Positions 1-64,000 of a DNA stretch of 64,000 nucleotides are shown in pieces (positions within the stretch are counted from its first letter, which is position 1; each line of letters opens with the position of its first letter). The stretch comes from an uncultured delta proteobacterium (GTDB lineage: Bacteria; Myxococcota_A; Polyangia; Polyangiales; Polyangiaceae), in assembly GCA_963850305.1 (NCBI GenBank), contig CAWKKR010000006.1, positions 205,269-269,268 on the forward strand, written 5' to 3'. The notes beneath the pieces are model-generated. The model did not search any database. It was given only the letters and a program-made list of their open reading frames with translations, and was not told the origin of the DNA. The position numbers were made by a program, and so were the translations under genes.

Positions 1-830
1 CGGGGAGCCCACGCTCCGCGGCGCGCTCGAGGAGGGACGGGCGCGCCGCTGCCCCGCCAAGCAGGACGGCACGGAGAAAGGGAGGCGGCGACCATCCCGG
101 CTCGGCGAGCAGCCACTCGAGCTGCGTCGGAACGAGCGAGACGAGCGTGGTGCGCGTCGCTTCGATGGACGCGATCAGGCTCGTCGCGTCGAGCCGGCGC
201 CCCTCGGCGACCGCGTCCGGCACCACGACGGTTTTCCGCGCGAGCAGACAGCGCGTGAGAATGGACAGCCCGCCCACGTGCGCGATGGGCAAGCCGAGGA
301 GCCAGCGATCGTCGTCGCGGAAGCCGAGATTCGCTTCGCTCGCGCGCGCCGAAGCGACAAACGCGCGCCGGCTGAGGGCGATACCCTTGGGGCTTCCGGT
401 CGTGCCGGACGTGAAGAGCACGGCGAGCCAGCGCTCGGGATCCATCGCGCTGCTCGGGACCGGTGCTGTGGCGTTCGGTGACCACCGCGTCCGCCGCGGC
501 TTCCGTTGCGGTCGCTTCATCGACGTAGAGCGACGGCTGAACGACCTCGGCCGTCGCGCGGCGTTCGGTCTCGGTGAGCCGCGGATGGACGAGTGCCTGG
601 GGTTGCCCGAGCTCCATCAGCGCATAGACGAGCTCGAGCGCCGGCAAGCGACTCGTCCCCGCGAGGGCAACCGGGCGCGCGTCATGCCCATCCACGCCTC
701 GCTCTCGAAGCCACGCGATCCGGCGAGCCACGCTGGCCCCGAGCTCTGCGAACGTGATCTGCCGCTCACCGACGATCAGCGCGATCTGGTCTGGCGCGTC
801 GCGCGCGGCGTCGAGGACGGAGAGCGTCAT
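1..830 (-). CDS. menE: o-succinylbenzoate-CoA ligase (partial, runs off window start)
   Basis: Manual translation gives the AMP-binding motif LFTSGTTGSPKG, plus WLLGLPIAHVGGLSI, SLVPTQL and LLGGAA; ATGA overlap with the menC stop. Confidence 0.88.
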   Translation of the reverse strand, partial: MTLSVLDAARDAPDQIALIVGERQITFAELGASVARRIAWLRERGVDGHDARPVALAGTSRLPALELVYALMELGQPQALVHPRLTETERRATAEVVQPSLYVDEATATEAAADAVVTERHSTGPEQRDGSRALARRALHVRHDRKPQGYRPQPARVCRFGARERSESRLPRRRSLAPRLAHRARGRAVHSHALSARAENRRGAGRGRRGAPARRDEPDRVHRSDAHHARLARSDAARVAARRAGMVAASLSPCRPAWRGSGAPVPPRARRGAWAP

Positions 831-1945
831 GGGTGGGGCAACGGGGCGAGTCCCAGTCCGGGACGTGAGGGCGCGATGATTCTGGCCCCGTTCATCATCG
901 GGAGTTCGACCTCGGGCCAGGCCGCAAGTCCCGCGTGTCGCGCGAGACCGCTCGCGCGGGTCCGTGACGCCACGGCGAACGCGAGATGCGCGGACGCCGC
1001 CAGCGCGACGGGGCCGTCGAAGAGATGCGAGACGGTGACGTCGATGCCGCGCTCTCGCGCGTCCAGGGCCAGGCGCAGGCACGTGGAGAGTCCGAGGAAC
1101 ATGGGCTTGAGCACGAGCGCGACGCAGTGAAGTTCGCTGGCGCGGGCCATGAACTCGGCGGCATGGTCGCGCAGCGACTCGTCGAGGGCAATCGTGATGG
1201 GCGGGCTCGCGAACGTCCCGAGCGCCTCCGGCGGCACCGGCTCCTCGATGAACTCGGGCGCGAGCGGCACGAGTCTCGAGAGCTCCGCCTCCGCGGTTCG
1301 CGGCTCGAGGCTGCCGTTCGCGTCGAGGCGCAGCGCAGCGTCGCCGATGACATTGCGAACGCGGCCGAGCACGTCGAGCTGCGCGCCGAGCAACGGACCC
1401 TCGACCTTGACCTTGAGGGTGCGAAACCCCTGGTCAAGCCCTTCGCGCGCGCGCTGGACGACGCTCTCGTCCTTCGCACTGCCGACGTACGCCGACAGCG
1501 ACACGGGCGCGCCCGCGAGCGACGCGCCGGGATCGAGCAGCGAGCAGACCGGCGCACTCAGCCGCTGACCGAGCAGATCGAACCAGGCCGTCTCCGCGGC
1601 GAACCGCGCCGCGCAAGGCACCCCAAACAAACGATCCGCGAGGTCCCGCAGCGTTTCTTCGTTCGATGAGCCGGGCTCGGGGAGGGAGGACCAGTCCAGA
1701 GTCGAGAGCGCGCGGGCGCATTGCTCGAACGTCTCCCGAGAATAACCGGGGAGGGGAGAAGCTTCGCCCTGTCCGATGTGTCCATCCGGGGTGACGATTT
1801 GCAAGAGCAGTCCGCGCCGCTCGGTGGTGTCGCGAGCGCCCGCACGGGCGCCCGGCGTCGGTCCGGAGTATTCGAAGACGTGGATGCGGCTGAGACGCAC
1901 TGAGACACCGATGTCGGCGGACCAGGTGGGCAGGCCATCAGGCAA
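827..1945 (-). CDS. menC: o-succinylbenzoate synthase (enolase superfamily); true start probably a GTG near 1900
   Basis: GEASPLPGYS, TLKVKV, LRLDANG, FIEEP, IALDES and VLKP motifs; men cluster context. Confidence 0.9.
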   Translation of the reverse strand: MPDGLPTWSADIGVSVRLSRIHVFEYSGPTPGARAGARDTTERRGLLLQIVTPDGHIGQGEASPLPGYSRETFEQCARALSTLDWSSLPEPGSSNEETLRDLADRLFGVPCAARFAAETAWFDLLGQRLSAPVCSLLDPGASLAGAPVSLSAYVGSAKDESVVQRAREGLDQGFRTLKVKVEGPLLGAQLDVLGRVRNVIGDAALRLDANGSLEPRTAEAELSRLVPLAPEFIEEPVPPEALGTFASPPITIALDESLRDHAAEFMARASELHCVALVLKPMFLGLSTCLRLALDARERGIDVTVSHLFDGPVALAASAHLAFAVASRTRASGLARHAGLAAWPEVELPMMNGARIIAPSRPGLGLAPLPHP

Positions 1946-2084
1946 TCATGTCGCGAGGTTGGCCCTCGATATCAGATTGCCAGAGACCACATGGTTAGTC
2001 GATAGTACGTGTGGAGCAGAAGGGGCATGATGCGAACGGCGGCTGACCTTTCCCCACCCGGCGAGGAGAACTGCGATGAGAATT

Positions 2085-3723
2085 GGGTGCAGTTCCCGAT
2101 CTGCTGACGAAAAACAAAGCGAGATCGATCGGTTACGACGTGTAGGTTGAAAGAAGGGGCTCATTCGCGGCAGATATCCGGTTGCGAAACAAGAACACCA
2201 ACCGGAAGGAGCCCCATGGCGACGACTATCGAGCGCGCCGGACGAGATGTCCAGAGCGCGATCGAGCGCGTTCGTAGATGCGCGGAATCGAAGGACACGA
2301 CGACACTTGCTGCGGTCGAGCGAGAGCTTTGGACGGCGCTGCTTCACCTCGGGCGTGCGGTTATGGCCCTGTTTCTCGTGCGATACGCTGCCCGTCCGCG
2401 ACCCTTGACCTACGAGCACGACGGCGGGCGATTCGCGCTCGACACGGACACGCGGCGTCGGAGCGAGATTGGCACGCGGTTCGGCAAGGTCGCGTTCGTA
2501 CGAGCCGTCGGGCGCCCGATCGGCGGTCGTCGTCGTACTGACCTTCCCATCGATCGCGAGCTCGGCGTGTGCTCTGGCTTCAGCCTCGGGACGGTGACGG
2601 CGGTCGTACAGCTCTGCGCGCTGATGGCGTTCGGGACGGCGCGTCGCCTGTTCGCTGAGTTTCACGAGTGGGCACCGAGCTCGCGTTCGACGCTGCGCAT
2701 GGTCGACGCTGTCGGCGCCGAAGCTCGCGGCTTTCTCGACGCGGACGCTGCGCCCGATGACGACGGAGAAGTCCTCGTGATCCAGGTCGACGGTCGCGGC
2801 GCACCGATGATCTCCGCGACGGAGCACGCGCGACGCTGTCAGCGGCGACGGAAGACGAAGGGAACGAAACGACACGGTCGCCGTCTGCGTCGACGCGAAC
2901 ATCCGAGGCCGCGCCGCAAGAAGGGTGACAAGAGCAAGAACGCCAAAGTTGCTTTCGTCGGCGTGATCTACACTCTCCGGGCGACGCGCCACGGATGGGA
3001 GGGACCCATCAACAAGCGCCTCATCGCGACCTTCGAAAGCCACGAGGCGCTCTTTCGCTGGCTCGCCGTACACGCCGAGCGTCGCGGTTACGGTCGCAAG
3101 CGCTGCTTCTTTCTCGCCGACGGCTCCGATCACATCTGGAGAAACCAGCAGATCTATTTCCCGAAGGCTGTGGCGTGCATCGACTGGTACCACGTCGCCG
3201 AAAAGCTCTGGGAGGCTGGAGGTTGTCTCCATCCGGAGGGCAGCGCGCCACTTCGGCAGTGGGTCACCGAGCAACTGGGCAAGCTGCGACGTGGCAAGGT
3301 CGCCGACGTGCTCGAAGACATGGCCACGGCGCACAACGCGATCTCGAAGACCGGCCCCGGGAACAAGGGCCGTCGCAAGCGACTGCTCGCCATCCTCGAG
3401 TACCTCACGGCGCACGAGCAACGGATGCCGTACGCGGCGCTGCGTCGCGACGACCTCGACATCGGCACCGGTGCGGTCGAGGGCGCCGTGCGCAACCTCG
3501 TCGGCCTCCGCCTCGATGGACCCGGCATGCGATGGGGACGCGACCGCGCCGAGATGATCCTCCACCTCCGCTGCATCGTCCTCAACGAGCAGTGGGGTGA
3601 CTTCTGTCGCCTCCTGGAACGCCGCACGCTCAAGCTTGCAGCGACGCCAATCCCTGCACGAACGCACGACGCGAAACCTCAGCAATCACGCGAGGCCGCG
3701 TGACGCAAAATGGGATCGCACCC
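2085..3723 (+). mobile_element. Complete IS element, ISKra4/ISLre2-like (IS256/Mutator-related), 1639 bp
   Basis: Imperfect terminal inverted repeats GGGTGCAGTTCCCGATCTGCTGACG (2085..2109) and reverse complement GGGTGCGATCCCATTTTGCGTCACG (3699..3723); exact 9-bp direct repeat ATGAGAATT at 2076..2084 and 3724..3732. Confidence 0.9.
2216..3703 (+). CDS. ISKra4/ISLre2-family DDE transposase
   Basis: VDG, ADGSDHIW, IDWYH and IGTGAVEGA..RL..GMRW motifs; AAGGAG RBS before ATG 2216. Confidence 0.88.
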   Translation: MATTIERAGRDVQSAIERVRRCAESKDTTTLAAVERELWTALLHLGRAVMALFLVRYAARPRPLTYEHDGGRFALDTDTRRRSEIGTRFGKVAFVRAVGRPIGGRRRTDLPIDRELGVCSGFSLGTVTAVVQLCALMAFGTARRLFAEFHEWAPSSRSTLRMVDAVGAEARGFLDADAAPDDDGEVLVIQVDGRGAPMISATEHARRCQRRRKTKGTKRHGRRLRRREHPRPRRKKGDKSKNAKVAFVGVIYTLRATRHGWEGPINKRLIATFESHEALFRWLAVHAERRGYGRKRCFFLADGSDHIWRNQQIYFPKAVACIDWYHVAEKLWEAGGCLHPEGSAPLRQWVTEQLGKLRRGKVADVLEDMATAHNAISKTGPGNKGRRKRLLAILEYLTAHEQRMPYAALRRDDLDIGTGAVEGAVRNLVGLRLDGPGMRWGRDRAEMILHLRCIVLNEQWGDFCRLLERRTLKLAATPIPARTHDAKPQQSREAA

Positions 3724-4286
3724 ATGAGAATTCGAATCATATGGGGGGGCGCTCTCGTGTTCGGCGCGGCGATCGCGTGCACCACGAAGAACGCCACGGA
3801 CGCTACCCGCTCCCCGACGGTCGAGTCGGAAGCGAGCGTCGCGGACGGCTCTGCCGGGCAGTGCACGCAGGTCGCGGGGGGCGCTTCTGTCTGCAAGGGA
3901 CTCTGGTTCCCAGTACGGGCGCGCCAGGCGACGACGCAGAAGACTTTAGCTTCCAGGTTGGGGACCCTGTCGTCGTGGACGTGGTGCCAGCGGGATGCCA
4001 CGACGGTGCCTGCACGGAGACGCCGCGGAAGTCTTGCAGCGTCTCGGGTTCAGCGGGGAGCTACGTCGTCACACCGGACTTCTGCCTGCGGGATATCACC
4101 GCAGAGCGCCAGGCCACGCTGGGCTGTGATGAGACATGCGACGGCATCACGGCCGAGTGTCGGGCGGACGCGACGCTCGTCGCCGGGCAAAATACCGTCA
4201 CCATGGGCGGCGCGACGTTCACCTTCACCGTGCCCGGGACGATGCCGCAGGATTCGGCATGCGCCGGGGCAGGCGACGCTTACTGA
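3724..4286 (+). pseudogene. Cys-rich lipoprotein, IS-disrupted at its start, with a frameshift in a G-run near 3876-3881
   Basis: MRIRIIWGGALVFGAAIAC lipobox; continues in the 3597..4286 frame; its RBS (AGGAG 2064..2068) is left on the other side of the IS. Confidence 0.7.
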
Positions 4287-4290
4287 ATCG

Positions 4291-5202
4291 TCACCGACGT
4301 CCGATGGCGATTCCGATCGCGAAGAGTACGGCGTGGACGAACAGCAGTCGTGCCGTGCCGACGAGCGAGGCGTTGAGAGCGCGGCCGGAGTCCGTCATCA
4401 CGCGGCGGGTGAGACGGACACCGATGGGCGCCGACGCGAGCGGCAAGAGCACCCAGGGCGACGCGGCGCGCGTGGCTGCGAGGAACACGGGAACGAGATA
4501 CGCGGCCGCGACGAGCCCGGCGTATTCGATGAGCCCGGCGGTTCTGCCGAACCTCACGGGGAGCGTTCGCTTGCCGGCCTTCACGTCCGTCTCGCGATCG
4601 CGGACGTTGTTGACGACGAGGATCGCAGTGGCGAGCGCGCCCACCGGGATCGCGGCGAACCACGCGAGCGCGGGCACCGAGCCGAGTTGCACGAACGCCG
4701 TGCCGGCGACCGCGACGAAGCCGAAGAACAGCAGGACGAACACGTCGCCGAGACCGTGGTACCCGAGCGGATACGGTCCGCCGGTGTATGCGATTGCCGC
4801 CGCGATGGACGAAAGGCCAATCGCGATGACGACGGGTCCCGCGACGATCGTCAGATAGATGCCGACTGCGAACGCCGCGCCGAACGCGACGGCCATTCCA
4901 CAACGAAGCGCGCGTGGCGACAGGAGCCCTGCCTGGGCCGCGCGCACGGGCCCGAGGCGTTCTTCCGTGTCGGCGCCCTTCTCGAAGTCGAAGACGTCGT
5001 TCGCGAGGTTCGAGCCAATCTGCAGGAACATCGCGCCGGCAAGCGCCGCAAGGGCAGGACCCGCGCGGAACCCGTTCACGGCGTACGCGCACGCCGAGCC
5101 GACGGCGACCGGCGACACCGCTGCCGTCAACGTCGGTGGCCGGCACGCGAGCACCCAGGCACGTGCAGAGCCGGGCTTCGGCGAAGACACGGCCTCGCTC
5201 AC
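4291..5202 (-). CDS. menA: 1,4-dihydroxy-2-naphthoate polyprenyltransferase
   Basis: [34 protein letters not shown] and [14 protein letters not shown] motifs; GTG start overlaps the menH stop. Confidence 0.95.
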
Positions 5203-5951
5203 CGGCCGTCTCCCGGGTGCTGCGCGATGCACCGAGACACGATGTCGGGCCGTTCGAGCACGACGTTGTGTCCGGCACCGGCGACGGATTCGACGCACGC
5301 ATGGGCAAGATGTCGACTCATCTCCGCCGCGAGTGCGGAGAACTTCGCATCGCGCTCGCCGACGACCAGGGTGACCGGAATCGCGATCCGCGAGAGCACG
5401 TCCCAGTACGACGGCATGACGCCGAGCCCGGTGACGCGCAGAGACCGCGCGAGCTCGAGCGGATCGTGTGCAAGACGCTCCGCTCGCTGACGTTCGAGGA
5501 CGTCGGGGGCGAGCGCGGACTGCGTTGCGAAGAGCGGCAGCGCTTGCCATTCGTCGACGAACGCCGCGACGCCGCGCTCTTCGAGCACACGACAGAGCCG
5601 TTCGTCGGCCTCGCGCCGTTCTGCGCGTTCGGTCTCCGTCCGAAGACCGGGTTGCGCGCCGACGAGGGTCGCGCTCGCGAAGAGCGTGGGATGACGGACG
5701 AGAAGCCCGAGCGCGACGCGGCCGCCGAGCGAGTACCCGGCGAGATGCCATCGCGGCGCTTCTGCGCGGAAGAGTGCCGCCAGACGATCCACCTCTTGCT
5801 CGAAGCTCGTGCTCTCGGGCGATTTATTGGGGGCGCCATGTCCGACGAGCGGCGGCGCGGAGACGACTCTGGCGCCGAGACGGCTCACCACGCCGTCGAA
5901 GCTGTGCGGGCTCCCGGTGAACCCATGCAAGACAGCGACGGGCAGCGTCAC
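5199..5951 (-). CDS. menH: SHCHC synthase (alpha/beta hydrolase)
   Basis: [24 protein letters not shown] and AGHNV motifs; lies between menD and menA. Confidence 0.92.
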
Positions 5952-7753
5952 GGAAAAGCCTCGGATTCGAGCACGGGTCTCACCGCGGCATCGACGGCGC
6001 TCGCGACTCGCGCCGCTTGAGCCCGGGCTCCCTGCGGCGGCACGACGAGCTCCACAATCGTGCACGCGGGACGCGCCAGGGCTTTCGCGAGTGCATCCTC
6101 CAGCGACGCGACCGTCGTGGCGCGTGCGTACGCGAGGCCGAAGAGCGCGGCCACGCCGTCGAAATGACGTCCATGCGGCGTGGTCCAGAACCGAAATTCG
6201 GGCTCACCCGCATCGGCAAGGGGGAGCTGCTCGAAGATCCGACCCCCGTCATTGTTCAAGATCACGACGACGAACGGAACGTCGATCGGAGTGGCTGCCG
6301 CGAACCCGCCGAGGTCGTGCAGCGCGGAGACGTCGCCGAGCAACAGCACCGTGGGGCGTCCCGCCGCGCGCGCGCTGCCCGCCGCGCCGGCGACGAGGCC
6401 GTCGATGCCGCTGGCCCCGCGCTGAGAACAAACTCCGAGGCGCGCCGAGGGATGCGCGCGACAGAAGCAGTCCACGTGGCGCACCGGCAAGCTGTTGCCC
6501 ACGACGAACACGGACGCTTCGGGCAACGCCTCGACGACGGTGCGCGCCGCGGCTCCTTCGGAAAGCGCCGGCTCGGACTCCACCACGCGCGTCACGGCTT
6601 CCCATGCGGCTTCGTTCACCTGGGACAACACTCTGCTCCAGGTTCCAGCAGCCCGTGTCGAGCGCGACGGCGTCAGCGACGCCACGAGCCGTTCGAGCGT
6701 CGTACCGACGTCACCGTGGACGATCGAGCGCGCGCTACCGAGCGGATCGGGCCAGCCGTGCGTGGAGATCACGTGGCGGGCCACGTCGCGGTGTCCGCCG
6801 AGCCAGCGTTCCCACGCTCCGGACGTGGGAGGTTCTCCGAGCTGGAGCACGACGCGCGGGTGAAACCGCTCGCGAAACGTCGGCGAGCGGAGCAAGACGT
6901 CCAGGCCGTCCAGCACCAGTTCGCGCGACAAGGAAGCGCCGTCGAACCGAAGCTGGCTCGTCGCTTCCGCGTACACGGGATACCCGGTCGCGCGCGCAAG
7001 CGCTGCGACACGCTCGCTCCGCGCGGCTCCTCCGAACGGCGCGGGCCCACACACGATGATGCCGCGTTCCTCGCGAGCGCAATCCTGCAGCGCTGGCGCA
7101 AGAGCGGGGTCCGTCGGAACGCACAGCGGCGGCACCGCGCGAGTCGCGGGCTCGCGAAGCAACGCGTCCACTCGTCGCGCCAGATCGAGCTCGTCGGAGC
7201 TCATCGCCCTCGTCGGCTCGAGCGGCTTCCGGGCGCGGATGTTCAGATGAACGGGGCCCGGCGCGGCGCCCAGGGTCTCGAAGAGGCTCTGGATCGCGCG
7301 GCGCCGGAGCCCGACGAGCGCGATGTCCGCGCCGTCGGGCATGCCGAGGTCCGCAAAACGACGGACGTACTCACCGTACAGCCGCGTCTGATCGATCGTC
7401 TGCGGCGCGCCGCAGTCCTGGAGCTCGAAGGGGCGGTCCGCGGTGAGCACGAGGAGCGGCGAGCGAGAAAGCGAGGCTTCCACGACCGCGGGGAAGTAGT
7501 TCGCCGCCGCCGATCCCGACGTGCACAGGACCGCGGCGGGACGGCCCGTGATGCGCGCGATGCCGAGCGCGTAGAAGGCCGCGGCGCGTTCGTCGACGAT
7601 GGATTCGCACCGGATCCGCCGGCACGAGAGGAACGCGGACGTGAACGGGGTGGAGCGCGATCCGGGGCTCACGACCACTTCGGTCAATCCCGCGTCGGCG
7701 AGGCTCTCCACGAGCAGGCGCGCCCACTCGGTCAGCAGGTTCGCGGCGCTCAT
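5948..7753 (-). CDS. menD: SEPHCHC synthase
   Basis: SPGSRSTP, DERAAAF, TADRP, GNSLPVR, RGASGIDG and NNDGGRIF motifs. Confidence 0.96.
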   Translation of the reverse strand: MSAANLLTEWARLLVESLADAGLTEVVVSPGSRSTPFTSAFLSCRRIRCESIVDERAAAFYALGIARITGRPAAVLCTSGSAAANYFPAVVEASLSRSPLLVLTADRPFELQDCGAPQTIDQTRLYGEYVRRFADLGMPDGADIALVGLRRRAIQSLFETLGAAPGPVHLNIRARKPLEPTRAMSSDELDLARRVDALLREPATRAVPPLCVPTDPALAPALQDCAREERGIIVCGPAPFGGAARSERVAALARATGYPVYAEATSQLRFDGASLSRELVLDGLDVLLRSPTFRERFHPRVVLQLGEPPTSGAWERWLGGHRDVARHVISTHGWPDPLGSARSIVHGDVGTTLERLVASLTPSRSTRAAGTWSRVLSQVNEAAWEAVTRVVESEPALSEGAAARTVVEALPEASVFVVGNSLPVRHVDCFCRAHPSARLGVCSQRGASGIDGLVAGAAGSARAAGRPTVLLLGDVSALHDLGGFAAATPIDVPFVVVILNNDGGRIFEQLPLADAGEPEFRFWTTPHGRHFDGVAALFGLAYARATTVASLEDALAKALARPACTIVELVVPPQGARAQAARVASAVDAAVRPVLESEAFP

Positions 7754-9166
7754 TGCACGACGTGGAGGGCCGCGCAGAGCGTCTCGAGCTTCAGTCGCGT
7801 CTCGGCGTACTCGCTCGCGGGATCGGAGTCGCGCACGATGCCGCTGCCGGCGTAGAGGTACGCACGATTGTCGACGATGGCCCCCGAGCGCAGTCCGACG
7901 GCAAACTCACCGTCCCCCTTTGCGTCGAACCAGCCGATCGGCGACGCGTACCAGCCGCGTTCGGCAGGCTCTTCCGCGCGGATGAACTGGACCGCGCCGG
8001 ACGTCGGTACGCCGCCCACGGCGGGGGTCGGGTGCAGTCGCTCGACCAGCTCGAGCACGTGCACGGGGCGATGGAGCCTGCCGCGGATCGGCGTCGTCAG
8101 GTGGACGAGGTGCGGCAGCACGCGAACCTCGGGCGAACGCGGATGTTCCAGCGATTCGCACACGGGCGAGAGCGTCTCGACGATCTGTCGAACGACGAGC
8201 TCGTGCTCTTCCCGCTCCTTCGGGCTGTTCATCATTTCCGCGGCGCTGCTCGCGTCGCCGACGCGGCTGGTTCCGGCGAGCGCCTCGGTGGCAAGTTCGG
8301 GACCCTTCCGGCGAATGAGTCGCTCCGGAGTCGCGCCGAGGAATGTGCTTCGACCGAACCTGAACGCGAAGCGTGTGCAGTGCGTCGCGGAGCGCCCGAG
8401 CTCCGTGACGACGTCGAGCAGAATCGATCGGGCCGTCGAACGAGAGCGTGGTCCGCCGGGCAATGACGACTTTCTCGAACTCGCGCCGGGAAATCCGCGT
8501 CACGATCTTTTCCACGAGGTTCGTCCACTCGGGGAGGGTCACCTCGACGCGGCTCGCGACCGTCCAGGGCGCAGGCCGACGGCGCACCACCGGGCCGTCG
8601 TGCGACGCCGCGCGCAGGGTCGCGAACGTCCTCTCCGTCGCTGCCACGAGCTCGCGGACCGCGGAGTCCGTCACGACGTCTTCACGACGCGCTGCGACGC
8701 TCAGCCAAGCGTGGTCGCCCTGACGCGCATACCGGAACCTGGGTAAGACGAAGCGCGCATCGCCGAAATCCGTCCAGGGCTCGGACGACGACGCACCGGG
8801 CTGAAAAGAGAACCCCCCGAGAAATCGGACCGATGGGGCAGGGGTATCGCCGAGGTCGACCGTCTGCAGGGAGCGAAAAACGGCGTCGGCATCCGCGCGG
8901 ATCTGCGCGACCCTCGCGGACCCGTGCCCCCGCAGGTTCGCGACGGCTCCGACGGCGGAAAACGCCGTCCCCTCGATGGGCTCGAAGAGCAGGGCATCCT
9001 CCGCGGGCGCCGCGGCAAGCAATGCTTCCAGCGGGGCGAGGGGCGCGGGCACCGAGACCACCGCGACTGCGGCCGGGTCTCGCACGGAGGCGAGCGCGTC
9101 GCGGAGCGCATCCCCGAGTTGCAGGGGCCTCCGCGAGGGTTCGAGCGAAACAGCCGAGGTCGTCAC
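7750..9166 (-). CDS. menF: Isochorismate synthase, +1 frameshift at ~8422 (likely sequencing error)
   Basis: N-terminal half (GGFSF, KVVIARR) in one frame; C-terminal half (GATPERL, HPTPAVGG, YAGSGIV) in another; removing one base at 8422 joins them. Confidence 0.9.
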
Positions 9167-9900
9167 GAGGGGTGCCGCGGTTGTGCGACGTAAAGGTTGG
9201 CGACGCCGAACGTGAGCGCCACGTTTTCCAGTACGGTGAGCCCCGCCTCGTCCATCGTCCGGGCAAAATCTTTCGACGGGGGAAACGCGGCGATGGAGCG
9301 CTGCAGGTACCGGTACTCGCGCGAGCCGGACACGAGCCCGCCCAGGAACGGGACGACCGAGTGCACGTGAAAGCGCGCAAGCGGCCCCAGGAAGCCGCCG
9401 CGCGGTTCCGACAGTTCCAGGATGACGACGCGCCCCGACGGACGCGTCACCCGGGCCATCTCGCGCAGGGCCTTCGGTCGATCGGGCACGTTCCTGATGC
9501 CGAACGCGATCGACGTCGCGTCGAACGAGCGGTCGTCGAACGGAAGCGCCTCGGCAAGGCCGGTCCGGAGCGTCACCCGTTCGGCGAGACCGCTCCGCGC
9601 GATCTTGCCGCGACCCACGTCGAGCATCTTGACCGACGGGTCCACGCCTTCGACGAGGACGGTCGGGTGCGTTTCGGCGATGAGGATCGCGAGGTCGGCA
9701 GTCCCCGTGGCGAGATCGAGCGCCCGCCCCGACGCGGGAAGCCCCATGGCCGCGACGGTCTTCCGCCGCCACGCCTGGTCTATGCCGAGTGACAGGAGCC
9801 GATTCAGGAGGTCGTAGCGATCGGCGATCCGATCGAACATTTGCCCCGACCCGTCTCGGGTCACCGGGCTCTGGCTCGATAGGACGGGCTCGTGGGGCAT
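9163..9900 (-). CDS. menG: Demethylmenaquinone methyltransferase (UbiE/MenG)
   Basis: MFDRIADRYDLLNRLLSLG, LDLATGTAD, FGIRNV and YRYLQRSI motifs. Confidence 0.93.
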   Translation of the reverse strand: MPHEPVLSSQSPVTRDGSGQMFDRIADRYDLLNRLLSLGIDQAWRRKTVAAMGLPASGRALDLATGTADLAILIAETHPTVLVEGVDPSVKMLDVGRGKIARSGLAERVTLRTGLAEALPFDDRSFDATSIAFGIRNVPDRPKALREMARVTRPSGRVVILELSEPRGGFLGPLARFHVHSVVPFLGGLVSGSREYRYLQRSIAAFPPSKDFARTMDEAGLTVLENVALTFGVANLYVAQPRHPS

Positions 9901-10080
9901 CGCGCGGTCTCTTCGGCCGGTCCCGGACATCTGCCGCCGAAAGTGCCGCTCACCGGGAACCGCGGTGAAGGCGCCTCCGCTTTTAGGAAGCAGCGACGCG
10001 GGCGTCAAGATCGGCCGATTGTCCGGCACTCTCGATCGGTGACCGCAGGAGCGAGCCTCCGGCTGGCAGAGCCGGCAACG

Positions 10081-10136
10081 GTTTCGGCGCCGGGATCGGG
10101 TCCGGGGAGGGGTTCGGGCAAGCGGGAGCGGGACCG
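10081..10136. repeat. Degenerate hexamer tandem tract (NNCGGG)n
   Basis: ttcggc gccggg atcggg tccggg gagggg ttcggg ..agcggg agcggg. Confidence 0.55.
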
Positions 10137-10230
10137 CCGGAGGCGGTGCCGGTCGAGCGAGCCTTCGCGGGCCCGTATTAGTAGCTTTGGGGCGTCGGGC
10201 GTCGGCCCCGGGAGTCGGCAGATGCGGGCT

Positions 10231-10510
10231 TCAGTCCGGGCCTTCGGCGAGCGCGGCGCGTGGGCCGAGCTCGGCATCGGTCGCGGACACGAGCGCGAAG
10301 AAGACGTCGTCGTGGAGCGCCTTCCACGGCACGTGCCGTCGCTCTTCCGAGCGCTGGGTGATGCTGCGGAAGAGGGCGAGGATCGTGTAGGCGATGCGGC
10401 GCAAGATCGCGACGACGAGCGCGGCACGCGGATTCGACTCGATCCACGGGTGGTCGTCCTCGGCGAAGGCGGTGTCGAGGATCTGATGCGCCGTCTCGAC
10501 GCCCCAGTGC
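10231..10510 (-). pseudogene. ISAs1-family transposase C-terminal remnant
   Basis: Manual translation HWGVETAHQILDTAFAEDDHPW resembles the ISAs1 HWxIEN.H..LD..F.ED motif; no N-terminal part present. Confidence 0.7.
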
Positions 10511-10525
10511 CTGGCCTGCTCGGCG

Positions 10526-10876
10526 TCAGCGCACGAGCCGGCTCAGCACGTTCTTCAGCCGCACCCCGAGCGCGAGCACCTCCGCGACCTCTGCCGGGGC
10601 GCACGCTCCGAGCGCGCCGGCAATCTCGACCGCCGCGCACGCCTCGCAGCACTCGGCGAGCGCGATCGCGTAGGCGCGGCTCTTGTCCGCGAGGCTCTGC
10701 CGCGCGGCACCTTCGGCGGCATTGAGCGCCGCGCTCGCGGCGCTCTTGCGCGCCTGCGCTCGGAGCTGCGAGTCCCGGATGCGCGTGCCCGCGACGCGCT
10801 TCACGAGCTCGAGCGCGAGCTGGTACGCGATGAGACGATGGTGGGGAAGCGATGCGGAGGGATCGGGGTGGCTCAT
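10526..10876 (-). CDS. Four-helix-bundle protein (23S rRNA IVP / Avd-like family)
   Basis: HRLIAYQLALEL...LRAQARKSAASAALNAAEG...AIALAECCE family pattern, 116 aa. Confidence 0.85.
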   Translation of the reverse strand: MSHPDPSASLPHHRLIAYQLALELVKRVAGTRIRDSQLRAQARKSAASAALNAAEGAARQSLADKSRAYAIALAECCEACAAVEIAGALGACAPAEVAEVLALGVRLKNVLSRLVR

Positions 10877-10970
10877 GCCCTCCCAGGCGCAGGACCCGTG
10901 ACAGCGAAGCGTCGTGCACGGCCGCTCCTTGCCGCCGCTGGCGCGGGGCGTGCGCCACCAGGCAGGAGCC

Positions 10971-11050
10971 ACCCCGAGCCCGACACCGCTCCCAGAACCG
11001 AGGCCCCACACCGAGACCGACACCGGCACCGATCCCCGATCCCCCGTCCC
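10971..11050. repeat. Degenerate hexamer tandem tract (MCCGNN)n, complementary to the 10081..10136 tract
   Basis: cccgag cccgac accgct cccaga accgag ... accgag accgac accggc accgat. Confidence 0.6.
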
Positions 11051-11324
11051 CCCGCTGCGCAGGCGCGGCTGCATCTCGCCACGAGGCCCGTCAGGCTGGC
11101 CCAGCGGCGAGAACCTTCTCAGGCCGCGCCCGTCCCTCCGGTGCGTCCCACCAAATCTTGTCGGGCGCTGCGAATTTGTGCGCGTTCCCGCTCCACATCC
11201 CAAAACCCTATCTTCTTCCGGCTCCGCTCCCGCGCCCCTCACCTCAACCGGCCCGACTTCCAATCAAGCCTGGTTTGTCGTGCGGCAGAGGGCGCCGCAC
11301 GGGTGGGTATGGCATAGTCGGCCC

Positions 11325-11852
11325 GTGTTCGCGTCCCTTCGCCGATTCCGTCGGCTGGTGCCGCTCGCCGCGCTGCTCGTGGCCTGCGTGGCGGTCGCGC
11401 TGCCGACCCGAGCAGCGCCGCGCGAGGTCGCCGCGACCCCGGACGAATCGTTCAATGAATACGTGCCGGGCGCCGCGCTGCTCGAAGGACGATTGCTCGC
11501 GCCCTGCTGCTGGACCCAGACGCTCGACATCCACGGCTCGCCGATCGCAAACGAACTACGCCGCGAGATCCGCCATCGCCTGAAGGCCGGGGAAACCCCC
11601 GAGGCCATCCAGGCCGACCTCGTGCGACGTTACACGACGAGGATCCTCGCCGTACCGCCCGACCATCCTCTGTCACGGATTGGAACAATCCTGTCGGTAG
11701 CGTTGCTCGGAGCCGGCGTGTTTGCCGGAAGCCGCGTTGCTCGATGGAAGAAGCGAGCCTCGAAACCGCCTTCCGTTCCACCGAATGCCGGCGCATCGTC
11801 CAACGACGAGTGGGACGCGCGTCTGGACGCCGAGCTCGAAGACGAGGACTGA
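11325..11852 (+). CDS. ccmH: Cytochrome c biogenesis protein CcmH/NrfF-like
   Basis: Signal peptide, LLAPCCWTQTL, ANELRREI..L..G.T...I....V.RY...IL..PP, then a TM helix. Confidence 0.75.
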   Translation: MFASLRRFRRLVPLAALLVACVAVALPTRAAPREVAATPDESFNEYVPGAALLEGRLLAPCCWTQTLDIHGSPIANELRREIRHRLKAGETPEAIQADLVRRYTTRILAVPPDHPLSRIGTILSVALLGAGVFAGSRVARWKKRASKPPSVPPNAGASSNDEWDARLDAELEDED

Positions 11853-11855
11853 GAT

Positions 11856-13991
11856 TCAGCGCGCCGCGGGCTTTCGCCGCGAACCGGTCGACGACACCTG
11901 GCGGCTCGTCTTCGGGCGGCCTTCGGGGTTTTTATTGGGTACCCTGGAAACCTTCGGCCTCGCGGGCTCGGCTTTCCCGCGCGCGCGAGGCTCAGGGGGC
12001 TCTTTCGCGAAGAGCTTTCGCGCGGCGTCGGCGGCGCGTGCGGCCATCTCGGTCTGTCCGCGCATCTCCATCAAGAATCGGCTCGGGATCTGCGGACGCT
12101 CGGTGCCCCATTTCATCCGCGCCTTGCAGTAAGAGAGCGTCAGCCGATCCTTCGCTCGAGTGACGCCGACGTAACAGAGTCGCCGTTCCTCGTCGATGCC
12201 GGTGCCGCCAGCGTCCTCGATCGCACGCCGGTGCGGCATGAGCCCCTCCTCGACGCCGACCATGTACACGTGAGCGAACTCGAGTCCCTTGGCGCCGTGG
12301 AGCGTCATCAGCGTGATGGCTGCCGGGCGCTCGTCGTCTTTCTTCAGGTCGTCACGGCCGACGAGACTGGTCTCGTCCAGGAACTCGCGAAGCGACGGCT
12401 TTTCCGTTCGCGACTGGTATGTAGCGATCGTGTTGACGAGTTCTCCGAGTGATTCCCACCGTGCTTCGGCGTCGCCGGGGTTCTTGTACGCGCGCGCGAG
12501 TTCCCCGCGGTAATCGATGTCACGCAAGAGCTCCATCACGACGTCCACCCAGTTGGATTCCGACGCGATGCGCGCCCGGTATCGATCGATGAGCCCGCGG
12601 AACGCTTCGACGCGCTCGCCCGCCTGGTGAGGGACGTCACCGTCCGTGATCGCGCCGGGCAGTTCGGCCCAGAGTGACGTTCCCGCGGCCACGGCGCGCT
12701 TGAGGAGGGCCTCCACGACGCCGTCGCTGATCCCGCGCCGCGGCGTGTTGATGATCCGGAGCAGCGACACCTCGTCCGAAGGGTTTGCGAGCACCTTGAG
12801 GTACGCGAGAACGTCGCGAATCTCCTTCCGGTCGTAGAATGACTGGCCGCCGACGAGCACGTACGGCACTCGCTCGCGACGGAGTTCAACTTCGAATGCC
12901 CGAGGCTGCTCGTTCGTCCGAAACAGGATCGCGATCTCGCGTAGCATCCACCGATCGGGTTTCTCCGGCACCACGTTCGACGCGATCTCCCTGACGATCT
13001 CCGTCGCCTCCGTGCTCTCGCCGTCGAATTTGAGGAACCGCGGAGGATCGCCGCCGCGCCGCGCCGCGCGAAGTACCTTCCCATGTCGCTGCTTGTTGTG
13101 ACCGATGAGCGTGTTGGCGAGCGCGAGAATGCTCTCACGACACCGGTAGTTGTCCTCCAAGCGCACCACCGTCGCGCCTTTCCAGTCTCTCGCGAAGTTG
13201 AGGATATGGGTGACCTCCGCGCCGCGCCACCCGTAGATCGACTGATCGTCGTCGCCCACCACGCAGAGATTCTGATGGTCTTCCGCGAGCGCTCGAACGA
13301 TCCGATATTGGAGCGCGTTGGTGTCCTGGTACTCGTCGATCAGAACGTGGTCGAAGCGGCGTGATTCGGCGCGTCGCACATCCTCGAATCTGCTGAAGAG
13401 CTCCTCCGTGCACAGGAGGAGATCGTCGAAGTCGACGGCGCCGGCCGCGCGGAGGGAAGCCTGGTATCGCACGAACGCCATCGCCGCGAGTTGCTCGCGA
13501 TCGCTCTCCGCAATCTGGTCCGCCTGGTCCGGACGCACGCCCCGCGTCTTCCAAGAGCCGATGATCGACAGAAGCTCTCCGGGTCGCAGCTTCTCGTTGC
13601 CGACGCGCAGATCCCTGAGGGTCGACCGGGCGATGCTCTCCTGTTCGTTCTGATCGTAAATGGCGAATTCGGCTGGGTAACCGAGACGCTGGATGTTTCT
13701 GCGAAGGATGCGAACGCAGAGCGAGTGGAATGTCGATATCTCGGGCTGGCTTTCCTTGGTCCGGCGCTTACCGAGAAGAGAAACTGCGCGCTCCCGCATT
13801 TCTCGCGCGGCCTTGTTCGTGAACGTGACCGCCAAGATCCGGTTTCCGCGCGTGCCGGCGCGAATCAATTCCGCGATGCGATAAGTGATGACGCGCGTTT
13901 TTCCGGAACCCGCCCCCGCAAGGACGAGGAGCGGGCCTCGACGAGTCATGACTGCACGCCGCTGCTCGGGGTTCAGATCCGGGATCGACAT
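11856..13991 (-). CDS. UvrD/Rep/PcrA ATP-dependent DNA helicase
   Basis: LNPEQ, AGAGSGKT, TFTNKAA, DEYQDTN, GDDDQSIY, TLHGAKGLEF and EERRLCYVGVTRA motifs. Confidence 0.95.
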   Translation of the reverse strand: MSIPDLNPEQRRAVMTRRGPLLVLAGAGSGKTRVITYRIAELIRAGTRGNRILAVTFTNKAAREMRERAVSLLGKRRTKESQPEISTFHSLCVRILRRNIQRLGYPAEFAIYDQNEQESIARSTLRDLRVGNEKLRPGELLSIIGSWKTRGVRPDQADQIAESDREQLAAMAFVRYQASLRAAGAVDFDDLLLCTEELFSRFEDVRRAESRRFDHVLIDEYQDTNALQYRIVRALAEDHQNLCVVGDDDQSIYGWRGAEVTHILNFARDWKGATVVRLEDNYRCRESILALANTLIGHNKQRHGKVLRAARRGGDPPRFLKFDGESTEATEIVREIASNVVPEKPDRWMLREIAILFRTNEQPRAFEVELRRERVPYVLVGGQSFYDRKEIRDVLAYLKVLANPSDEVSLLRIINTPRRGISDGVVEALLKRAVAAGTSLWAELPGAITDGDVPHQAGERVEAFRGLIDRYRARIASESNWVDVVMELLRDIDYRGELARAYKNPGDAEARWESLGELVNTIATYQSRTEKPSLREFLDETSLVGRDDLKKDDERPAAITLMTLHGAKGLEFAHVYMVGVEEGLMPHRRAIEDAGGTGIDEERRLCYVGVTRAKDRLTLSYCKARMKWGTERPQIPSRFLMEMRGQTEMAARAADAARKLFAKEPPEPRARGKAEPARPKVSRVPNKNPEGRPKTSRQVSSTGSRRKPAAR

Positions 13992-14137
13992 TCTCGCACC
14001 GGCTCGTTGCTCGACTCCCCGTGTTCGGTCAAGGAGATCGTGCATGGCGAGCGAACGCGGACGCGCGACTGCTCGATAGGACGTGGCATGCTCGACGGAA
14101 TCGGCTATGTTGGATTGTCGATGCACGTCGCTCAACG

Positions 14138-14929
14138 ATGAAACAGGGCATGGGTGTCGCGAGCGGTTCGCTGTACGTCGAGTCGTACGGGTTCGGGGAA
14201 CCCACCCTCCTCTTGATGCATGGGTTTGCAGGGAGTGCCCGCAATTTCAGACCGCAGTCGAGGGCACTCGGGAGCAGGCGGCGTGTCGTCTCATTCGATG
14301 CGAGAGGTCACGCTCGCAGCAAGGTGCCAGCGGACGCCAGTGCCTACACGGTCGCGTCCTTCGTGTCCGATGCGGCGACGGTGATCGACGACCTGGGGGT
14401 GGAGGGTGTCGTACTCGGCGGCACGAGCATGGGCGCTGCTATCGCTCTTCAATATGCGTTCGAACGACCGGAGCGACTGCGTGGTCTCGTGATCGTCTCG
14501 TTCCCATCCGCATCATCGAAGGAGTGGGCGCTGGCGTTCGCTGAAGCGATCGAGCGGGATGGGCTCGATCGTGCCGGCGAGGTCTTCGTTTGGGGTGGTT
14601 CACATTTCGACGTCGCATCCAGGAATTGGATCCGGCAGGGCTTCCTCGAGCATCGCGCCGAAGCGTTGGCGTGGACTCTGCGCGGGGTACTCGCTCGACT
14701 CCCGACTCTCGAGGCATCGAGAGATGCGCTCGTGCGATTGCGCATCCCCACCTTGGTCGTGGCGGGCGACCGGGACGACCGATCCATCGGGGTCTCGCAT
14801 GAGCTGGTGAGACAAATCTCGGGCTCGCGTCTGGCGGTCATCCATGACGCTGGTCACGTCGTCAATCTCGAGAAACCGCAATTATTCAACAGTGTTCTGA
14901 GTAATTTCTTATGCTCAATCGAGAAATAA
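14138..14929 (+). CDS. Alpha/beta hydrolase
   Basis: HGFAGS, DARGHARS, GTSMG nucleophile, GDRD and AGH. Confidence 0.88.
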   Translation: MKQGMGVASGSLYVESYGFGEPTLLLMHGFAGSARNFRPQSRALGSRRRVVSFDARGHARSKVPADASAYTVASFVSDAATVIDDLGVEGVVLGGTSMGAAIALQYAFERPERLRGLVIVSFPSASSKEWALAFAEAIERDGLDRAGEVFVWGGSHFDVASRNWIRQGFLEHRAEALAWTLRGVLARLPTLEASRDALVRLRIPTLVVAGDRDDRSIGVSHELVRQISGSRLAVIHDAGHVVNLEKPQLFNSVLSNFLCSIEK

Positions 14930-15038
14930 GAATGGCCCGGAGTACCCGTGTCTGTCCGCAGGGACGATGCTGCATGGGTTCATCGGACGCTTCGGAGGAG
15001 AGCACACCACCCTACATGCCGTGGACACGGCTGGAGCA

Positions 15039-15097
15039 CATCTAGTGCGTGACTACAACATCAAGTGTTGACACATGACACTAGATGGCAATATATG
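15039..15097 (+). promoter_or_regulatory. Sigma70-like promoter embedded in an imperfect palindrome
   Basis: TTGACA at 15068..15073 and AT-rich CAATATAT at 15089..15096; arms CATCTAGTG (15039..15047) and CACTAGATG (15079..15087) with inner CAACA/TGTTG. Confidence 0.55.
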
Positions 15098-15154
15098 TGC
15101 TGCAACCGGCCCGAACGAGGGCAATCGATCGGTTCCGGCATCCAGGAGGACCGC

Positions 15155-15298
15155 ATGGCTGCAAAGAAAAAGAAGAAGGGCGCAAAGCGCGCTGCGAAGA
15201 AGGGCAAGAAGAAGGCGACCCGCAAGAAGGCCGCCAAGAAGAGCAAGAAGAAGGGTCGGAAGAAGAAGAAGGCACCCGCGGCTCCACCCGCGATGTGA
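15155..15298 (+). CDS. Small Lys/Ala-rich histone H1-like basic protein (47 aa)
   Basis: MAAKKKKKGAKRAAKKGKKK...; strong AGGAGG RBS; promoter upstream. Confidence 0.75.
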   Translation: MAAKKKKKGAKRAAKKGKKKATRKKAAKKSKKKGRKKKKAPAAPPAM

Positions 15299-15430
15299 CC
15301 ATTGGAGCGGTCGCGCGTGGATCGGGCTGGCCGACCCCGCGTGATCGCCGCCGCGCGGCCGGTGATTCGTTCCAGGAGAGATCCTCGAGCGGGCTCGATG
15401 CGCGGGCTAGTGAAGGTCGCAAGGCGACCT

Positions 15431-15475
15431 CGAAAGTGCCCCGAAGCTCCATGCTGCGGGGTGCTTTCGTTTGTG
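15431..15475 (+). terminator. Probable intrinsic terminator
   Basis: CGAAAGTGCCCCG...CGGGGTGCTTTCG stem followed by TTTGT. Confidence 0.6.
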
Positions 15476-15570
15476 CTTCCTTATCGAAGAATTCCGCCCG
15501 TTGGCGCTAAGCTGCGCGAGCTTGACCGGGTTACCGAGGGAATTTTTTTTTCGGAATTGCCCTCTCCTGC

Positions 15571-16407
15571 GTGGCGGGGCTCCCATTCGGGTGCCATCGC
15601 GACCAGCCTGCGGCGAAACGCGCGGCGGCCCCGCCGATCAGCCGAGGGGACATCGTGGTCGTTGAACGGGCGGCCGCGGAGTTTTTCGAAGGGCGCGTGC
15701 TTTCCGTCGCGGAATCGTCGCTCAAAGTGCAGACGTCGGACGAGGGAGATCCCGCCACGGTCGCGCGCAGCGACGCCTATAGAGTTCCATCACTCGGCCA
15801 CACCTACTCGCGCGGACAGCCGGCAATCTGCGAGGATGGCCCGTCGCGGTGGGTCGCGTGTCGTGTCGTCGGGACCGAAAGCAAGGACGTTCTCGCCGAG
15901 CTCGGGACCGGCGAAAAGCGGACATTCGATGACACGGAAATCCTCACGGCAACCCCCGTCACATCTCTGAATATCCAACGATACTTCGAAATAGTGGTCT
16001 CGCGGCGGCGCTTTGCGGAAGCGGCCCGCTCCGCGGGCGACCCGACGCGCCCGGGCGGATGGTTCCCTTCTCCCCATGAACCGGTCATCGCAAAGCAAGG
16101 CCCCTACTGGTTCTCGGCGCACGCGGCGCATTCCGCGGGCGATGGCGGGCTGACCATCGTTTGGGAAGGCAGTGCCCGCGCGGAGACGGTGCCCGGCGCG
16201 AAGGTCGTGCCGGTCCCTCCATTCGACCACTTGTTCGCGAGCGGTGACTTCGCGCTCGTCCGTCCCGCCACGGAGGGCGGGCCGTGGATGAAGGTCGTCA
16301 TCGACGCCGTCGGCCCGGAGGAGGCCGTGATCACCGCAGAAGACGGCGAGCAATCGCGCGTCAGCGTGCGCCATCTGGTGCCGCTCGGGCGCCGCCACCC
16401 GAAGTAG
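15571..16407 (+). CDS. Hypothetical probable lipoprotein with four Tudor/SH3-like repeats; start may be TTG 15522 across a T9 tract
   Basis: Repeated G(D/Q/E).V.......(W/F)....V segments; LPFGC lipobox-like sequence. Confidence 0.6.
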   Translation: MAGLPFGCHRDQPAAKRAAAPPISRGDIVVVERAAAEFFEGRVLSVAESSLKVQTSDEGDPATVARSDAYRVPSLGHTYSRGQPAICEDGPSRWVACRVVGTESKDVLAELGTGEKRTFDDTEILTATPVTSLNIQRYFEIVVSRRRFAEAARSAGDPTRPGGWFPSPHEPVIAKQGPYWFSAHAAHSAGDGGLTIVWEGSARAETVPGAKVVPVPPFDHLFASGDFALVRPATEGGPWMKVVIDAVGPEEAVITAEDGEQSRVSVRHLVPLGRRHPK

Positions 16408-16421
16408 ACGAGTCGCGACTA

Positions 16422-18092
16422 CTAGGGGGGCGTTTCGATACGCTGACGTGACACGAGCAACGCTTGCGACGACCCTGCGCTGGCTCGCGCTTCAATTCGA
16501 ATTGCCAGGGGAGTCGTGGTGCCGAGAGAACACGCGGTGGCGAGTGCAGAATAGGTGCCCCGAGAGAACGCTACCTCGCTCTTGTCGTCCGAGTTCACGA
16601 GGCGCAAATCGGCGCCCTCCGCGCCTGAACTCAAGCCGAGAGCGACGTCCACGCATCGCCCCGCCGGGATACGCAACTCGTCCGCAGAAGTCGTCTCCGG
16701 CGAGAGAGTGAGCACGCGAACCGGAAGAGCTTTGCTCGAGACATCCAGTCGTCCAGCCGCATCAAGTCGCATCAGCGCACGGGCCGCCGCAACAGGGTGG
16801 TCACGGAAAATCGCGGGGGCGTCGAGAGTCGGACGGACCTCAACGGCGAAGGGCCCGGCGCGCACAGCCGACTCGATGTCCACGCGAGCCCGCCCGGACT
16901 CGCACCCGAACAACGTGGCCCGTGCCCCGCCATCATCGTGGGCGACGAGCGAGCCTCGCGCGGACCATAGCCACGCCTCGACGCCGGTGGAGGGCGCGCC
17001 CGGGACCACGTCGACGCGCGAGCAGCCTGCCGGCAAATCGACATCCAGACTCGATCGCTTTCCAACGACCGTCGTACCCGTCCGGATCGAAACCGGAGGA
17101 GCATACCCCTGCCGTGAAAGCGCGCCGGCGAGTGTGCGCTCAGCCTGGTCGAGTGAAGTCGGAGGGTTCGGGTTTCGGAGAATGACGGTTCCAGGTGCGT
17201 CCAGGGATTGAGGATCATCGACGAGGGACGTGACGACCGCCGCGAGGCCGCGGCCTGCGCGTGCCTGGAGCTCCAGCGTGATCTCGGCGGGCACCTCCGA
17301 GCAGACGACTGCTGCCTGCACGCCGACGTCCGACGGCGCGCGGCCGAGGATGCGGCCTTCGGAGTCGAGCACGGTGAGCTCTAGGAACGCTACCTCGTCC
17401 GAGGGAACCACGAGAATGTCGACGCACTGGTGTGATCCGACCGACGCGGAAATTCGGGTCGGCATTCTGGGGTCGACGGGCACCGCACTGCGCTGAACGT
17501 CGCGAAACTGGCCTCTGAGCTGTTGTCTGTGCAAGCCGATTGCAGCGTCGAGGCCGGGCCAGCCGTCGTCATTCAGCCGCTCCTGGCCAGGTGTTCCCTC
17601 CACGCCCATCGCGCTAGCCACGATGTTAGCCAACCGGGGTGCGACCATTTGCATCGATACGGCAAACAGGCCATGCCCCGACGCAACCCGTCCGAAAGCG
17701 TACAGGCGTTCTGGGTGTGGAGGACAGATCACGACGTTAGCGGTCCGGTTCGAAGTCTCGTCTTCGCCGAGGACGGTGCCGTCGTCCGAGTAGACGAACA
17801 GATCGAGATCCTCGACGGCCTTCCCTCCTCTTGCCATGAAGAGAGCGCAATCGACGTTCGTGACGGTCGCTCGTCCGCCGAGATTGTCGCCCGGCGCGCC
17901 GGCGCCTGTGGCCAAGATCGCAAATGGTCCCGCGCCGGCAGCGCGCGCCCTCGCGGCGTCCGCGGCGATGAGTCGAGCACCTTCGGATTCCAGTGGCTCC
18001 TGTCCGGGAACCCGCGGATAAAGTGTGGCGCCGCGGGGTCGCGCGCACCCGACGACGAAGGCGACCAGCGCAATCGCGCCGACGAGTCTCAC
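16422..18092 (-). CDS. Hypothetical lipoprotein with repeated beta-sandwich-like domains
   Basis: VRLVGAIALVAFVVGC lipobox; repeated C....A.G...DLDL.V...DG..L..D units; GTGA coupling. Confidence 0.7.
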   Translation of the reverse strand: MRLVGAIALVAFVVGCARPRGATLYPRVPGQEPLESEGARLIAADAARARAAGAGPFAILATGAGAPGDNLGGRATVTNVDCALFMARGGKAVEDLDLFVYSDDGTVLGEDETSNRTANVVICPPHPERLYAFGRVASGHGLFAVSMQMVAPRLANIVASAMGVEGTPGQERLNDDGWPGLDAAIGLHRQQLRGQFRDVQRSAVPVDPRMPTRISASVGSHQCVDILVVPSDEVAFLELTVLDSEGRILGRAPSDVGVQAAVVCSEVPAEITLELQARAGRGLAAVVTSLVDDPQSLDAPGTVILRNPNPPTSLDQAERTLAGALSRQGYAPPVSIRTGTTVVGKRSSLDVDLPAGCSRVDVVPGAPSTGVEAWLWSARGSLVAHDDGGARATLFGCESGRARVDIESAVRAGPFAVEVRPTLDAPAIFRDHPVAAARALMRLDAAGRLDVSSKALPVRVLTLSPETTSADELRIPAGRCVDVALGLSSGAEGADLRLVNSDDKSEVAFSRGTYSALATACSLGTTTPLAIRIEARASAGSSQALLVSRQRIETPP

Positions 18093-19354
18093 GGAACGAC
18101 CTCGCCCAGCCTGGTTCGCCCGGCGGCCCACATGCCGAGCACCCACGACGGCACTCCGTCTCCACGGACATCGACATCCAGGCTCGCGTGCTCCTCGGCA
18201 CCGACGCAGAACGCCACGACCGCCGCGAGAGACGTGTCGTCCGTGTGGGAGATGGCGCTTGCCGCTCCGGCGGTCGCCTGAAGCGACGCGAACCGCACAC
18301 CATCTTCGAGTGGCGCGAGTCCTGCGAGGTAGCATTCCCCGGGCACCGTTTCGATCCGGATCCGGTCGATGAACCCCGCGCCAAGGGATTCAAACACGGG
18401 CGAGCCGCTCAACGAGTGCACGTTGAGCTGGTCGAGGGCCTTGGCCATGCGAGCTCGTGGTGCCGGGCCCCAGCGCTCAGGCAACCCGACGGGCAGCTCT
18501 TGTCTAGCCCGAATGACGAGCACGGGAGCCTTTGGGGCGCTGCCCGCAAACGAGAGCATCGCAAAGGTGTGACGCGCCGTGCAGGCGAAGAGCGTCGCGT
18601 CAGGACTATCCGTGCGGTCGGCTGCTGCCGTGTCCCCGGAAGTCCAGTCGAGTTCGGCGTCTATATCCCGAGAAGAATCGTCCTTGGTGGCGACGGCGAG
18701 CGCCGCGATGTGGTGGCAGCCGGGGGCAAGATCGAGCAAAAACCGGCCTCCTCCTGTGCGGTCCGAGTCGACCAATCGCCGCTCCACTTCGATTCCGCCC
18801 GCGTCGCGGAACGCTCGCTCCACGGCATCGGCACGATCCGAGAGCGGCGCGGGAAGAGGAAGCGGCCCGGGGTCGACCGGTGGAGGGACGGCCCCCAGGT
18901 CGCGGTGCGGCAAAAGGTTGCGGATGCTGGGCAGTGGAGCGGATGACAGGGCCACGACCGTCTCGATCACGGCACGCGGCGAACGCATCTCGATCGACAG
19001 GTCTGCAAGTGACGCGCGCTCCGCTCCGCACATCGATATCTCCGCAGCGCCCGCCGCGCTCGGAAAGAAGTCATCATCTCGAGATGTCGCGAGGCGCAGA
19101 GCGAACGACGTCGACAGCGCCCCGAACACGGCGATCGTCGTGCAGCCGCGGACATGATCATCCGACGCTTCCGGCGGTAGAGGCAACGGCGTGACGGTGC
19201 CCCCCGCGTAGAAGCGCGGCCGCAACACGTGAACCACGGCGTCGGCACGAAACCGTGCGACCACGCGGTCAACGTCGTCCGCGATTCCCACGGATGCGCG
19301 CGAAGTCACGGTCGCCAGGAAGATCGCGGCGGCGACCGGACGCCCCGTCTTCAC
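18089..19354 (-). CDS. Hypothetical exported protein related to the downstream gene
   Basis: Signal-like N-terminus; GC/EC...A...D.D..L units; overlaps both the mec stop and the next start. Confidence 0.7.
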   Translation of the reverse strand: MKTGRPVAAAIFLATVTSRASVGIADDVDRVVARFRADAVVHVLRPRFYAGGTVTPLPLPPEASDDHVRGCTTIAVFGALSTSFALRLATSRDDDFFPSAAGAAEISMCGAERASLADLSIEMRSPRAVIETVVALSSAPLPSIRNLLPHRDLGAVPPPVDPGPLPLPAPLSDRADAVERAFRDAGGIEVERRLVDSDRTGGGRFLLDLAPGCHHIAALAVATKDDSSRDIDAELDWTSGDTAAADRTDSPDATLFACTARHTFAMLSFAGSAPKAPVLVIRARQELPVGLPERWGPAPRARMAKALDQLNVHSLSGSPVFESLGAGFIDRIRIETVPGECYLAGLAPLEDGVRFASLQATAGAASAISHTDDTSLAAVVAFCVGAEEHASLDVDVRGDGVPSWVLGMWAAGRTRLGEVVP

Positions 19355-19869
19355 TCTTCGACCCGATCGAACGGAGCTTCGATGAAACGCCGCTCTCCTT
19401 CGTCCCAGATGAAGAGCCGATGCGCGGTGACCTCTCCTCGGTCGACGGCGGTCACGAGATAGGCAAGCTCGTACGCGGGCGAATTTCCTTCACCCATGGT
19501 CATGCTCGCCGCATCCTCGGCACTGAAATACGCGCCGCAGTCGAGGTGCGAGTGGAAAAAGACCTTGATCGGTCGTCCACGGGCCACGCCGTCCGCGAGC
19601 GCACGTTCGAACTTGAGCGCGTTGATCTTGAAGTACTCCCTCCCCGTCCGGGGGTGAGATTCGGGGTCCACGCGGTGGTATTTGTTGGCGAGATTTTCCA
19701 GTTCCACGGCCTGATCGGCAAGGAGCGCGTCTTCGGCCGGGCCCGCCACGAACCCGCACGCCTCCTCGTCGCGGGCGTATGCCTCGCGACCTGCGTGTTC
19801 GATCGCACGCAGAGCAGACGCTACGATTCGGACGCCGCCGTTCGTCCATGGGGGCTTGGGCGTCACCAT
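19351..19869 (-). CDS. mec: JAMM/MPN+ metalloprotease, Mec-like CysO-cysteine peptidase
   Basis: EACG and FHSH..CGAYFSAED (HxHx7Sx2D); operon with cysO and cysM. Confidence 0.85.
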   Translation of the reverse strand: MVTPKPPWTNGGVRIVASALRAIEHAGREAYARDEEACGFVAGPAEDALLADQAVELENLANKYHRVDPESHPRTGREYFKINALKFERALADGVARGRPIKVFFHSHLDCGAYFSAEDAASMTMGEGNSPAYELAYLVTAVDRGEVTAHRLFIWDEGERRFIEAPFDRVEE

Positions 19870-20783
19870 ACGTACTTCTTCTCCCATTTCATCGGAGCAA
19901 AGTAGCGATCGCCACGATCGCAGGCGATCGTCACGACGCAACCTGGCTCTCCATTCGCGTGCAGACCCTCCGCGATCCGCACCGCGGCGAACACGTTCGC
20001 ACCGGTGGAGTGCCCGACGAACAGCCCCTCTTCGCTCGCGAGCCGATCCGTCATGTCCCAGCCCTCGTCCGTCGTCACGAAGCCGATTTCGTCGGGCACG
20101 TGAGGATCGTAAATCTCGGGGACGATGCTCGAAGCCAGGTGCTTCAGGCCCTCGAGGCCGTGTAGGGCTTCGGCGGGTTCGATCGAGACACAGTGGACGC
20201 GACGGTGGTGCTCGTGGAGGCGGCGCGTCGTCCCCATCATGGTGCCGCTCGTACCGAGTCCCGTGACGAAATGCGTGATCCGATCGCCGAGAGCGTCCAG
20301 GATCTCCACGCCGGTGCCGTGGTAGTGGGCGAGGGGATTCGATGGGTTCGAGTACTGATCGGGGTAGAAGTACTTCTCCGGATTCTTCGCGACGATCTCG
20401 CGCACGAGGCGGATCGCGCCGTCGGAGCCCTCCATCGGATCGCTGAAGATGAGCTCCGTGCCGAAGGCCTGGGCAATGTCCTTTCGCGCCTTGGTCACGT
20501 TTTTCGGCATCACGAGCTGCACGCGCATCCCGAGCGCGGCACCGATGAGGGAATACGCAACGCCGGTATTCCCGCTGGTCGAGTCAATCAGGATCTTCTG
20601 CGACGTCAACTGCCCGCGCTCGAGCGCGTCTTGCATCATCCGGAGAGCGGGTCGATCTTTTACCGATCCCCCGGGGTTAGCGAATTCGAGCTTCAGATAC
20701 ACCTCGACCGAAGGTGCGCTGCGGGCAATGTTCTCGAGACGCAGCAGCGGCGTGTTGCCGATCGCGTCGATCACCGACGACAT
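19863..20783 (-). CDS. cysM: Cysteine synthase B (CysO-dependent type by context)
   Basis: [34 protein letters not shown] and DRGDRY motifs. Confidence 0.88.
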   Translation of the reverse strand: MSSVIDAIGNTPLLRLENIARSAPSVEVYLKLEFANPGGSVKDRPALRMMQDALERGQLTSQKILIDSTSGNTGVAYSLIGAALGMRVQLVMPKNVTKARKDIAQAFGTELIFSDPMEGSDGAIRLVREIVAKNPEKYFYPDQYSNPSNPLAHYHGTGVEILDALGDRITHFVTGLGTSGTMMGTTRRLHEHHRRVHCVSIEPAEALHGLEGLKHLASSIVPEIYDPHVPDEIGFVTTDEGWDMTDRLASEEGLFVGHSTGANVFAAVRIAEGLHANGEPGCVVTIACDRGDRYFAPMKWEKKYVW

Positions 20784-20809
20784 GCGGCGCGAGCGAACGA
20801 ATCGCGGTT

Positions 20810-21100
20810 TCAATGCACGCCTAGCCTCAGTGTGTGCCGCAGGTGTCGGAGTGCATGCCAGGCGCCCGCCGCGATCTCGCGAGACGCCTGGAAGTGAAAC
20901 CGGCTCCCGTGCACGAACGCGTCCTCGCCACGGGCCGGTCGCAGTTCTGCTGCCGGCACGCCGGCACGCTCGAGATAGAGGAGCGCTATCAGGCCGCCTT
21001 CGGGATCGCGGAGGATCGCAGGGGTGCGTTCGATGCGTGCCTGGCCCTCGGCACCCACCTCAGGCAGACGGCGATGACGGTCGTACCGGTCGTCGTTCAT
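20810..21100 (-). CDS. Minimal catalytically dead ThiF/MoeB-like protein (96 aa)
   Basis: RYDRHRRLPEVGAEGQARI and LYLERAGV match the MoeB N-terminus; no GxGxxG, NLxRQ or CxxC; ATGA coupling to cysO. Confidence 0.72.
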   Translation of the reverse strand: MNDDRYDRHRRLPEVGAEGQARIERTPAILRDPEGGLIALLYLERAGVPAAELRPARGEDAFVHGSRFHFQASREIAAGAWHALRHLRHTLRLGVH

Positions 21101-21372
21101 CCGCCACCGGCGATCGCGGGCACGATGCTGATCTCTTCACCGCCTTTTAGCGCCGTCGCCAGTCCGTCGAGGAAGCGGATGTCCTCGTCGCCGACGTAGA
21201 TGTTCACGAAGCGTCGCACGCCCTTTTCGTCGAGTAACCTGTCGCGAACGCCGGGGTGCTTTTTCTCGAGATTGTCGATCGCCTGCTGGACGGTCGTCCC
21301 TTCGGTGGTGACCTGTTCTTCGCCTCCGGTGAGGGTTCGGAGGGGCGTCGGGATACGAATCGTGATGGCCAT
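21097..21372 (-). CDS. cysO: MoaD/ThiS-family sulfur carrier (CysO-like)
   Basis: IPTPLR..TGG, RRFVNIYV..EDIRFL.GL.T, C-terminal AIAGGG; AAGGAG RBS. Confidence 0.9.
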   Translation of the reverse strand: MAITIRIPTPLRTLTGGEEQVTTEGTTVQQAIDNLEKKHPGVRDRLLDEKGVRRFVNIYVGDEDIRFLDGLATALKGGEEISIVPAIAGGG

Positions 21373-21397
21373 TGGGCTGTCTCCTTGTTCGATCGAC

Positions 21398-22144
21398 TCA
21401 AGCGGCGCAGCTTGCGCCCGTGTACCTCGTCTCGTCGATGCCGAAAATGCGTGCGCGCGGGTCCGCAAAGCGGGCAGTTGCAGCGAGCGGTCACCGGAAC
21501 CTCCCGGAGCGGTCCGAGATCCCGTCGTAGGTGTGGATCGTTCCCGCGGCCGTCGAGATCATCGACCGCGATCCGGAGCGCGAGATCAGCCATCAGCGCG
21601 CCGGCGATGTCCGACGACGGGCGCCATCACGCCCGGCTCCCGCGCAGCTCGGCTGAGCCTCTCCGTCCGGCAGATCCTCGAACAGGCAACGGTAGCAGGG
21701 CTCGCCGCGTGCGCCGACGGCCCAGCGCCGTGGCGCGAAAGCGCACCGCCGACGCGTGCACCACCGGGCGCTCCTCGAGCCGGCACGCATCCGCCGTCAG
21801 AAACTTCGTTGCGAAATTGTCCGCGCCTTCGAGCACGACGTCGTACCGAGCGAACGAGCGCGCGAGCGTTCTCCGGCAGGAGCCGCGTCGCGAACGAGCT
21901 CGATGCGGGTCCCAGGAGACCGCCGGGCTAGTGCGCGTTCGCGCCGCCACCAGTTTCGGCTGCCCGACGTCGTCGTCGTCGAAGAGGATCTGCCGGTGCA
22001 GATTCGTGAGGTCGACGAGGTCGTCGTCGCACGAGCACGAGTCGCCCGACGCCCGCGCGCAGCGAGCGCGAGCGCCGCCGGGCAGCCGAGTCCGCCGATG
22101 CCGACGACGAGCACGCTCGTCGCCCGGAGCCGCGTCCGAATCAC
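21398..22144 (-). CDS. moeB: ThiF/MoeB-family adenylyltransferase (E1-like), multiple frameshifts
   Basis: Across frames: [45 protein letters not shown] and NCPLCG. Confidence 0.85.
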
Positions 22145-23108
22145 GAGCTGAAGTACTCATCGAGGCTGAAATAGCGCTCTCCGGTGTCGGCAGGCACGCG
22201 TGACGACGTTTTGCCCGGCCCGAGCTCGCGCGCCACCGTCCAGCGCCACGGCCATGGCCGCGCCGGAGCTGATGCCGACGAGCAGCCCTGCGTTCGCGAG
22301 CCAGACGGCGCGTCATTCGATAAGCAGTGTCGTCGGTGACCGTGCTTACTTCGTCGACGATGCTCGCATCGTAGTTGCGCGGGACGAACCCCGCCGCCGA
22401 GTCCCTGGATCTTCGTCGGCCCGCGTTCGTCGCGCGAGATCGTGGCGCACGACTCGGGCTCGACCGCGACGACGCGGCACGCGCGATTCGCTTCCTTCAA
22501 ACGTCGGCCGACCCCGCTCACCGTGCCGCCTGTGCCACGCCCGCGACGAACGCATCCACGCGAGATCCCCCATGGCATGGAGAATCTCGGGCGCCGGTCG
22601 TTTCGTAGTGGGCGGCCGGGTTCACGGGGTTGTCGAACTGCTGCGGCATGAAGACGTCGCTGCTCTCCTTCGCGATCTGCTCGGCCCGCTGGATGGCGCC
22701 GGCCATCTGATCCTCTTCCGGCGTGAGCACGACCTCCGCACCGAGCGCGCTGAGCAGAGCTGCGTCGCTCGAGGCTCATGCTTGCGGGCATCGTGAGAAC
22801 GCAGCTGTAGCCCCGCGCGCGCGGCGACGAGCGAAAGACCGATGCCCGTGTTGCCGCTCGTCGGTTCCAGCACGATCCCGCCCTTGCGCAGCTGTCCCAG
22901 TGCGTTCAGCCTCGTCGATCATCGCCAGGCAGATCCGGTCCTTGACCGAGCCGCCCGGGTTGAAAAACTCACCCTTGGCCCAGAGCGCCGCACGCGGCTC
23001 TTCCCGGTCCAGCTGGATCTCGAAGAGCGGCGTGTCACCAACGAGCTCGAGCAAGCTTCCGTAAACACACGGGTGATCGGGGAGGGGGGGCAATCGTGAC
23101 GTCGGCAT
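22141..23108 (-). CDS. cysK: Cysteine synthase A, multiple frameshifts
   Basis: Across frames: [50 protein letters not shown] and DTGERYFS. Confidence 0.85.
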
Positions 23109-23118
23109 CGGGGGCGCC

Positions 23119-23571
23119 TCAGATGACATAGACCTGCCGATTCGCCCCGGGGCGAGGGACGCCGAGCTCTTCTGCCCTTCCGCAGATGTCTGCGATCGTC
23201 ACCTTGTCGAAGCAGCGCTGGATCTCCCCCGACAGTTCGCGAAAGACGGCGTCCGTCACGCGTCGCGACGAGGACGTCCTGTCGGCTCCGGCGCCGTCCT
23301 CGGCCAGGGCGATCGGGCCCTCCAGGGCGCGAATCACATCTCCGACCCCGATGTGATTCGCCCCGCGGGCCAGGTTGTAGCCGCCTTGCGGACCTCGCTT
23401 CGACGCGACGATTCCCGCACGCTTCAGGTCCTGAAAGATCTGCTCCAGAAACCGTGGCGGGATGTTCTGACGCTCCGCGATGTCTTTCACCTGCGTGGGC
23501 TGGCCCTCGTTGTAAAAGGCGATGTCGAAGAGCGCTCGAACCGCATAACGGCCTTTCTTCGAGAGCTTCAC
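23119..23571 (-). CDS. Rrf2-family transcriptional regulator (CymR-like, lacks the IscR Cys triad)
   Basis: KLSKKGRYAVRAL, IAERQNIPPRFLEQI and SKRGPQGGY; heads the cys operon. Confidence 0.9.
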   Translation of the reverse strand: MKLSKKGRYAVRALFDIAFYNEGQPTQVKDIAERQNIPPRFLEQIFQDLKRAGIVASKRGPQGGYNLARGANHIGVGDVIRALEGPIALAEDGAGADRTSSSRRVTDAVFRELSGEIQRCFDKVTIADICGRAEELGVPRPGANRQVYVI

Positions 23572-23632
23572 GTCCTCGGGTATGCATTTCCACATCGGAA
23601 ATGTCAAGAACAGGCCCTCTCGGCCCGTGGCT

Positions 23633-25393
<1,761 letters not shown>

Positions 25394-25556
25394 CCTGGCT
25401 CGCGACCGTCGGGGCGGCCCCCGGGGTCCGCGACCGTACGGGACGGCCGCGGGACGGTCAACTGCTCTGCCCCGCGTTTCCACGAGCATCCAGGGAACCC
25501 CCAAAAAACACGGCAAGCTGCCCGTGCCCCGCCGATGTAGTACACCCGGGGCGAGC

Positions 25557-26987
25557 ATGGCGCGGTTTCATATCGTCACCTTCGGGTGCCAGATGAATCA
25601 GCACGACTCCGAGCGGCTGACCGAGGTCATGCGCTCCGCGGGCCACGAACAGGCGAGTGGGCTCGAGCACGCGGACATCGTTCTTCTCAACACGTGCAGC
25701 GTGCGCGAGAAAGCCGAGCACAAGCTGAGAAGCGAGGTCGGACGTCTATCGCTCCTGAAGCACGAGCGTCCGGGGCTCGTCATCGGCGTTGCGGGATGCG
25801 TAGCGCAGCAGGAGGGGGCGCGGCTTCTCGGCGGAATGCCGCACGTCAATCTCGTCGTCGGCCCGGACAACATCGCGGAACTTCCGGCCTTGCTCATGGA
25901 TGCCGAACCGGGAGTGCCACGGGTCCGCACCGAGTTCGACCTCGCCGCGCCGAAGTTTCTCCAGGCGGCGCCGGAACCGGGCAGAGCCGGGCCGACCGCT
26001 TACGTCACGGTGATGAAAGGATGCAACGAGCGCTGTTCGTTCTGCATCGTACCGACCACGCGCGGGCCGGAGCGGTACCGCGGCTCGAGCGAGATCCTCG
26101 CCGAGGTGCGCCGTCTCGTCGCGGCCGGCGTGCGCGAGGTCACGCTCCTCGGTCAGACCGTGAACAGCTATCGCGACCCCGAGCATGCGCTTCCGGTCGC
26201 GCCGCTCGCGGGGGAAGACGCGCGGCGGCGACGAAAGATCGCTCCCGAGGACGAGACCGAATTTCCTGCGCTCCTCCGCGCGATCGCGCGGGCGGAACCT
26301 GGACTTCTCCGGCTCCGGTACACGAGCCCGCATCCGCGCCATCTCACCCCCGCGCTCGTCCGCGCGCACGCCGAGCTTCCCGTGCTCGCACGCCACGTGC
26401 ACATGCCGGTCCAGTCCGGCAGCGACCGCGTCTTGAAGCGGATGATTCGCCGCTATTCGGTCGAAGAATACGTCGAGCGCGTCGGCTTGCTCCTGGAAGA
26501 GCTGCCGGCGCTGACCCTGTCGACCGACGTGATCGTCGGATTCCCAGGTGAAACCGATGGAGACTTTGCAGCCACGCTCGCATTGGTCGAGCGCGTGGGG
26601 TTCGTCAACGTCTTCGGTTTCAAGTATTCGGTGCGTCCTTACACGCCCGCGCTCAAGCTGGGCGATGACGTCCCCGAGTCGGAGAAAGCGACGCGTCTTG
26701 CCGCACTCTTTCGTCTCGCGGAAGCTCAGAAGCTCCGGCATCTCGAGAGCCTCGTCGGGTCTCGCGCGTGCGTGCTCGTCGAGGGGCGCGGCAAGAACGA
26801 CCTTTACACGGGCCGGACGGAGAGAAACGAGATCGTGCATCTCGGCTCGGACTCGGATCCCACCGGGCATATGTTGGACGTCGTGATTCGTCGCGCCTTC
26901 AAGAATTCGCTCGAGGCCGAACCCCTCTCCGAGCGGCGCCACGCGCCTCGCGCGAGCATTGAGCGGCGTTCGCTGCCGGTCGTCTGA
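25557..26987 (+). CDS. miaB: tRNA-i6A37 methylthiotransferase
   Basis: TFGCQMN, NTCSVREKAE, GCVAQQEG, CNERCSFC, LLGQTVNSY and a TRAM domain. Confidence 0.95.
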   Translation: MARFHIVTFGCQMNQHDSERLTEVMRSAGHEQASGLEHADIVLLNTCSVREKAEHKLRSEVGRLSLLKHERPGLVIGVAGCVAQQEGARLLGGMPHVNLVVGPDNIAELPALLMDAEPGVPRVRTEFDLAAPKFLQAAPEPGRAGPTAYVTVMKGCNERCSFCIVPTTRGPERYRGSSEILAEVRRLVAAGVREVTLLGQTVNSYRDPEHALPVAPLAGEDARRRRKIAPEDETEFPALLRAIARAEPGLLRLRYTSPHPRHLTPALVRAHAELPVLARHVHMPVQSGSDRVLKRMIRRYSVEEYVERVGLLLEELPALTLSTDVIVGFPGETDGDFAATLALVERVGFVNVFGFKYSVRPYTPALKLGDDVPESEKATRLAALFRLAEAQKLRHLESLVGSRACVLVEGRGKNDLYTGRTERNEIVHLGSDSDPTGHMLDVVIRRAFKNSLEAEPLSERRHAPRASIERRSLPVV

Positions 26988-27499
26988 TGCCGCTCATCAA
27001 GCCTTATCAGGGAAAGTGGCCCGAGATCGCGGAGGATGCCTTCATCGCCGAGAACGCGACGATCATCGGCGACGTCACGGTCGGCCCCGGCGCGAGCGTC
27101 TGGTACGGGGTGGTCCTCCGGGGCGACGTCGGTTACATCCACATCGGTGCGGGGACGAACGTGCAGGACCTCGCCTGCGTGCACACGACCGGCGGCGTCT
27201 CGAACGCGGACATCGGGGAGTACGTCACCATCGGACACGGCGCCATCATCCATGGCGCCAGGATCGGGGACGGTTGCCTCGTCGGGATGGGCTCGATCAT
27301 CCTCGATAACGCGGACATCGGAGTCGAATCGCTCGTTGCCGCTGGCAGCGTCGTGACGCCGCGGACCGTCGTTCCCGCCCGTTCACTGGTCCGGGGTCAG
27401 CCCGGCAAGGTCGCGCGGGAGCTCGGGGAGGGGGAGTGGATGCAGGGACGCGCCAGCGCTCATTACTATGTGGAACTCGCGCGTGCGCATCGCGTATGA
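26987..27499 (+). CDS. Gamma carbonic anhydrase family protein
   Basis: Hexapeptide repeats, LRGD, NVQD..VH and GH..IIHG. Confidence 0.92.
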   Translation: MPLIKPYQGKWPEIAEDAFIAENATIIGDVTVGPGASVWYGVVLRGDVGYIHIGAGTNVQDLACVHTTGGVSNADIGEYVTIGHGAIIHGARIGDGCLVGMGSIILDNADIGVESLVAAGSVVTPRTVVPARSLVRGQPGKVARELGEGEWMQGRASAHYYVELARAHRV

Positions 27500-27507
27500 G
27501 AACGGAA

Positions 27508-27708
27508 TCAGCCCCCGCCGACGAAATGGACGATCTCCAGCACGTCACCCAGCATCAGAGCCGTGGTGGCGTGGGTTGCGCGCGGGACGACTTCGCGATT
27601 GCGCTCCACCGCCACGGGCCCGTCCGTGAGCTTCAGATGTTCCACGAGTCCGCGGACCGTCAGGCCGTCGGGAATGTCGAGGTCCTCGCCGTTCACCGTC
27701 ACTCGCAT
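27508..27708 (-). CDS. thiS: Sulfur carrier ThiS
   Basis: VTVNGE, VAVERN.EVVP and EIVHFVGGG. Confidence 0.92.
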
Positions 27709-27761
27709 GGCTCCCGGAGCGTAGCACCCTGCCTCTCTTTCCGGTGTTAGAGCTGCGCCAG

Positions 27762-29609
27762 ATGTCTTCCGGCAATGCCCGGCCGTGGGCACGCACGTCC
27801 CTGGATCGGCTCCTGTCGATCGCAACGTGCGCGCTCGTCTGCGCGTGCGGTCGAGCGCACGGGGCCGAGGTGAGTCCGGCGGCCACCGGCACGGCGGCAA
27901 CGAGCCCGAGCGCGCTGCCGTCCGTAGCTCCGTCGTCGAGCGCTTCGGCCGTGACCACGAGTGACGGCGCGTTCGTCGCGGCCACCGTCATCGCCGCGAC
28001 GATCTACAAGCTGCCGGAAATCGGCTCGAGGAAGCTCGGTTACATCCGTCTCGGCCGGCGCGTGAAGCGCGACGCGGAGCCTGTCGACGGCAAGGGCTGC
28101 AAGGGCAACTTCTATCACGTCTATCCCACCGGCTACGTGTGCACGGAGGAAGTGACCACGAACATGGACGATCCGCTCGTTCGAGCCGCGGGACCCGGGC
28201 CGGATCTATCGAAGCCCATGCCGTATCACTACGGCTTCGTGCGCGCGACCGCGCCGCTCTACCTGCGCGTCCCGACGCACGCCGAGCAGCTGAAGAGCGA
28301 GATGGAGCTCGAAGAGCACCTCAAGTGGTACGAGGACAACAAGTACGACGTCCAGCGCGTCGAACTCGGCGCGAACGACGTCCCCCTGGATCCCAGAGGC
28401 TTTCCGCGCATCGGCGGCACGCTACCCCCGGGACAGAAGCTCTCCTCGATGCTCAGCCTGGACGAGCTCTTCGGCGGAAGAACGGACGAGCCCGTCCCGT
28501 GGTGGCTCGAGGGCGGACGGCGCGTCAAGAACGTCTCTGGTTACGACGCTCCCGAGTACGCGGTCTTCGCTGACCGCGTCCGGAGAAAGACGGGGCTCTC
28601 GTTCATCGACGGCTTCGTCGCGAAGGACGGAGATTTCGAGCGACGGTTCGCCGTCACCGTGGATCTCCGGCTCGTTCCGGCGACGAAGGTGAAGCCGGAC
28701 ATGGCGTCGATGTTCCACGGCGTGGAGATCACCGATCGGTTGACGATGCCCTTCGCGTTCGTGAATCAACGCGGCGTCAGCACGTGGAAGTTGCTCAAGG
28801 GCGAGGACGTAGCCAAACCCGTGGACGCGATCCCCGAGCGTGCGATCGTGCCGTTGAGCGGCAGGGCGCGCATCAAGGAAGGAAAGCGATTCTACCAGAC
28901 TCGCGGCGACCCCACGCGCTGGCTCCGTGCAGAAGAACTCGGCATCGTGTCGCCGCCGCCGGCGTGGCCCGACGCGGCCGAGAAGGGCCAGAAGTGGATC
29001 GATGTCTCGCTCGTCCAGCAGACCCTCGTCCTCTACGAAGGCAAGCGGGCCATCTACGCGACGCTCGTGTCGACGGGGCAAGACCGTCTCGGCGATCCGA
29101 AGACCAGCAAAGCAACCCCGCGGGGTGAGTTTCATATCCGCAGCAAGCACGTCTCGGCGATGATGGATTCGGAAGAGCACGGCGCCTTCGGCGGCGCTCG
29201 TGAGGGAGGGCACGCTCCCAGGCTGACCGAAGACGCGGCCGCGACCGTGGAACGCCTGGAGGACGCCGAGAAGAACGGCGAACACCTGAGTGAGGACGAC
29301 CAGCGACGGCTCGAGAACATAAAGAAGGGCCGCCATCCCGAGTACGGCATCACGATGCGTCGAGGCTCACAGAACTTCGAGCTACGGGACGTGCCCTGGA
29401 TCGAATACTTCGCGTCCGGGTACGCCATTCACGGCGCGTACTGGCACGACGTCTTCGGCATCCCGCGCAGCCACGGCTGTATCAACCTGAGCCCCATCGA
29501 CGCGCGCCTCGTCTTCAAGTGGACCGATCCCCCGCTCCCCGACGGCTGGCAAGGCGTGAATGCCGCACCCGAGACGGGCGAGGGGACCACCGTCATCGTG
29601 CGGGAGTGA
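27762..29609 (+). CDS. L,D-transpeptidase (YkuD) family protein
   Basis: [23 protein letters not shown] and [19 protein letters not shown]. Confidence 0.88.
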
Positions 29610-29612
29610 GCG

Positions 29613-30662
29613 TCACGGATAGCCCCCGACGTCCTCGAGCGACAATCGCTCGTCGAGGCCGAGCATCAGATTCATGTTCTGGATGGCCTGACCGGCGCCG
29701 CCCTTCACGAGATTGTCCGCTGCGCCGAAGCAAGTCACGAGCCGCGTGTCGCCCTCGGTGTCACCGAGGACCGCGCCGACCTCGGCGTAGTTCGACCCGG
29801 ACACCGCCACGACTTCAGGTAGTCGTGCCGCGGGCACCCGGACGAAGGGCTCGCCGGCGTAGTGCTCGCGAAATGTCCGCTCGAGCTCTGCGCGCGTGAC
29901 GCTCGCCGGGATACGGGCGAAGGCCGTCGCGAAGATGCCGCGCGTGAGCGGCGCCGACACCGGCACGAAATGAACCTTGACAGCTTTCCCCGCTGCGGCT
30001 CCGAGCGTCGCTTCGATCTCGGGCACGTGCTGGTGCTCGAGGGGCCGGTACGTCCGGAGATTCTGCGCGCGCACCGGATGATGCGTCGTCGCACTCGGCG
30101 TCACTCCGCTCCCGCTCGAGCCCGTGACGCCGACCACGTCCAGCGCGCCCCGGAGCCACCCCGCGCGGGCCAGCGGCAGGACAGCGAGCTCGATCGCAGT
30201 CGCAAAACAGCCTGGCGACGCGACGAGCCGGCTCGAACGAATGCGCTCGCGGTTCAGCTCCGGCAATCCGTACACGAAGGACTCCACGAGCTCGGGCCGC
30301 GGATGGGGTCCGCCGTAATAGCGTGCGTACGCCGCGAGATCGCGGATGCGGAACGCACCCGACATGTCGATGATCCTCGCGTTCGTGCCGGCGAGCGCAT
30401 CGACAACCTCCACGCTCGCCTGGTGCGGAAGCCCGAGCAGCACGACGTCCGCGTCGCGGACTGCCTCGGCTGCCGGGAGATCTTCGAAGGAGAGAGGGGT
30501 GCGCCCTTCAAGATGCGGGTGCACGCTCGACAGAGGCTCCCCCACATGATCGAGCGAGCAGACCCGGACGAGCTCCACTTCGGGGTGAAGGAGCAACCGC
30601 CGCACGAGCTCGGCGCCCGCGAACCCAGAGCCCCCGTAAATGACGGCACGAAAGCGCTTCAT
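29613..30662 (-). CDS. argC: N-acetyl-gamma-glutamyl-phosphate reductase
   Basis: GGSGFAG, YGLPEL, SPGCFAT and DNLVKGGAGQAIQNMN. Confidence 0.95.
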   Translation of the reverse strand: MKRFRAVIYGGSGFAGAELVRRLLLHPEVELVRVCSLDHVGEPLSSVHPHLEGRTPLSFEDLPAAEAVRDADVVLLGLPHQASVEVVDALAGTNARIIDMSGAFRIRDLAAYARYYGGPHPRPELVESFVYGLPELNRERIRSSRLVASPGCFATAIELAVLPLARAGWLRGALDVVGVTGSSGSGVTPSATTHHPVRAQNLRTYRPLEHQHVPEIEATLGAAAGKAVKVHFVPVSAPLTRGIFATAFARIPASVTRAELERTFREHYAGEPFVRVPAARLPEVVAVSGSNYAEVGAVLGDTEGDTRLVTCFGAADNLVKGGAGQAIQNMNLMLGLDERLSLEDVGGYP

Positions 30663-30719
30663 CGATGGTCATTGTGCCGCCGTCGCGCACCCCGTGCACG
30701 ACGCGCCACGACGAATCCG

Positions 30720-31571
30720 TCAGGGCACGAGCCGCACGAGAAACCGTGCGTCGAGATCGACGTCCCGCGTGCCCGCGTCCCCGACGATCTGGCCGGCGAT
30801 GCTGATCTCCAGCGTGTAATCACCCGGAGGAAACGGCGCACCCTCGGGATTGGTGGTGTCTGAAGGACCATCCCAATTGCGTCCATCCCACCCGATGGGT
30901 ATCGAGGGCCAGCTCTGCGCGTACACGCCCTTCGTCAGGGTGATGGGCTTGCAGGTGTCGTTGCCGGTCAGGTACGAGAACCCGCCGTCTCCCAGCGGAC
31001 AGAAGGCCGGCGGATCTCCCTCATCACAGAGGCAATAGCGCTGGGTCCCACCCTGGATCACGGTCGCGACCTGTAGGCCGACGACCGTGGCGCCCGGCAC
31101 AAACACGACTCCCGAACTCGAAACGCGGGACATGTAGCCCGGGACGTCTTCGTCGATCACGACGTCGTAGGAAAAGCGGATCCCGGCGCTGGCTTCCGCT
31201 TGCGTGAACGCGCACGGCTGGCTCGGAAACTCGACGTGCACGTGCGGGATCGTGGACGTGTTCGAGAGGACGCAATTCGCTGGTTGTTCTGGAGGAGGCT
31301 CGTTCACGGGCTGCGAGTCCGGCTCGGTGAAACTGGCGTCGTGGCTGGCGTCCTTCCCCGAGTCGGAGTTCGCAGTCGCGCCCGCGCACGTTCCGGTTTC
31401 ACAGCGGCCGCTGTCGCAGTCTGCGTTCGTCTTGCAGTGCGCGAAATGGGACTCGCTTCCGGACCCCGTCGACGTGCTCGCGCACGCGGAAGCCATCGCG
31501 CCGAGCAGGGCGATGAGAAGGATTCGCAGTGACCTCTTAGAAGCTATGTTCGTCATCTCGCTCGGCGTCAT
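30720..31571 (-). CDS. Hypothetical Cys-rich lipoprotein
   Basis: Hydrophobic signal ending ASAC; CKTNADCDSGRCETGTC; WDGRNWDGPSD..PPGDY. Confidence 0.7.
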   Translation of the reverse strand: MTPSEMTNIASKRSLRILLIALLGAMASACASTSTGSGSESHFAHCKTNADCDSGRCETGTCAGATANSDSGKDASHDASFTEPDSQPVNEPPPEQPANCVLSNTSTIPHVHVEFPSQPCAFTQAEASAGIRFSYDVVIDEDVPGYMSRVSSSGVVFVPGATVVGLQVATVIQGGTQRYCLCDEGDPPAFCPLGDGGFSYLTGNDTCKPITLTKGVYAQSWPSIPIGWDGRNWDGPSDTTNPEGAPFPPGDYTLEISIAGQIVGDAGTRDVDLDARFLVRLVP

Positions 31572-31609
31572 GACGGCTCGACTCCGAGTCGCGGCCGCCT
31601 AAAGGTCCG

Positions 31610-33373
31610 CTACTTGTCCTCACCCGACAGTGTGATCGGTACCCACAGGGTACGGACTTGCGTGAAATCCCCGCGACGGGTGTAGCCAGCGAGGCCGTAG
31701 AGGATGTTCCACCAGTGTCCGTTCGGTGTCTCGCCGTAGCTGAACACGGGGAAGAAGTGGACCTCCCAGTCGAGCCCGCGGGGGAGCTTTTTCTCGTGGT
31801 AATATGTGTTACCGACGAGTTCGGAGACGCTGGTCTCGTCGGCGAAGCGCCAGTAAAGAGGGAAGCCGACGGTCGCCCGCGAAGACGGGGACGCGAAGTC
31901 CCAGAAGATCGGCGCGACCACCGTGTGGGTCGCAGCGCCGTCACGCCCCATGTAGAGGAACGGATAAATGTTGGTCGACCAGCCGCTGAGATCGTTCGTG
32001 TGCTGGAAGAAGGGCGTGACCCAGGTGCTGTCGCTGATGCCGTATCGTTCGAAATGTCCCCAGAACGGGAAGAACATTTGATTGGATTCACGGGGGCTGG
32101 TCCGTGAATACAGAAACGGAAATAGAAGCTGCTCGTCGAGCCCGATGTCCGGGTCCCGGTAGTGCCAGTACAGCGGCGTGATCATATCGAGCTGCGTGCG
32201 ACCGCGGTGGCGCGCATACAGCCAGGTGATGAACGTCGAGTCTCCGGTTTCGCCCTTCTTGAGCAAAAAGAGCGGGGTGATGAGCAGACTCGAGTTCCCC
32301 GACCAGCCGTAGTGAAAGAACGGCAAGAGCGTCGTGTGCCGTTCGTGCTCGCCCCAGAGCGAATAATAAAAGGGGAACACGTGGAGCGCGTCGCGCGTCT
32401 CGGAGTGGTGCCGGTAATACGGTCCCCACACGTCGACCCACGACGAGTCCCGCGCGTCTTCACCGTGATAGTGAAGGAGCGGCGGGACCAAATCGTACGA
32501 GGTCGTCTCGGTCTGTCCGTGAAAGTAAAGCGGAACGAGGCCGAGGTCGATGTTCGTCGCGGTGCGCGTATCGCAGGTCTCGCCGCCCTTCCACGAACAG
32601 AAGCCCGGCCCGATGAGGTTGAACCCCCCATGCTCGTCGTGGTGCAGGTATGTGAGCAGCGGCGGGATGAGCGTGTAGCCCCCGTGCGGGCGGGTCCCGG
32701 TGAAGTAGAGCGGCGCCAACCAATCGTCGCTCTCGCCCGGAGCGCGCCGGTTGACGAAGGGGCCGACAATCGTCGTCCGACTCGCCTTGTCCGAGAGGTT
32801 CCAGAAGAGCGGGAACAGAATGTCGTCCGAGCGGGACGCGCTCCGGCGGTTGTAATAGAGCCCGCCGAAGAGCGACGCGCGGTCGGTCTTGGTCGGATCG
32901 TCGAGGCTCGGCTGCGTCCGTTCGAACCAGAGCGGGAACAGCGTCCGGAACCGATACTTGTTGCTCTCTTCATCGTACCAGAGCCCGTAGAAGTGCCGCG
33001 TCGCCGTCGGGCCGCGGCCGAGCTCGTGCTCGCCAGGCATCGAATCGGTGCCAATCTGGCTCGCGATGCTCTTCGGGATCTGGAGCGGCTTTGCCGGAAG
33101 AGTCGGCTCGTTTCCCGACGGAAGGACCTCGTCGGACGCGCCGGACGCGGCATGCGTCTCCGGCTCGTTCGGGTTCTTCTTCGGCTTTTTCTTGCCGCTC
33201 GACGGAGCTCCGCCGCCGAAACCGCTCTGACCAAAGCCGCCAGGGCCGCCCATGCCGCTGCCCATGCCGCCGCCCATGCCGCCGAAGCCTTGCGCGAACG
33301 CATCGGGGACTCCGAGGAACGCCAGGGCCGCGAGCGCTAGTAGCGCGGTGCTGAAAGACCGGACGAGGCTCAA
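31610..33373 (-). CDS. Exported protein with ~24 short aromatic hydrophobic-Pro repeats
   Basis: Signal peptide, Gly/Met linker, then repeated (L/F/I)xP(L/F)(Y/F/W) units; overlaps the hisS stop. Confidence 0.8.
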   Translation of the reverse strand: MSLVRSFSTALLALAALAFLGVPDAFAQGFGGMGGGMGSGMGGPGGFGQSGFGGGAPSSGKKKPKKNPNEPETHAASGASDEVLPSGNEPTLPAKPLQIPKSIASQIGTDSMPGEHELGRGPTATRHFYGLWYDEESNKYRFRTLFPLWFERTQPSLDDPTKTDRASLFGGLYYNRRSASRSDDILFPLFWNLSDKASRTTIVGPFVNRRAPGESDDWLAPLYFTGTRPHGGYTLIPPLLTYLHHDEHGGFNLIGPGFCSWKGGETCDTRTATNIDLGLVPLYFHGQTETTSYDLVPPLLHYHGEDARDSSWVDVWGPYYRHHSETRDALHVFPFYYSLWGEHERHTTLLPFFHYGWSGNSSLLITPLFLLKKGETGDSTFITWLYARHRGRTQLDMITPLYWHYRDPDIGLDEQLLFPFLYSRTSPRESNQMFFPFWGHFERYGISDSTWVTPFFQHTNDLSGWSTNIYPFLYMGRDGAATHTVVAPIFWDFASPSSRATVGFPLYWRFADETSVSELVGNTYYHEKKLPRGLDWEVHFFPVFSYGETPNGHWWNILYGLAGYTRRGDFTQVRTLWVPITLSGEDK

Positions 33374-34647
33374 CGGGGCTCCTCGTGGGAGATCGCTGCA
33401 AGCATCGCGGCGATCACATCCACGGCGGTGTCTCTTCGTTCCGCCGTTTCGCTATGAGACGCGAGGTCTTTGACCTTCACGATGCCCTGGTCGAGCTCGG
33501 AATCGCCGATGAGAATGCACAGGCGCGCATTCAGGCCGTTCGCGCGACGGAGCATGCTCTTCAGCGAGCCCGCGCGGCCGTCGAGGTCGACGCGCACCCC
33601 TCTCTCACGCAGCTCGCGCGCCAGTAGTAGCCCGGCCCCGATCGCGCGCTCGCCGATCGGCGCCACGAAGACCGACGGCTCGATCGAAATCGCGCGGTCG
33701 CCCATCGCGAGGAGAACGCGCTCGAGCCCGATCGCGAATCCGATGGCCGGCACGGACGGTCCTCCGAGGTCGCCGATCATGGCGTCGTAGCGCCCTCCGC
33801 CGCCGATGGCGTTCTGCGCGCCAAGACCGCCCGAGGCGCTCTGGATCTCGAACAGGGTGCGCGTGTAGTAGTCGAGTCCGCGTACGAGGCGCGGCTCGGC
33901 GCGATACGGCACCCCGAGCGCGTCCAGGTGGCTCCGGAGGTCGTCCCAGTGCTTCCGGTCGGCCGCGTCGAGCAGGTCCAGGATCGGCGGAGCGTCCCGG
34001 ACGAGCTCCTGGTCGCGCTCGTTCTTCGAGTCGAGGATCCGGAGCGCGTTGTCGGCGAGACGGCGGTGCGAGCTCTCGCTCAGCTCCGCGGCCCGCGGCG
34101 TCAGATGTGCCCGAAGCAGGTCTCGGTACTTCTCGCGGGTCCCCGCGGCGCCGAGCGAGTTCACGAGCACCTGCACGTCATCGATGCCGAGGCTTCGGAA
34201 GAAGCGGTACAGCATGTCGATCATCTCGGCGTCGGCCGCGGGGCCCGGGTCGCCGAAGATCTCGCAGCCCGCCTGATAGAACTGCCGGAAGCGCCCGCGC
34301 TGGGGCCGCTCTGCCCGGAACATCGGTCCGAGGTAGTACCAGCGAGACACGGGTTCCCGAGCCTGAACGGCGTGCTCGACGTAGGCCCGGGCGGCGCCAG
34401 CCGTCCCCTCGGGGCGCAACGTGAGCGAGTCCCCGTGGTGGTCCAGCGTGAACATTTCTTTTTGAACGATGTCCGTCGTTTCCCCCACGGAGCGGACGAA
34501 CAGCTCGGTCGGCTCGAGGAGCGGGGTGCGAATCTCGCCGTACCCGTGGCGTTCGACCGTCTCGCGAAAGGCCGTCTCGAGCGCACGCCAGCGCCGAACC
34601 TCGTCCGGGAGGATGTCGTTCATCCCCTTGGCGGCGCGGTACTGCAT
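33370..34647 (-). CDS. hisS: Histidine-tRNA ligase
   Basis: LRPEGTAG, FRAERPQRGRFRQF, LVRGLDYY and GGGRYD. Confidence 0.97.
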   Translation of the reverse strand: MQYRAAKGMNDILPDEVRRWRALETAFRETVERHGYGEIRTPLLEPTELFVRSVGETTDIVQKEMFTLDHHGDSLTLRPEGTAGAARAYVEHAVQAREPVSRWYYLGPMFRAERPQRGRFRQFYQAGCEIFGDPGPAADAEMIDMLYRFFRSLGIDDVQVLVNSLGAAGTREKYRDLLRAHLTPRAAELSESSHRRLADNALRILDSKNERDQELVRDAPPILDLLDAADRKHWDDLRSHLDALGVPYRAEPRLVRGLDYYTRTLFEIQSASGGLGAQNAIGGGGRYDAMIGDLGGPSVPAIGFAIGLERVLLAMGDRAISIEPSVFVAPIGERAIGAGLLLARELRERGVRVDLDGRAGSLKSMLRRANGLNARLCILIGDSELDQGIVKVKDLASHSETAERRDTAVDVIAAMLAAISHEEPR

Positions 34648-34837
34648 GGCTGTCGTCGGGGGCCGATTTCGAGGGTTTCCCTTGGGTCCCGAACGCGGCG
34701 AGCCGGAGCCTTATCCTAAAAGCGCTCGGTCGGGTCAAGGATCGCGCCCGCATTCGGAGAGGCCATCTCGAAGGGCCTCCACAAAGCCGGAAAATAGCGT
34801 GCTAGGTTCGGCGCGGAGCGAGTTCGCGGACGACACC

Positions 34838-35260
34838 ATGCGGGCCGCCGGCATCAATCTGGGCAAAGTACGTGTCGGACTCGCCATCGCGGACGAGCTC
34901 GGGCTCCTCGCGCACCCCCGGCCACATCTGGACGGGCGGAACCCCCGCGCTCTGCTCGAGACCCTGGCGCGCCTCGCCGAATCCGACGATATCGCCGTCT
35001 TCGTCGTGGGGCTGCCCCGCGCGCTGTCCGGTACCGAGGGCGCGCCCGCTCGCCGCGCGCGACGCTTCGCCGACCAGCTCGCGGCGCGCACCGGGCGGCG
35101 CGTCGAGCTCGTCGAGGAATGGCTCACGACGCGCGAGGCGCGCGGCCGCCTCCGCGATCAGGGGCTAAGAGAACGTGAGCTGCGCGGGAAAGTCGACAGC
35201 GCCGCCGCGGCGGTCCTCCTCCAATCGTGGCTCGACGGTCAGGCGAGGCCCGACGCTTGA
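34838..35260 (+). CDS. ruvX: YqgF/RuvX pre-16S rRNA nuclease
   Basis: G..RVGLA.AD, VVGLP, EWLTT and VDSAAAAVLLQSWLD. Confidence 0.88.
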   Translation: MRAAGINLGKVRVGLAIADELGLLAHPRPHLDGRNPRALLETLARLAESDDIAVFVVGLPRALSGTEGAPARRARRFADQLAARTGRRVELVEEWLTTREARGRLRDQGLRERELRGKVDSAAAAVLLQSWLDGQARPDA

Positions 35261-36402
35261 CCGCAAAGAAGCGCCGCCGCCCGCGCTCGGGGAGAGCGAC
35301 ACGACGGAAGAAGCCCGAGCCGGACTCCGCCGCTCCTGCACCCGGCAAGTCGAGGCGGTACGCGCTGGGCGCGCTCGCCGCCGGACTCGCCGCGCTGGTC
35401 GCCTACGGAACCGCCGCGACGCTGGGATGGCTCACGGTTCCCCGTCCGGGCACGGGTCGGAGGGTCGAGATTCTCTGGCCCGGGAACCATGAAGAGGGAG
35501 TGGGCACTCTCGTGGCCGCGGGGCTCGTCGATCGACAGAGGCTGTTTCGCGCGCTCCTCGGCGTGGTCTCCCCCTTCGTCAGCCCGGTTCCCGGCCCGCA
35601 CTTGCTCGCCGACGACCTGACGCCGTGGGAACTGATACGGCGTCTCGCGCGCTCGTCGTCGCGTGCGCACGCGAAGGTCGTGATCCCGGAGGGGTTCAAT
35701 CGGTTCCAGGTCTCCGCGCGTCTCGAAGAATCAGGCGTCTGTTCCCGGCGCTCCTTCGACGCGGCGGTCACGGATCCGAAAATCCTCGGCACGCTCGGTC
35801 TTTCGGGAGACTCCGCGGAAGGCTACCTGTTCCCCGCGACATACGATCTGCTGGCCGACACGCCGGGCACGGCCGTCCTGAGCGAGCTGGTGAACGAGAC
35901 GAAGAAGCGGGTCGGAGCGCTCCGCGCCGACCACGCGGTCGACTTCGCGCGCCTGGCAACGAAATATGGCTGGACCGAACGTCAGGTCCTGACGCTGGCG
36001 TCCATCGTGGAAAGAGAAGCCGCGCGCGCGGAAGAGCAGCCACTCATTGCGAGCGTGTTCTTCAACCGGCTAGACGATCCGAGCTTCCGTCCTCTGAAGA
36101 CGCTCCAATCCGATCCGACTGCCGGTTACGGCTGTCTGATTCTGCCCACGTTGGCGTCGTGCGCCGGCTACTCGGGCCACGTGACGCCGGCGATGGTGCG
36201 CGACGCCGCGAACCCGTACAACACCTACAAACACCCCGGGCTGCCCCCGGGGCCTATTTCCAACCCCGGCCTGTCGGCAATCGAGTCCGTCCTCGCGCCG
36301 GCGACGACGAATTACTTGTTTTTCGTGCGCTCGGGCCAGGGGCGTCACGCCTTCAGCCAGACCTTCGAAGCTCACGAAACCGCGATCGGTCGAGCCCGGT
36401 AG
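35257..36402 (+). CDS. mltG: Endolytic transglycosylase MltG
   Basis: IPEG, EGYLFPATY, LASIVERE, LQSDPT and NPYNTY..GLPPGPISNPG. Confidence 0.93.
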   Translation: MTAKKRRRPRSGRATRRKKPEPDSAAPAPGKSRRYALGALAAGLAALVAYGTAATLGWLTVPRPGTGRRVEILWPGNHEEGVGTLVAAGLVDRQRLFRALLGVVSPFVSPVPGPHLLADDLTPWELIRRLARSSSRAHAKVVIPEGFNRFQVSARLEESGVCSRRSFDAAVTDPKILGTLGLSGDSAEGYLFPATYDLLADTPGTAVLSELVNETKKRVGALRADHAVDFARLATKYGWTERQVLTLASIVEREAARAEEQPLIASVFFNRLDDPSFRPLKTLQSDPTAGYGCLILPTLASCAGYSGHVTPAMVRDAANPYNTYKHPGLPPGPISNPGLSAIESVLAPATTNYLFFVRSGQGRHAFSQTFEAHETAIGRAR

Positions 36403-36457
36403 CGGCGCGAAACCGCGGCGGTTGCCGCATCGACACCGGTGGCTTAGTAGCGAGTCC

Positions 36458-38422
36458 ATGAGCGACTTCGACCAGGCTGTGCGCACCGTCCAGTTCCTCT
36501 CCGTCGACGGCGTGGAAAAAGCCAACAGTGGGCACCCCGGAACGCCGATGGCTCTCGCAGGCATCGCGGTGGAGCTCTTCACGCAGCAACTCCGTTACAA
36601 CCCCGCGGACCCGGCGTGGCCGAACCGAGATCGGTTCGTGCTCTCGTGCGGCCATGCGTCGATGCTCCTCTATTCGACGCTTCATCTCGCGGGCTACGAC
36701 GTCACTCTGGACGACCTGAAGCAGTTCCGCCAGTGGGGATCGAGGACCGCGGGGCATCCCGAGCACGGTCACCTGCCCGGCATCGAGACGACCACCGGTC
36801 CGCTCGGGCAGGGCATCGGCAACGCAATCGGCATGGCGATCGCGGGCAAGATGCTCGCCGCCCGCTTCAACACTCCCGACACCACGCTCTTCGACTACCG
36901 CGTGTTCGTCCTCGCGTCGGATGGCGACATCATGGAGGGCGTTTCGGCGGAAGCCGCGAGCATCGCGGGGCACCTCGGGCTCGACAACCTCATCCTCATC
37001 TATGACGACAATCGCATCACCATCGACGGCGCGACGTCGCTGTCGTTCAGCGAAGACGTGGCCAAGCGCTACGAGGCGTACGGTTTTGCGACGGAAAAGG
37101 TCAACGGGCACGACCCTGCGGCGGTCCACGCGGCGGTCGAGAAAGCGAAGTCCACCAAGGGAAAGCCGACGTTGATCGTGGCCCGTACGCACATCGGCAT
37201 CGGCGCACCCACGAAACAGGACACGTCGAGCGCCCACGGCGAGCCCCTCGGCGCGGCCGAGCTCGCCGCGACGAAGAAGGCTGCGGGCTGGCCGCTCGAG
37301 CCCACGTTTTACATCCCGGAAGCCGCGCGCGCGCCGTTCAAGCAACACACCGATGCGATGAAGCCGATCTACGGCGCCTGGCAGAAGCTCGAAGCCGGGC
37401 TCACCGGAGAGCGCGCTGCGCTGTGGAAGAAGTTCAAGACGCGAGAAGTGCCCGCGGACATCCTCGAGCAGCTCGTGAAGGCGACGGCGCCTGCCGTGAA
37501 AGCTACGCGCGTCCTCGCGAGCACGGCCGAGCAAAAGGCAGCGTCGCTGATCCCGACCTTGATCGGCGGAGCGGCGGACCTCGCGCGTTCGACGAACACG
37601 AACATCAAGGACGGCGGGGACGTCGAACGAGACCAATTTGCGGGCCGCAACCTCCATTTCGGCATCCGCGAGCACGGCATGGGCGCAATCCTCAACGGGC
37701 TCGCGCTGTCGGGGTTCGTTCCGTTCGGGTCCACGTTCCTGATCTTCAGCGACTACGTGCGACCGTCCATTCGACTCGCGGCGCTGATGGGGCTCCAGCT
37801 CGTCTACGCCTTCACCCACGATTCGATCTTCCTCGGCGAGGACGGGCCCACGCATCAGCCCATCGAACAGCTCTGGTCGCTGCGGCTCATTCCGAACGTT
37901 CACGTGTTCCGACCCGCCGACGCGATGGAATCGGCGGCGGCGTGGGCGTACGCGCTGGAGCGCCGCGACGGCCCGACCCTGCTTGCCCTGTCGCGCCAGA
38001 ATCTGCCGATCCTCGAGCGCCCTGCCGGCTTCGACCCGAAGCGAATCTACGACGGCGCGTACATCCTCTCGGACGCGCAGAATCCGGATCTGGTGCTGAT
38101 CGCGACCGGCAGCGAGGTTGGCCTCGCACTCGAGACCAAGAAGCTGCTCGAAGCAAAGGGGCGACGCACCCGAGTCGTCTCGGCGCCGTGCCTCGAAGCC
38201 TTCGAGCGGCTGTCGCCCACGGCGCGAGAAGCCGTGCTGGGTCGTGGCATTCGTCGTGTCTCGATCGAAGCTGGGCGCACTCGCGCCTGGCACGAAATCA
38301 TCGGTGAGGGAGGTCTGTGTATCGGCCTCGACCGATTCGGCGCGAGTGCACCGGCAGGCGCCCTCGCGGAGCACCTGGGATTGACGGCCGCAACGGTCGC
38401 GGCGAAAATCCTCGGCGAGTGA
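36458..38422 (+). CDS. tkt: Transketolase
   Basis: SGHPG, RDRFVLSCGH, TTGPLGQG, FGIREHGM and GEDGPTHQP. Confidence 0.97.
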   Translation: MSDFDQAVRTVQFLSVDGVEKANSGHPGTPMALAGIAVELFTQQLRYNPADPAWPNRDRFVLSCGHASMLLYSTLHLAGYDVTLDDLKQFRQWGSRTAGHPEHGHLPGIETTTGPLGQGIGNAIGMAIAGKMLAARFNTPDTTLFDYRVFVLASDGDIMEGVSAEAASIAGHLGLDNLILIYDDNRITIDGATSLSFSEDVAKRYEAYGFATEKVNGHDPAAVHAAVEKAKSTKGKPTLIVARTHIGIGAPTKQDTSSAHGEPLGAAELAATKKAAGWPLEPTFYIPEAARAPFKQHTDAMKPIYGAWQKLEAGLTGERAALWKKFKTREVPADILEQLVKATAPAVKATRVLASTAEQKAASLIPTLIGGAADLARSTNTNIKDGGDVERDQFAGRNLHFGIREHGMGAILNGLALSGFVPFGSTFLIFSDYVRPSIRLAALMGLQLVYAFTHDSIFLGEDGPTHQPIEQLWSLRLIPNVHVFRPADAMESAAAWAYALERRDGPTLLALSRQNLPILERPAGFDPKRIYDGAYILSDAQNPDLVLIATGSEVGLALETKKLLEAKGRRTRVVSAPCLEAFERLSPTAREAVLGRGIRRVSIEAGRTRAWHEIIGEGGLCIGLDRFGASAPAGALAEHLGLTAATVAAKILGE

Positions 38423-38772
38423 AGTCACCCCTCGGGAACTTGCCCGTCGTTCTCGTGCCGCATCCTCACGTGCGGGTGGACGGGCACGTGCTCGGCGGCA
38501 GTCCGTACGTCACGGGAACGCGCGTACCGGTCCGCCGGCTCTGGGCATTTTATCGGAATGGTGCGCGAGTGGAGACGCTCATCAAGCGCTATCCCCAGCT
38601 CGGCGCGGCGAAGATTTTCGATGCGCTCGCGTTCGCCTGGGACAATCAGCAGGTGATCGAGATGGATCTGGCGCGCGAGGCGGCGCTGCTCGGCCGGGAC
38701 GGTCCCGCGGTGGCGAGCAAGTCTGGCTCCCAGATGGACCTGCCGTTCTCTCTCCCGAAAAAGATCGGTTGA
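38419..38772 (+). CDS. DUF433 domain protein
   Basis: VLGGSPYVTGTRVPV and YPQL...IFDALAF; GTGA coupling to tkt. Confidence 0.82.
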   Translation: MKSPLGNLPVVLVPHPHVRVDGHVLGGSPYVTGTRVPVRRLWAFYRNGARVETLIKRYPQLGAAKIFDALAFAWDNQQVIEMDLAREAALLGRDGPAVASKSGSQMDLPFSLPKKIG

Positions 38773-38872
38773 GACCCGCTTTCTCCGCACTTGCGTCTCG
38801 CAGGTGCCCGACAAGCCCCCATCGACCGGCGAGCCCCGTGGGCACGAACCGAGTCGATAGGAGGCTCGGCTC

Positions 38873-39070
38873 ATGACGTGCAACGTCGAACATCGTCCAT
38901 CCCTCATCTCCGACGAACGGGGACTGTCCACTGTCGAATACGTGATCCTGCTCTGCCTGATCGGCGTGGCTTCACTCGGTATCTGGAGCAGCGTCGGCTC
39001 GGACATCAAGACTCGTCTGAGCGCGGCAGAAGGGGTCTTCTCGGCGACGGTTCCAGTCCCCACGCCCTGA
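38873..39070 (+). CDS. flp: Flp/Fap type IVc major pilin
   Basis: DERG-LSTVEY Flp motif followed by a hydrophobic helix; AGGAGG RBS. Confidence 0.9.
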   Translation: MTCNVEHRPSLISDERGLSTVEYVILLCLIGVASLGIWSSVGSDIKTRLSAAEGVFSATVPVPTP

Positions 39071-39615
39071 TGACATCGATGGCGCTCGCAACACTCGCCG
39101 CGGGAGTCGGGATCGTCTCCGCAGTCACGGACGCCAGGACTGGCCGCATTCCCGATGCCGTCACCGTGCCAGCCGCCCTCGCGGGTCTCGCGCTACGGGC
39201 CTGCGAGGGCAGTGGCCATGTACCCGACGGAGTCGCTGGCTTCATCATGGTCGCCACGCCGCCCTGGCTTCTCTATCGTACGACGAAGGGACGCGGCATC
39301 GGGGGGGGTGACGTGAAACTGTTCGCGGCGCTGGGAGCCATCGTGGGCGTTGCTCGCGGTCTCGAAATGGAGGTCTCGGCGGTGCTGCTGCTCGGTGTGT
39401 TCGCTCTGGTGCGGCTCGCCTTCGTCGGGCGTCTCTGGCAAGTCACGAAGAGCGCGGCTCGATTAGCAGCGAACCCGTTCTTGCCCGCGCGTCTTCGCAT
39501 CGAAGTAACGCCAGAAGCGCTGACGGAGATGCGCATGGGGCCGGCGATTGCCGTTGCTGTCGTCACGACACTCGTCATGGAGCGTGCAGCAGCGTGGGTG
39601 CAGTGGCTCGTCTGA
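39070..39615 (+). CDS. cpaA: A24 prepilin peptidase (TadV/CpaA)
   Basis: TDARTGRIPD and GGGDVKL; membrane helices. Confidence 0.88.
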   Translation: MTSMALATLAAGVGIVSAVTDARTGRIPDAVTVPAALAGLALRACEGSGHVPDGVAGFIMVATPPWLLYRTTKGRGIGGGDVKLFAALGAIVGVARGLEMEVSAVLLLGVFALVRLAFVGRLWQVTKSAARLAANPFLPARLRIEVTPEALTEMRMGPAIAVAVVTTLVMERAAAWVQWLV

Positions 39616-40433
39616 CGCGCCGAGTTGCCTTCGCTCGGGACGCCCGGGGCGTCGTGTACGTCGAGTTCCTGATCGCGTTTCCACCGCTGTTCTGCCTATT
39701 TCTCGGCATATGCCAGCTCTCGCTCGTGACAATGGCGCGCCTGATCGTGCGGCACGCCGCATATTCCGCGGCCCGCTCCGCGATCGTCGTGCTGGACGAG
39801 GCGCCCGCGGGTTATGACGGCGCGCCCCGGGGCTCCTTGTCGAAAGGGAGCGGCAGTACAGACGAAATGGTGGGGCGTCTCTTTGCGGACGTCATGGACG
39901 ACGCCTCCTCGGTCCTCGGCAAAGTCGCGTCCGCAACGGTTGGGAGCGGCGTGGAATCCACCGCGCCGCAGGCCGGGGCGCGAATGGCTCCCATCCGCAC
40001 CGCGGCGTACGCGCCGCTCCTCGTCCTGGCGCCGAGTCGGCGTCTCGTCTCGAAGAACGCCGAGGGCTCCCTGCTCGACAGCCTTGGCGGCGGACTCGCT
40101 CAACTTGCATTCGGCCTGGACTACACGCGCGCCGCCTCCGCCGTGACGATTCAGGCCGGGCCGGGAAGCGACACTCTCGTAACGGAGCCCGTCGGTCGCG
40201 CGGATGCCGTCACCGTCCGCGTCACGTACCTGTTCGCATGCACGGTGCCGCTCGTCCGCACTCTCCTGTGCCCGTCCGTGCTCGCGTCTTCATCGAGCGC
40301 GGGCGCCGCGACATCCTCCGCCGCACTGAAGTACGCGGAATCGAACGACCTGGCTCAACTGGTAGACCCGTCGACCCGATTCGTCGCCATCACAGCCGAG
40401 GCCACGTTGCCGAATCAAGGGGCAGGTTATTGA
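39594..40433 (+). CDS. TadE-like minor pilin
   Basis: DARGVVYVEFLIAFPP...HAAYSAAR. Confidence 0.82.
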   Translation: MGAVARLTRRVAFARDARGVVYVEFLIAFPPLFCLFLGICQLSLVTMARLIVRHAAYSAARSAIVVLDEAPAGYDGAPRGSLSKGSGSTDEMVGRLFADVMDDASSVLGKVASATVGSGVESTAPQAGARMAPIRTAAYAPLLVLAPSRRLVSKNAEGSLLDSLGGGLAQLAFGLDYTRAASAVTIQAGPGSDTLVTEPVGRADAVTVRVTYLFACTVPLVRTLLCPSVLASSSSAGAATSSAALKYAESNDLAQLVDPSTRFVAITAEATLPNQGAGY

Positions 40434-42224
40434 ACGAGGGAGAATTCAGCACGGTCGCGCCCGTTCGAGCCGACGACCGCGGCGCGATCATGGTCATGGC
40501 GTTGCTGTTCGCCGTCTTCACGCTTTCGCTGGTGTACGCGGTGCTCGGTATCGCCGCCGCCATCCAGTTTCGCGAACGGATGCAGGACGCCGCGGACGCG
40601 ACGGCCCTGTCCGGCGCCATCGCCGAGGCGCGCACCATGAACTTTCTGGTGCTTCTCAACATCGTGATGGCCGCTCTGCTCGCGATCCTGGTCACGATCA
40701 AGTTGCTGGAAGGGCTCGCCATCGTCGGTATGGCCGTGGCGAGCGCGATTGCGTGGTTCACGGCCGGAGCGTCGCTCGTCGCGATCCCGCCCCTGAACGC
40801 GATCAAGACTCGAAATGGAGTCGCTCTACGACGCCACGCGGCCGCCCGTGTACACCGCGCTCGAAGCCCTTCATACCGTCGCCGACACGGTGACCGACGT
40901 TGGCCCGCTGACAGCGGCGGCAGTGGCGGAAGATCACGTCGTTTCGTTCGAATCGGCGCCGGTCAAGCTCGGGGTTGCCGTTCCATCGACCACGTCGCTC
41001 CCCGTCTCGGACGACACGTTCCCGGAACTCTGCGGCAAGGCCGGCGCCATGCCCATCGGGATCGCCATGGGCGTCCTCGAACCGCTCGGGCTTGGTGCCG
41101 TCCTCGGGCCCCTCAAGGGCGCGATGAGCGACCTTACTTCGTCGCTGTCGGCTTGGTTCTGCGGAAACGGCGTACCGGCCCCGAGCTACCAGTATTCGAC
41201 GGACCCAGTGTACCCCAAGATGGGAACCGGCTGCGATCCCGTTCCGCAGAACGCATCGAGTTCGACTGCGCCACCAACGACGTCCGCGTGCGACGAGAGC
41301 CAGACGATCGAACAGCAGTCCGAGCCGGACCCCACCACTGGCAACTGCAAGCCCGGGGCGGATTGCTCTCTCACGGGCCCGTACGAGCAGCGCATTGCGG
41401 CGGCGCGGGTCGACTGCGATCCAACATCGTCGCCAGCGCCAACGGATTATTGGTACCAGGAACGTTCGGGCGTCGTGACGTACACACGAACGACTGCTGG
41501 GTGGGTGCGGGGCCCGCCGCAGTACGAGGCCCCTTCGGAACTGGAATCGGAGGCTCCGCCGTGCGGCCCAGCCTCGGTGCATCCCAGTGTCGCCACCACA
41601 TACAACGTGGTCGTGCGTCGAACTAACGACGTCAACGACGTGCTGCCGGTTTGCTCCGACGAACAAGCCCCGGCATCGGACTACGTTCGTGATGGCACCG
41701 AGGCGCAAGTCCGGTTCACCGAGGTATCGCAGATCCTTGCATGCAAGAAGCACCAGGTCGCAACCGTGAACGTCGCGATCGGCTCGAAGAACGGCGCGTT
41801 CGGAGGCGGCAAGAGTGAAGAAGCATCGCGCGTCCCCAAGAAGGTCGACAAGGGCGTATCGCTCGGCGACGAGCAGTTTCAGGTGCGCGCATTCGCGCAT
41901 GGCGACGTATCGGCGCTGGATCCGGCCGACGTAGTCGCGCGCCTGTCTTCCTGGGGTCGCGTCGGCAAAGATGGAACTCTGTCGAGGACGCGAGACCTCG
42001 GCGGCAACGCAGTCGCCGAGGCCGAATACTTCTACGACGGCGCCGACGGGCGAGACGCGTGGATGTGGAACATGAAGTGGCGTGCGCGTCTCGTGCGGTT
42101 CCAGTTACCGATCGGAGCCGGCACGGACGCCCTGACCAAGGCGTGCGCCTCGGTTCTTGGCAAGGACGTTTGTCGAGATTTGGTAGCGGTCGCGTCGTCG
42201 GTCGCCGATGTCAGCGTCCACTGA
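40430..42224 (+). CDS. TadG-like large Cys-rich minor pilin, +1 frameshift at ~40809
   Basis: DDRGAIMV..ERMQDAADATALSGA N-terminus; continues in the 40815..42224 frame ending AEAEYFY..WNMKWRARL. Confidence 0.78.
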
Positions 42225-42233
42225 GGAGCCATC

Positions 42234-42767
42234 ATGCGCGCCAAGCATCTTCGACCGACCCTCCTCACCGGAAGAAAGCGTCTGCGCGGCGTTGCGAGCG
42301 TCGAGGCCGTCATCGCCCTCCCGGTGTTCGTGATTCTCTTCGTCGGTATCGTTTACCTGGGGAAGCGTGCAACTGTGCGCTTCGACGTCGAACAGCAGGC
42401 AAGAAACTGTGCTTTCCGCTACTCCGCCAACAACTGCGGCACCGTCCCGTCCGATTGCATCGGTATCGTGTCCATCGGAACGACGTCGGGCTCGGACGCG
42501 GTCGAACGCGCCCTTGCGGGAGGTACCAGCAAGCTCGGCACGGTCGGCTCGACAATCGGGGACGTCATTGACGCCATCCTGACGCGCGGCCTCGAAGTGC
42601 TGGAGGGCCGCACTCTGCTGGCGACCGCGACAACCAACGTGGCGCGCCCTCCGCTGTTTGGCGGAAAATCCGTAACCATCGGGCGAGAGTACGCCTTGCC
42701 CTGCAACCTGACTCCAGAAGACCCGGAAAGCGTGGCGAAGGATGCCTGGCACATTTTCAAGCCGTGA
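42234..42767 (+). CDS. TadE-like minor pilin
   Basis: RGVASVEAVIALPVF pilin-type N-terminus; GAGGAG RBS. Confidence 0.8.
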   Translation: MRAKHLRPTLLTGRKRLRGVASVEAVIALPVFVILFVGIVYLGKRATVRFDVEQQARNCAFRYSANNCGTVPSDCIGIVSIGTTSGSDAVERALAGGTSKLGTVGSTIGDVIDAILTRGLEVLEGRTLLATATTNVARPPLFGGKSVTIGREYALPCNLTPEDPESVAKDAWHIFKP

Positions 42768-43662
42768 CGAGGGGACTGGCGGAACACTTTTTGGAGCCTT
42801 GCGTGCGCTGGGGGTCATACTCGTCATCTTTACGGTGCTCGCGGCGTATGGGGTCCGCGCTGCGGAAGCGCGCGGCGCGGAGGCGGCGCGGGACTTCGGT
42901 GAGGAACTGCTGGCCTGGCCTGGTGCGCACTTCGACGGCGCGGCCAGGGCACTCTCGCTGAACGGGCTGGTCTTGCACCTGGCGACCACGAGCACGCCCC
43001 TGCCGGTCGCGGAGGCCCTAGCCCGGTTCGCCACGGTTTGCTCGGCGCACGGCGGCGTCGATGTTCAATCTGTGCTCAGTGCGTCGCCCGGCAAGCGAAA
43101 TGGAGCGCCCCTCGGTCTTGGCATCTACTCGACGGCCTCTGCATCTACCGGCATCCTCGGATGCATCGACAGCGGGCGTCCGCTCGGGGCTCGCGAGCTA
43201 GCTGCTCGCCTTGGTCTCATGCTGAGGTCAGGTGACCTCTCGCAACTCGGGAATCTCCGCTACGTCCTCGCTCGCCGCTCGGCCCAATCCACCTCCCTGC
43301 TGGTGATCTGGACGGAAGGACCTGCAGCGTTGTTCCGATCGTTTCCCGCAACGGGAGACGCGCCGGGTCGGGATCCAATCGGCATTGCTCGTCCCCGGAA
43401 TTCGCGCCGGATTCTGTCCGCCGCGGAGAGAGAAACGCCGTACGCGATCACGGTCTACTCCACGACTGCTCAAGGCGTTCGCGACGCCTCAAATGCGTAC
43501 CAACAAGCTCTCGAGTCCGGCGGCTGGACTTTGAAGGCGGTCGGCACGGACGGCGCCGTGCTGGCGATTCGCGGCGCGAGGTCAATCGTCGTACGAACCC
43601 TTCGAGTGAGTTCGGGGGCGATCCTGATTGCTATCGTGGAACTCTCGAGCGCTAGCAACTGA
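42742..43662 (+). CDS. Hypothetical membrane-anchored Tad accessory protein (start uncertain)
   Basis: N-terminal TM helix; co-oriented within the Tad cluster. Confidence 0.65.
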   Translation: MPGTFSSRDEGTGGTLFGALRALGVILVIFTVLAAYGVRAAEARGAEAARDFGEELLAWPGAHFDGAARALSLNGLVLHLATTSTPLPVAEALARFATVCSAHGGVDVQSVLSASPGKRNGAPLGLGIYSTASASTGILGCIDSGRPLGARELAARLGLMLRSGDLSQLGNLRYVLARRSAQSTSLLVIWTEGPAALFRSFPATGDAPGRDPIGIARPRNSRRILSAAERETPYAITVYSTTAQGVRDASNAYQQALESGGWTLKAVGTDGAVLAIRGARSIVVRTLRVSSGAILIAIVELSSASN

Positions 43663-43688
43663 CGAGTCGAAGCGTCCGAACGGTACGA

Positions 43689-44495
43689 GTGCACGCCGCC
43701 GAAAGACCGAGGGTTCTCGTACCGCCAGCAACCAAACCGGCGCTGGTCATTTCACTCATCGCTGCGATGGGCGCAGGAGGCCTGGCCCATCTCTATTTCA
43801 TGCGCCTCGAGGCCGAGGTCTCGGGAGGGGCCAAAATCCCGATTTTGATCGCAGCCGAGGATGTCCCAGCTGGGGGGTTGCTCACGGAAAGTGCGCTCGC
43901 GGTTCGCGAAATTCCGCGAGCGTATGTCGAAGGAAGGAGCGTACCGTCAGTGGAGCTGAAGAACGTGCTCGGCGCCCATGTCGCTTCCGGTCTTCGCGCC
44001 GGCGAGACGTTGCTGTGGACCGATCTCTCGAAGTTCAGCGGTCGTGCGCGCGTGCTATCCGGGCTCGTGGATGGTGGAATGCGTGGCGTGGCCATCGACG
44101 GTCGCGACGCGGATTTCGACGGCCTGCTACGTCCGGGCGATCGCGTCGACGTCCTCTGTACGACCGGGGACGGTGCCGAATCACCGGGCGCGACAGTGAC
44201 GTTACTGCAGAACATACTCGTGCTCTCCGTCGGTGGGAGCATCGATCGCGCGAACAAAACCGACAATGCGCGCTGGCGAGCCGGAGTGGTCCTGGGGGCC
44301 ACGGTCGAGCAAGCGCAGCTTTTGACCCAGGCAGAGCAGCGCGGACACCTCTCGCTGACCTTGCGCAACCAGGACGACATTGCCGTCGTGGATGGTCTAG
44401 GAGAGTCGACCGCGAAAGACGTACTGCCGAGCGAAGCGACGCCGCTTTCGCCATCGAATGGCCTCCGGGCTCGGGGAATCGACCGTGTTCGGTAG
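43689..44495 (+). CDS. cpaB: Flp pilus assembly protein CpaB/RcpC
   Basis: SAF-like region, GMRGVAI, LLRPGDRVDVL, LLQNILVLSVG and LSLTLRN. Confidence 0.9.
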   Translation: MHAAERPRVLVPPATKPALVISLIAAMGAGGLAHLYFMRLEAEVSGGAKIPILIAAEDVPAGGLLTESALAVREIPRAYVEGRSVPSVELKNVLGAHVASGLRAGETLLWTDLSKFSGRARVLSGLVDGGMRGVAIDGRDADFDGLLRPGDRVDVLCTTGDGAESPGATVTLLQNILVLSVGGSIDRANKTDNARWRAGVVLGATVEQAQLLTQAEQRGHLSLTLRNQDDIAVVDGLGESTAKDVLPSEATPLSPSNGLRARGIDRVR

Positions 44496-45642
44496 GCCGA
44501 AGGCAGTAATTCAGGTCGCCCTCGCGGCCTGGCTAATGGCAACGCCCGCCTTCGCGCAAGGTGGGTCGAGCCCAACTCGCGAGATACCGGACGGCTCCTC
44601 GGAGGAGAACATAGCCCTTCAGATCGGCGAACAGCGGGTCATCTCGGGCGAGGAGGTGCGGAGCTATTCGGAGGGAGCGCCAGGCATCGTCGATGTTCGT
44701 TTGACAAAAGACGCTTCGGAGTTCGTCGTCGTGGCGCTCGCGCCCGGCACCACGACACTGCTCTTCATCATGGTGGATGGAGGTGAGCGCCGCTACCGAT
44801 TCACCGTCACCGATCCGCGAGGAGCCAAGGCCGAGGGCAGCGGGCCCGAAGTGGTGGAAGCGCGTGACAACGTTCGGCTCGACTTCTACTTCGTTCAGCT
44901 GAGCCGGAGCCATACGCGACAACTCGGACTGGCGTTTCCCGCGTCGATCGCCTCGACGTTTTCCGGCACGTATGATCTCGCGGCAGGCGCGCTGGACAGT
45001 GCCACCGCAGTCATCACGGACCAGGCGCTCCCACGCCTGGACATGGCGGAGTCGGCCGGCTTCGCAAAGGTCCTCCGCAAGGCGGCCGTGGTCACCGCCA
45101 ACGGGGAGAAAGCGTCATTTTCTGGTGGCGGAGAGGTTAACATTGCCGTCCAGACGGCCCTCACGAGCGCGATTCACAAGATCCCGTTCGGCTCGGTCAT
45201 CGATGTCGAGCCGCACTACGACTCGCGTAGCGGACGGATCGAACTCAAGCTTCACGCCGACATTTCCGAACTCACGGACGACGGCGGCTCTGGGGTACCT
45301 GGGCGCACGACCTCGGCGCTCGACACGGTCGTCAACATCGAACTGGGGCAGTCGCTCATCCTCGCGGGATTGACGGAAAAAGACGAGCGGGGTTCGAGAG
45401 CAGGTGTCCCGGGCTTGAGCCAGATCCCCATCCTGGGCTTGCTGTTCGGGACCCACGGACACACCGAGGATGAATCCGAGAACATCGTCGTCATCGTGCC
45501 TTCGGTCGTCGACGCGGTGTCGATGGAAGACAAGCAACGCCTCGATGCGGCTTTGCAGCAATACTCGGAATTCAGCGGCGACATCGACGCCGTGAAGTTC
45601 GTTCCCGAGCCGAACGCCGGAGAACGTCGGAGGGCTCCGTGA
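44458..45642 (+). CDS. cpaC: Secretin CpaC/RcpA
   Basis: Pilus-formation N-domain (PGTTTL), GEKASFSGGGE, GQSLILAGL and PGLSQIPILGLLF. Confidence 0.88.
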   Translation: MASGLGESTVFGRPKAVIQVALAAWLMATPAFAQGGSSPTREIPDGSSEENIALQIGEQRVISGEEVRSYSEGAPGIVDVRLTKDASEFVVVALAPGTTTLLFIMVDGGERRYRFTVTDPRGAKAEGSGPEVVEARDNVRLDFYFVQLSRSHTRQLGLAFPASIASTFSGTYDLAAGALDSATAVITDQALPRLDMAESAGFAKVLRKAAVVTANGEKASFSGGGEVNIAVQTALTSAIHKIPFGSVIDVEPHYDSRSGRIELKLHADISELTDDGGSGVPGRTTSALDTVVNIELGQSLILAGLTEKDERGSRAGVPGLSQIPILGLLFGTHGHTEDESENIVVIVPSVVDAVSMEDKQRLDAALQQYSEFSGDIDAVKFVPEPNAGERRRAP

Positions 45643-47237
45643 ACGTCACGACCTTCAGGTTCGAGGTTTCTTCCGCAAGCGACCAGCGGGAGCTGACACT
45701 GGACACCGTTGGCGTGATCTGGATTGGCCGAGAAGCGGGCGCCGACCTGCTCCTCGCCGCTTCGAACGTGTCGAGACGCCATGTGTCCGTCGAGAGAGTG
45801 GCCTCCGGCCTTCGGGTCGTCGACGCTTCAGCCAACGGGACCGTCGTAAACGGCAAACTCCTGCACGGCGACGCAAGGATCCTCCCGGACGTCTCGGCGA
45901 CGCTTCGCGTTGGGACCTTTCGCGTCCGCGTCTGGATTGCCGAGTCCCTGAACCCCGCGCCCGTCGAGGCCCCGAAAGCGTCGCTCGAGTTGCGGCGACG
46001 GATTCGTCGGGCGCTCATCGACGAGCTCGATCTTCCCGCACTGGATCGCTCGAAGATGAGCGCGGCAGAGCTCCGGCCCCGAGTCGAAGCGGGACTCGAG
46101 CGGATCCTGTCCACGCACATCGCTGACTTGCCGGACGCCGGCATTCGTCGCGTGCTCGTCCAGGAACTGGCCGACGAGGCGCTCGGACTCGGGCCGCTCG
46201 AGCGACTCCTCGCAGATACCAGCGTCAGCGAAATCATGGTCGTCGACGCACGTACGATCTTCGCTGAGCGCGCGGGAAAGCTCGAACTCACTGGTCTTCA
46301 GTTCACGGATGATGATGCCGTCCGCGCGGTGATCGAGCGCGTCGTGACTCCTCTCGGTCGGCGCATCGACGAATCCACGCCGCTCGTGGACGCGCGGTTG
46401 GGCGATGGTTCGCGGGTCAACGCCGTGATCCCTCCGCTCGCGCTGCGCGGGCCGTGCATCACGATCCGCAAGTTCTCGACGACCGCGCTCGGATTTTCGG
46501 ATCTGGTGGGCCAGGGGTCGTTGACTGCGGAGATGGCGCGCTTCCTGGAGCGCAGCGTGCGCGCAAAGAAGAACATCGTCATCTCCGGCGGAACTGGCAG
46601 CGGCAAGACGACGTTGCTCAATGTCCTGTCGTCCGCGATCCCAGGAGCGGAACGCATCATCACGGTGGAAGACGCAGCCGAGTTGAAGGTCTCTCAACCG
46701 CACGTGGTGTCGCTCGAAGCCAGGCCCGCCAATCTCGAGGGAAAGGGCGAGTACACAATCCGGGACCTGGTAAAAAATGCGCTCAGGATGCGTCCGGATC
46801 GGATAGTCGTCGGCGAGTGCCGGGGAGGGGAGGCGATCGACATGCTGCAGGCGATGAACACGGGCCATGAAGGCTCGCTGACGACGACCCACGCCAATAG
46901 CCCACACGAGGCGATTTCGCGGCTCGAGACTCTGTGCCTGATGGCCGGCCTCGATCTGCCGGTGCAGGCGATCCGACGCCAGATCGCTTCCAGCATTCAC
47001 CTGATCGTCCAGCAGACGCGCTTCTCGGACGGCTCCCGTCGCGTATCGAGCATCGGAGAAGTCGTTGGACTCGACCTCGACGGCGAGGTGGCGCTGCGGG
47101 AGATTTTCCAATTTCGGGCTCGACGCATGAGCGAGTCTGGAAACGTGGAGGGCGAGTTTCTCGCGAGCGGCTACTTGCCGTCGTTCCTCGATGAATTCGT
47201 CGCGCGAGGGCTCACGACCGATGGGGCCTTCCCATGA
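45639..47237 (+). CDS. cpaF: FHA-fused TadA/CpaF pilus ATPase
   Basis: FHA (IGR, VSRRH, SANGT); GGTGSGKTT, LRMRPDRIVVGECRG and MNTGHEG. Confidence 0.93.
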   Translation: MNVTTFRFEVSSASDQRELTLDTVGVIWIGREAGADLLLAASNVSRRHVSVERVASGLRVVDASANGTVVNGKLLHGDARILPDVSATLRVGTFRVRVWIAESLNPAPVEAPKASLELRRRIRRALIDELDLPALDRSKMSAAELRPRVEAGLERILSTHIADLPDAGIRRVLVQELADEALGLGPLERLLADTSVSEIMVVDARTIFAERAGKLELTGLQFTDDDAVRAVIERVVTPLGRRIDESTPLVDARLGDGSRVNAVIPPLALRGPCITIRKFSTTALGFSDLVGQGSLTAEMARFLERSVRAKKNIVISGGTGSGKTTLLNVLSSAIPGAERIITVEDAAELKVSQPHVVSLEARPANLEGKGEYTIRDLVKNALRMRPDRIVVGECRGGEAIDMLQAMNTGHEGSLTTTHANSPHEAISRLETLCLMAGLDLPVQAIRRQIASSIHLIVQQTRFSDGSRRVSSIGEVVGLDLDGEVALREIFQFRARRMSESGNVEGEFLASGYLPSFLDEFVARGLTTDGAFP

Positions 47238-48092
47238 AGCCGTCCCTCGACGTCGTAGAGTGGACCGTTACGGTCGCGATGGCGATGACGGTCGCGGCCG
47301 TCGCTAACGCCTTCTTCGGCAGCGTCGAGTCGCCCGGAACCGTCGCGCTTGCCAGGCACGTCTCGAGCCTCGACTCCCGGTTGAAATTCGTACGCTCGGC
47401 GATCTCTGGGCGCTGGATCGCGACGACACAGATCGTCACGATCGCCGCGTGCGCAATGACGGCTGCGTCGGGCAGGTGGCCGGCACTGCCGGTAGCCGTC
47501 GCCGTGGCCATGGGGCCCACCATTTTCCCTCGAGAAGGTCGCCGCCGCCCGCATCGCAAGGCTCGACGCTCTCGTCGAGCCTTGGCTGAACGCGATTGCC
47601 AATTCCCTGAAGGCGGGCCCATCGCTCGGCGACGCGATCGGGTCTTCCGTTGCGCTGGTCCCCGCGCCGATGAGCGAGGAACTCGACGTGCTGCTGAAGG
47701 AATGCGATCTCGGAACGCCACTCGACGAAGCACTGGATAATCTCGCCAGGCGCGTCGGCGCGAAGACCGTGTCGGGGGCCGTGCTCGCACTGAAGGTGTC
47801 GCGCCGCAGTGGCGGGAACCTGACGGAGATGCTCGAACATACGGCAGGAGCCCTGCGCGAGCTCGTTCGGCTCGAGGGGGTGGTTCGTACGAAGACCGCG
47901 GAAGGGAAGGCCCAAGCTTTCGTGATCGGGTTCGTCCCGGTTCCGATGGTCATCGGCGCGGAGTTCATGGACCCCGGCTTTTTTCGCCCGCTCGAAACGA
48001 CCTTCATCGGTAGCGCCGTCGCTGCGGCCGCGATGGTGCTCTGGATCCTCGCGGTAGCGACGGCGCGAGGAATTCTCGCGGTGGACGTTTAG
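47234..48092 (+). CDS. tadB: TadB platform protein, frameshift in a C-run at ~47527
   Basis: IANSLKAGPSL, GGNLTEMLE and TKTAEGKAQA across two frames. Confidence 0.85.
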
Positions 48093-48098
48093 GAGAGC

Positions 48099-48992
48099 AT
48101 GACGGCGAGAACCGCGGAGGTGATGGCGTCGCTTCTCTTCGGCTTGGCGACGCTCGCTCTGGCCATCGCAATTGCCGGTGTCCCTGCGGCTCGAGCCCCC
48201 GCATTCGGTCGTCGCGGTAAGGCTCGAAAACGTGCCCTCGCCAGGGGAGGCCTGTTTTCGTGTGTCGAACCGCTGATCCGGTTCATCGCGGGCCTCGTAG
48301 CCTTCGTTGCTTCGCCGGAGCGGCGAGAGAACATCGAGATCGAGCTCGTCCGCGCCGAACACTGGCTTGGTCTGGCGCCGGACGAGTACACGGCTCTTCG
48401 GCTGATTTCCGCTCCGATCGTCGGCGCAGTCGCCTGGTCGCTTGCGCGCGCGGGGGGGGCCAGCTGGGTATTGGCACTGCCTGGCGTAGTGCTGGGGTTC
48501 ATGTTGCCAAGGCTCCATGTTCTCGAGCTCGCGCGACGCCGATCGAAGGAGATCTCGCGTGGTCTCCCTCATGCGATCGAGATCGCCGCGATGTGCCTGG
48601 ACGCGGGATTGGACTTCCCCGGTGCGCTCCGGGCCCTGTCGGATTCGGCGCGCGGCCACGCGGACGCGCTCTCGCGCGAGTTTTTGCAAGTTCTGGAAGA
48701 ACTCGAGCTCGGACGGACCCGCCGGCAAGCTCTTCTTGCGTTCTCCGAGCGCGTGCCGACCGAGCCCGTCCGTGAGTTCGTGATGGCGATCGTTCAAGCG
48801 GACCAGAAGGGCAATCCGCTGGCGCGGGCGATTCGCATCCAGGGCCGATTGCTCAGCACTCGCCGCAGCGTCGCGGCAGAAGAAGCCGCAGCTCGCGCTG
48901 GAGTGTTGATGGTGATCCCACTCATGCTGCTCGTCGGGGCCGTCCTCTTGCTACTCGTGGGTCCGTTGATCGTGAAAGGTGTCGGCTTCTGA
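48099..48992 (+). CDS. tadC: TadC platform protein
   Basis: LPHAIE...AGLDF, ELELGRTRRQAL, G.PLARAIR and AEEAAARA. Confidence 0.9.
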   Translation: MTARTAEVMASLLFGLATLALAIAIAGVPAARAPAFGRRGKARKRALARGGLFSCVEPLIRFIAGLVAFVASPERRENIEIELVRAEHWLGLAPDEYTALRLISAPIVGAVAWSLARAGGASWVLALPGVVLGFMLPRLHVLELARRRSKEISRGLPHAIEIAAMCLDAGLDFPGALRALSDSARGHADALSREFLQVLEELELGRTRRQALLAFSERVPTEPVREFVMAIVQADQKGNPLARAIRIQGRLLSTRRSVAAEEAAARAGVLMVIPLMLLVGAVLLLLVGPLIVKGVGF

Positions 48993-49529
48993 ATGAATCG
49001 CACCGTGGAAATCGTGCTCGGAGCCGCGGTAGCAACCGCCATCGGAGTCGTTGCGATGAAACCTCCCGGCTCGAGTGACGCTGCCAGCCTGCGGCTGGAA
49101 GCGCCTCAACTTGCGGTCGTGCCTCGGGTTTGCCCGGACTCGGACGCTGCCGCTGCCGAACACCGTGGACGGGACGCCGACAGAGCCGCCGCAGCAAAAA
49201 TTCAGGAATTCCAATTCGATCCGAGCGATGGACTGGGAGCGCTCGTTCTGTTCGAGGAAGCGATCTCTTGCTTCGACAGTGCCCACCTCCGAGCGGACGC
49301 GGTTCGGGTCTCGCATGAGAGGGACGACTGGTTGGAGCATCTGAAGGACACCTACGCGTCGGCGCGGCTGCGTCTTCGAGTTGCCCTGGAGCATCGCCAG
49401 CAAGCAGAGGCCCTATCGGCCGCGGGGGACGTCGACGCGCTGCTGGGACCTGGCGACGATCCGTATCGTCACTGGCTCGCGGCTCTCCGGCAGCAACTCG
49501 AACAGAGTATCGCAAGCGGGGCGAATTGA
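48993..49529 (+). CDS. Hypothetical helical membrane-anchored protein
   Basis: N-terminal TM; starts immediately after tadC. Confidence 0.65.
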   Translation: MNRTVEIVLGAAVATAIGVVAMKPPGSSDAASLRLEAPQLAVVPRVCPDSDAAAAEHRGRDADRAAAAKIQEFQFDPSDGLGALVLFEEAISCFDSAHLRADAVRVSHERDDWLEHLKDTYASARLRLRVALEHRQQAEALSAAGDVDALLGPGDDPYRHWLAALRQQLEQSIASGAN

Positions 49530-49589
49530 GGGCACTGGCGCGGGTCGCAAAAGCTCGCAACCCGCGGTCTCCAGTGCCGATAGGTCGTC

Positions 49590-50180
49590 GTGTCACGGTG
49601 TCATACTCTGCTGCTCGCCGGATTCCTTGGAGGCTGCGCCGCCAGAGACGCTCGTTCGACGACGGCGCTCGACGCTGGGGCTTCGGACCCGAACCCTGGC
49701 GCGGTCCTTTTTTTCGAGGGACGTGCCGCGGCGGCAAGAGGGGACTCGATCCGGGCTGAGCAATATCTATCGCTCGCCGCAGAGCGTGGCTATGACCGTC
49801 GGGCGGCCCTGTCCGTTCTGCTGCAAGCCTGCGTGTCCAGCTTGCATCTTCGTGCGGCGCTCGACCACGCAGAAGCATACCTGCTCGATCATCCCGACGA
49901 CGCGAGGCTCCGCTACCTCGTCGCGACGATCCACGTCGGCCTCGGGCAACGCAAGGAAGCCAGGGAGGAACTCGAACGCGTCTTGAAGGAGAAGGACGGC
50001 ATGGCGGAAGCCCATCTCTTGCTTGGGGTTCTGTCCGTCGAGATCAACGCGGGCCTCGCGCATCGCGAGTTTGTCCGGTACCTGGAGCTCGCTCCGCATG
50101 GCTCGCGCCGCGAGGAGGTCCAGAGTCGCATCGCCGAGCTCGAGGTCTCCCGGTCGCGGAGAGGACAGGCCAGACAATGA
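49590..50180 (+). CDS. TPR lipoprotein (TadD-like pilotin candidate)
   Basis: LLAGFLGGC lipobox; TPR helices, YLELAP.G. Confidence 0.72.
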   Translation: MSRCHTLLLAGFLGGCAARDARSTTALDAGASDPNPGAVLFFEGRAAAARGDSIRAEQYLSLAAERGYDRRAALSVLLQACVSSLHLRAALDHAEAYLLDHPDDARLRYLVATIHVGLGQRKEAREELERVLKEKDGMAEAHLLLGVLSVEINAGLAHREFVRYLELAPHGSRREEVQSRIAELEVSRSRRGQARQ

Positions 50181-51294
50181 TTCCACTAGGTGTCTTCGAA
50201 GGTGCCATCCGCGGCTTTCTCGCGCCCATTGCTCCCCTTCTAGAGGACGACTCCGTGACGGAGGTCCTCGTGAACGGCCCGTCCGAGGTGTTCGTCGAGC
50301 GCGCGGGCGTCCTGCGGCGCACCGAGCGGCGGTTCGAGTCAGTCGAACAGTTGACCTCGGCGCTAAGAGTCATCGCGCAGTACGCGGGCCGGAGCTTCGA
50401 TGAACGGCGTCCCATCCTCGAGGCTTGGCTGCCGGACGGTGCACGGATCGAAGCCCTTCTTCCCCGATCGCTCCCGCCGGACCTTGCGTCGCGATCCGAC
50501 GGTTTTCGAAAGAACGACTCACGATCGACAAGCTGCTCGCGTCGGGCGCACTGACGCGAGACGTGGCCGAGACTCTGCGCATCCTCGTAGCGTGCAAGCG
50601 AAACATCGTGGTCGCCGGCGGAACTGGCTCCGGCAAAACGTCGATGCTGAACGTTCTCTCGGCCTTCGTTCCGGCGGAGGAACGCATCATCGTGCTCGAA
50701 GACACGCGGGAACTGTCTCTGCAGCGCGAACACGTCGTGCGCTTCGAGACCCGTCCGCCCGACGACCGCGGTCGCGGCGCCATAGACGTCGCGGAGCTGT
50801 TTCGCGCGAGCCTGCGGATGCGACCAGATCGGATCGTGCTCGGGGAAATTCGCGGCGCTGAAGCCATGGACTTGATCCAGGCGATGACCTCTGGACACGG
50901 CGGATGTTTGACGACCGTTCACGCGACGTTCCCCCTGGATGCGCTGAACCGGCTGGGAACGATGGCGCTCATGGCCGGGCTGGAACTCCCGTCGTCATTG
51001 GTCAGGGCCGAACTCGCTGCTGCGATAGACGTGATCGTTCAGACCGCCCGGTTCCGCGACGGCCGACGACGCGTGACCCACGTGACGGAAGTATCGGGTG
51101 TTGATGCCGCGGGAGCATTTCAGACACGGGACCTGTTTCGCCTCGAGCGGCGCGAGGGACAGTCCGGCGTCCAGCTGGCGCTCCTGCCTACCGGGGTCCT
51201 GCCAGCGTGCGAGGACATCCTGCGGGATCACGGATTGTCGCTGCCGGAAGGCGTCCGCGCCGCCGCTCGGCGCGCGGCAGAACGAGCGTCGTGA
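50177..51294 (+). CDS. Second TadA/CpaF ATPase (no FHA), frameshift in a C-run at ~50463
   Basis: TEVLVNGP, AGGTGSGKTS, LRMRPDRIVLGEIRG and MTSGHGG. Confidence 0.88.
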
Positions 51295-52040
51295 TGATGA
51301 GGAGTCGCACGCAGCTGCGAGAACGACCGGAGGACGACGAGCCGACGCTGGGCCCATTCGAGTACTCCCCCTCGCGTGATGAAACGAAGACAGCCGAATA
51401 TCGGTGCATTCCCTGGCCCGTCAGCGCGACTATCGGAGACGATGCCCCAACGCTATTCGACGAGATGCCGACCGTCGTCGATAGTCCGGCGCGCTCGTCA
51501 GGAGACGCTGCGGGCTCCGTCGGCTTCGCGTTCGACCGCGATACCGACCGCATGAAGGCGTCGCGCATCGACGGGTCCAACGTCGTCGTGCGACGCGCGG
51601 GCGCGCAAGCGCCGCATGAATGGGGACTCATCGGCACGCGCGCGGCGCGGGGCGTCCGGCTTTTGTTCCTTGCCTTCATCGTGACGGTCGCTGCGGTGGT
51701 CGCTCGACACCTTGAACCACTGCAGTCGTCCGAGCGACGGCCGCAACGGCTTGCGGCGGCGATGGTCGCCCCCGCAACGGCAAGATCCGCTGCCGACGTG
51801 CCCGAGGTTATCCCGGTCGAATCCGCGAGTCCCGGTTGCGACGCCACTCCTGCGGATACAGCGGTCCGCGCCCTAGTCGAAGGAAGACTGCGCGAAGCGG
51901 CGTGCTCTTTCGTCACTCTCTCGAAGGCTCCTGGCGCCGCACCGCCGTACGCGACTCTGGCTCGCTTGCTGAAGCGGCACGGCTCCAGTGCTTGCGCAAT
52001 ACAGACCTGGGACGTCTCCTGTCCGGAGGTTCAGCGGTGA
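51291..52040 (+). CDS. Hypothetical bitopic protein with an acidic Thr-motif N-terminus
   Basis: DDEPTL, DETKTA, DDAPTL and DEMPTV motifs; one TM; Cys-containing C-terminus; GTGA coupling. Confidence 0.65.
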   Translation: MMMRSRTQLRERPEDDEPTLGPFEYSPSRDETKTAEYRCIPWPVSATIGDDAPTLFDEMPTVVDSPARSSGDAAGSVGFAFDRDTDRMKASRIDGSNVVVRRAGAQAPHEWGLIGTRAARGVRLLFLAFIVTVAAVVARHLEPLQSSERRPQRLAAAMVAPATARSAADVPEVIPVESASPGCDATPADTAVRALVEGRLREAACSFVTLSKAPGAAPPYATLARLLKRHGSSACAIQTWDVSCPEVQR

Positions 52041-52717
52041 TTTGCCGGCGCGGCCTTGCGCTCTTTCTCGCGGCAATGCCAGCTCTCGGTTGTCGGATCG
52101 TGGAAAAACAACCCGACCCGCCGTTTCGCATCACGGTCGCGGTCACCTCCGACCGCGGTGAACCTCTCGAAGGCGCCAGCGTGCGCGCAGACGGCACGGC
52201 CCTCGGCGTCACCGGGACGTCGGGGCTGTTGACCCTCAGCCGCGAGGGCCGGGAAGGCGATCCGGTCACCATCGATGTGATCTGCCCGGACGGCTACTCG
52301 CTGCGAGCACCGCGACCGTCGGTCCGACTCGCACGCGTTCACGGTCTGGAGGTGACTGATTTGATGGCGCAGCGCGTGGCGGTCCTCTGCGAACGCCGCT
52401 GGATGGACCTGGTCATCGTCGTCCGCTCGTCGGGCGGGGCCGATCTCCCCGTATTCGTGGATGGCAAGAGCGTCGCGACGACAGACGCTCAGGGGGTTTC
52501 CTGCATTTCACTGACGCGAAAGCGAGACGTCCCGTCCGTCACCGTGGCGGTAGAAACGGCGTCGCGTCCAGGATTGCGGCCGCGAAGTCCGTCGAGAACG
52601 TACGACCTCGACGGCCGCGACGCGGTGCTGGTGTTCGATGAATCCCTTCGCTGCGCGCGACCCCTCGTGCGAGGAAGTCCTCTGCGCGGGCGCAAGAGCC
52701 CGTATCGGCTGGATTGA
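52037..52717 (+). CDS. Hypothetical lipoprotein with two beta-sandwich (PEGA/carboxypeptidase-regulatory-like) modules
   Basis: ALGC lipobox; G.PLEGASV..DG..LG.T and V.VDGK.VATTD..G. Confidence 0.65.
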   Translation: MICRRGLALFLAAMPALGCRIVEKQPDPPFRITVAVTSDRGEPLEGASVRADGTALGVTGTSGLLTLSREGREGDPVTIDVICPDGYSLRAPRPSVRLARVHGLEVTDLMAQRVAVLCERRWMDLVIVVRSSGGADLPVFVDGKSVATTDAQGVSCISLTRKRDVPSVTVAVETASRPGLRPRSPSRTYDLDGRDAVLVFDESLRCARPLVRGSPLRGRKSPYRLD

Positions 52718-53075
52718 GAAGGTCTTTTGCCTTCCCGAGTTGAGAGAACGAGCGTTGCCTACTGCGCTGCACACGCTCCCGGAGCGCACGGTGTGAGGAG
52801 GTTGGCCCCGGGAGCGGAGCCCGCGTCTTCGGGCCCGGCCAGGGTGGGAGAGCGGCCTGCGCTGAAGCCCGACACTAGTTGGCGACCGAAACCGGGCACG
52901 GCGATGCTTTCGCCGCTCAGCAGTTTCTCAATACCGCGCACGGTCGATGCCAATCGGGGTGGAACGACCGGACTCGATACCCCTTGTTTTTGCCTCGGGA
53001 CGCGCGGCCGGCGCGCGATCCGGTCATCGCGCTTCCCTTACGCCCACCGTTTGGCTAAAGGCCGCTTCGGAAAAC

Positions 53076-55211
53076 ATGGTCACCCGCATCCCTCTCGAGC
53101 GAATTCGTAACATCGGTATCTCTGCCCACATCGACTCCGGCAAGACGACGCTCACCGAGCGCATCTTGTATTACACCGGGCGGATTCATCGGATCCACGA
53201 GGTCCGTGGGAAGGACGGCGTGGGGGCCAAGATGGACTCCATGGATCTCGAGCGCGAGAAGGGGATCACGATCCAGTCCGCCGCCACGTACTGCATCTGG
53301 AAGGGTTCGAAGGAGCATCTCGAAGAGCATAACGTCAACATCATCGACACGCCCGGCCACGTCGACTTCACGATCGAGGTGGAGCGCGCGCTTCGCGTCC
53401 TCGACGGTGCGATCTTGGTCCTCGACTCCGGCAAGGGCGTCCAGAGTCAATCCATCACCGTCGACAAGCAGATGAAGCGATACCAGGTGCCGCGTATCGC
53501 GTTCGTGAACAAGATGGATAACCCCGGCGCAAACTACGAGCGCGTCGCGACGATGCTGAAGGAGAAACTCGGACACCACCCGGTGAAGATCCAGGTCCCC
53601 ATGGGAGCCGAGGATCGATTCGCAGGCATCATCGATCCCATCGTGGAGAAGGCGTTCTTCTTCGACGGTGACAACGGCGAAATTCTCCGAGAAGAAGCAA
53701 TTCCGGCCGAGTACGCGGAGAGGGCAGCCGAAGCTCGGCAAGAAATCATCCAGCAGGTCGCCGATGTCGACGACACGCTCGCCGACAAATTCCTGAACGA
53801 GGAACTCATCGGTGTCGATGACCTCCGCGCCGCCATTCGTCGCGCGACGCTCGCGCTGAAGATGACGCCCGTCATGTGCGGTTCGGCATTCCGGAACAAG
53901 GGCGTCCAGCTCTTGCTGGACGGCGTGATGTATTACCTGCCGAATCCGAAGGAGGTCGTGAACGAAGGGCACGACCAGACCAAGAACGAAGAAAAGATCG
54001 TGATCGAATCGGACCCGGTGAAGCCGTTCATCGGGCTCGCCTTCAAGCTCCAGCAGGACAAGTACGGTCAGCTCACCTATTTCCGCGTGTATCAGGGTCG
54101 CGTCACGACCGGGGACACGATCTTCAACACGAGCAACCAGATGCGCAAAGTGCGGGTCCCGCGCATGTTCCGGATGCATTCGGACGATCGTGAGGAGATC
54201 GAGACCGCGGAGTGCGGAGACATCGTGGCGTTTTATGGCGTGGAAGCGAGTTCAGGGGAAACGTTCACGGATGGCAAGGTGAACGTGACGCTCACCTCCA
54301 TGCACGTGCCCGCCGCGGTGATCTCACTTGCGGTCGCGCCCAAGGATCGGAACGCGGAGGCCAACTTCTCGAAGGCGTTGAACCGCTTCACGAAGGAGGA
54401 TCCGACGTTCCGAGTCCATCAAGACGAGGAGTCGCAGCAGACCATCATCAGTGGAATGGGCGAACTCCACCTCGACATCTACATGGAGCGGATGCGTCGC
54501 GAGTACAACTGCGACGTCATCGCGGGGAAGCCGCAGGTCGCCTACCGCGAGACGATCACGCAGCGCAGCGAGATCGCTTACACACACAAGAAGCAAACTG
54601 GTGGATCGGGCCAGTTCGCACGTATCAACGGGTTCATGGAGCCGCTGCCCCCCGACGCGGTGGAGACGTACGAATTCGTCGACGAGGTCGTCGGCGGATC
54701 GATTCCGCGTGAGTTCATCCCGGCTTGTGACAAGGGCTTCCGTGAGGGAGTGAAGAAGGGTGCACTCATCGGGTTCCCCGTAGTGGGCGTGCGTTGCACC
54801 GTGAACGACGGGTTGGCGCACGCGGTGGACTCGTCGGAGCAGGCGTTCCGGACGGCGGCACTCATGGGGTTTCGCGAAGCCTATTCGGGGGCGAAGCCGA
54901 CCATCCTCGAGCCCATCATGAAGGTCGAAGTCGAGGCCCCGACGGAATTCCAGGGCTCCGTCGTCGGGCAGATCAACCAGAGACGCGGCGTCATCCAAGA
55001 CACGACCACCGACGAGAACGTCACCATCGTCGCCGAAGTGCCACTCAATGCGATGTTTGGCTACTCGACGGATCTGCGCTCGGCCACCCAGGGCAAAGGG
55101 AACTTCACGATGGAATTCTCTCGTTACGCGGCCGTCCCGAAGCAGGAACAGGACGAAATGATTAAGAAGTACCGGGAAAAGCTCGCGCAGGAAGCCGCCG
55201 CGCGAAAGTAG
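53076..55211 (+). CDS. fusA: Elongation factor G (stand-alone)
   Basis: [37 protein letters not shown] and [10 protein letters not shown]. Confidence 0.97.
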
Positions 55212-55403
55212 CAGCCGTCCGGCACTGCAGGCGGAGATCGACTGCGTCGGGGGCTTCGCATAGGGGGTAAGCGGTGTGGATGTCCTATTTTTGATCACAT
55301 AGGGTGTGTGAACTCGCGAAAGCGCTGTCGTTTCGCATAAGGTCCGCCGATCAACCTTTCCTTGCGCGGGGAAAAGCGAAAGGGAAGACCAAGGCCATCG
55401 GCA

Positions 55404-56027
55404 GTGAAGGATAGAAAGGCCGCGCTCATACTCGTCATCGACGACGAGCCGCTGCTCGCCCCCTATTACGACCGTTTCCTTCGTGCCGAGGGTTTCGACG
55501 TCGCCGTGGAGGCGACTCTGTCCGGGGCATCAACGTATCTCGATGACACGAGGCGGCCGGAACTCGTCGTCCTGGACCTCGAACTCGCGGACGGTCAAGG
55601 GGATTCGCTCGCGTCCCGGTTCAAGGCGCTCGCGTCGCCGCCCCCGATTCTCGTGGTGAGCAGTCACATCACCGCCGCCCGCATGGCGGCGTTGCTGCCT
55701 CATGTCGACGCCGCACTTCCGAAGCCGCTCGACCCGGAGTCGTTGATTCGAAGCGTTCGGTTTCTCCTCGATTCTCGGCCGGAGTCCATCGTCGCGCGGT
55801 TCGCGTTGGCGCATAACTTGAGTCTGCAGGAGACGGCTGTGCTCAATCACGCTGTCGCCGGGAACAACAACAAGGAGATCGCACAAATACTCGGGTGCGA
55901 GACCCCAACGATTGCGACGTACTGGAACCGCATCTTCAAGAAGACGGGGCGCCATTCGCAGCGTGACGTGCTGGGCAAGCTGTTCACCTCGAGCCGCCTG
56001 CCCGGGGCCCCGCAGCGGAACCGCTGA
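55404..56027 (+). CDS. Response regulator, REC plus LuxR-type HTH
   Basis: IDDE, VLDLEL, KP; LSLQE..VL....G..NKEIA..L. Confidence 0.85.
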   Translation: MKDRKAALILVIDDEPLLAPYYDRFLRAEGFDVAVEATLSGASTYLDDTRRPELVVLDLELADGQGDSLASRFKALASPPPILVVSSHITAARMAALLPHVDAALPKPLDPESLIRSVRFLLDSRPESIVARFALAHNLSLQETAVLNHAVAGNNNKEIAQILGCETPTIATYWNRIFKKTGRHSQRDVLGKLFTSSRLPGAPQRNR

Positions 56028-56124
56028 AACAGCGGGAGAACCGGGGATTTTCCGTTCGTTCCGCGCGCCGCGTCGCCGAAGCGCGCGGCCTCGCCCGACG
56101 TGGGTTACCCTACGCGGCCGTCCC

Positions 56125-57487
56125 ATGAACGAGCAGCGCTATCAGGTGATCGAGCGCATCGCGGCCGGCGGAATGGCCGAGGTGTATCGAGGAGAGAGTG
56201 CCGGCGTGGAGGGCTTTCGGAAGAAGGTGGCGATCAAGCGCGTTCTCCCGCAGCTCTCGGCCAATCGCGAGTTCATCGATATGTTCCTCGACGAGGCACG
56301 GCTCGGCGCCTACCTGAGCCACTCGAAGTGCGTGCAGGTCTTCGATATCGGGCAAGGTGGTGGCGCACATTTCATCGTGATGGAGTTCGTGGACGGTGCG
56401 GACCTCCAGAGCGTGCTCGAGTTCCTCAGAATCTCGCGACCAGCTCATGCCCATCGAGTTCGCGTGTCACGTCGCGCTCGGGATCTGCGAGGGGCTGTCT
56501 TACGCGCATCAAGCCTGCGACCACCACGGCACTCCACTCAACATCGTTCACCGAGACATTTCACCGCACAATGTCCTCATGACGAAATTCGGCGAAGTGA
56601 AGCTCGTGGATTTCGGACTCGCCAAGGCAAGCTCGCACCTCGTCGAAGAGAACGAGGACATGGTGAAGGGCAAGTTCGGGTACCTCGCACCAGAGGTGAC
56701 GCTCGGGCAGGGCTCGGATCACCGCGTCGACATTTTCGCGACCGGGATCTTGCTCTGGGAGATGTTGGCCGGGCGGCGCCTGTTCCGTGGAGAAACGGAC
56801 GTGGATACGTTCAAGCTGGTCCGGGCCACCGTGGTGCCGGATATCCAGACGATTCGAGCGGAGGTGGGCGACGCACTGGCGAAGGTGGTCATTCGAGCGC
56901 TCGCGCGCGATCCCAAGGACCGTTACGCGACCGCCGACGAGTTCGCGCGAGATCTCAGCCTCGTACTGATCGCCGCGGATCGTCCCATCACGTATCTCGA
57001 TCTTGGCAAGCTCGTTCGCGAGGCGGCCGCCGATCGCGCCCGAAAGCGCAAGGCGGAGGGCAAGGAGAACCCGGGTGTCATCGGCGACCTCATCCTGGAC
57101 GCCATTCACCAGTTCTCGGGTGGGATCGACACGATGCCGGAGAGCGAAGGGCCTCGCCTGGGCACGCGTGGCGTGAAGAGCGCAACGCAGGACTTCGTGG
57201 ACCCGGCCGCATGGGGGCTCGACGCTCTCTTCGACGAGCCGGCACCCCCGAACCCCGCCACGCCGCCGGTCGCGCGACCCGCGACGCCTGGACCCACGGC
57301 CCCCGCCCCGCCGCCCGTCGCACCGGCAGCGGCTGTCGTTCCCCCGCTGGCGGCGCGCCCGATGGCACCTCCGACGGCCGCGGCGGCCCCGCCCACGCCC
57401 CAGGCAGCGGCAGAAAAGCCGCGACCCGCGGCTACTGCCATCGCGACAAAGAAAGAAGGAACCTTCTGGAAGAAGTGGTTCGGCTGA
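56125..57487 (+). CDS. Cytoplasmic Ser/Thr protein kinase, +1 frameshift at ~56430
   Basis: GGMAEVY, VAIKR, HRDISPHN, DFG and APE; Pro/Ala-rich tail. Confidence 0.9.
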
Positions 57488-57515
57488 GCGCAGCTCGGAG
57501 CCGTGACGCCGGACC

Positions 57516-58548
57516 TCAGGTGCTCCGCTCTGAAAGCTTCGAGGCGACGTCTTCGAGGAGGCCCCGTGCCTCGCTCTTGGGTACGAGCTGGAGGATGTCG
57601 AGCGCCCGAGCCGTCTTCTCCGCAGCGAGCCGTCGGACGTCCGAGCACGCCCTGCTTTCGAGCACGCGGCTCCTCACCTCCGACAGCGATGCGTCATCCC
57701 CGCCGCGCACTCGATGGACCAACTCCACGAGAATCCGGGCTCCGTTCGATCGCCAGGACGAGCGGCAGGGTCATCTTGCCTTCGCGCAAGTCGGCGAGCG
57801 TCGTCTTGCCGCTGACCTCGCTCGAGTAGTCGAGTGAATCGTCCACGAGCTGAAACGCCATGCCCACGAGCTCCCCGACGGTCTGGAGCCGCTCCTGGTC
57901 CGTGCTTCCCGCACCGCCGAGGCGAGCTCCCGTTCCCGTCGCCCAGCGGAACAGCGAGGCAGTCTTGCCGCGGAGGATCCGGTCGTAGGTGTCCCGCGAC
58001 ACGTCGAGGGCGACACGGCCGCGGAGCTGAACGATCTCGCCGTCCACCAGCTCCCGGAGTGTCGTGAAGAGGCTCGGTAAGACCGCGGGCACATGGCGCC
58101 CGATTCTCTCGAGCGCGTCAACGAGAAGCAGATCCCCTGCGAGCACGCTGACCCCGTTGCCCCAGAGAATACGCGGCGTCGGAGCACCGCGACGTTCCGT
58201 CCCGTCATCGATGACGTCGTCGTGGAGCAACGTCGCGGTGTGAACCAACTCGGCAACGAGCGCCGCCTCGCGCACGACTGGCGTCACGCTTCCAAAACAG
58301 GCGCAGCTGAGCAAGAGCGCCATTGGCCGCACGCGCTTGCCACCGCGTTCCGCGAGGTGCCTCGCCGCATCGCGCCCCGGCCGTTCGCTGCGATTGGCAG
58401 CTTCCAGGAGCGCCGTATCGATCCACGCCAGATCGTCCCTGAGCAAAAGCTGCAGCTCACTCAGCCTCGAGAGCAGCCGACCGTCCGCAGACTGCTCCGC
58501 AGCGGAACGGGCCAGCGAGTTTACGGCGGCTTGGATTGGAAGGACCAT
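57516..58548 (-). CDS. Polyprenyl diphosphate synthase, +1 frameshift at ~57732
   Basis: GGKRVRP, LLHDDVID..RRG, GKTASLF, FQLVDD and DLREGK.TLP. Confidence 0.92.
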
Positions 58549-58658
58549 GTCGAGGATCGCTCGCTGGCAAGCGGAACCCCGACTAACGCGTCGCGGCCGA
58601 GACGGCAAGGCTCGAGACTTCGCGGGTCCCCCGGTCGGCCTGGGTCCGCGAGTCAGGC

Positions 58659-59610
58659 TCAGGCGCCGGTGTATCGGAAAGCCAGGAACGTCACGTCATC
58701 CTCCGCCTTGCCCCAGGCAAGCACCGTGGCCGACAGCAATGCGACGATATCGCGCGCCGGCTCGTTCGCCAATCTCTCGAATTCTGCCACGAGCCGTTCG
58801 TCGCCGAACATCTCGCCGCTCTCGTTGCGGATCTCCGTCGCGCCATCCGTGTGAAGCAAAGGACGTCGCCCACGCCCAGGGCCGCCGTCGAGTCGACCGT
58901 CCCGGCCCGGATATCCCGGCGACCGCCGACCCAGGTCCCCGGCGTCCAGATCACCTCTGCACACCGCTCGTCCGCCTGATAGATGATCACGTCCTCGTGC
59001 GCGCCGGCGAATGTGATCCGCCCGCTTCGGTCGTAGTGCAGGAGCGTAAACGCGGCGTGATCGTCCCGGCAAAGGCGCTGCCGGACGTTGACCTAAAGAA
59101 CCTCGTTCAACAAACAGACGATGCTCGACGGCGTCGCGCTTGGATCACGTGCGACGAGCGACGCTACGATGGACTGCATCATGAGCATGATGAGTCCCGC
59201 GTCGAGTCCATGACCCGCGACGTCCCCGATGCCGACCCACGCGCCGTCCGTGACGGGCAGGATGTCGTAGTAGTCCCCGCCGACCTCGCTCGCCGATGCC
59301 ATCAGAGCGCCGACGTCGAGAGCAGGGATCGCGACATCGCCAGGCAGCAGAGACGTCCGGATACGTTGCGCGAGATCGATTTCCTTGTGCAGCTGTTCTT
59401 CGCGAAACCGGACGGCAGTTCTCATCACGTCGAACGCCCGGGCCAGATCACCGATCTCGTCGTTTCTCCGCCCGTCGACCGTGACCCCCACGTCTCGTTC
59501 GGCAAGCGCGCTGGCCGCTTCCGCCAGGCGCGCCAGCGGGCCTGCCAGGCACCTCCGTCCGAAGGCTGCGAGCAACAACGCGGTGGCGGCGGCGATACCC
59601 GAAACGGTCC
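58659..59610 (-). pseudogene. HAMP-SpoIIE/PP2C phosphatase pseudogene
   Basis: DEIGDLA, EVGGDYYD, GDVAGHG, TDG and EDDVT; in-frame TAG at 59093, frameshift near 58855, 5' truncated. Confidence 0.85.
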
Positions 59611-59690
59611 GAGGCGTACTTGGCGGCGTTCTCCAGGAGTTCATGCGTCGTGAGCGCCAGACTGGCGAGGCCGCGATCGTCGATCACCTC
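59610..59690 (-). pseudogene. HATPase (anti-sigma kinase/SiaB-like) N-box fragment
   Basis: LALTTHELLENAAKY fused directly onto the HAMP fragment. Confidence 0.6.
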
Positions 59691-59725
59691 TCGACGAGCT
59701 CGCGCTTACGGCAGAAGCGACCCGG

Positions 59726-59935
59726 GTGCGCGAGGTCGTGTTCGATTGGAAGGATCTCTACTTCATGAATTCGTCGTGCCTGTCCTTGCTGCTACGATTC
59801 ATGAACCGCGCGCTCGAGCTTGCCGAGCTGCAGCGGTACAAGCTCAAGTTTCTCTCGAATCCGAACCTGAAGTGGCAGGCGAAGAGCCTGCAGGCGCTGC
59901 ACGCGTACGCAAAAGAACTCATCGTCGTCGAATGA
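59726..59935 (+). pseudogene. STAS-like (anti-anti-sigma/SiaC-like) C-terminal fragment
   Basis: VVFDWKDLYFMNSSCL..WQAKSL pattern; N-terminus missing. Confidence 0.65.
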
Positions 59936-60181
59936 GCGGAGTTGGTGGGAATCGGCGCTCGCGGTGCGCCCTCGGCGTTCTCCTTGCGCCGTAGGAGTGG
60001 TTCTCGAGCCGTTCTCACGCTCGGCGGACGCGACCGCCGTTGCAACGCCCCGATGATCGTGTGCGCGCTCAGGCCGTCGGGGCCGACCGTGGCGTTCGAT
60101 TGCGCCCCGACCGGACCGGACGGCTGAAGCACGATGAGCCATTGTACCACGAGCCATTGGCACTACACTTGGGGCGTGACG

Positions 60182-60373
60182 ATGCCAGAGCGAAAGCGGG
60201 CCCGAGTACTCAACGTCAGACTGGCCGAAGAAGAGACCACCATGCTCGCTGCGCTGGCCGAGCAAGACGGGCTCAGCGTCTCTGACTGGGTTCGCCGTGC
60301 CATTCGAACGTCTTTTCGCAGGGCTTTTCCGATCGTTCAGCCTCCGACGAAGACGAGGCGGACCCCCAAGTAG
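60182..60373 (+). CDS. Ribbon-helix-helix (CopG-like) DNA-binding protein
   Basis: LNVRLAEEE..ML..LAE..GLSVSDWVRRAI. Confidence 0.78.
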   Translation: MPERKRARVLNVRLAEEETTMLAALAEQDGLSVSDWVRRAIRTSFRRAFPIVQPPTKTRRTPK

Positions 60374-60477
60374 GCTTCTGGCGAGACCAGATGACGTTCA
60401 AAGCCCACGCCGATCGGGCCATTTGCTTCACGGGATTGACGACAACGTACTGCACCCCGCCGCCTTGATACGTCGGC

Positions 60478-60899
60478 TGGTGGTAAGTGGAACCAGCATC
60501 GCTGGTAACTCATTCGGCCTGCAAAACCCGCTCTTTGCGACCTACGTCGTGGCCGCCACGATCATGATCCTCAAGGCCGCGAGCATGTCGTGGCTGACGG
60601 TCGCTCGCATGCTCGGAGAAAACCGCGGATTCCGCTCTCCCGGGGACGTCAAGAAGACGCCGTTCAATCCCGACCCCGACCCGAAGCAACTCCTGCCGAA
60701 CGCGGCGGTCGAACGGATCCGGAGGATCCATCTGAACGATCTGGAGAACATCCCGTTCTTCCTCGTCGCCGGGTTCCTGTTCGTCCTCACCGATCCGTCG
60801 CTCGTGCTCGCGCGCGTCTTCTTTACGGCTACGCGACACCCGTGCGCTGCTCTGAACCTCATGGCGGGCCGGACGCTCTTCGCGGCACTCGCACGCTGA
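60478..60899 (+). pseudogene. MAPEG-family protein, frameshifted and 3' truncated
   Basis: VERIRRIHLNDLENIPFF motif; reading frame degenerates after ~60820. Confidence 0.75.
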
Positions 60900-60929
60900 C
60901 GGTCTTCGCGCTCAGGCCGCGGGCGTTCG

Positions 60930-61775
60930 TCAACGGTGAACGAGTCGCCCGATCGCACCCTGCTACATGGAGTTGGCGTGCGTCGTGACGTCCCAGGTGC
61001 AATTCGTCGTGGTCGTGGCGGTGCCGGGACACATGTCCTTGACGAAGGACGCCCAGATGTCCCCGTCGGGCGCGTATTTCACCACGATGATCTCGTTGAG
61101 GTCACCGCCCGAGATCACGCCCGCGTAGCCGGAGTCGAACCCTTGCGGGAATAGCGACCTTCGACGGCTACGTCGCCGAGTCCACGAATGCGCTCGACGC
61201 CGCGCCCACTTTCGTGAACCAGGGTTCCGATCGACGAGACGTCAGCGGGCGGTAACTCCGCGCCCGCGACCTCCTGCATCGTCCATGTCTGACCCTCGTC
61301 CGCGCTGACGGCGATGCCGAGGTGCGTGCAGAGACGGAAGCTCTGGTAAACGGTCCCGTCCTTCCCCACGACGCCGTTACCCGCGATGATCCACTCCGTC
61401 GGATCGCAGCCCGGTACGTCCGCCGGTTTGAGACTCACCGGCGTGAGTGCCTGCCACGTGTTGCCACCGTCGAGCGACTTGAAGAACTCTTGATGGTCGG
61501 GCACGACAGAGAGGACCGGCGTCGACGTGGGCGACGGTGCGGACAGGTAGACGACGTTCGGGTACCCCTGCGTGACGCTCGTGACCGGTGGGCCAGCATA
61601 AATCTTGAGCCAGTCGACGGACCCTTCCGCGACCTTCACGTAACTCCAATCGCCACCGCCGTCGCCGTCGAGCGCGTTCGCGTCCGCGAAGGTGAGATCG
61701 TGACCGGCTCCCGCCGTCGTCGAGAAGAAGATCCGGTCCGTCGTTGGGTCTCGATACATGTACGGCTGGGACCGA
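60930..61775 (-). pseudogene. BNR/Asp-box (sialidase-like beta-propeller) gene remnant with deletion, inversion and nonsense codon
   Basis: SLDGGNTW and SADEGQTW Asp-boxes; C-terminal piece YAPDGDIWASFVKDMC with an in-frame TAG. Confidence 0.7.
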
Positions 61776-61824
61776 CCGTGGGTTCCGCCGCCCGGAAATC
61801 TCGGCACGATGCTAGGATGGGCGC

Positions 61825-62262
61825 GTGCCCGACCCGTCGCCCGATCGCCGAAAGCGCATTGTCCGCAAGGTCCTCGTCGCCTTGCTCGTGGTCGTCCCGC
61901 TCTGGGCGGCGGGCATCTACTATTTCTTCTTCTATGCGGGCGGCACGCGAGCGATCGTCACGGCGTATGCCGCGGCCGCGAAGGGAGGCGGAGAATCGAA
62001 GCCTCTCCTGCCCGACGCCGACTCCGACGAGGCCCGTGCCCTCTTCGCGGCGAGCGGCGACTGGAGGATGCGCAACTGGACCCTCGACTCCCCTGACGCC
62101 ACGGGCTGCATCTGGACCGACGTCACCTCCCGCGAGGGCAAGAGCACCCCGGTCGCTTTCTTCCTGAACGAGCGCGACGGGCAGTGGAAGATCGCGAGAG
62201 TGAGCGCCCGAAAGAGCTGCGTTTGCTCGGACGCGGACGATAAATGCACGATGGCGCCCTGA
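61825..62262 (+). CDS. Hypothetical membrane-anchored protein (NTF2-like C-terminus)
   Basis: N-terminal TM; FFLNERDGQWKI; apparently intact. Confidence 0.6.
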   Translation: MPDPSPDRRKRIVRKVLVALLVVVPLWAAGIYYFFFYAGGTRAIVTAYAAAAKGGGESKPLLPDADSDEARALFAASGDWRMRNWTLDSPDATGCIWTDVTSREGKSTPVAFFLNERDGQWKIARVSARKSCVCSDADDKCTMAP

Positions 62263-62334
62263 AGGGAGCACCGAGCCGTCGAGCCCCCCCGCCCCGGGAT
62301 GCCATCGGCCCCGCGGGCCGTGCACCCTCGGCGC

Positions 62335-62545
62335 ATGGCGCATCGGGGGGGGTGGGCGGCGCTCGGGCTCGTGGCCGGAGTCGCGTGCGGAGGCGGCACG
62401 GCCGACGGGCCGGGCGGAAACGTGGGCGGACGCCACGGCGCCGTCGAGGGGAGCACCCCGTTCGACCCGGTGAACGCGGACCACGACGGCGACGGCGTGG
62501 GCGATCTCTTCGACCTCTGCCCGGCGCAGGCCGAGGACGGCCAGG
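62335..62545 (+). pseudogene. Lipoprotein/thrombospondin-3 repeat fragment
   Basis: VAGVAC lipobox; DHDGDGVGDLFDLCP..AED. Confidence 0.6.
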
Positions 62546-62712
62546 AGCCGCCCGAAGAGACGCTCGCGATCCCCGAGCAGGTACCGAAACGCGCCGGCTC
62601 AACATACCGCCCGTGGGCCGAGCTTCTCGCCCGCACGTTCGCCGTGGATGTTCTCGAGTGCCCCAAGTGCAAAGGGCGGATGAAGTTGATCGCGCTCGTG
62701 AAGAAGCCTGAC
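62545..62712 (+). pseudogene. IS91-family (Y2) transposase C-terminal fragment
   Basis: WAELLARTFAVDVLECPKCKGRMKLIA zinc-ribbon motif. Confidence 0.75.
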
Positions 62713-62716
62713 GCAC

Positions 62717-63112
62717 TTGGCGGGCAATCTCGTCGCCCTAGCGCTCCTGGGGCCCATTGCGGAACGGGCGTTGGGGCACCTGCGGTTCCTCTCGGCATAT
62801 CTGGGCGCCGGCATCGTTGCCGGGATCACGCATGTGGCCATCGATCCGGCGGCGACAACAGTGATGGTCGGCGCGAGCGGCGCGGTCTTCGCGTTGCTCC
62901 CAATCGCCGCCGTGGTTCGACCGAGAACGCTCGCCTTTATAGGCCCTTACGTCGTCCTCAACTTGCTGGGGCTCGTCCTCCCACAATCGCTTTTCGCGAT
63001 GCCGGGCGTCGCACTTGGCTGCCACATCGGCGGCTTCTGCGCCGGCAGCCTGGTAGCGTTAGTAGGGCGAGTGCGCGGGACCGTGGAAGTGTGGCGACTG
63101 GGCACGGCGTAG
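62717..63112 (+). pseudogene. Rhomboid protease C-terminal fragment
   Basis: HLAGN, G..ERALG..RF..YL, GASGAVF and HIGGF. Confidence 0.78.
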
Positions 63113-63120
63113 GTGTTTCA

Positions 63121-63642
63121 GTGCGCCAGGCAAAGCCTGGATGAGGAGGAAGCGATGTAGACGAAAGCCGAAACCTCACGAGGGACCCGAGCGGGCGACG
63201 GAGCCCGTGCGGCAAAGGTTGACCACCAGCCGGAAGCGAGTCTTGCGTGGCCGTACGACCGGGCAACCGGGAAGGAAAGCTGCGAAGCGTAGACAGCGAG
63301 CGAACAGGCCGTGTGATTGAGCCCCGAAATCTACGCCAGCGTGGAAACCGACGTTTTTGAATTCACGGAAGGCAGTATCGACGCGCCGCGAGGCGGCGAG
63401 ACCGCGACCATGCAGGGGAATGAGGCACCGGCGAGAGGCGAAAGCCGCCGGCAACAGCGACTCCCCCCGAGCTTCGGTCGTCCTCAAGGGTCAGGGCGCG
63501 CCGGTTCCACCGGGGTCTGAGAGCAGGGCATGAGCGCAAGGGTCCCCCAGGAACCTGGGAGACCTCGTCGTCTCCGTCGCGCGCGCGACGGTACCGCGGA
63601 GCGAAGAGACAATCGAAGCGAAGCGGGATGGGCGGCGGGGGG
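63121..63642 (+). ncRNA. Group II intron 5' portion (domain I region), truncated, no RT
   Basis: GTGCG start; GCGAAGCGTAGACAG, TGATTGAGCCCCGAAA, GGGGTCTGAGAGC.GGCATG and GGAACCTGGGAGACC motifs typical of bacterial IIB-type introns. Confidence 0.8.
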
Positions 63643-63850
63643 CCGCGAGGAGCTCCACTCGGGCGACTCGACCCAGAAGGCGATGACGTTCCACGACCTC
63701 CGCGCGACGGGTCTCACGTGGATGGCCGTTCGCGGCGATGACCCGCTCAAGATCATGCAGCGCGCGGGTCACGCCGACTTCAAGACGACGCAAGGTTACG
63801 TGCGTGAAGCTGAAGCAGTGCGTGAAGGGTTCGGCGAGCCGTTTCCCGTC
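63643..63850 (+). pseudogene. Tyrosine recombinase/integrase C-terminal fragment
   Basis: Manual translation FHDLRATG..IMQRAGH..FKTTQGY (HxxR, H and catalytic Y). Confidence 0.85.
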
Positions 63851-63983
63851 GTTGCTCGAGAGCGAGCCGAGCGATCCAAAAGAGCCCGAGGACGACGGCA
63901 GATCTTCGTCGGACTCTTCGGAGCCCGTGACAGAGCTCCTGTCACGGGAGCTGTCACAAGCCGCTCAAGTATCCGAAAGTATT

Positions 63984-64000
63984 GCGGGGCGGACGGGACT
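63984..64000 (-). tRNA. 3' end of a tRNA-Asp-like gene or att duplicate (partial)
   Basis: Reverse complement AGTCCCGTCCGCCCCGC fits the T-arm/acceptor 3' half of tRNA-Asp; the anticodon is outside the window. Confidence 0.55.

Follow-up and report, generated by a model that had tools for sequence, protein, structure and literature searches.

The genes considered here lie on the minus strand of the window, the whole stretch of 64,000 nucleotides that was analysed, in the order cysK-like, moeB, cysO, a 96-aa open reading frame (ORF), cysM and mec. Directly upstream of this operon, on the same strand, is a gene for an Rrf2-family transcription regulator (23119..23607; Pfam PF02082 Rrf2, E 1.6e-36). 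The first gene of the module codes for a cysK-like, PLP-dependent cysteine synthase paralogue (22141..23129). The second, moeB, codes for an adenylyltransferase of the MoeB/ThiF family without the N-terminal RYxRQ segment, referred to below as MoeB-deltaN (21398..22160). Both of these genes are broken by indels in the window; the four that follow are intact. The cysO gene (21097..21372) encodes a ThiS/MoaD-like sulfur carrier ending in Gly-Gly-Gly (Pfam ThiS, 1.7e-16; NCBIfam SAMP1, E 4.9e-15, under that model's cut-off), and this ubiquitin-like protein lies between MoeB and the small ORF, as the initial annotation had it. The small ORF itself (20810..21100) encodes a putative mini pseudo-E1 of 96 aa. 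It is followed by a gene for a CysM-type cysteine synthase dependent on PLP (19863..20813; Pfam PALP, 2.3e-60), which scores 328 bits against the NCBIfam cysM model TIGR01138, below the cut-off of 394, and by a gene for a Mec-type JAB/JAMM metalloprotease (19351..19941; Pfam Prok-JAB, 9.9e-9).

The genes are tightly packed. The ATG of the small ORF overlaps the cysO stop by 4 nt, an ATGA overlap that the window shares with 7 of the 17 relatives' loci holding cysO. The small-ORF stop in turn overlaps the longest cysM ORF by 4 nt, although cysM may truly begin 10 codons further in, at an internal ATG of the listed ORF. Pfam assigns an E2 family to none of the genes between 19351 and 23607. The module is best explained as a CysO-dependent cysteine-synthesis operon in soil myxobacteria; judged by sequence, its genes make up the CysO/CysM/Mec sulfur-carrier set, that is, a ThiS-like carrier with a Gly-Gly end, a CysM-type PLP synthase and a JAB protease within one operon. 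The genome also encodes a full-length rhodanese-ThiF, located on contig 7.

The two broken genes carry 21 single-base indels, 18 of which are insertions, and no in-frame stops. In moeB there are about 12 (11 extra bases and one missing base), near 22121, 22060, 22032, 21935, 21889, 21843, 21725, 21640, 21609, 21557, 21507 and 21449; the uncorrected fragments score 70.5 and 24.8 bits against Pfam ThiF. Correction of the 12 shifts, a step that the initial annotation had called for, was achieved by frameshift-aware alignment to the MoeB of a relative (L044), with 179 of 248 codons identical (72%) and no stop. The cysK-like gene has about nine indels (seven extra bases, two missing), near 22892, 22816, 22761, 22595, 22563, 22537, 22398, 22292 and 22237, and the corresponding alignment to the intact L044 orthologue gives 238 of 317 identical codons (75%), again with no in-frame stop. 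In the relatives' loci read, the cysK-like gene is intact. The pattern appears unlike natural decay because it combines the absence of in-frame stops and ortholog-level identity with 18 insertions among 21 events; an assembly artefact is thus the likelier source, with (very recent) decay retaining a sizeable share of the probability. Public reads from one soil-metagenome run contain 0.08 of the window's words, in short contigs only, none of which spans the frameshifted stretch. A 191-nt contig of a relative (seven differing letters) has no base at 22236, beside the predicted extra base 22237. GC3-phase switching and an ORF-gap map of the window were both too noisy to indicate the presence or absence of other frameshift patches.

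The truncated adenylyltransferase

The initial annotation placed the start of MoeB at a GTGA overlap with cysK, 14 codons before GIGGLG. The overlap is present in the window, with the GTG at 22144 and the cysK stop, but the start itself is likelier to be an ATG about 19 codons ahead of the P-loop; a possible ATG start 18–21 codons before it, overlapping the end of cysK, is present in 14 of 17 relatives. The window's counterpart of this ATG, at 22160, would be in frame with the P-loop but for the extra base near 22121. By either start the window MoeB has no RYxRQ, and the space upstream is insufficient for such a segment. This part of the initial annotation extends well beyond the window: in none of 80 loci is the pattern R[YFHW]xR[QH] seen, in frame, among the 45 residues that precede the P-loop, and no finger motif precedes it in the 17 relatives' loci or in a set of 16 loci that were read. 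The alignment to ThiF starts with residue 5 of MoeB-deltaN opposite ThiF residue 20, and that to E. coli MoeB with residue 6 opposite residue 24, which points to a loss of approximately the first 20 residues.

The remainder of the enzyme is retained. Intact orthologues keep GxGGLG, DDD, NLHRQ, K68, D112-N113, two CxxC pairs and C170, with G20/G22/G23/G25, R55, K68, D112, C153/C156 and C225/C228 invariant or at least 90% conserved among the 17 orthologues. The L005 orthologue belongs to PF00899, scoring 192.8 bits against a cut-off of 28.1 over profile positions 12–237, and phmmer matches MoeB-deltaN to ThiF at 3.5e-41 and to MoeB at 3e-37. The protein is about 250 aa long and contains neither an inserted domain nor a rhodanese domain. 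The gene is intact in all 80 loci read from genome contigs.

The 96-residue protein and its family

The sequence of the small ORF opens MNDDRYDRHRRLPEVGAEGQARI. The protein retains the motif R[YF]xRQ..GxxGQ, seen in the window copy as an arginine-finger helix, R5-Y-D-R8-H, followed by GxxGQ. Its further parts are a degenerate beta1-alphaA-beta2 unit without a P-loop and a C-terminal helix that would be equivalent to the long late helix of ThiF. As previously described, GxGxxG, NLxRQ and the CxxC zinc cysteines are absent from the window ORF. The proposal that it is a dead partner subunit is correct as to the missing catalytic motifs and needs amendment as to size; it is a remnant of 90–105 aa across the family instead of a full-size subunit.

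Pfam assigns the ORF to no family at E<=1, and the NCBIfam MoeB model covers residues 2–49 only (E 2.9e-6; 26 bits against a cut-off of 449). A profile built from 19 family members finds Uba4, ThiF and MoeB among PDB sequences (4.2e-8 to 1.2e-5), with matches confined to their N-terminal 60–70 residues. On this evidence the likeness to the E1 N-terminus is beyond chance, and the protein is best classed by sequence as a derived fragment of the ThiF/MoeB/E1 fold and not as a member enzyme.

A profile search of 1.84 billion representatives recovered 410 proteins at E<=1e-10, and the best 150 of these 410 cluster representatives were used for family statistics. Among these 150 the median length is 99 aa; Arg occupies the position of window R8 in 144 and Gln that of Q9 in 144, Gly is kept at G19 in 149, and Y42 and G47 occur in all 150. 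In the same set, NLxRQ and CxxC are found only in P0009, a fusion described below, and a P-loop-like pattern only in P0009 and P0112. The family has no conserved cysteine. Values of dN/dS range from 0.15 to 0.34 in 8 of 8 pairs, so the protein is under purifying selection. These small proteins, labelled ‘hypothetical protein’ in the sources examined, form a real, unannotated family. When the whole phylum was searched with the small-protein profile at a strict threshold (E<=1e-12), 15 of 201 genomes gave matches, 12 of them in the window's order. The matches in the other three lie in open frames of 415–428 aa and are probably N-termini of full-length ThiF proteins; two of them span no more than the N-terminal two-thirds of the profile.

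The small gene accompanies the truncated enzyme closely. Loci of this type were found in at least 582 relatives among the Polyangiaceae/Myxococcota by a search with the MoeB-deltaN alignment. Across 61 relatives, a separate small-protein match lies within 1.5 kb downstream, on the same strand, of 41 of the 43 N-truncated ThiF matches, and both misses start at contig starts. The same arrangement follows a full-profile ThiF match in only 1 of 69 cases, and that ThiF is also truncated on reading. When Polyangiaceae/Myxococcota loci with at least 800 nt downstream are counted, the small protein is downstream of MoeB in 68 of 69. The co-occurrence that the initial annotation set as a check is therefore borne out, almost without exception, as is the complementary degeneration on which it was built: the sequences indicate that the finger gone from MoeB is kept by a neighbour without catalytic parts in more than 100 species-level genomes.

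In most loci the small gene sits between cysO and cysM and does not adjoin moeB. In eight (L019, L034, L035, L056, L099, L108, L114 and L117) it comes straight after moeB with no cysO between; for L056, L099, L108, L114 and L117 the small-protein match begins 23–58 nt after the moeB match. Fusions also occur. P0009, a protein of 365 aa, joins a ThiF domain (13–235) to a small domain (273–363), and its cluster has four members, drawn from NCBI, JGI and Logan. In P0081 the small domain is joined to ThiS. One locus is an exception: in L123/G252, a genome of 11.5 Mb, MoeB-deltaN and cysO are directly followed by cysM with no separate partner found, and the only small-profile match in that genome is inside a 450-aa open frame. 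Genome G034 holds only a ThiF fragment, together with a small-protein match that contains an internal TGA.

Predicted assembly and competing explanations

The AF2 model of the small protein has a pLDDT of 89.8 and a pTM of 0.80. Its closest VIA-align neighbours are Uba4 (Z 8.3, rmsd 3.7, 96 aligned) and ThiF (Z 7.6, rmsd 3.9, 96 aligned, chain range 3–215), followed by MoeB, APPBP1 and SAE1, the last two at Z 6.2–6.6. The model is consistent with an N-terminal segment joined to the long late helix of ThiF/MoeB. As the ThiF range extends over 3–215, the last helix is predicted to map to the ThiF helix near 188–213. Sequence lends weak support to this placement: BLASTP of one divergent member against the full-length ThiF of its own genome gives 7e-8 for the N-terminus and an HSP of E 0.48 for the last helix, and at Pfam E<=10 the N-terminal 20–24 residues are matched in two of six divergent small proteins, and a second ThiF stretch on the last helix in none of the six. 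An hhalign comparison of the small family with MoeB-deltaN is weak (E 0.032, probability 1.6%).

The complex was modelled as two copies of MoeB-deltaN, two small proteins and two ATP molecules. It reaches an ipSAE of 0.88 in three of three runs, against 0.01 for the best of three controls; the runs have at least 94% of contacts in common, with a partner pLDDT of at least 89. In calibration of the tool, 116 of 157 solved complexes attained this mark, and so did 2 of 215 mismatched pairs; these counts are only roughly valid here because own alignments were used and the ligand was included. As the small protein is homologous to parts of solved ThiF, MoeB and E1 dimers, the score may reflect the model's memory of these, and thus likeness to solved dimers rather than proof of binding. 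In the model, small-protein residues 5–16, 39–48 and 64–96 contact MoeB residues 27–36, 50–57 (including R55 of NLHRQ), 170–198 and 205–214, and the contact lists place the finger segment against the NLHRQ region of the ATP site. Binding of the small protein to MoeB-deltaN is thus predicted; from the same contacts we infer that it would occupy the canonical dimer interface with its Arg touching ATP.

The second subunit of Uba4 contributes an Arg that completes the ATP site, according to the part of PMC7527816 consulted, and the consulted part of PMC13139853 gives the same for ThiF and MoeB. The present pair is probably a two-polypeptide variant of such an E1-like activating enzyme, with the small protein docking on MoeB-deltaN and its finger Arg at the ATP site. 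MoeB-deltaN would carry the whole adenylation machinery minus the finger segment. The small protein would be derived from a second ThiF-type copy through deletion of the catalytic core and C-terminal part. By docking at the site taken by the second subunit in a canonical dimer, it may restore a pseudo-dimer surface and bring its conserved Arg to the ATP phosphates, next to the arginine of NLHRQ, for adenylation of CysO. The CysO thiocarboxylate would then be used by CysM and Mec to form cysteine. The small protein would in that event replace the second protomer, and activity would require it. The stricter version, in which replacement is entire and an obligate 1:1 heterodimer has one active site, its 96-residue vestige supplying both dimer surface and arginine finger, is rather less than an even prospect.

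MoeB-deltaN could instead be an ordinary fingerless homodimer that acts alone, with the small protein as an adaptor (for E1, CysO and CysM, or for a sulfur donor). This is unlikely, though it draws on the report that neither finger in E. coli, Arg14 of MoeB or Arg11 of ThiF, is essential for catalysis (PMC13139853, consulted in part) and on the truncated MoeB of G252 without a detectable partner, two points that also tell against the word ‘obligate’ in the initial annotation. The usual position of the small gene between cysO and cysM, away from moeB, would suit an adaptor as well, and MoeB-deltaN has no rhodanese domain. The small protein has no conserved cysteine, which tells against this role. 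An adaptor would not be expected to hold exactly the segment that MoeB-deltaN has lost, with the Arg kept in 144 of the best 150 of 410, and the MoeB-small fusion, the eight loci with the small gene directly after moeB and the predicted contacts of the finger segment with the NLHRQ region all argue for the two-polypeptide enzyme.

The absence of all catalytic residues from the small protein, its predicted binding to what appear to be dimer surfaces and the presence of the rhodanese-ThiF gene on contig 7 would also accord with a negative regulator, a dead cap that would cover a dimer surface, either that of MoeB-deltaN or that of the housekeeping rhodanese-ThiF, and keep the enzyme inactive. 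Such a role is improbable: the losses are complementary, with a near-invariant finger Arg in the small protein and none in MoeB-deltaN, constant one-to-one co-encoding and translational coupling fit a subunit better, and the covalent fusion P0009 would amount to a constitutively inhibited enzyme. Marginally less probable still is that the ORF is a functionless relic of a ThiF duplication, in an operon whose E1 part is decaying in the window. The 21 indels and the remains in G034 could be read in this manner, and the rhodanese-ThiF elsewhere could serve CysO, as reported for mycobacterial MoeZ (PMC3227635, consulted in part). A leftover is hard to reconcile with the dN/dS values, with length and motifs conserved over the best 150 of 410 cluster representatives or with the 80 intact MoeB loci, and the broken window genes are stop-free, at 72% and 75% identity, with mostly inserted bases.

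Relation to other E1 systems

Bacterial E1-type enzymes are homodimers, eukaryotic ones asymmetric pairs. ThiF and MoeB (PDB 1zud, 1jw9) and Uba4 are like MoeB-deltaN in P-loop, NLxRQ Arg, Lys, Mg-binding Asp, zinc cysteines and crossover-loop Cys. They differ in carrying the finger in their own chain, whereas here it is on a separate 96-aa protein without the nucleotide- and carrier-binding parts. In NAE1(APPBP1)-UBA3 and SAE1-SAE2 an active subunit and an inactive, Arg-supplying partner share one ATP site; in the present case the partner role is predicted only. The parallel to these enzymes drawn in the initial annotation applies to the separate genes and the conserved Arg. It does not extend further: the eukaryotic inactive subunits are full adenylation-like domains of 300–530 residues, against about 96 here, and eukaryotic E1s have Cys and UFD domains and pass their Ubl to an E2, while the window module has neither domain and no Pfam match to an E2, and its product is a sulfur carrier. 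The origin is independent of the eukaryotic heterodimeric E1s and limited to a lineage.

The consulted part of PMC10557695 states that every bacterial E1-like protein known until then formed homodimers; the paper itself describes bacterial BilD, with inactive and active adenylation domains in one chain and Arg9 from the inactive domain. Yeast Tcd1-Tcd2 is a ThiF-family heterodimer with finger Arg59 from the catalytically poor Tcd1 (PMC13139853, in the part consulted). In each pair this Arg serves the active half. Both halves are full-size in these two systems, with no partner cut down to some 96 residues, and a sulfur carrier is the substrate of neither; BilD works in antiviral conjugation and Tcd in the modification of tRNA.

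The pair would represent a natural, lineage-wide case of E1 asymmetry inside an ordinary metabolic pathway. How and why one half of an E1 went inactive is usually argued from distant comparisons. Here the inactive half has been pared to about 96 residues, which marks the selected parts: the finger helix, alphaA and one long helix. If the second protomer is wholly replaced, this would be the smallest known ‘inactive adenylation domain’, and the lineage would offer an independent bacterial replay of the passage from a homodimeric MoeB-like enzyme to an asymmetric eukaryotic E1, one that reveals what the inactive half cannot do without. It is also a small, tractable system for asking whether the active half needs an arginine in trans or a dimer surface. 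Automatic annotation will call such moeB genes complete, when the active site is probably finished by another gene, and the small-protein family, previously unannotated, is newly named here. The literature searched, including the part of PMC1779556 consulted, yielded no account of a truncated MoeB accompanied by a small partner; an earlier mention in Burroughs et al. 2009, on the E1-like superfamily, is possible.

The closest metabolic relative is the CysO-CysM-Mec pathway of Mycobacterium tuberculosis, which has the ThiS-like carrier, CysM-type synthase and JAB protease in common with the window operon. The operon type ‘ThiS/MoaD, E1-like, JAB, cysteine synthase’ appears as row 4c in the consulted part of PMC1779556. 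The M. tuberculosis E1, MoeZ, is a full-length ThiF fused to rhodanese (PMC1779556 and PMC3227635, each consulted in part), in contrast to the N-truncated window E1 without rhodanese. Relative to the M. tuberculosis pathway, the small partner and the second cysK-like gene are the extras of the window operon.

The operon and its truncated MoeB

The operon lies with its regulator on the minus strand of the window. In transcription order it runs from an Rrf2-family regulator gene (23119-23607; Pfam 1.6e-36) through a cysK-like gene for a PLP enzyme (22141-23129), the ThiF/MoeB-family gene moeB (21398-22160), cysO for a ThiS-like sulfur carrier (21097-21372; Pfam ThiS 1.7e-16), an ORF of 96 amino acids (20810-21100; sequence MNDDRYDRHRRLPEVGAEGQARI...) and cysM (19863-20813; PALP 2.3e-60) to mec, which encodes a JAB protease and ends the module (19351-19941; Prok-JAB 9.9e-9). 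The stop of the cysK-like gene overlaps the MoeB start, and the reported GTGA overlap is present at 22141-22144. The cysK-like gene is the module's second cysteine-synthase paralogue and also precedes moeB in almost all loci of relatives. Two long ORFs 3′ of mec (637 and 421 aa; 16422-19354, minus strand) match no Pfam family at E<=0.001. An operon type combining ThiS/MoaD, an E1-like protein, a JAB protease and cysteine synthase, with the E1 fused to rhodanese, is listed in PMC1779556.

The initial annotation held that this MoeB is without the RYxRQ arginine-finger segment, which was borne out. In 17 relatives' loci MoeB is a single open frame, RYxRQ occurs in 0 of 17, and GxGGLG, DDD, NLHRQ (R55), K68, D112-N113, C153/C156, C225/C228 and C170 are invariant. 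As residue 5 of one relative's MoeB (L005) aligns with ThiF residue 20, and residue 6 with E. coli MoeB residue 24, the segment bearing ThiF Arg11 or MoeB Arg14 is missing. The motif R[YFHW]xR[QH] was likewise found within 45 in-frame residues 5′ of the P-loop in none of 80 loci from species-representative genomes, the best 80 of at least 582 relatives, labelled Polyangiaceae, Polyangiales, Myxococcales, Myxococcota or unclassified. The loss of this segment is genuine and conserved. Each genome also carries a full-length rhodanese-ThiF gene, on contig 7 in the window's genome. The truncated protein (MoeB-ΔN) has no rhodanese domain; the cysK-like enzyme is a candidate source of the sulfur for CysO in this module.

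A small protein family linked to MoeB-ΔN

The 96-amino acid product contains no Pfam family. The NCBIfam MoeB, MoeZ, ThiF and UbaA models match its residues 2-49 only, at a best E of 2.9e-6 and with scores far under their cut-offs. Searched against 1.84 billion representatives, a profile built from 19 members matched 410 proteins at E<=1e-10 and, at E<=1e-3, 5599; the weaker matches include N-terminal regions of ordinary ThiF proteins. Among the best 150 the median length is 99 aa, and 142 are between 80 and 125 aa long. Conservation among them, in window numbering, is pronounced at R8 (Arg in 144), Q9 (Gln in 144; His in the window itself), L12 (Leu in 140), G16 (147), G19 (149), Q20 (145), Y42 (150), G47 (150) and A83 (147). 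NLxRQ and CxxC appear only in the fused protein P0009, and a P-loop-like pattern only in P0009 and P0112. Nei-Gojobori dN/dS is 0.15-0.34 in all eight gene pairs; dS is saturated in distant pairs, and the closest pair (L008/L010) gives 0.19. The source annotation is “hypothetical protein” (Polyangiaceae and Myxococcota), and this is a real family. In two genomes (G030 and G028) the small proteins carry low-complexity insertions of 40-60 residues ahead of the last helix.

Co-occurrence with N-truncated MoeB was assessed in 61 relatives by comparing ThiF matches with same-strand small-profile matches lying at most 1.5 kb downstream. The comparison used 113 ThiF rows and left out 28 short or low-scoring ones; one of the latter (G034:C18; profile 17-226, 69 bits) fits the from/to rule but lacks a small-protein match nearby. 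Of the 43 ThiF matches whose start is at profile position 11 or beyond, 41 are followed by a separate small-protein match, and the two misses start at contig bases 3 and 6. For those starting at position 5 or earlier the figure is 1 of 69 (G047), and this MoeB, read directly, starts 21 codons before the P-loop without RYxRQ. Among the best 80 of at least 582 relatives, the small gene is present in 68 of the 69 loci with at least 800 nt downstream. In the window its ATG overlaps the cysO stop as ATGA, and the same holds for 7 of the 17 cysO-bearing loci of relatives. The observation is confirmed and widened from a single locus to a lineage-wide module.

Gene order varies. The small gene directly follows moeB, with no cysO between, at L034:2246-3408, L035:2334-3445 and L019:704-1764 (G030, G028 and G027); no cysO, cysM or mec lies within the 6-kb stretch of either G030 or G028. 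Fusions also occur: P0009 joins a ThiF domain (13-235) to a small domain (273-363), in a cluster of four members from NCBI, JGI and Logan, and P0081 joins a ThiS domain (5-90) to a small domain (96-184). At L020:949-1773 (minus strand; G013), in an operon without cysM, the small frame continues stop-free into mec/JAB, a possible small-Mec fusion of 275 aa. The exception is L123:2282-4544, from a lower-GC Polyangiaceae MAG (G252), where MoeB is N-truncated and cysM directly follows cysO with no small gene between; the family profile found no separate small protein in the whole 11.5-Mb genome, its sole match lying inside a 450-aa open frame.

Fold and predicted complex

An AF2 model of the small protein (19-row alignment; pLDDT 89.8, pTM 0.80) contains helices 7-11 and 16-25, strand 28-31, helix 36-46, strand 51-54 and helix 71-90. 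The top Foldseek rows are all E1-type, with ThiF (1zfn_A) first at E 4.1e-3 and none reaching 1e-3. VIA-align, run on these candidates, gave Uba4 Z 8.3 (rmsd 3.7, 96 aligned, chain 9-233), ThiF Z 7.6 (rmsd 3.9, 96 aligned, chain 3-215), MoeB Z 7.1-7.3 (chain 5-220), APPBP1 Z 6.4-6.6 and SAE1 up to 6.2, where Z under 8 can mean a common arrangement; the E1-type match is backed by sequence-profile matches falling on the same proteins. As all 96 residues align across a chain range ending near ThiF 215, and MoeB-ΔN helix 177-195 corresponds to roughly residues 188-213 of ThiF, the last helix would be the counterpart of a late ThiF helix. Divergent members read ..GAFAAVEAIK.. here, against ..GTLQATEAIK.. 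in the genome's full-length ThiF; the last helix alone gives a weak sequence match (E 0.48), and Pfam nothing in this region. The small protein is read here as a ThiF paralogue that has lost the middle (roughly ThiF 65-185) and the C-terminal part. The partner is thus a reduced protein, not a full dead subunit.

Two MoeB-ΔN (L005), two small proteins of the same genome and two ATP were modelled using alignments made for this analysis. The ipSAE was 0.88 in three of three runs, with 0.01 for the best of three controls; in the tool's calibration, 116 of the 157 solved complexes attained this mark, as did 2 of the 215 mismatched pairs, counts that apply only roughly here. The runs share at least 94% of contacts, at a partner pLDDT of at least 89. 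Small-protein residues 5-16 (the finger segment), 39-48 (αA) and 64-96 (the last helix) contact MoeB residues 27-36 (αA), 50-57 (including R55), 138-139, 170-198 (crossover loop and helix) and 205-214. The contacts would be those of a second protomer, provided that the canonical dimer surfaces lie here, as presumed. The score may reflect likeness rather than binding, because structures of ThiF/MoeB/E1 dimers have been solved and the partner shares homology with portions of these.

PMC13139853 describes Arg11 of ThiF and Arg14 of MoeB as acting from the adjacent subunit and as not essential, and yeast Tcd1 as supplying Arg59 to Tcd2. Bacterial BilD combines in a single chain an inactive adenylation domain, which contributes Arg9, and an active one (PMC10557695); according to that preprint, every bacterial E1-like protein known until then forms homodimers. 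Literature searches found no paper describing a truncated MoeB with a small partner. The split E1 originally proposed is supported in kind, by complementary loss and a predicted heteromeric enzyme, but not in degree: the evidence supports neither the term “obligate” nor a full dead subunit.

Indels in the window copy

Frameshift-aware alignment of the window genes to intact same-genus orthologues (locus L044) gave 12 shifts in moeB (11 extra bases, one missing), with 179 of 248 codons identical (72%), and nine in the cysK-like gene (seven extra, two missing), with 238 of 317 identical (75%); neither has in-frame stops. All 21 single-base indels, of which 18 are insertions, lie between 22892 and 21449, a discrete 1.45-kb patch limited to these genes, with flanking genes intact. 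The patch is due either to a local fault in assembly or polishing or to a very recent event that inactivated exactly these two neighbouring genes. As same-genus MoeB orthologues are themselves 69-82% identical, the window moeB has no excess substitution; with the insertion bias, the clustering and the lack of stops, this makes a badly polished assembly somewhat more probable than natural decay. The ATG at 22160, whose homologue stands 18-21 codons ahead of the P-loop in 14 of 17 relatives, is probably the native moeB start; an extra base near 22121 throws it out of frame. At G034:C7:58936-60185 a small-protein match with an internal TGA is accompanied only by a short piece of ThiF (profile positions 103-176), possibly a further damaged copy of the module.
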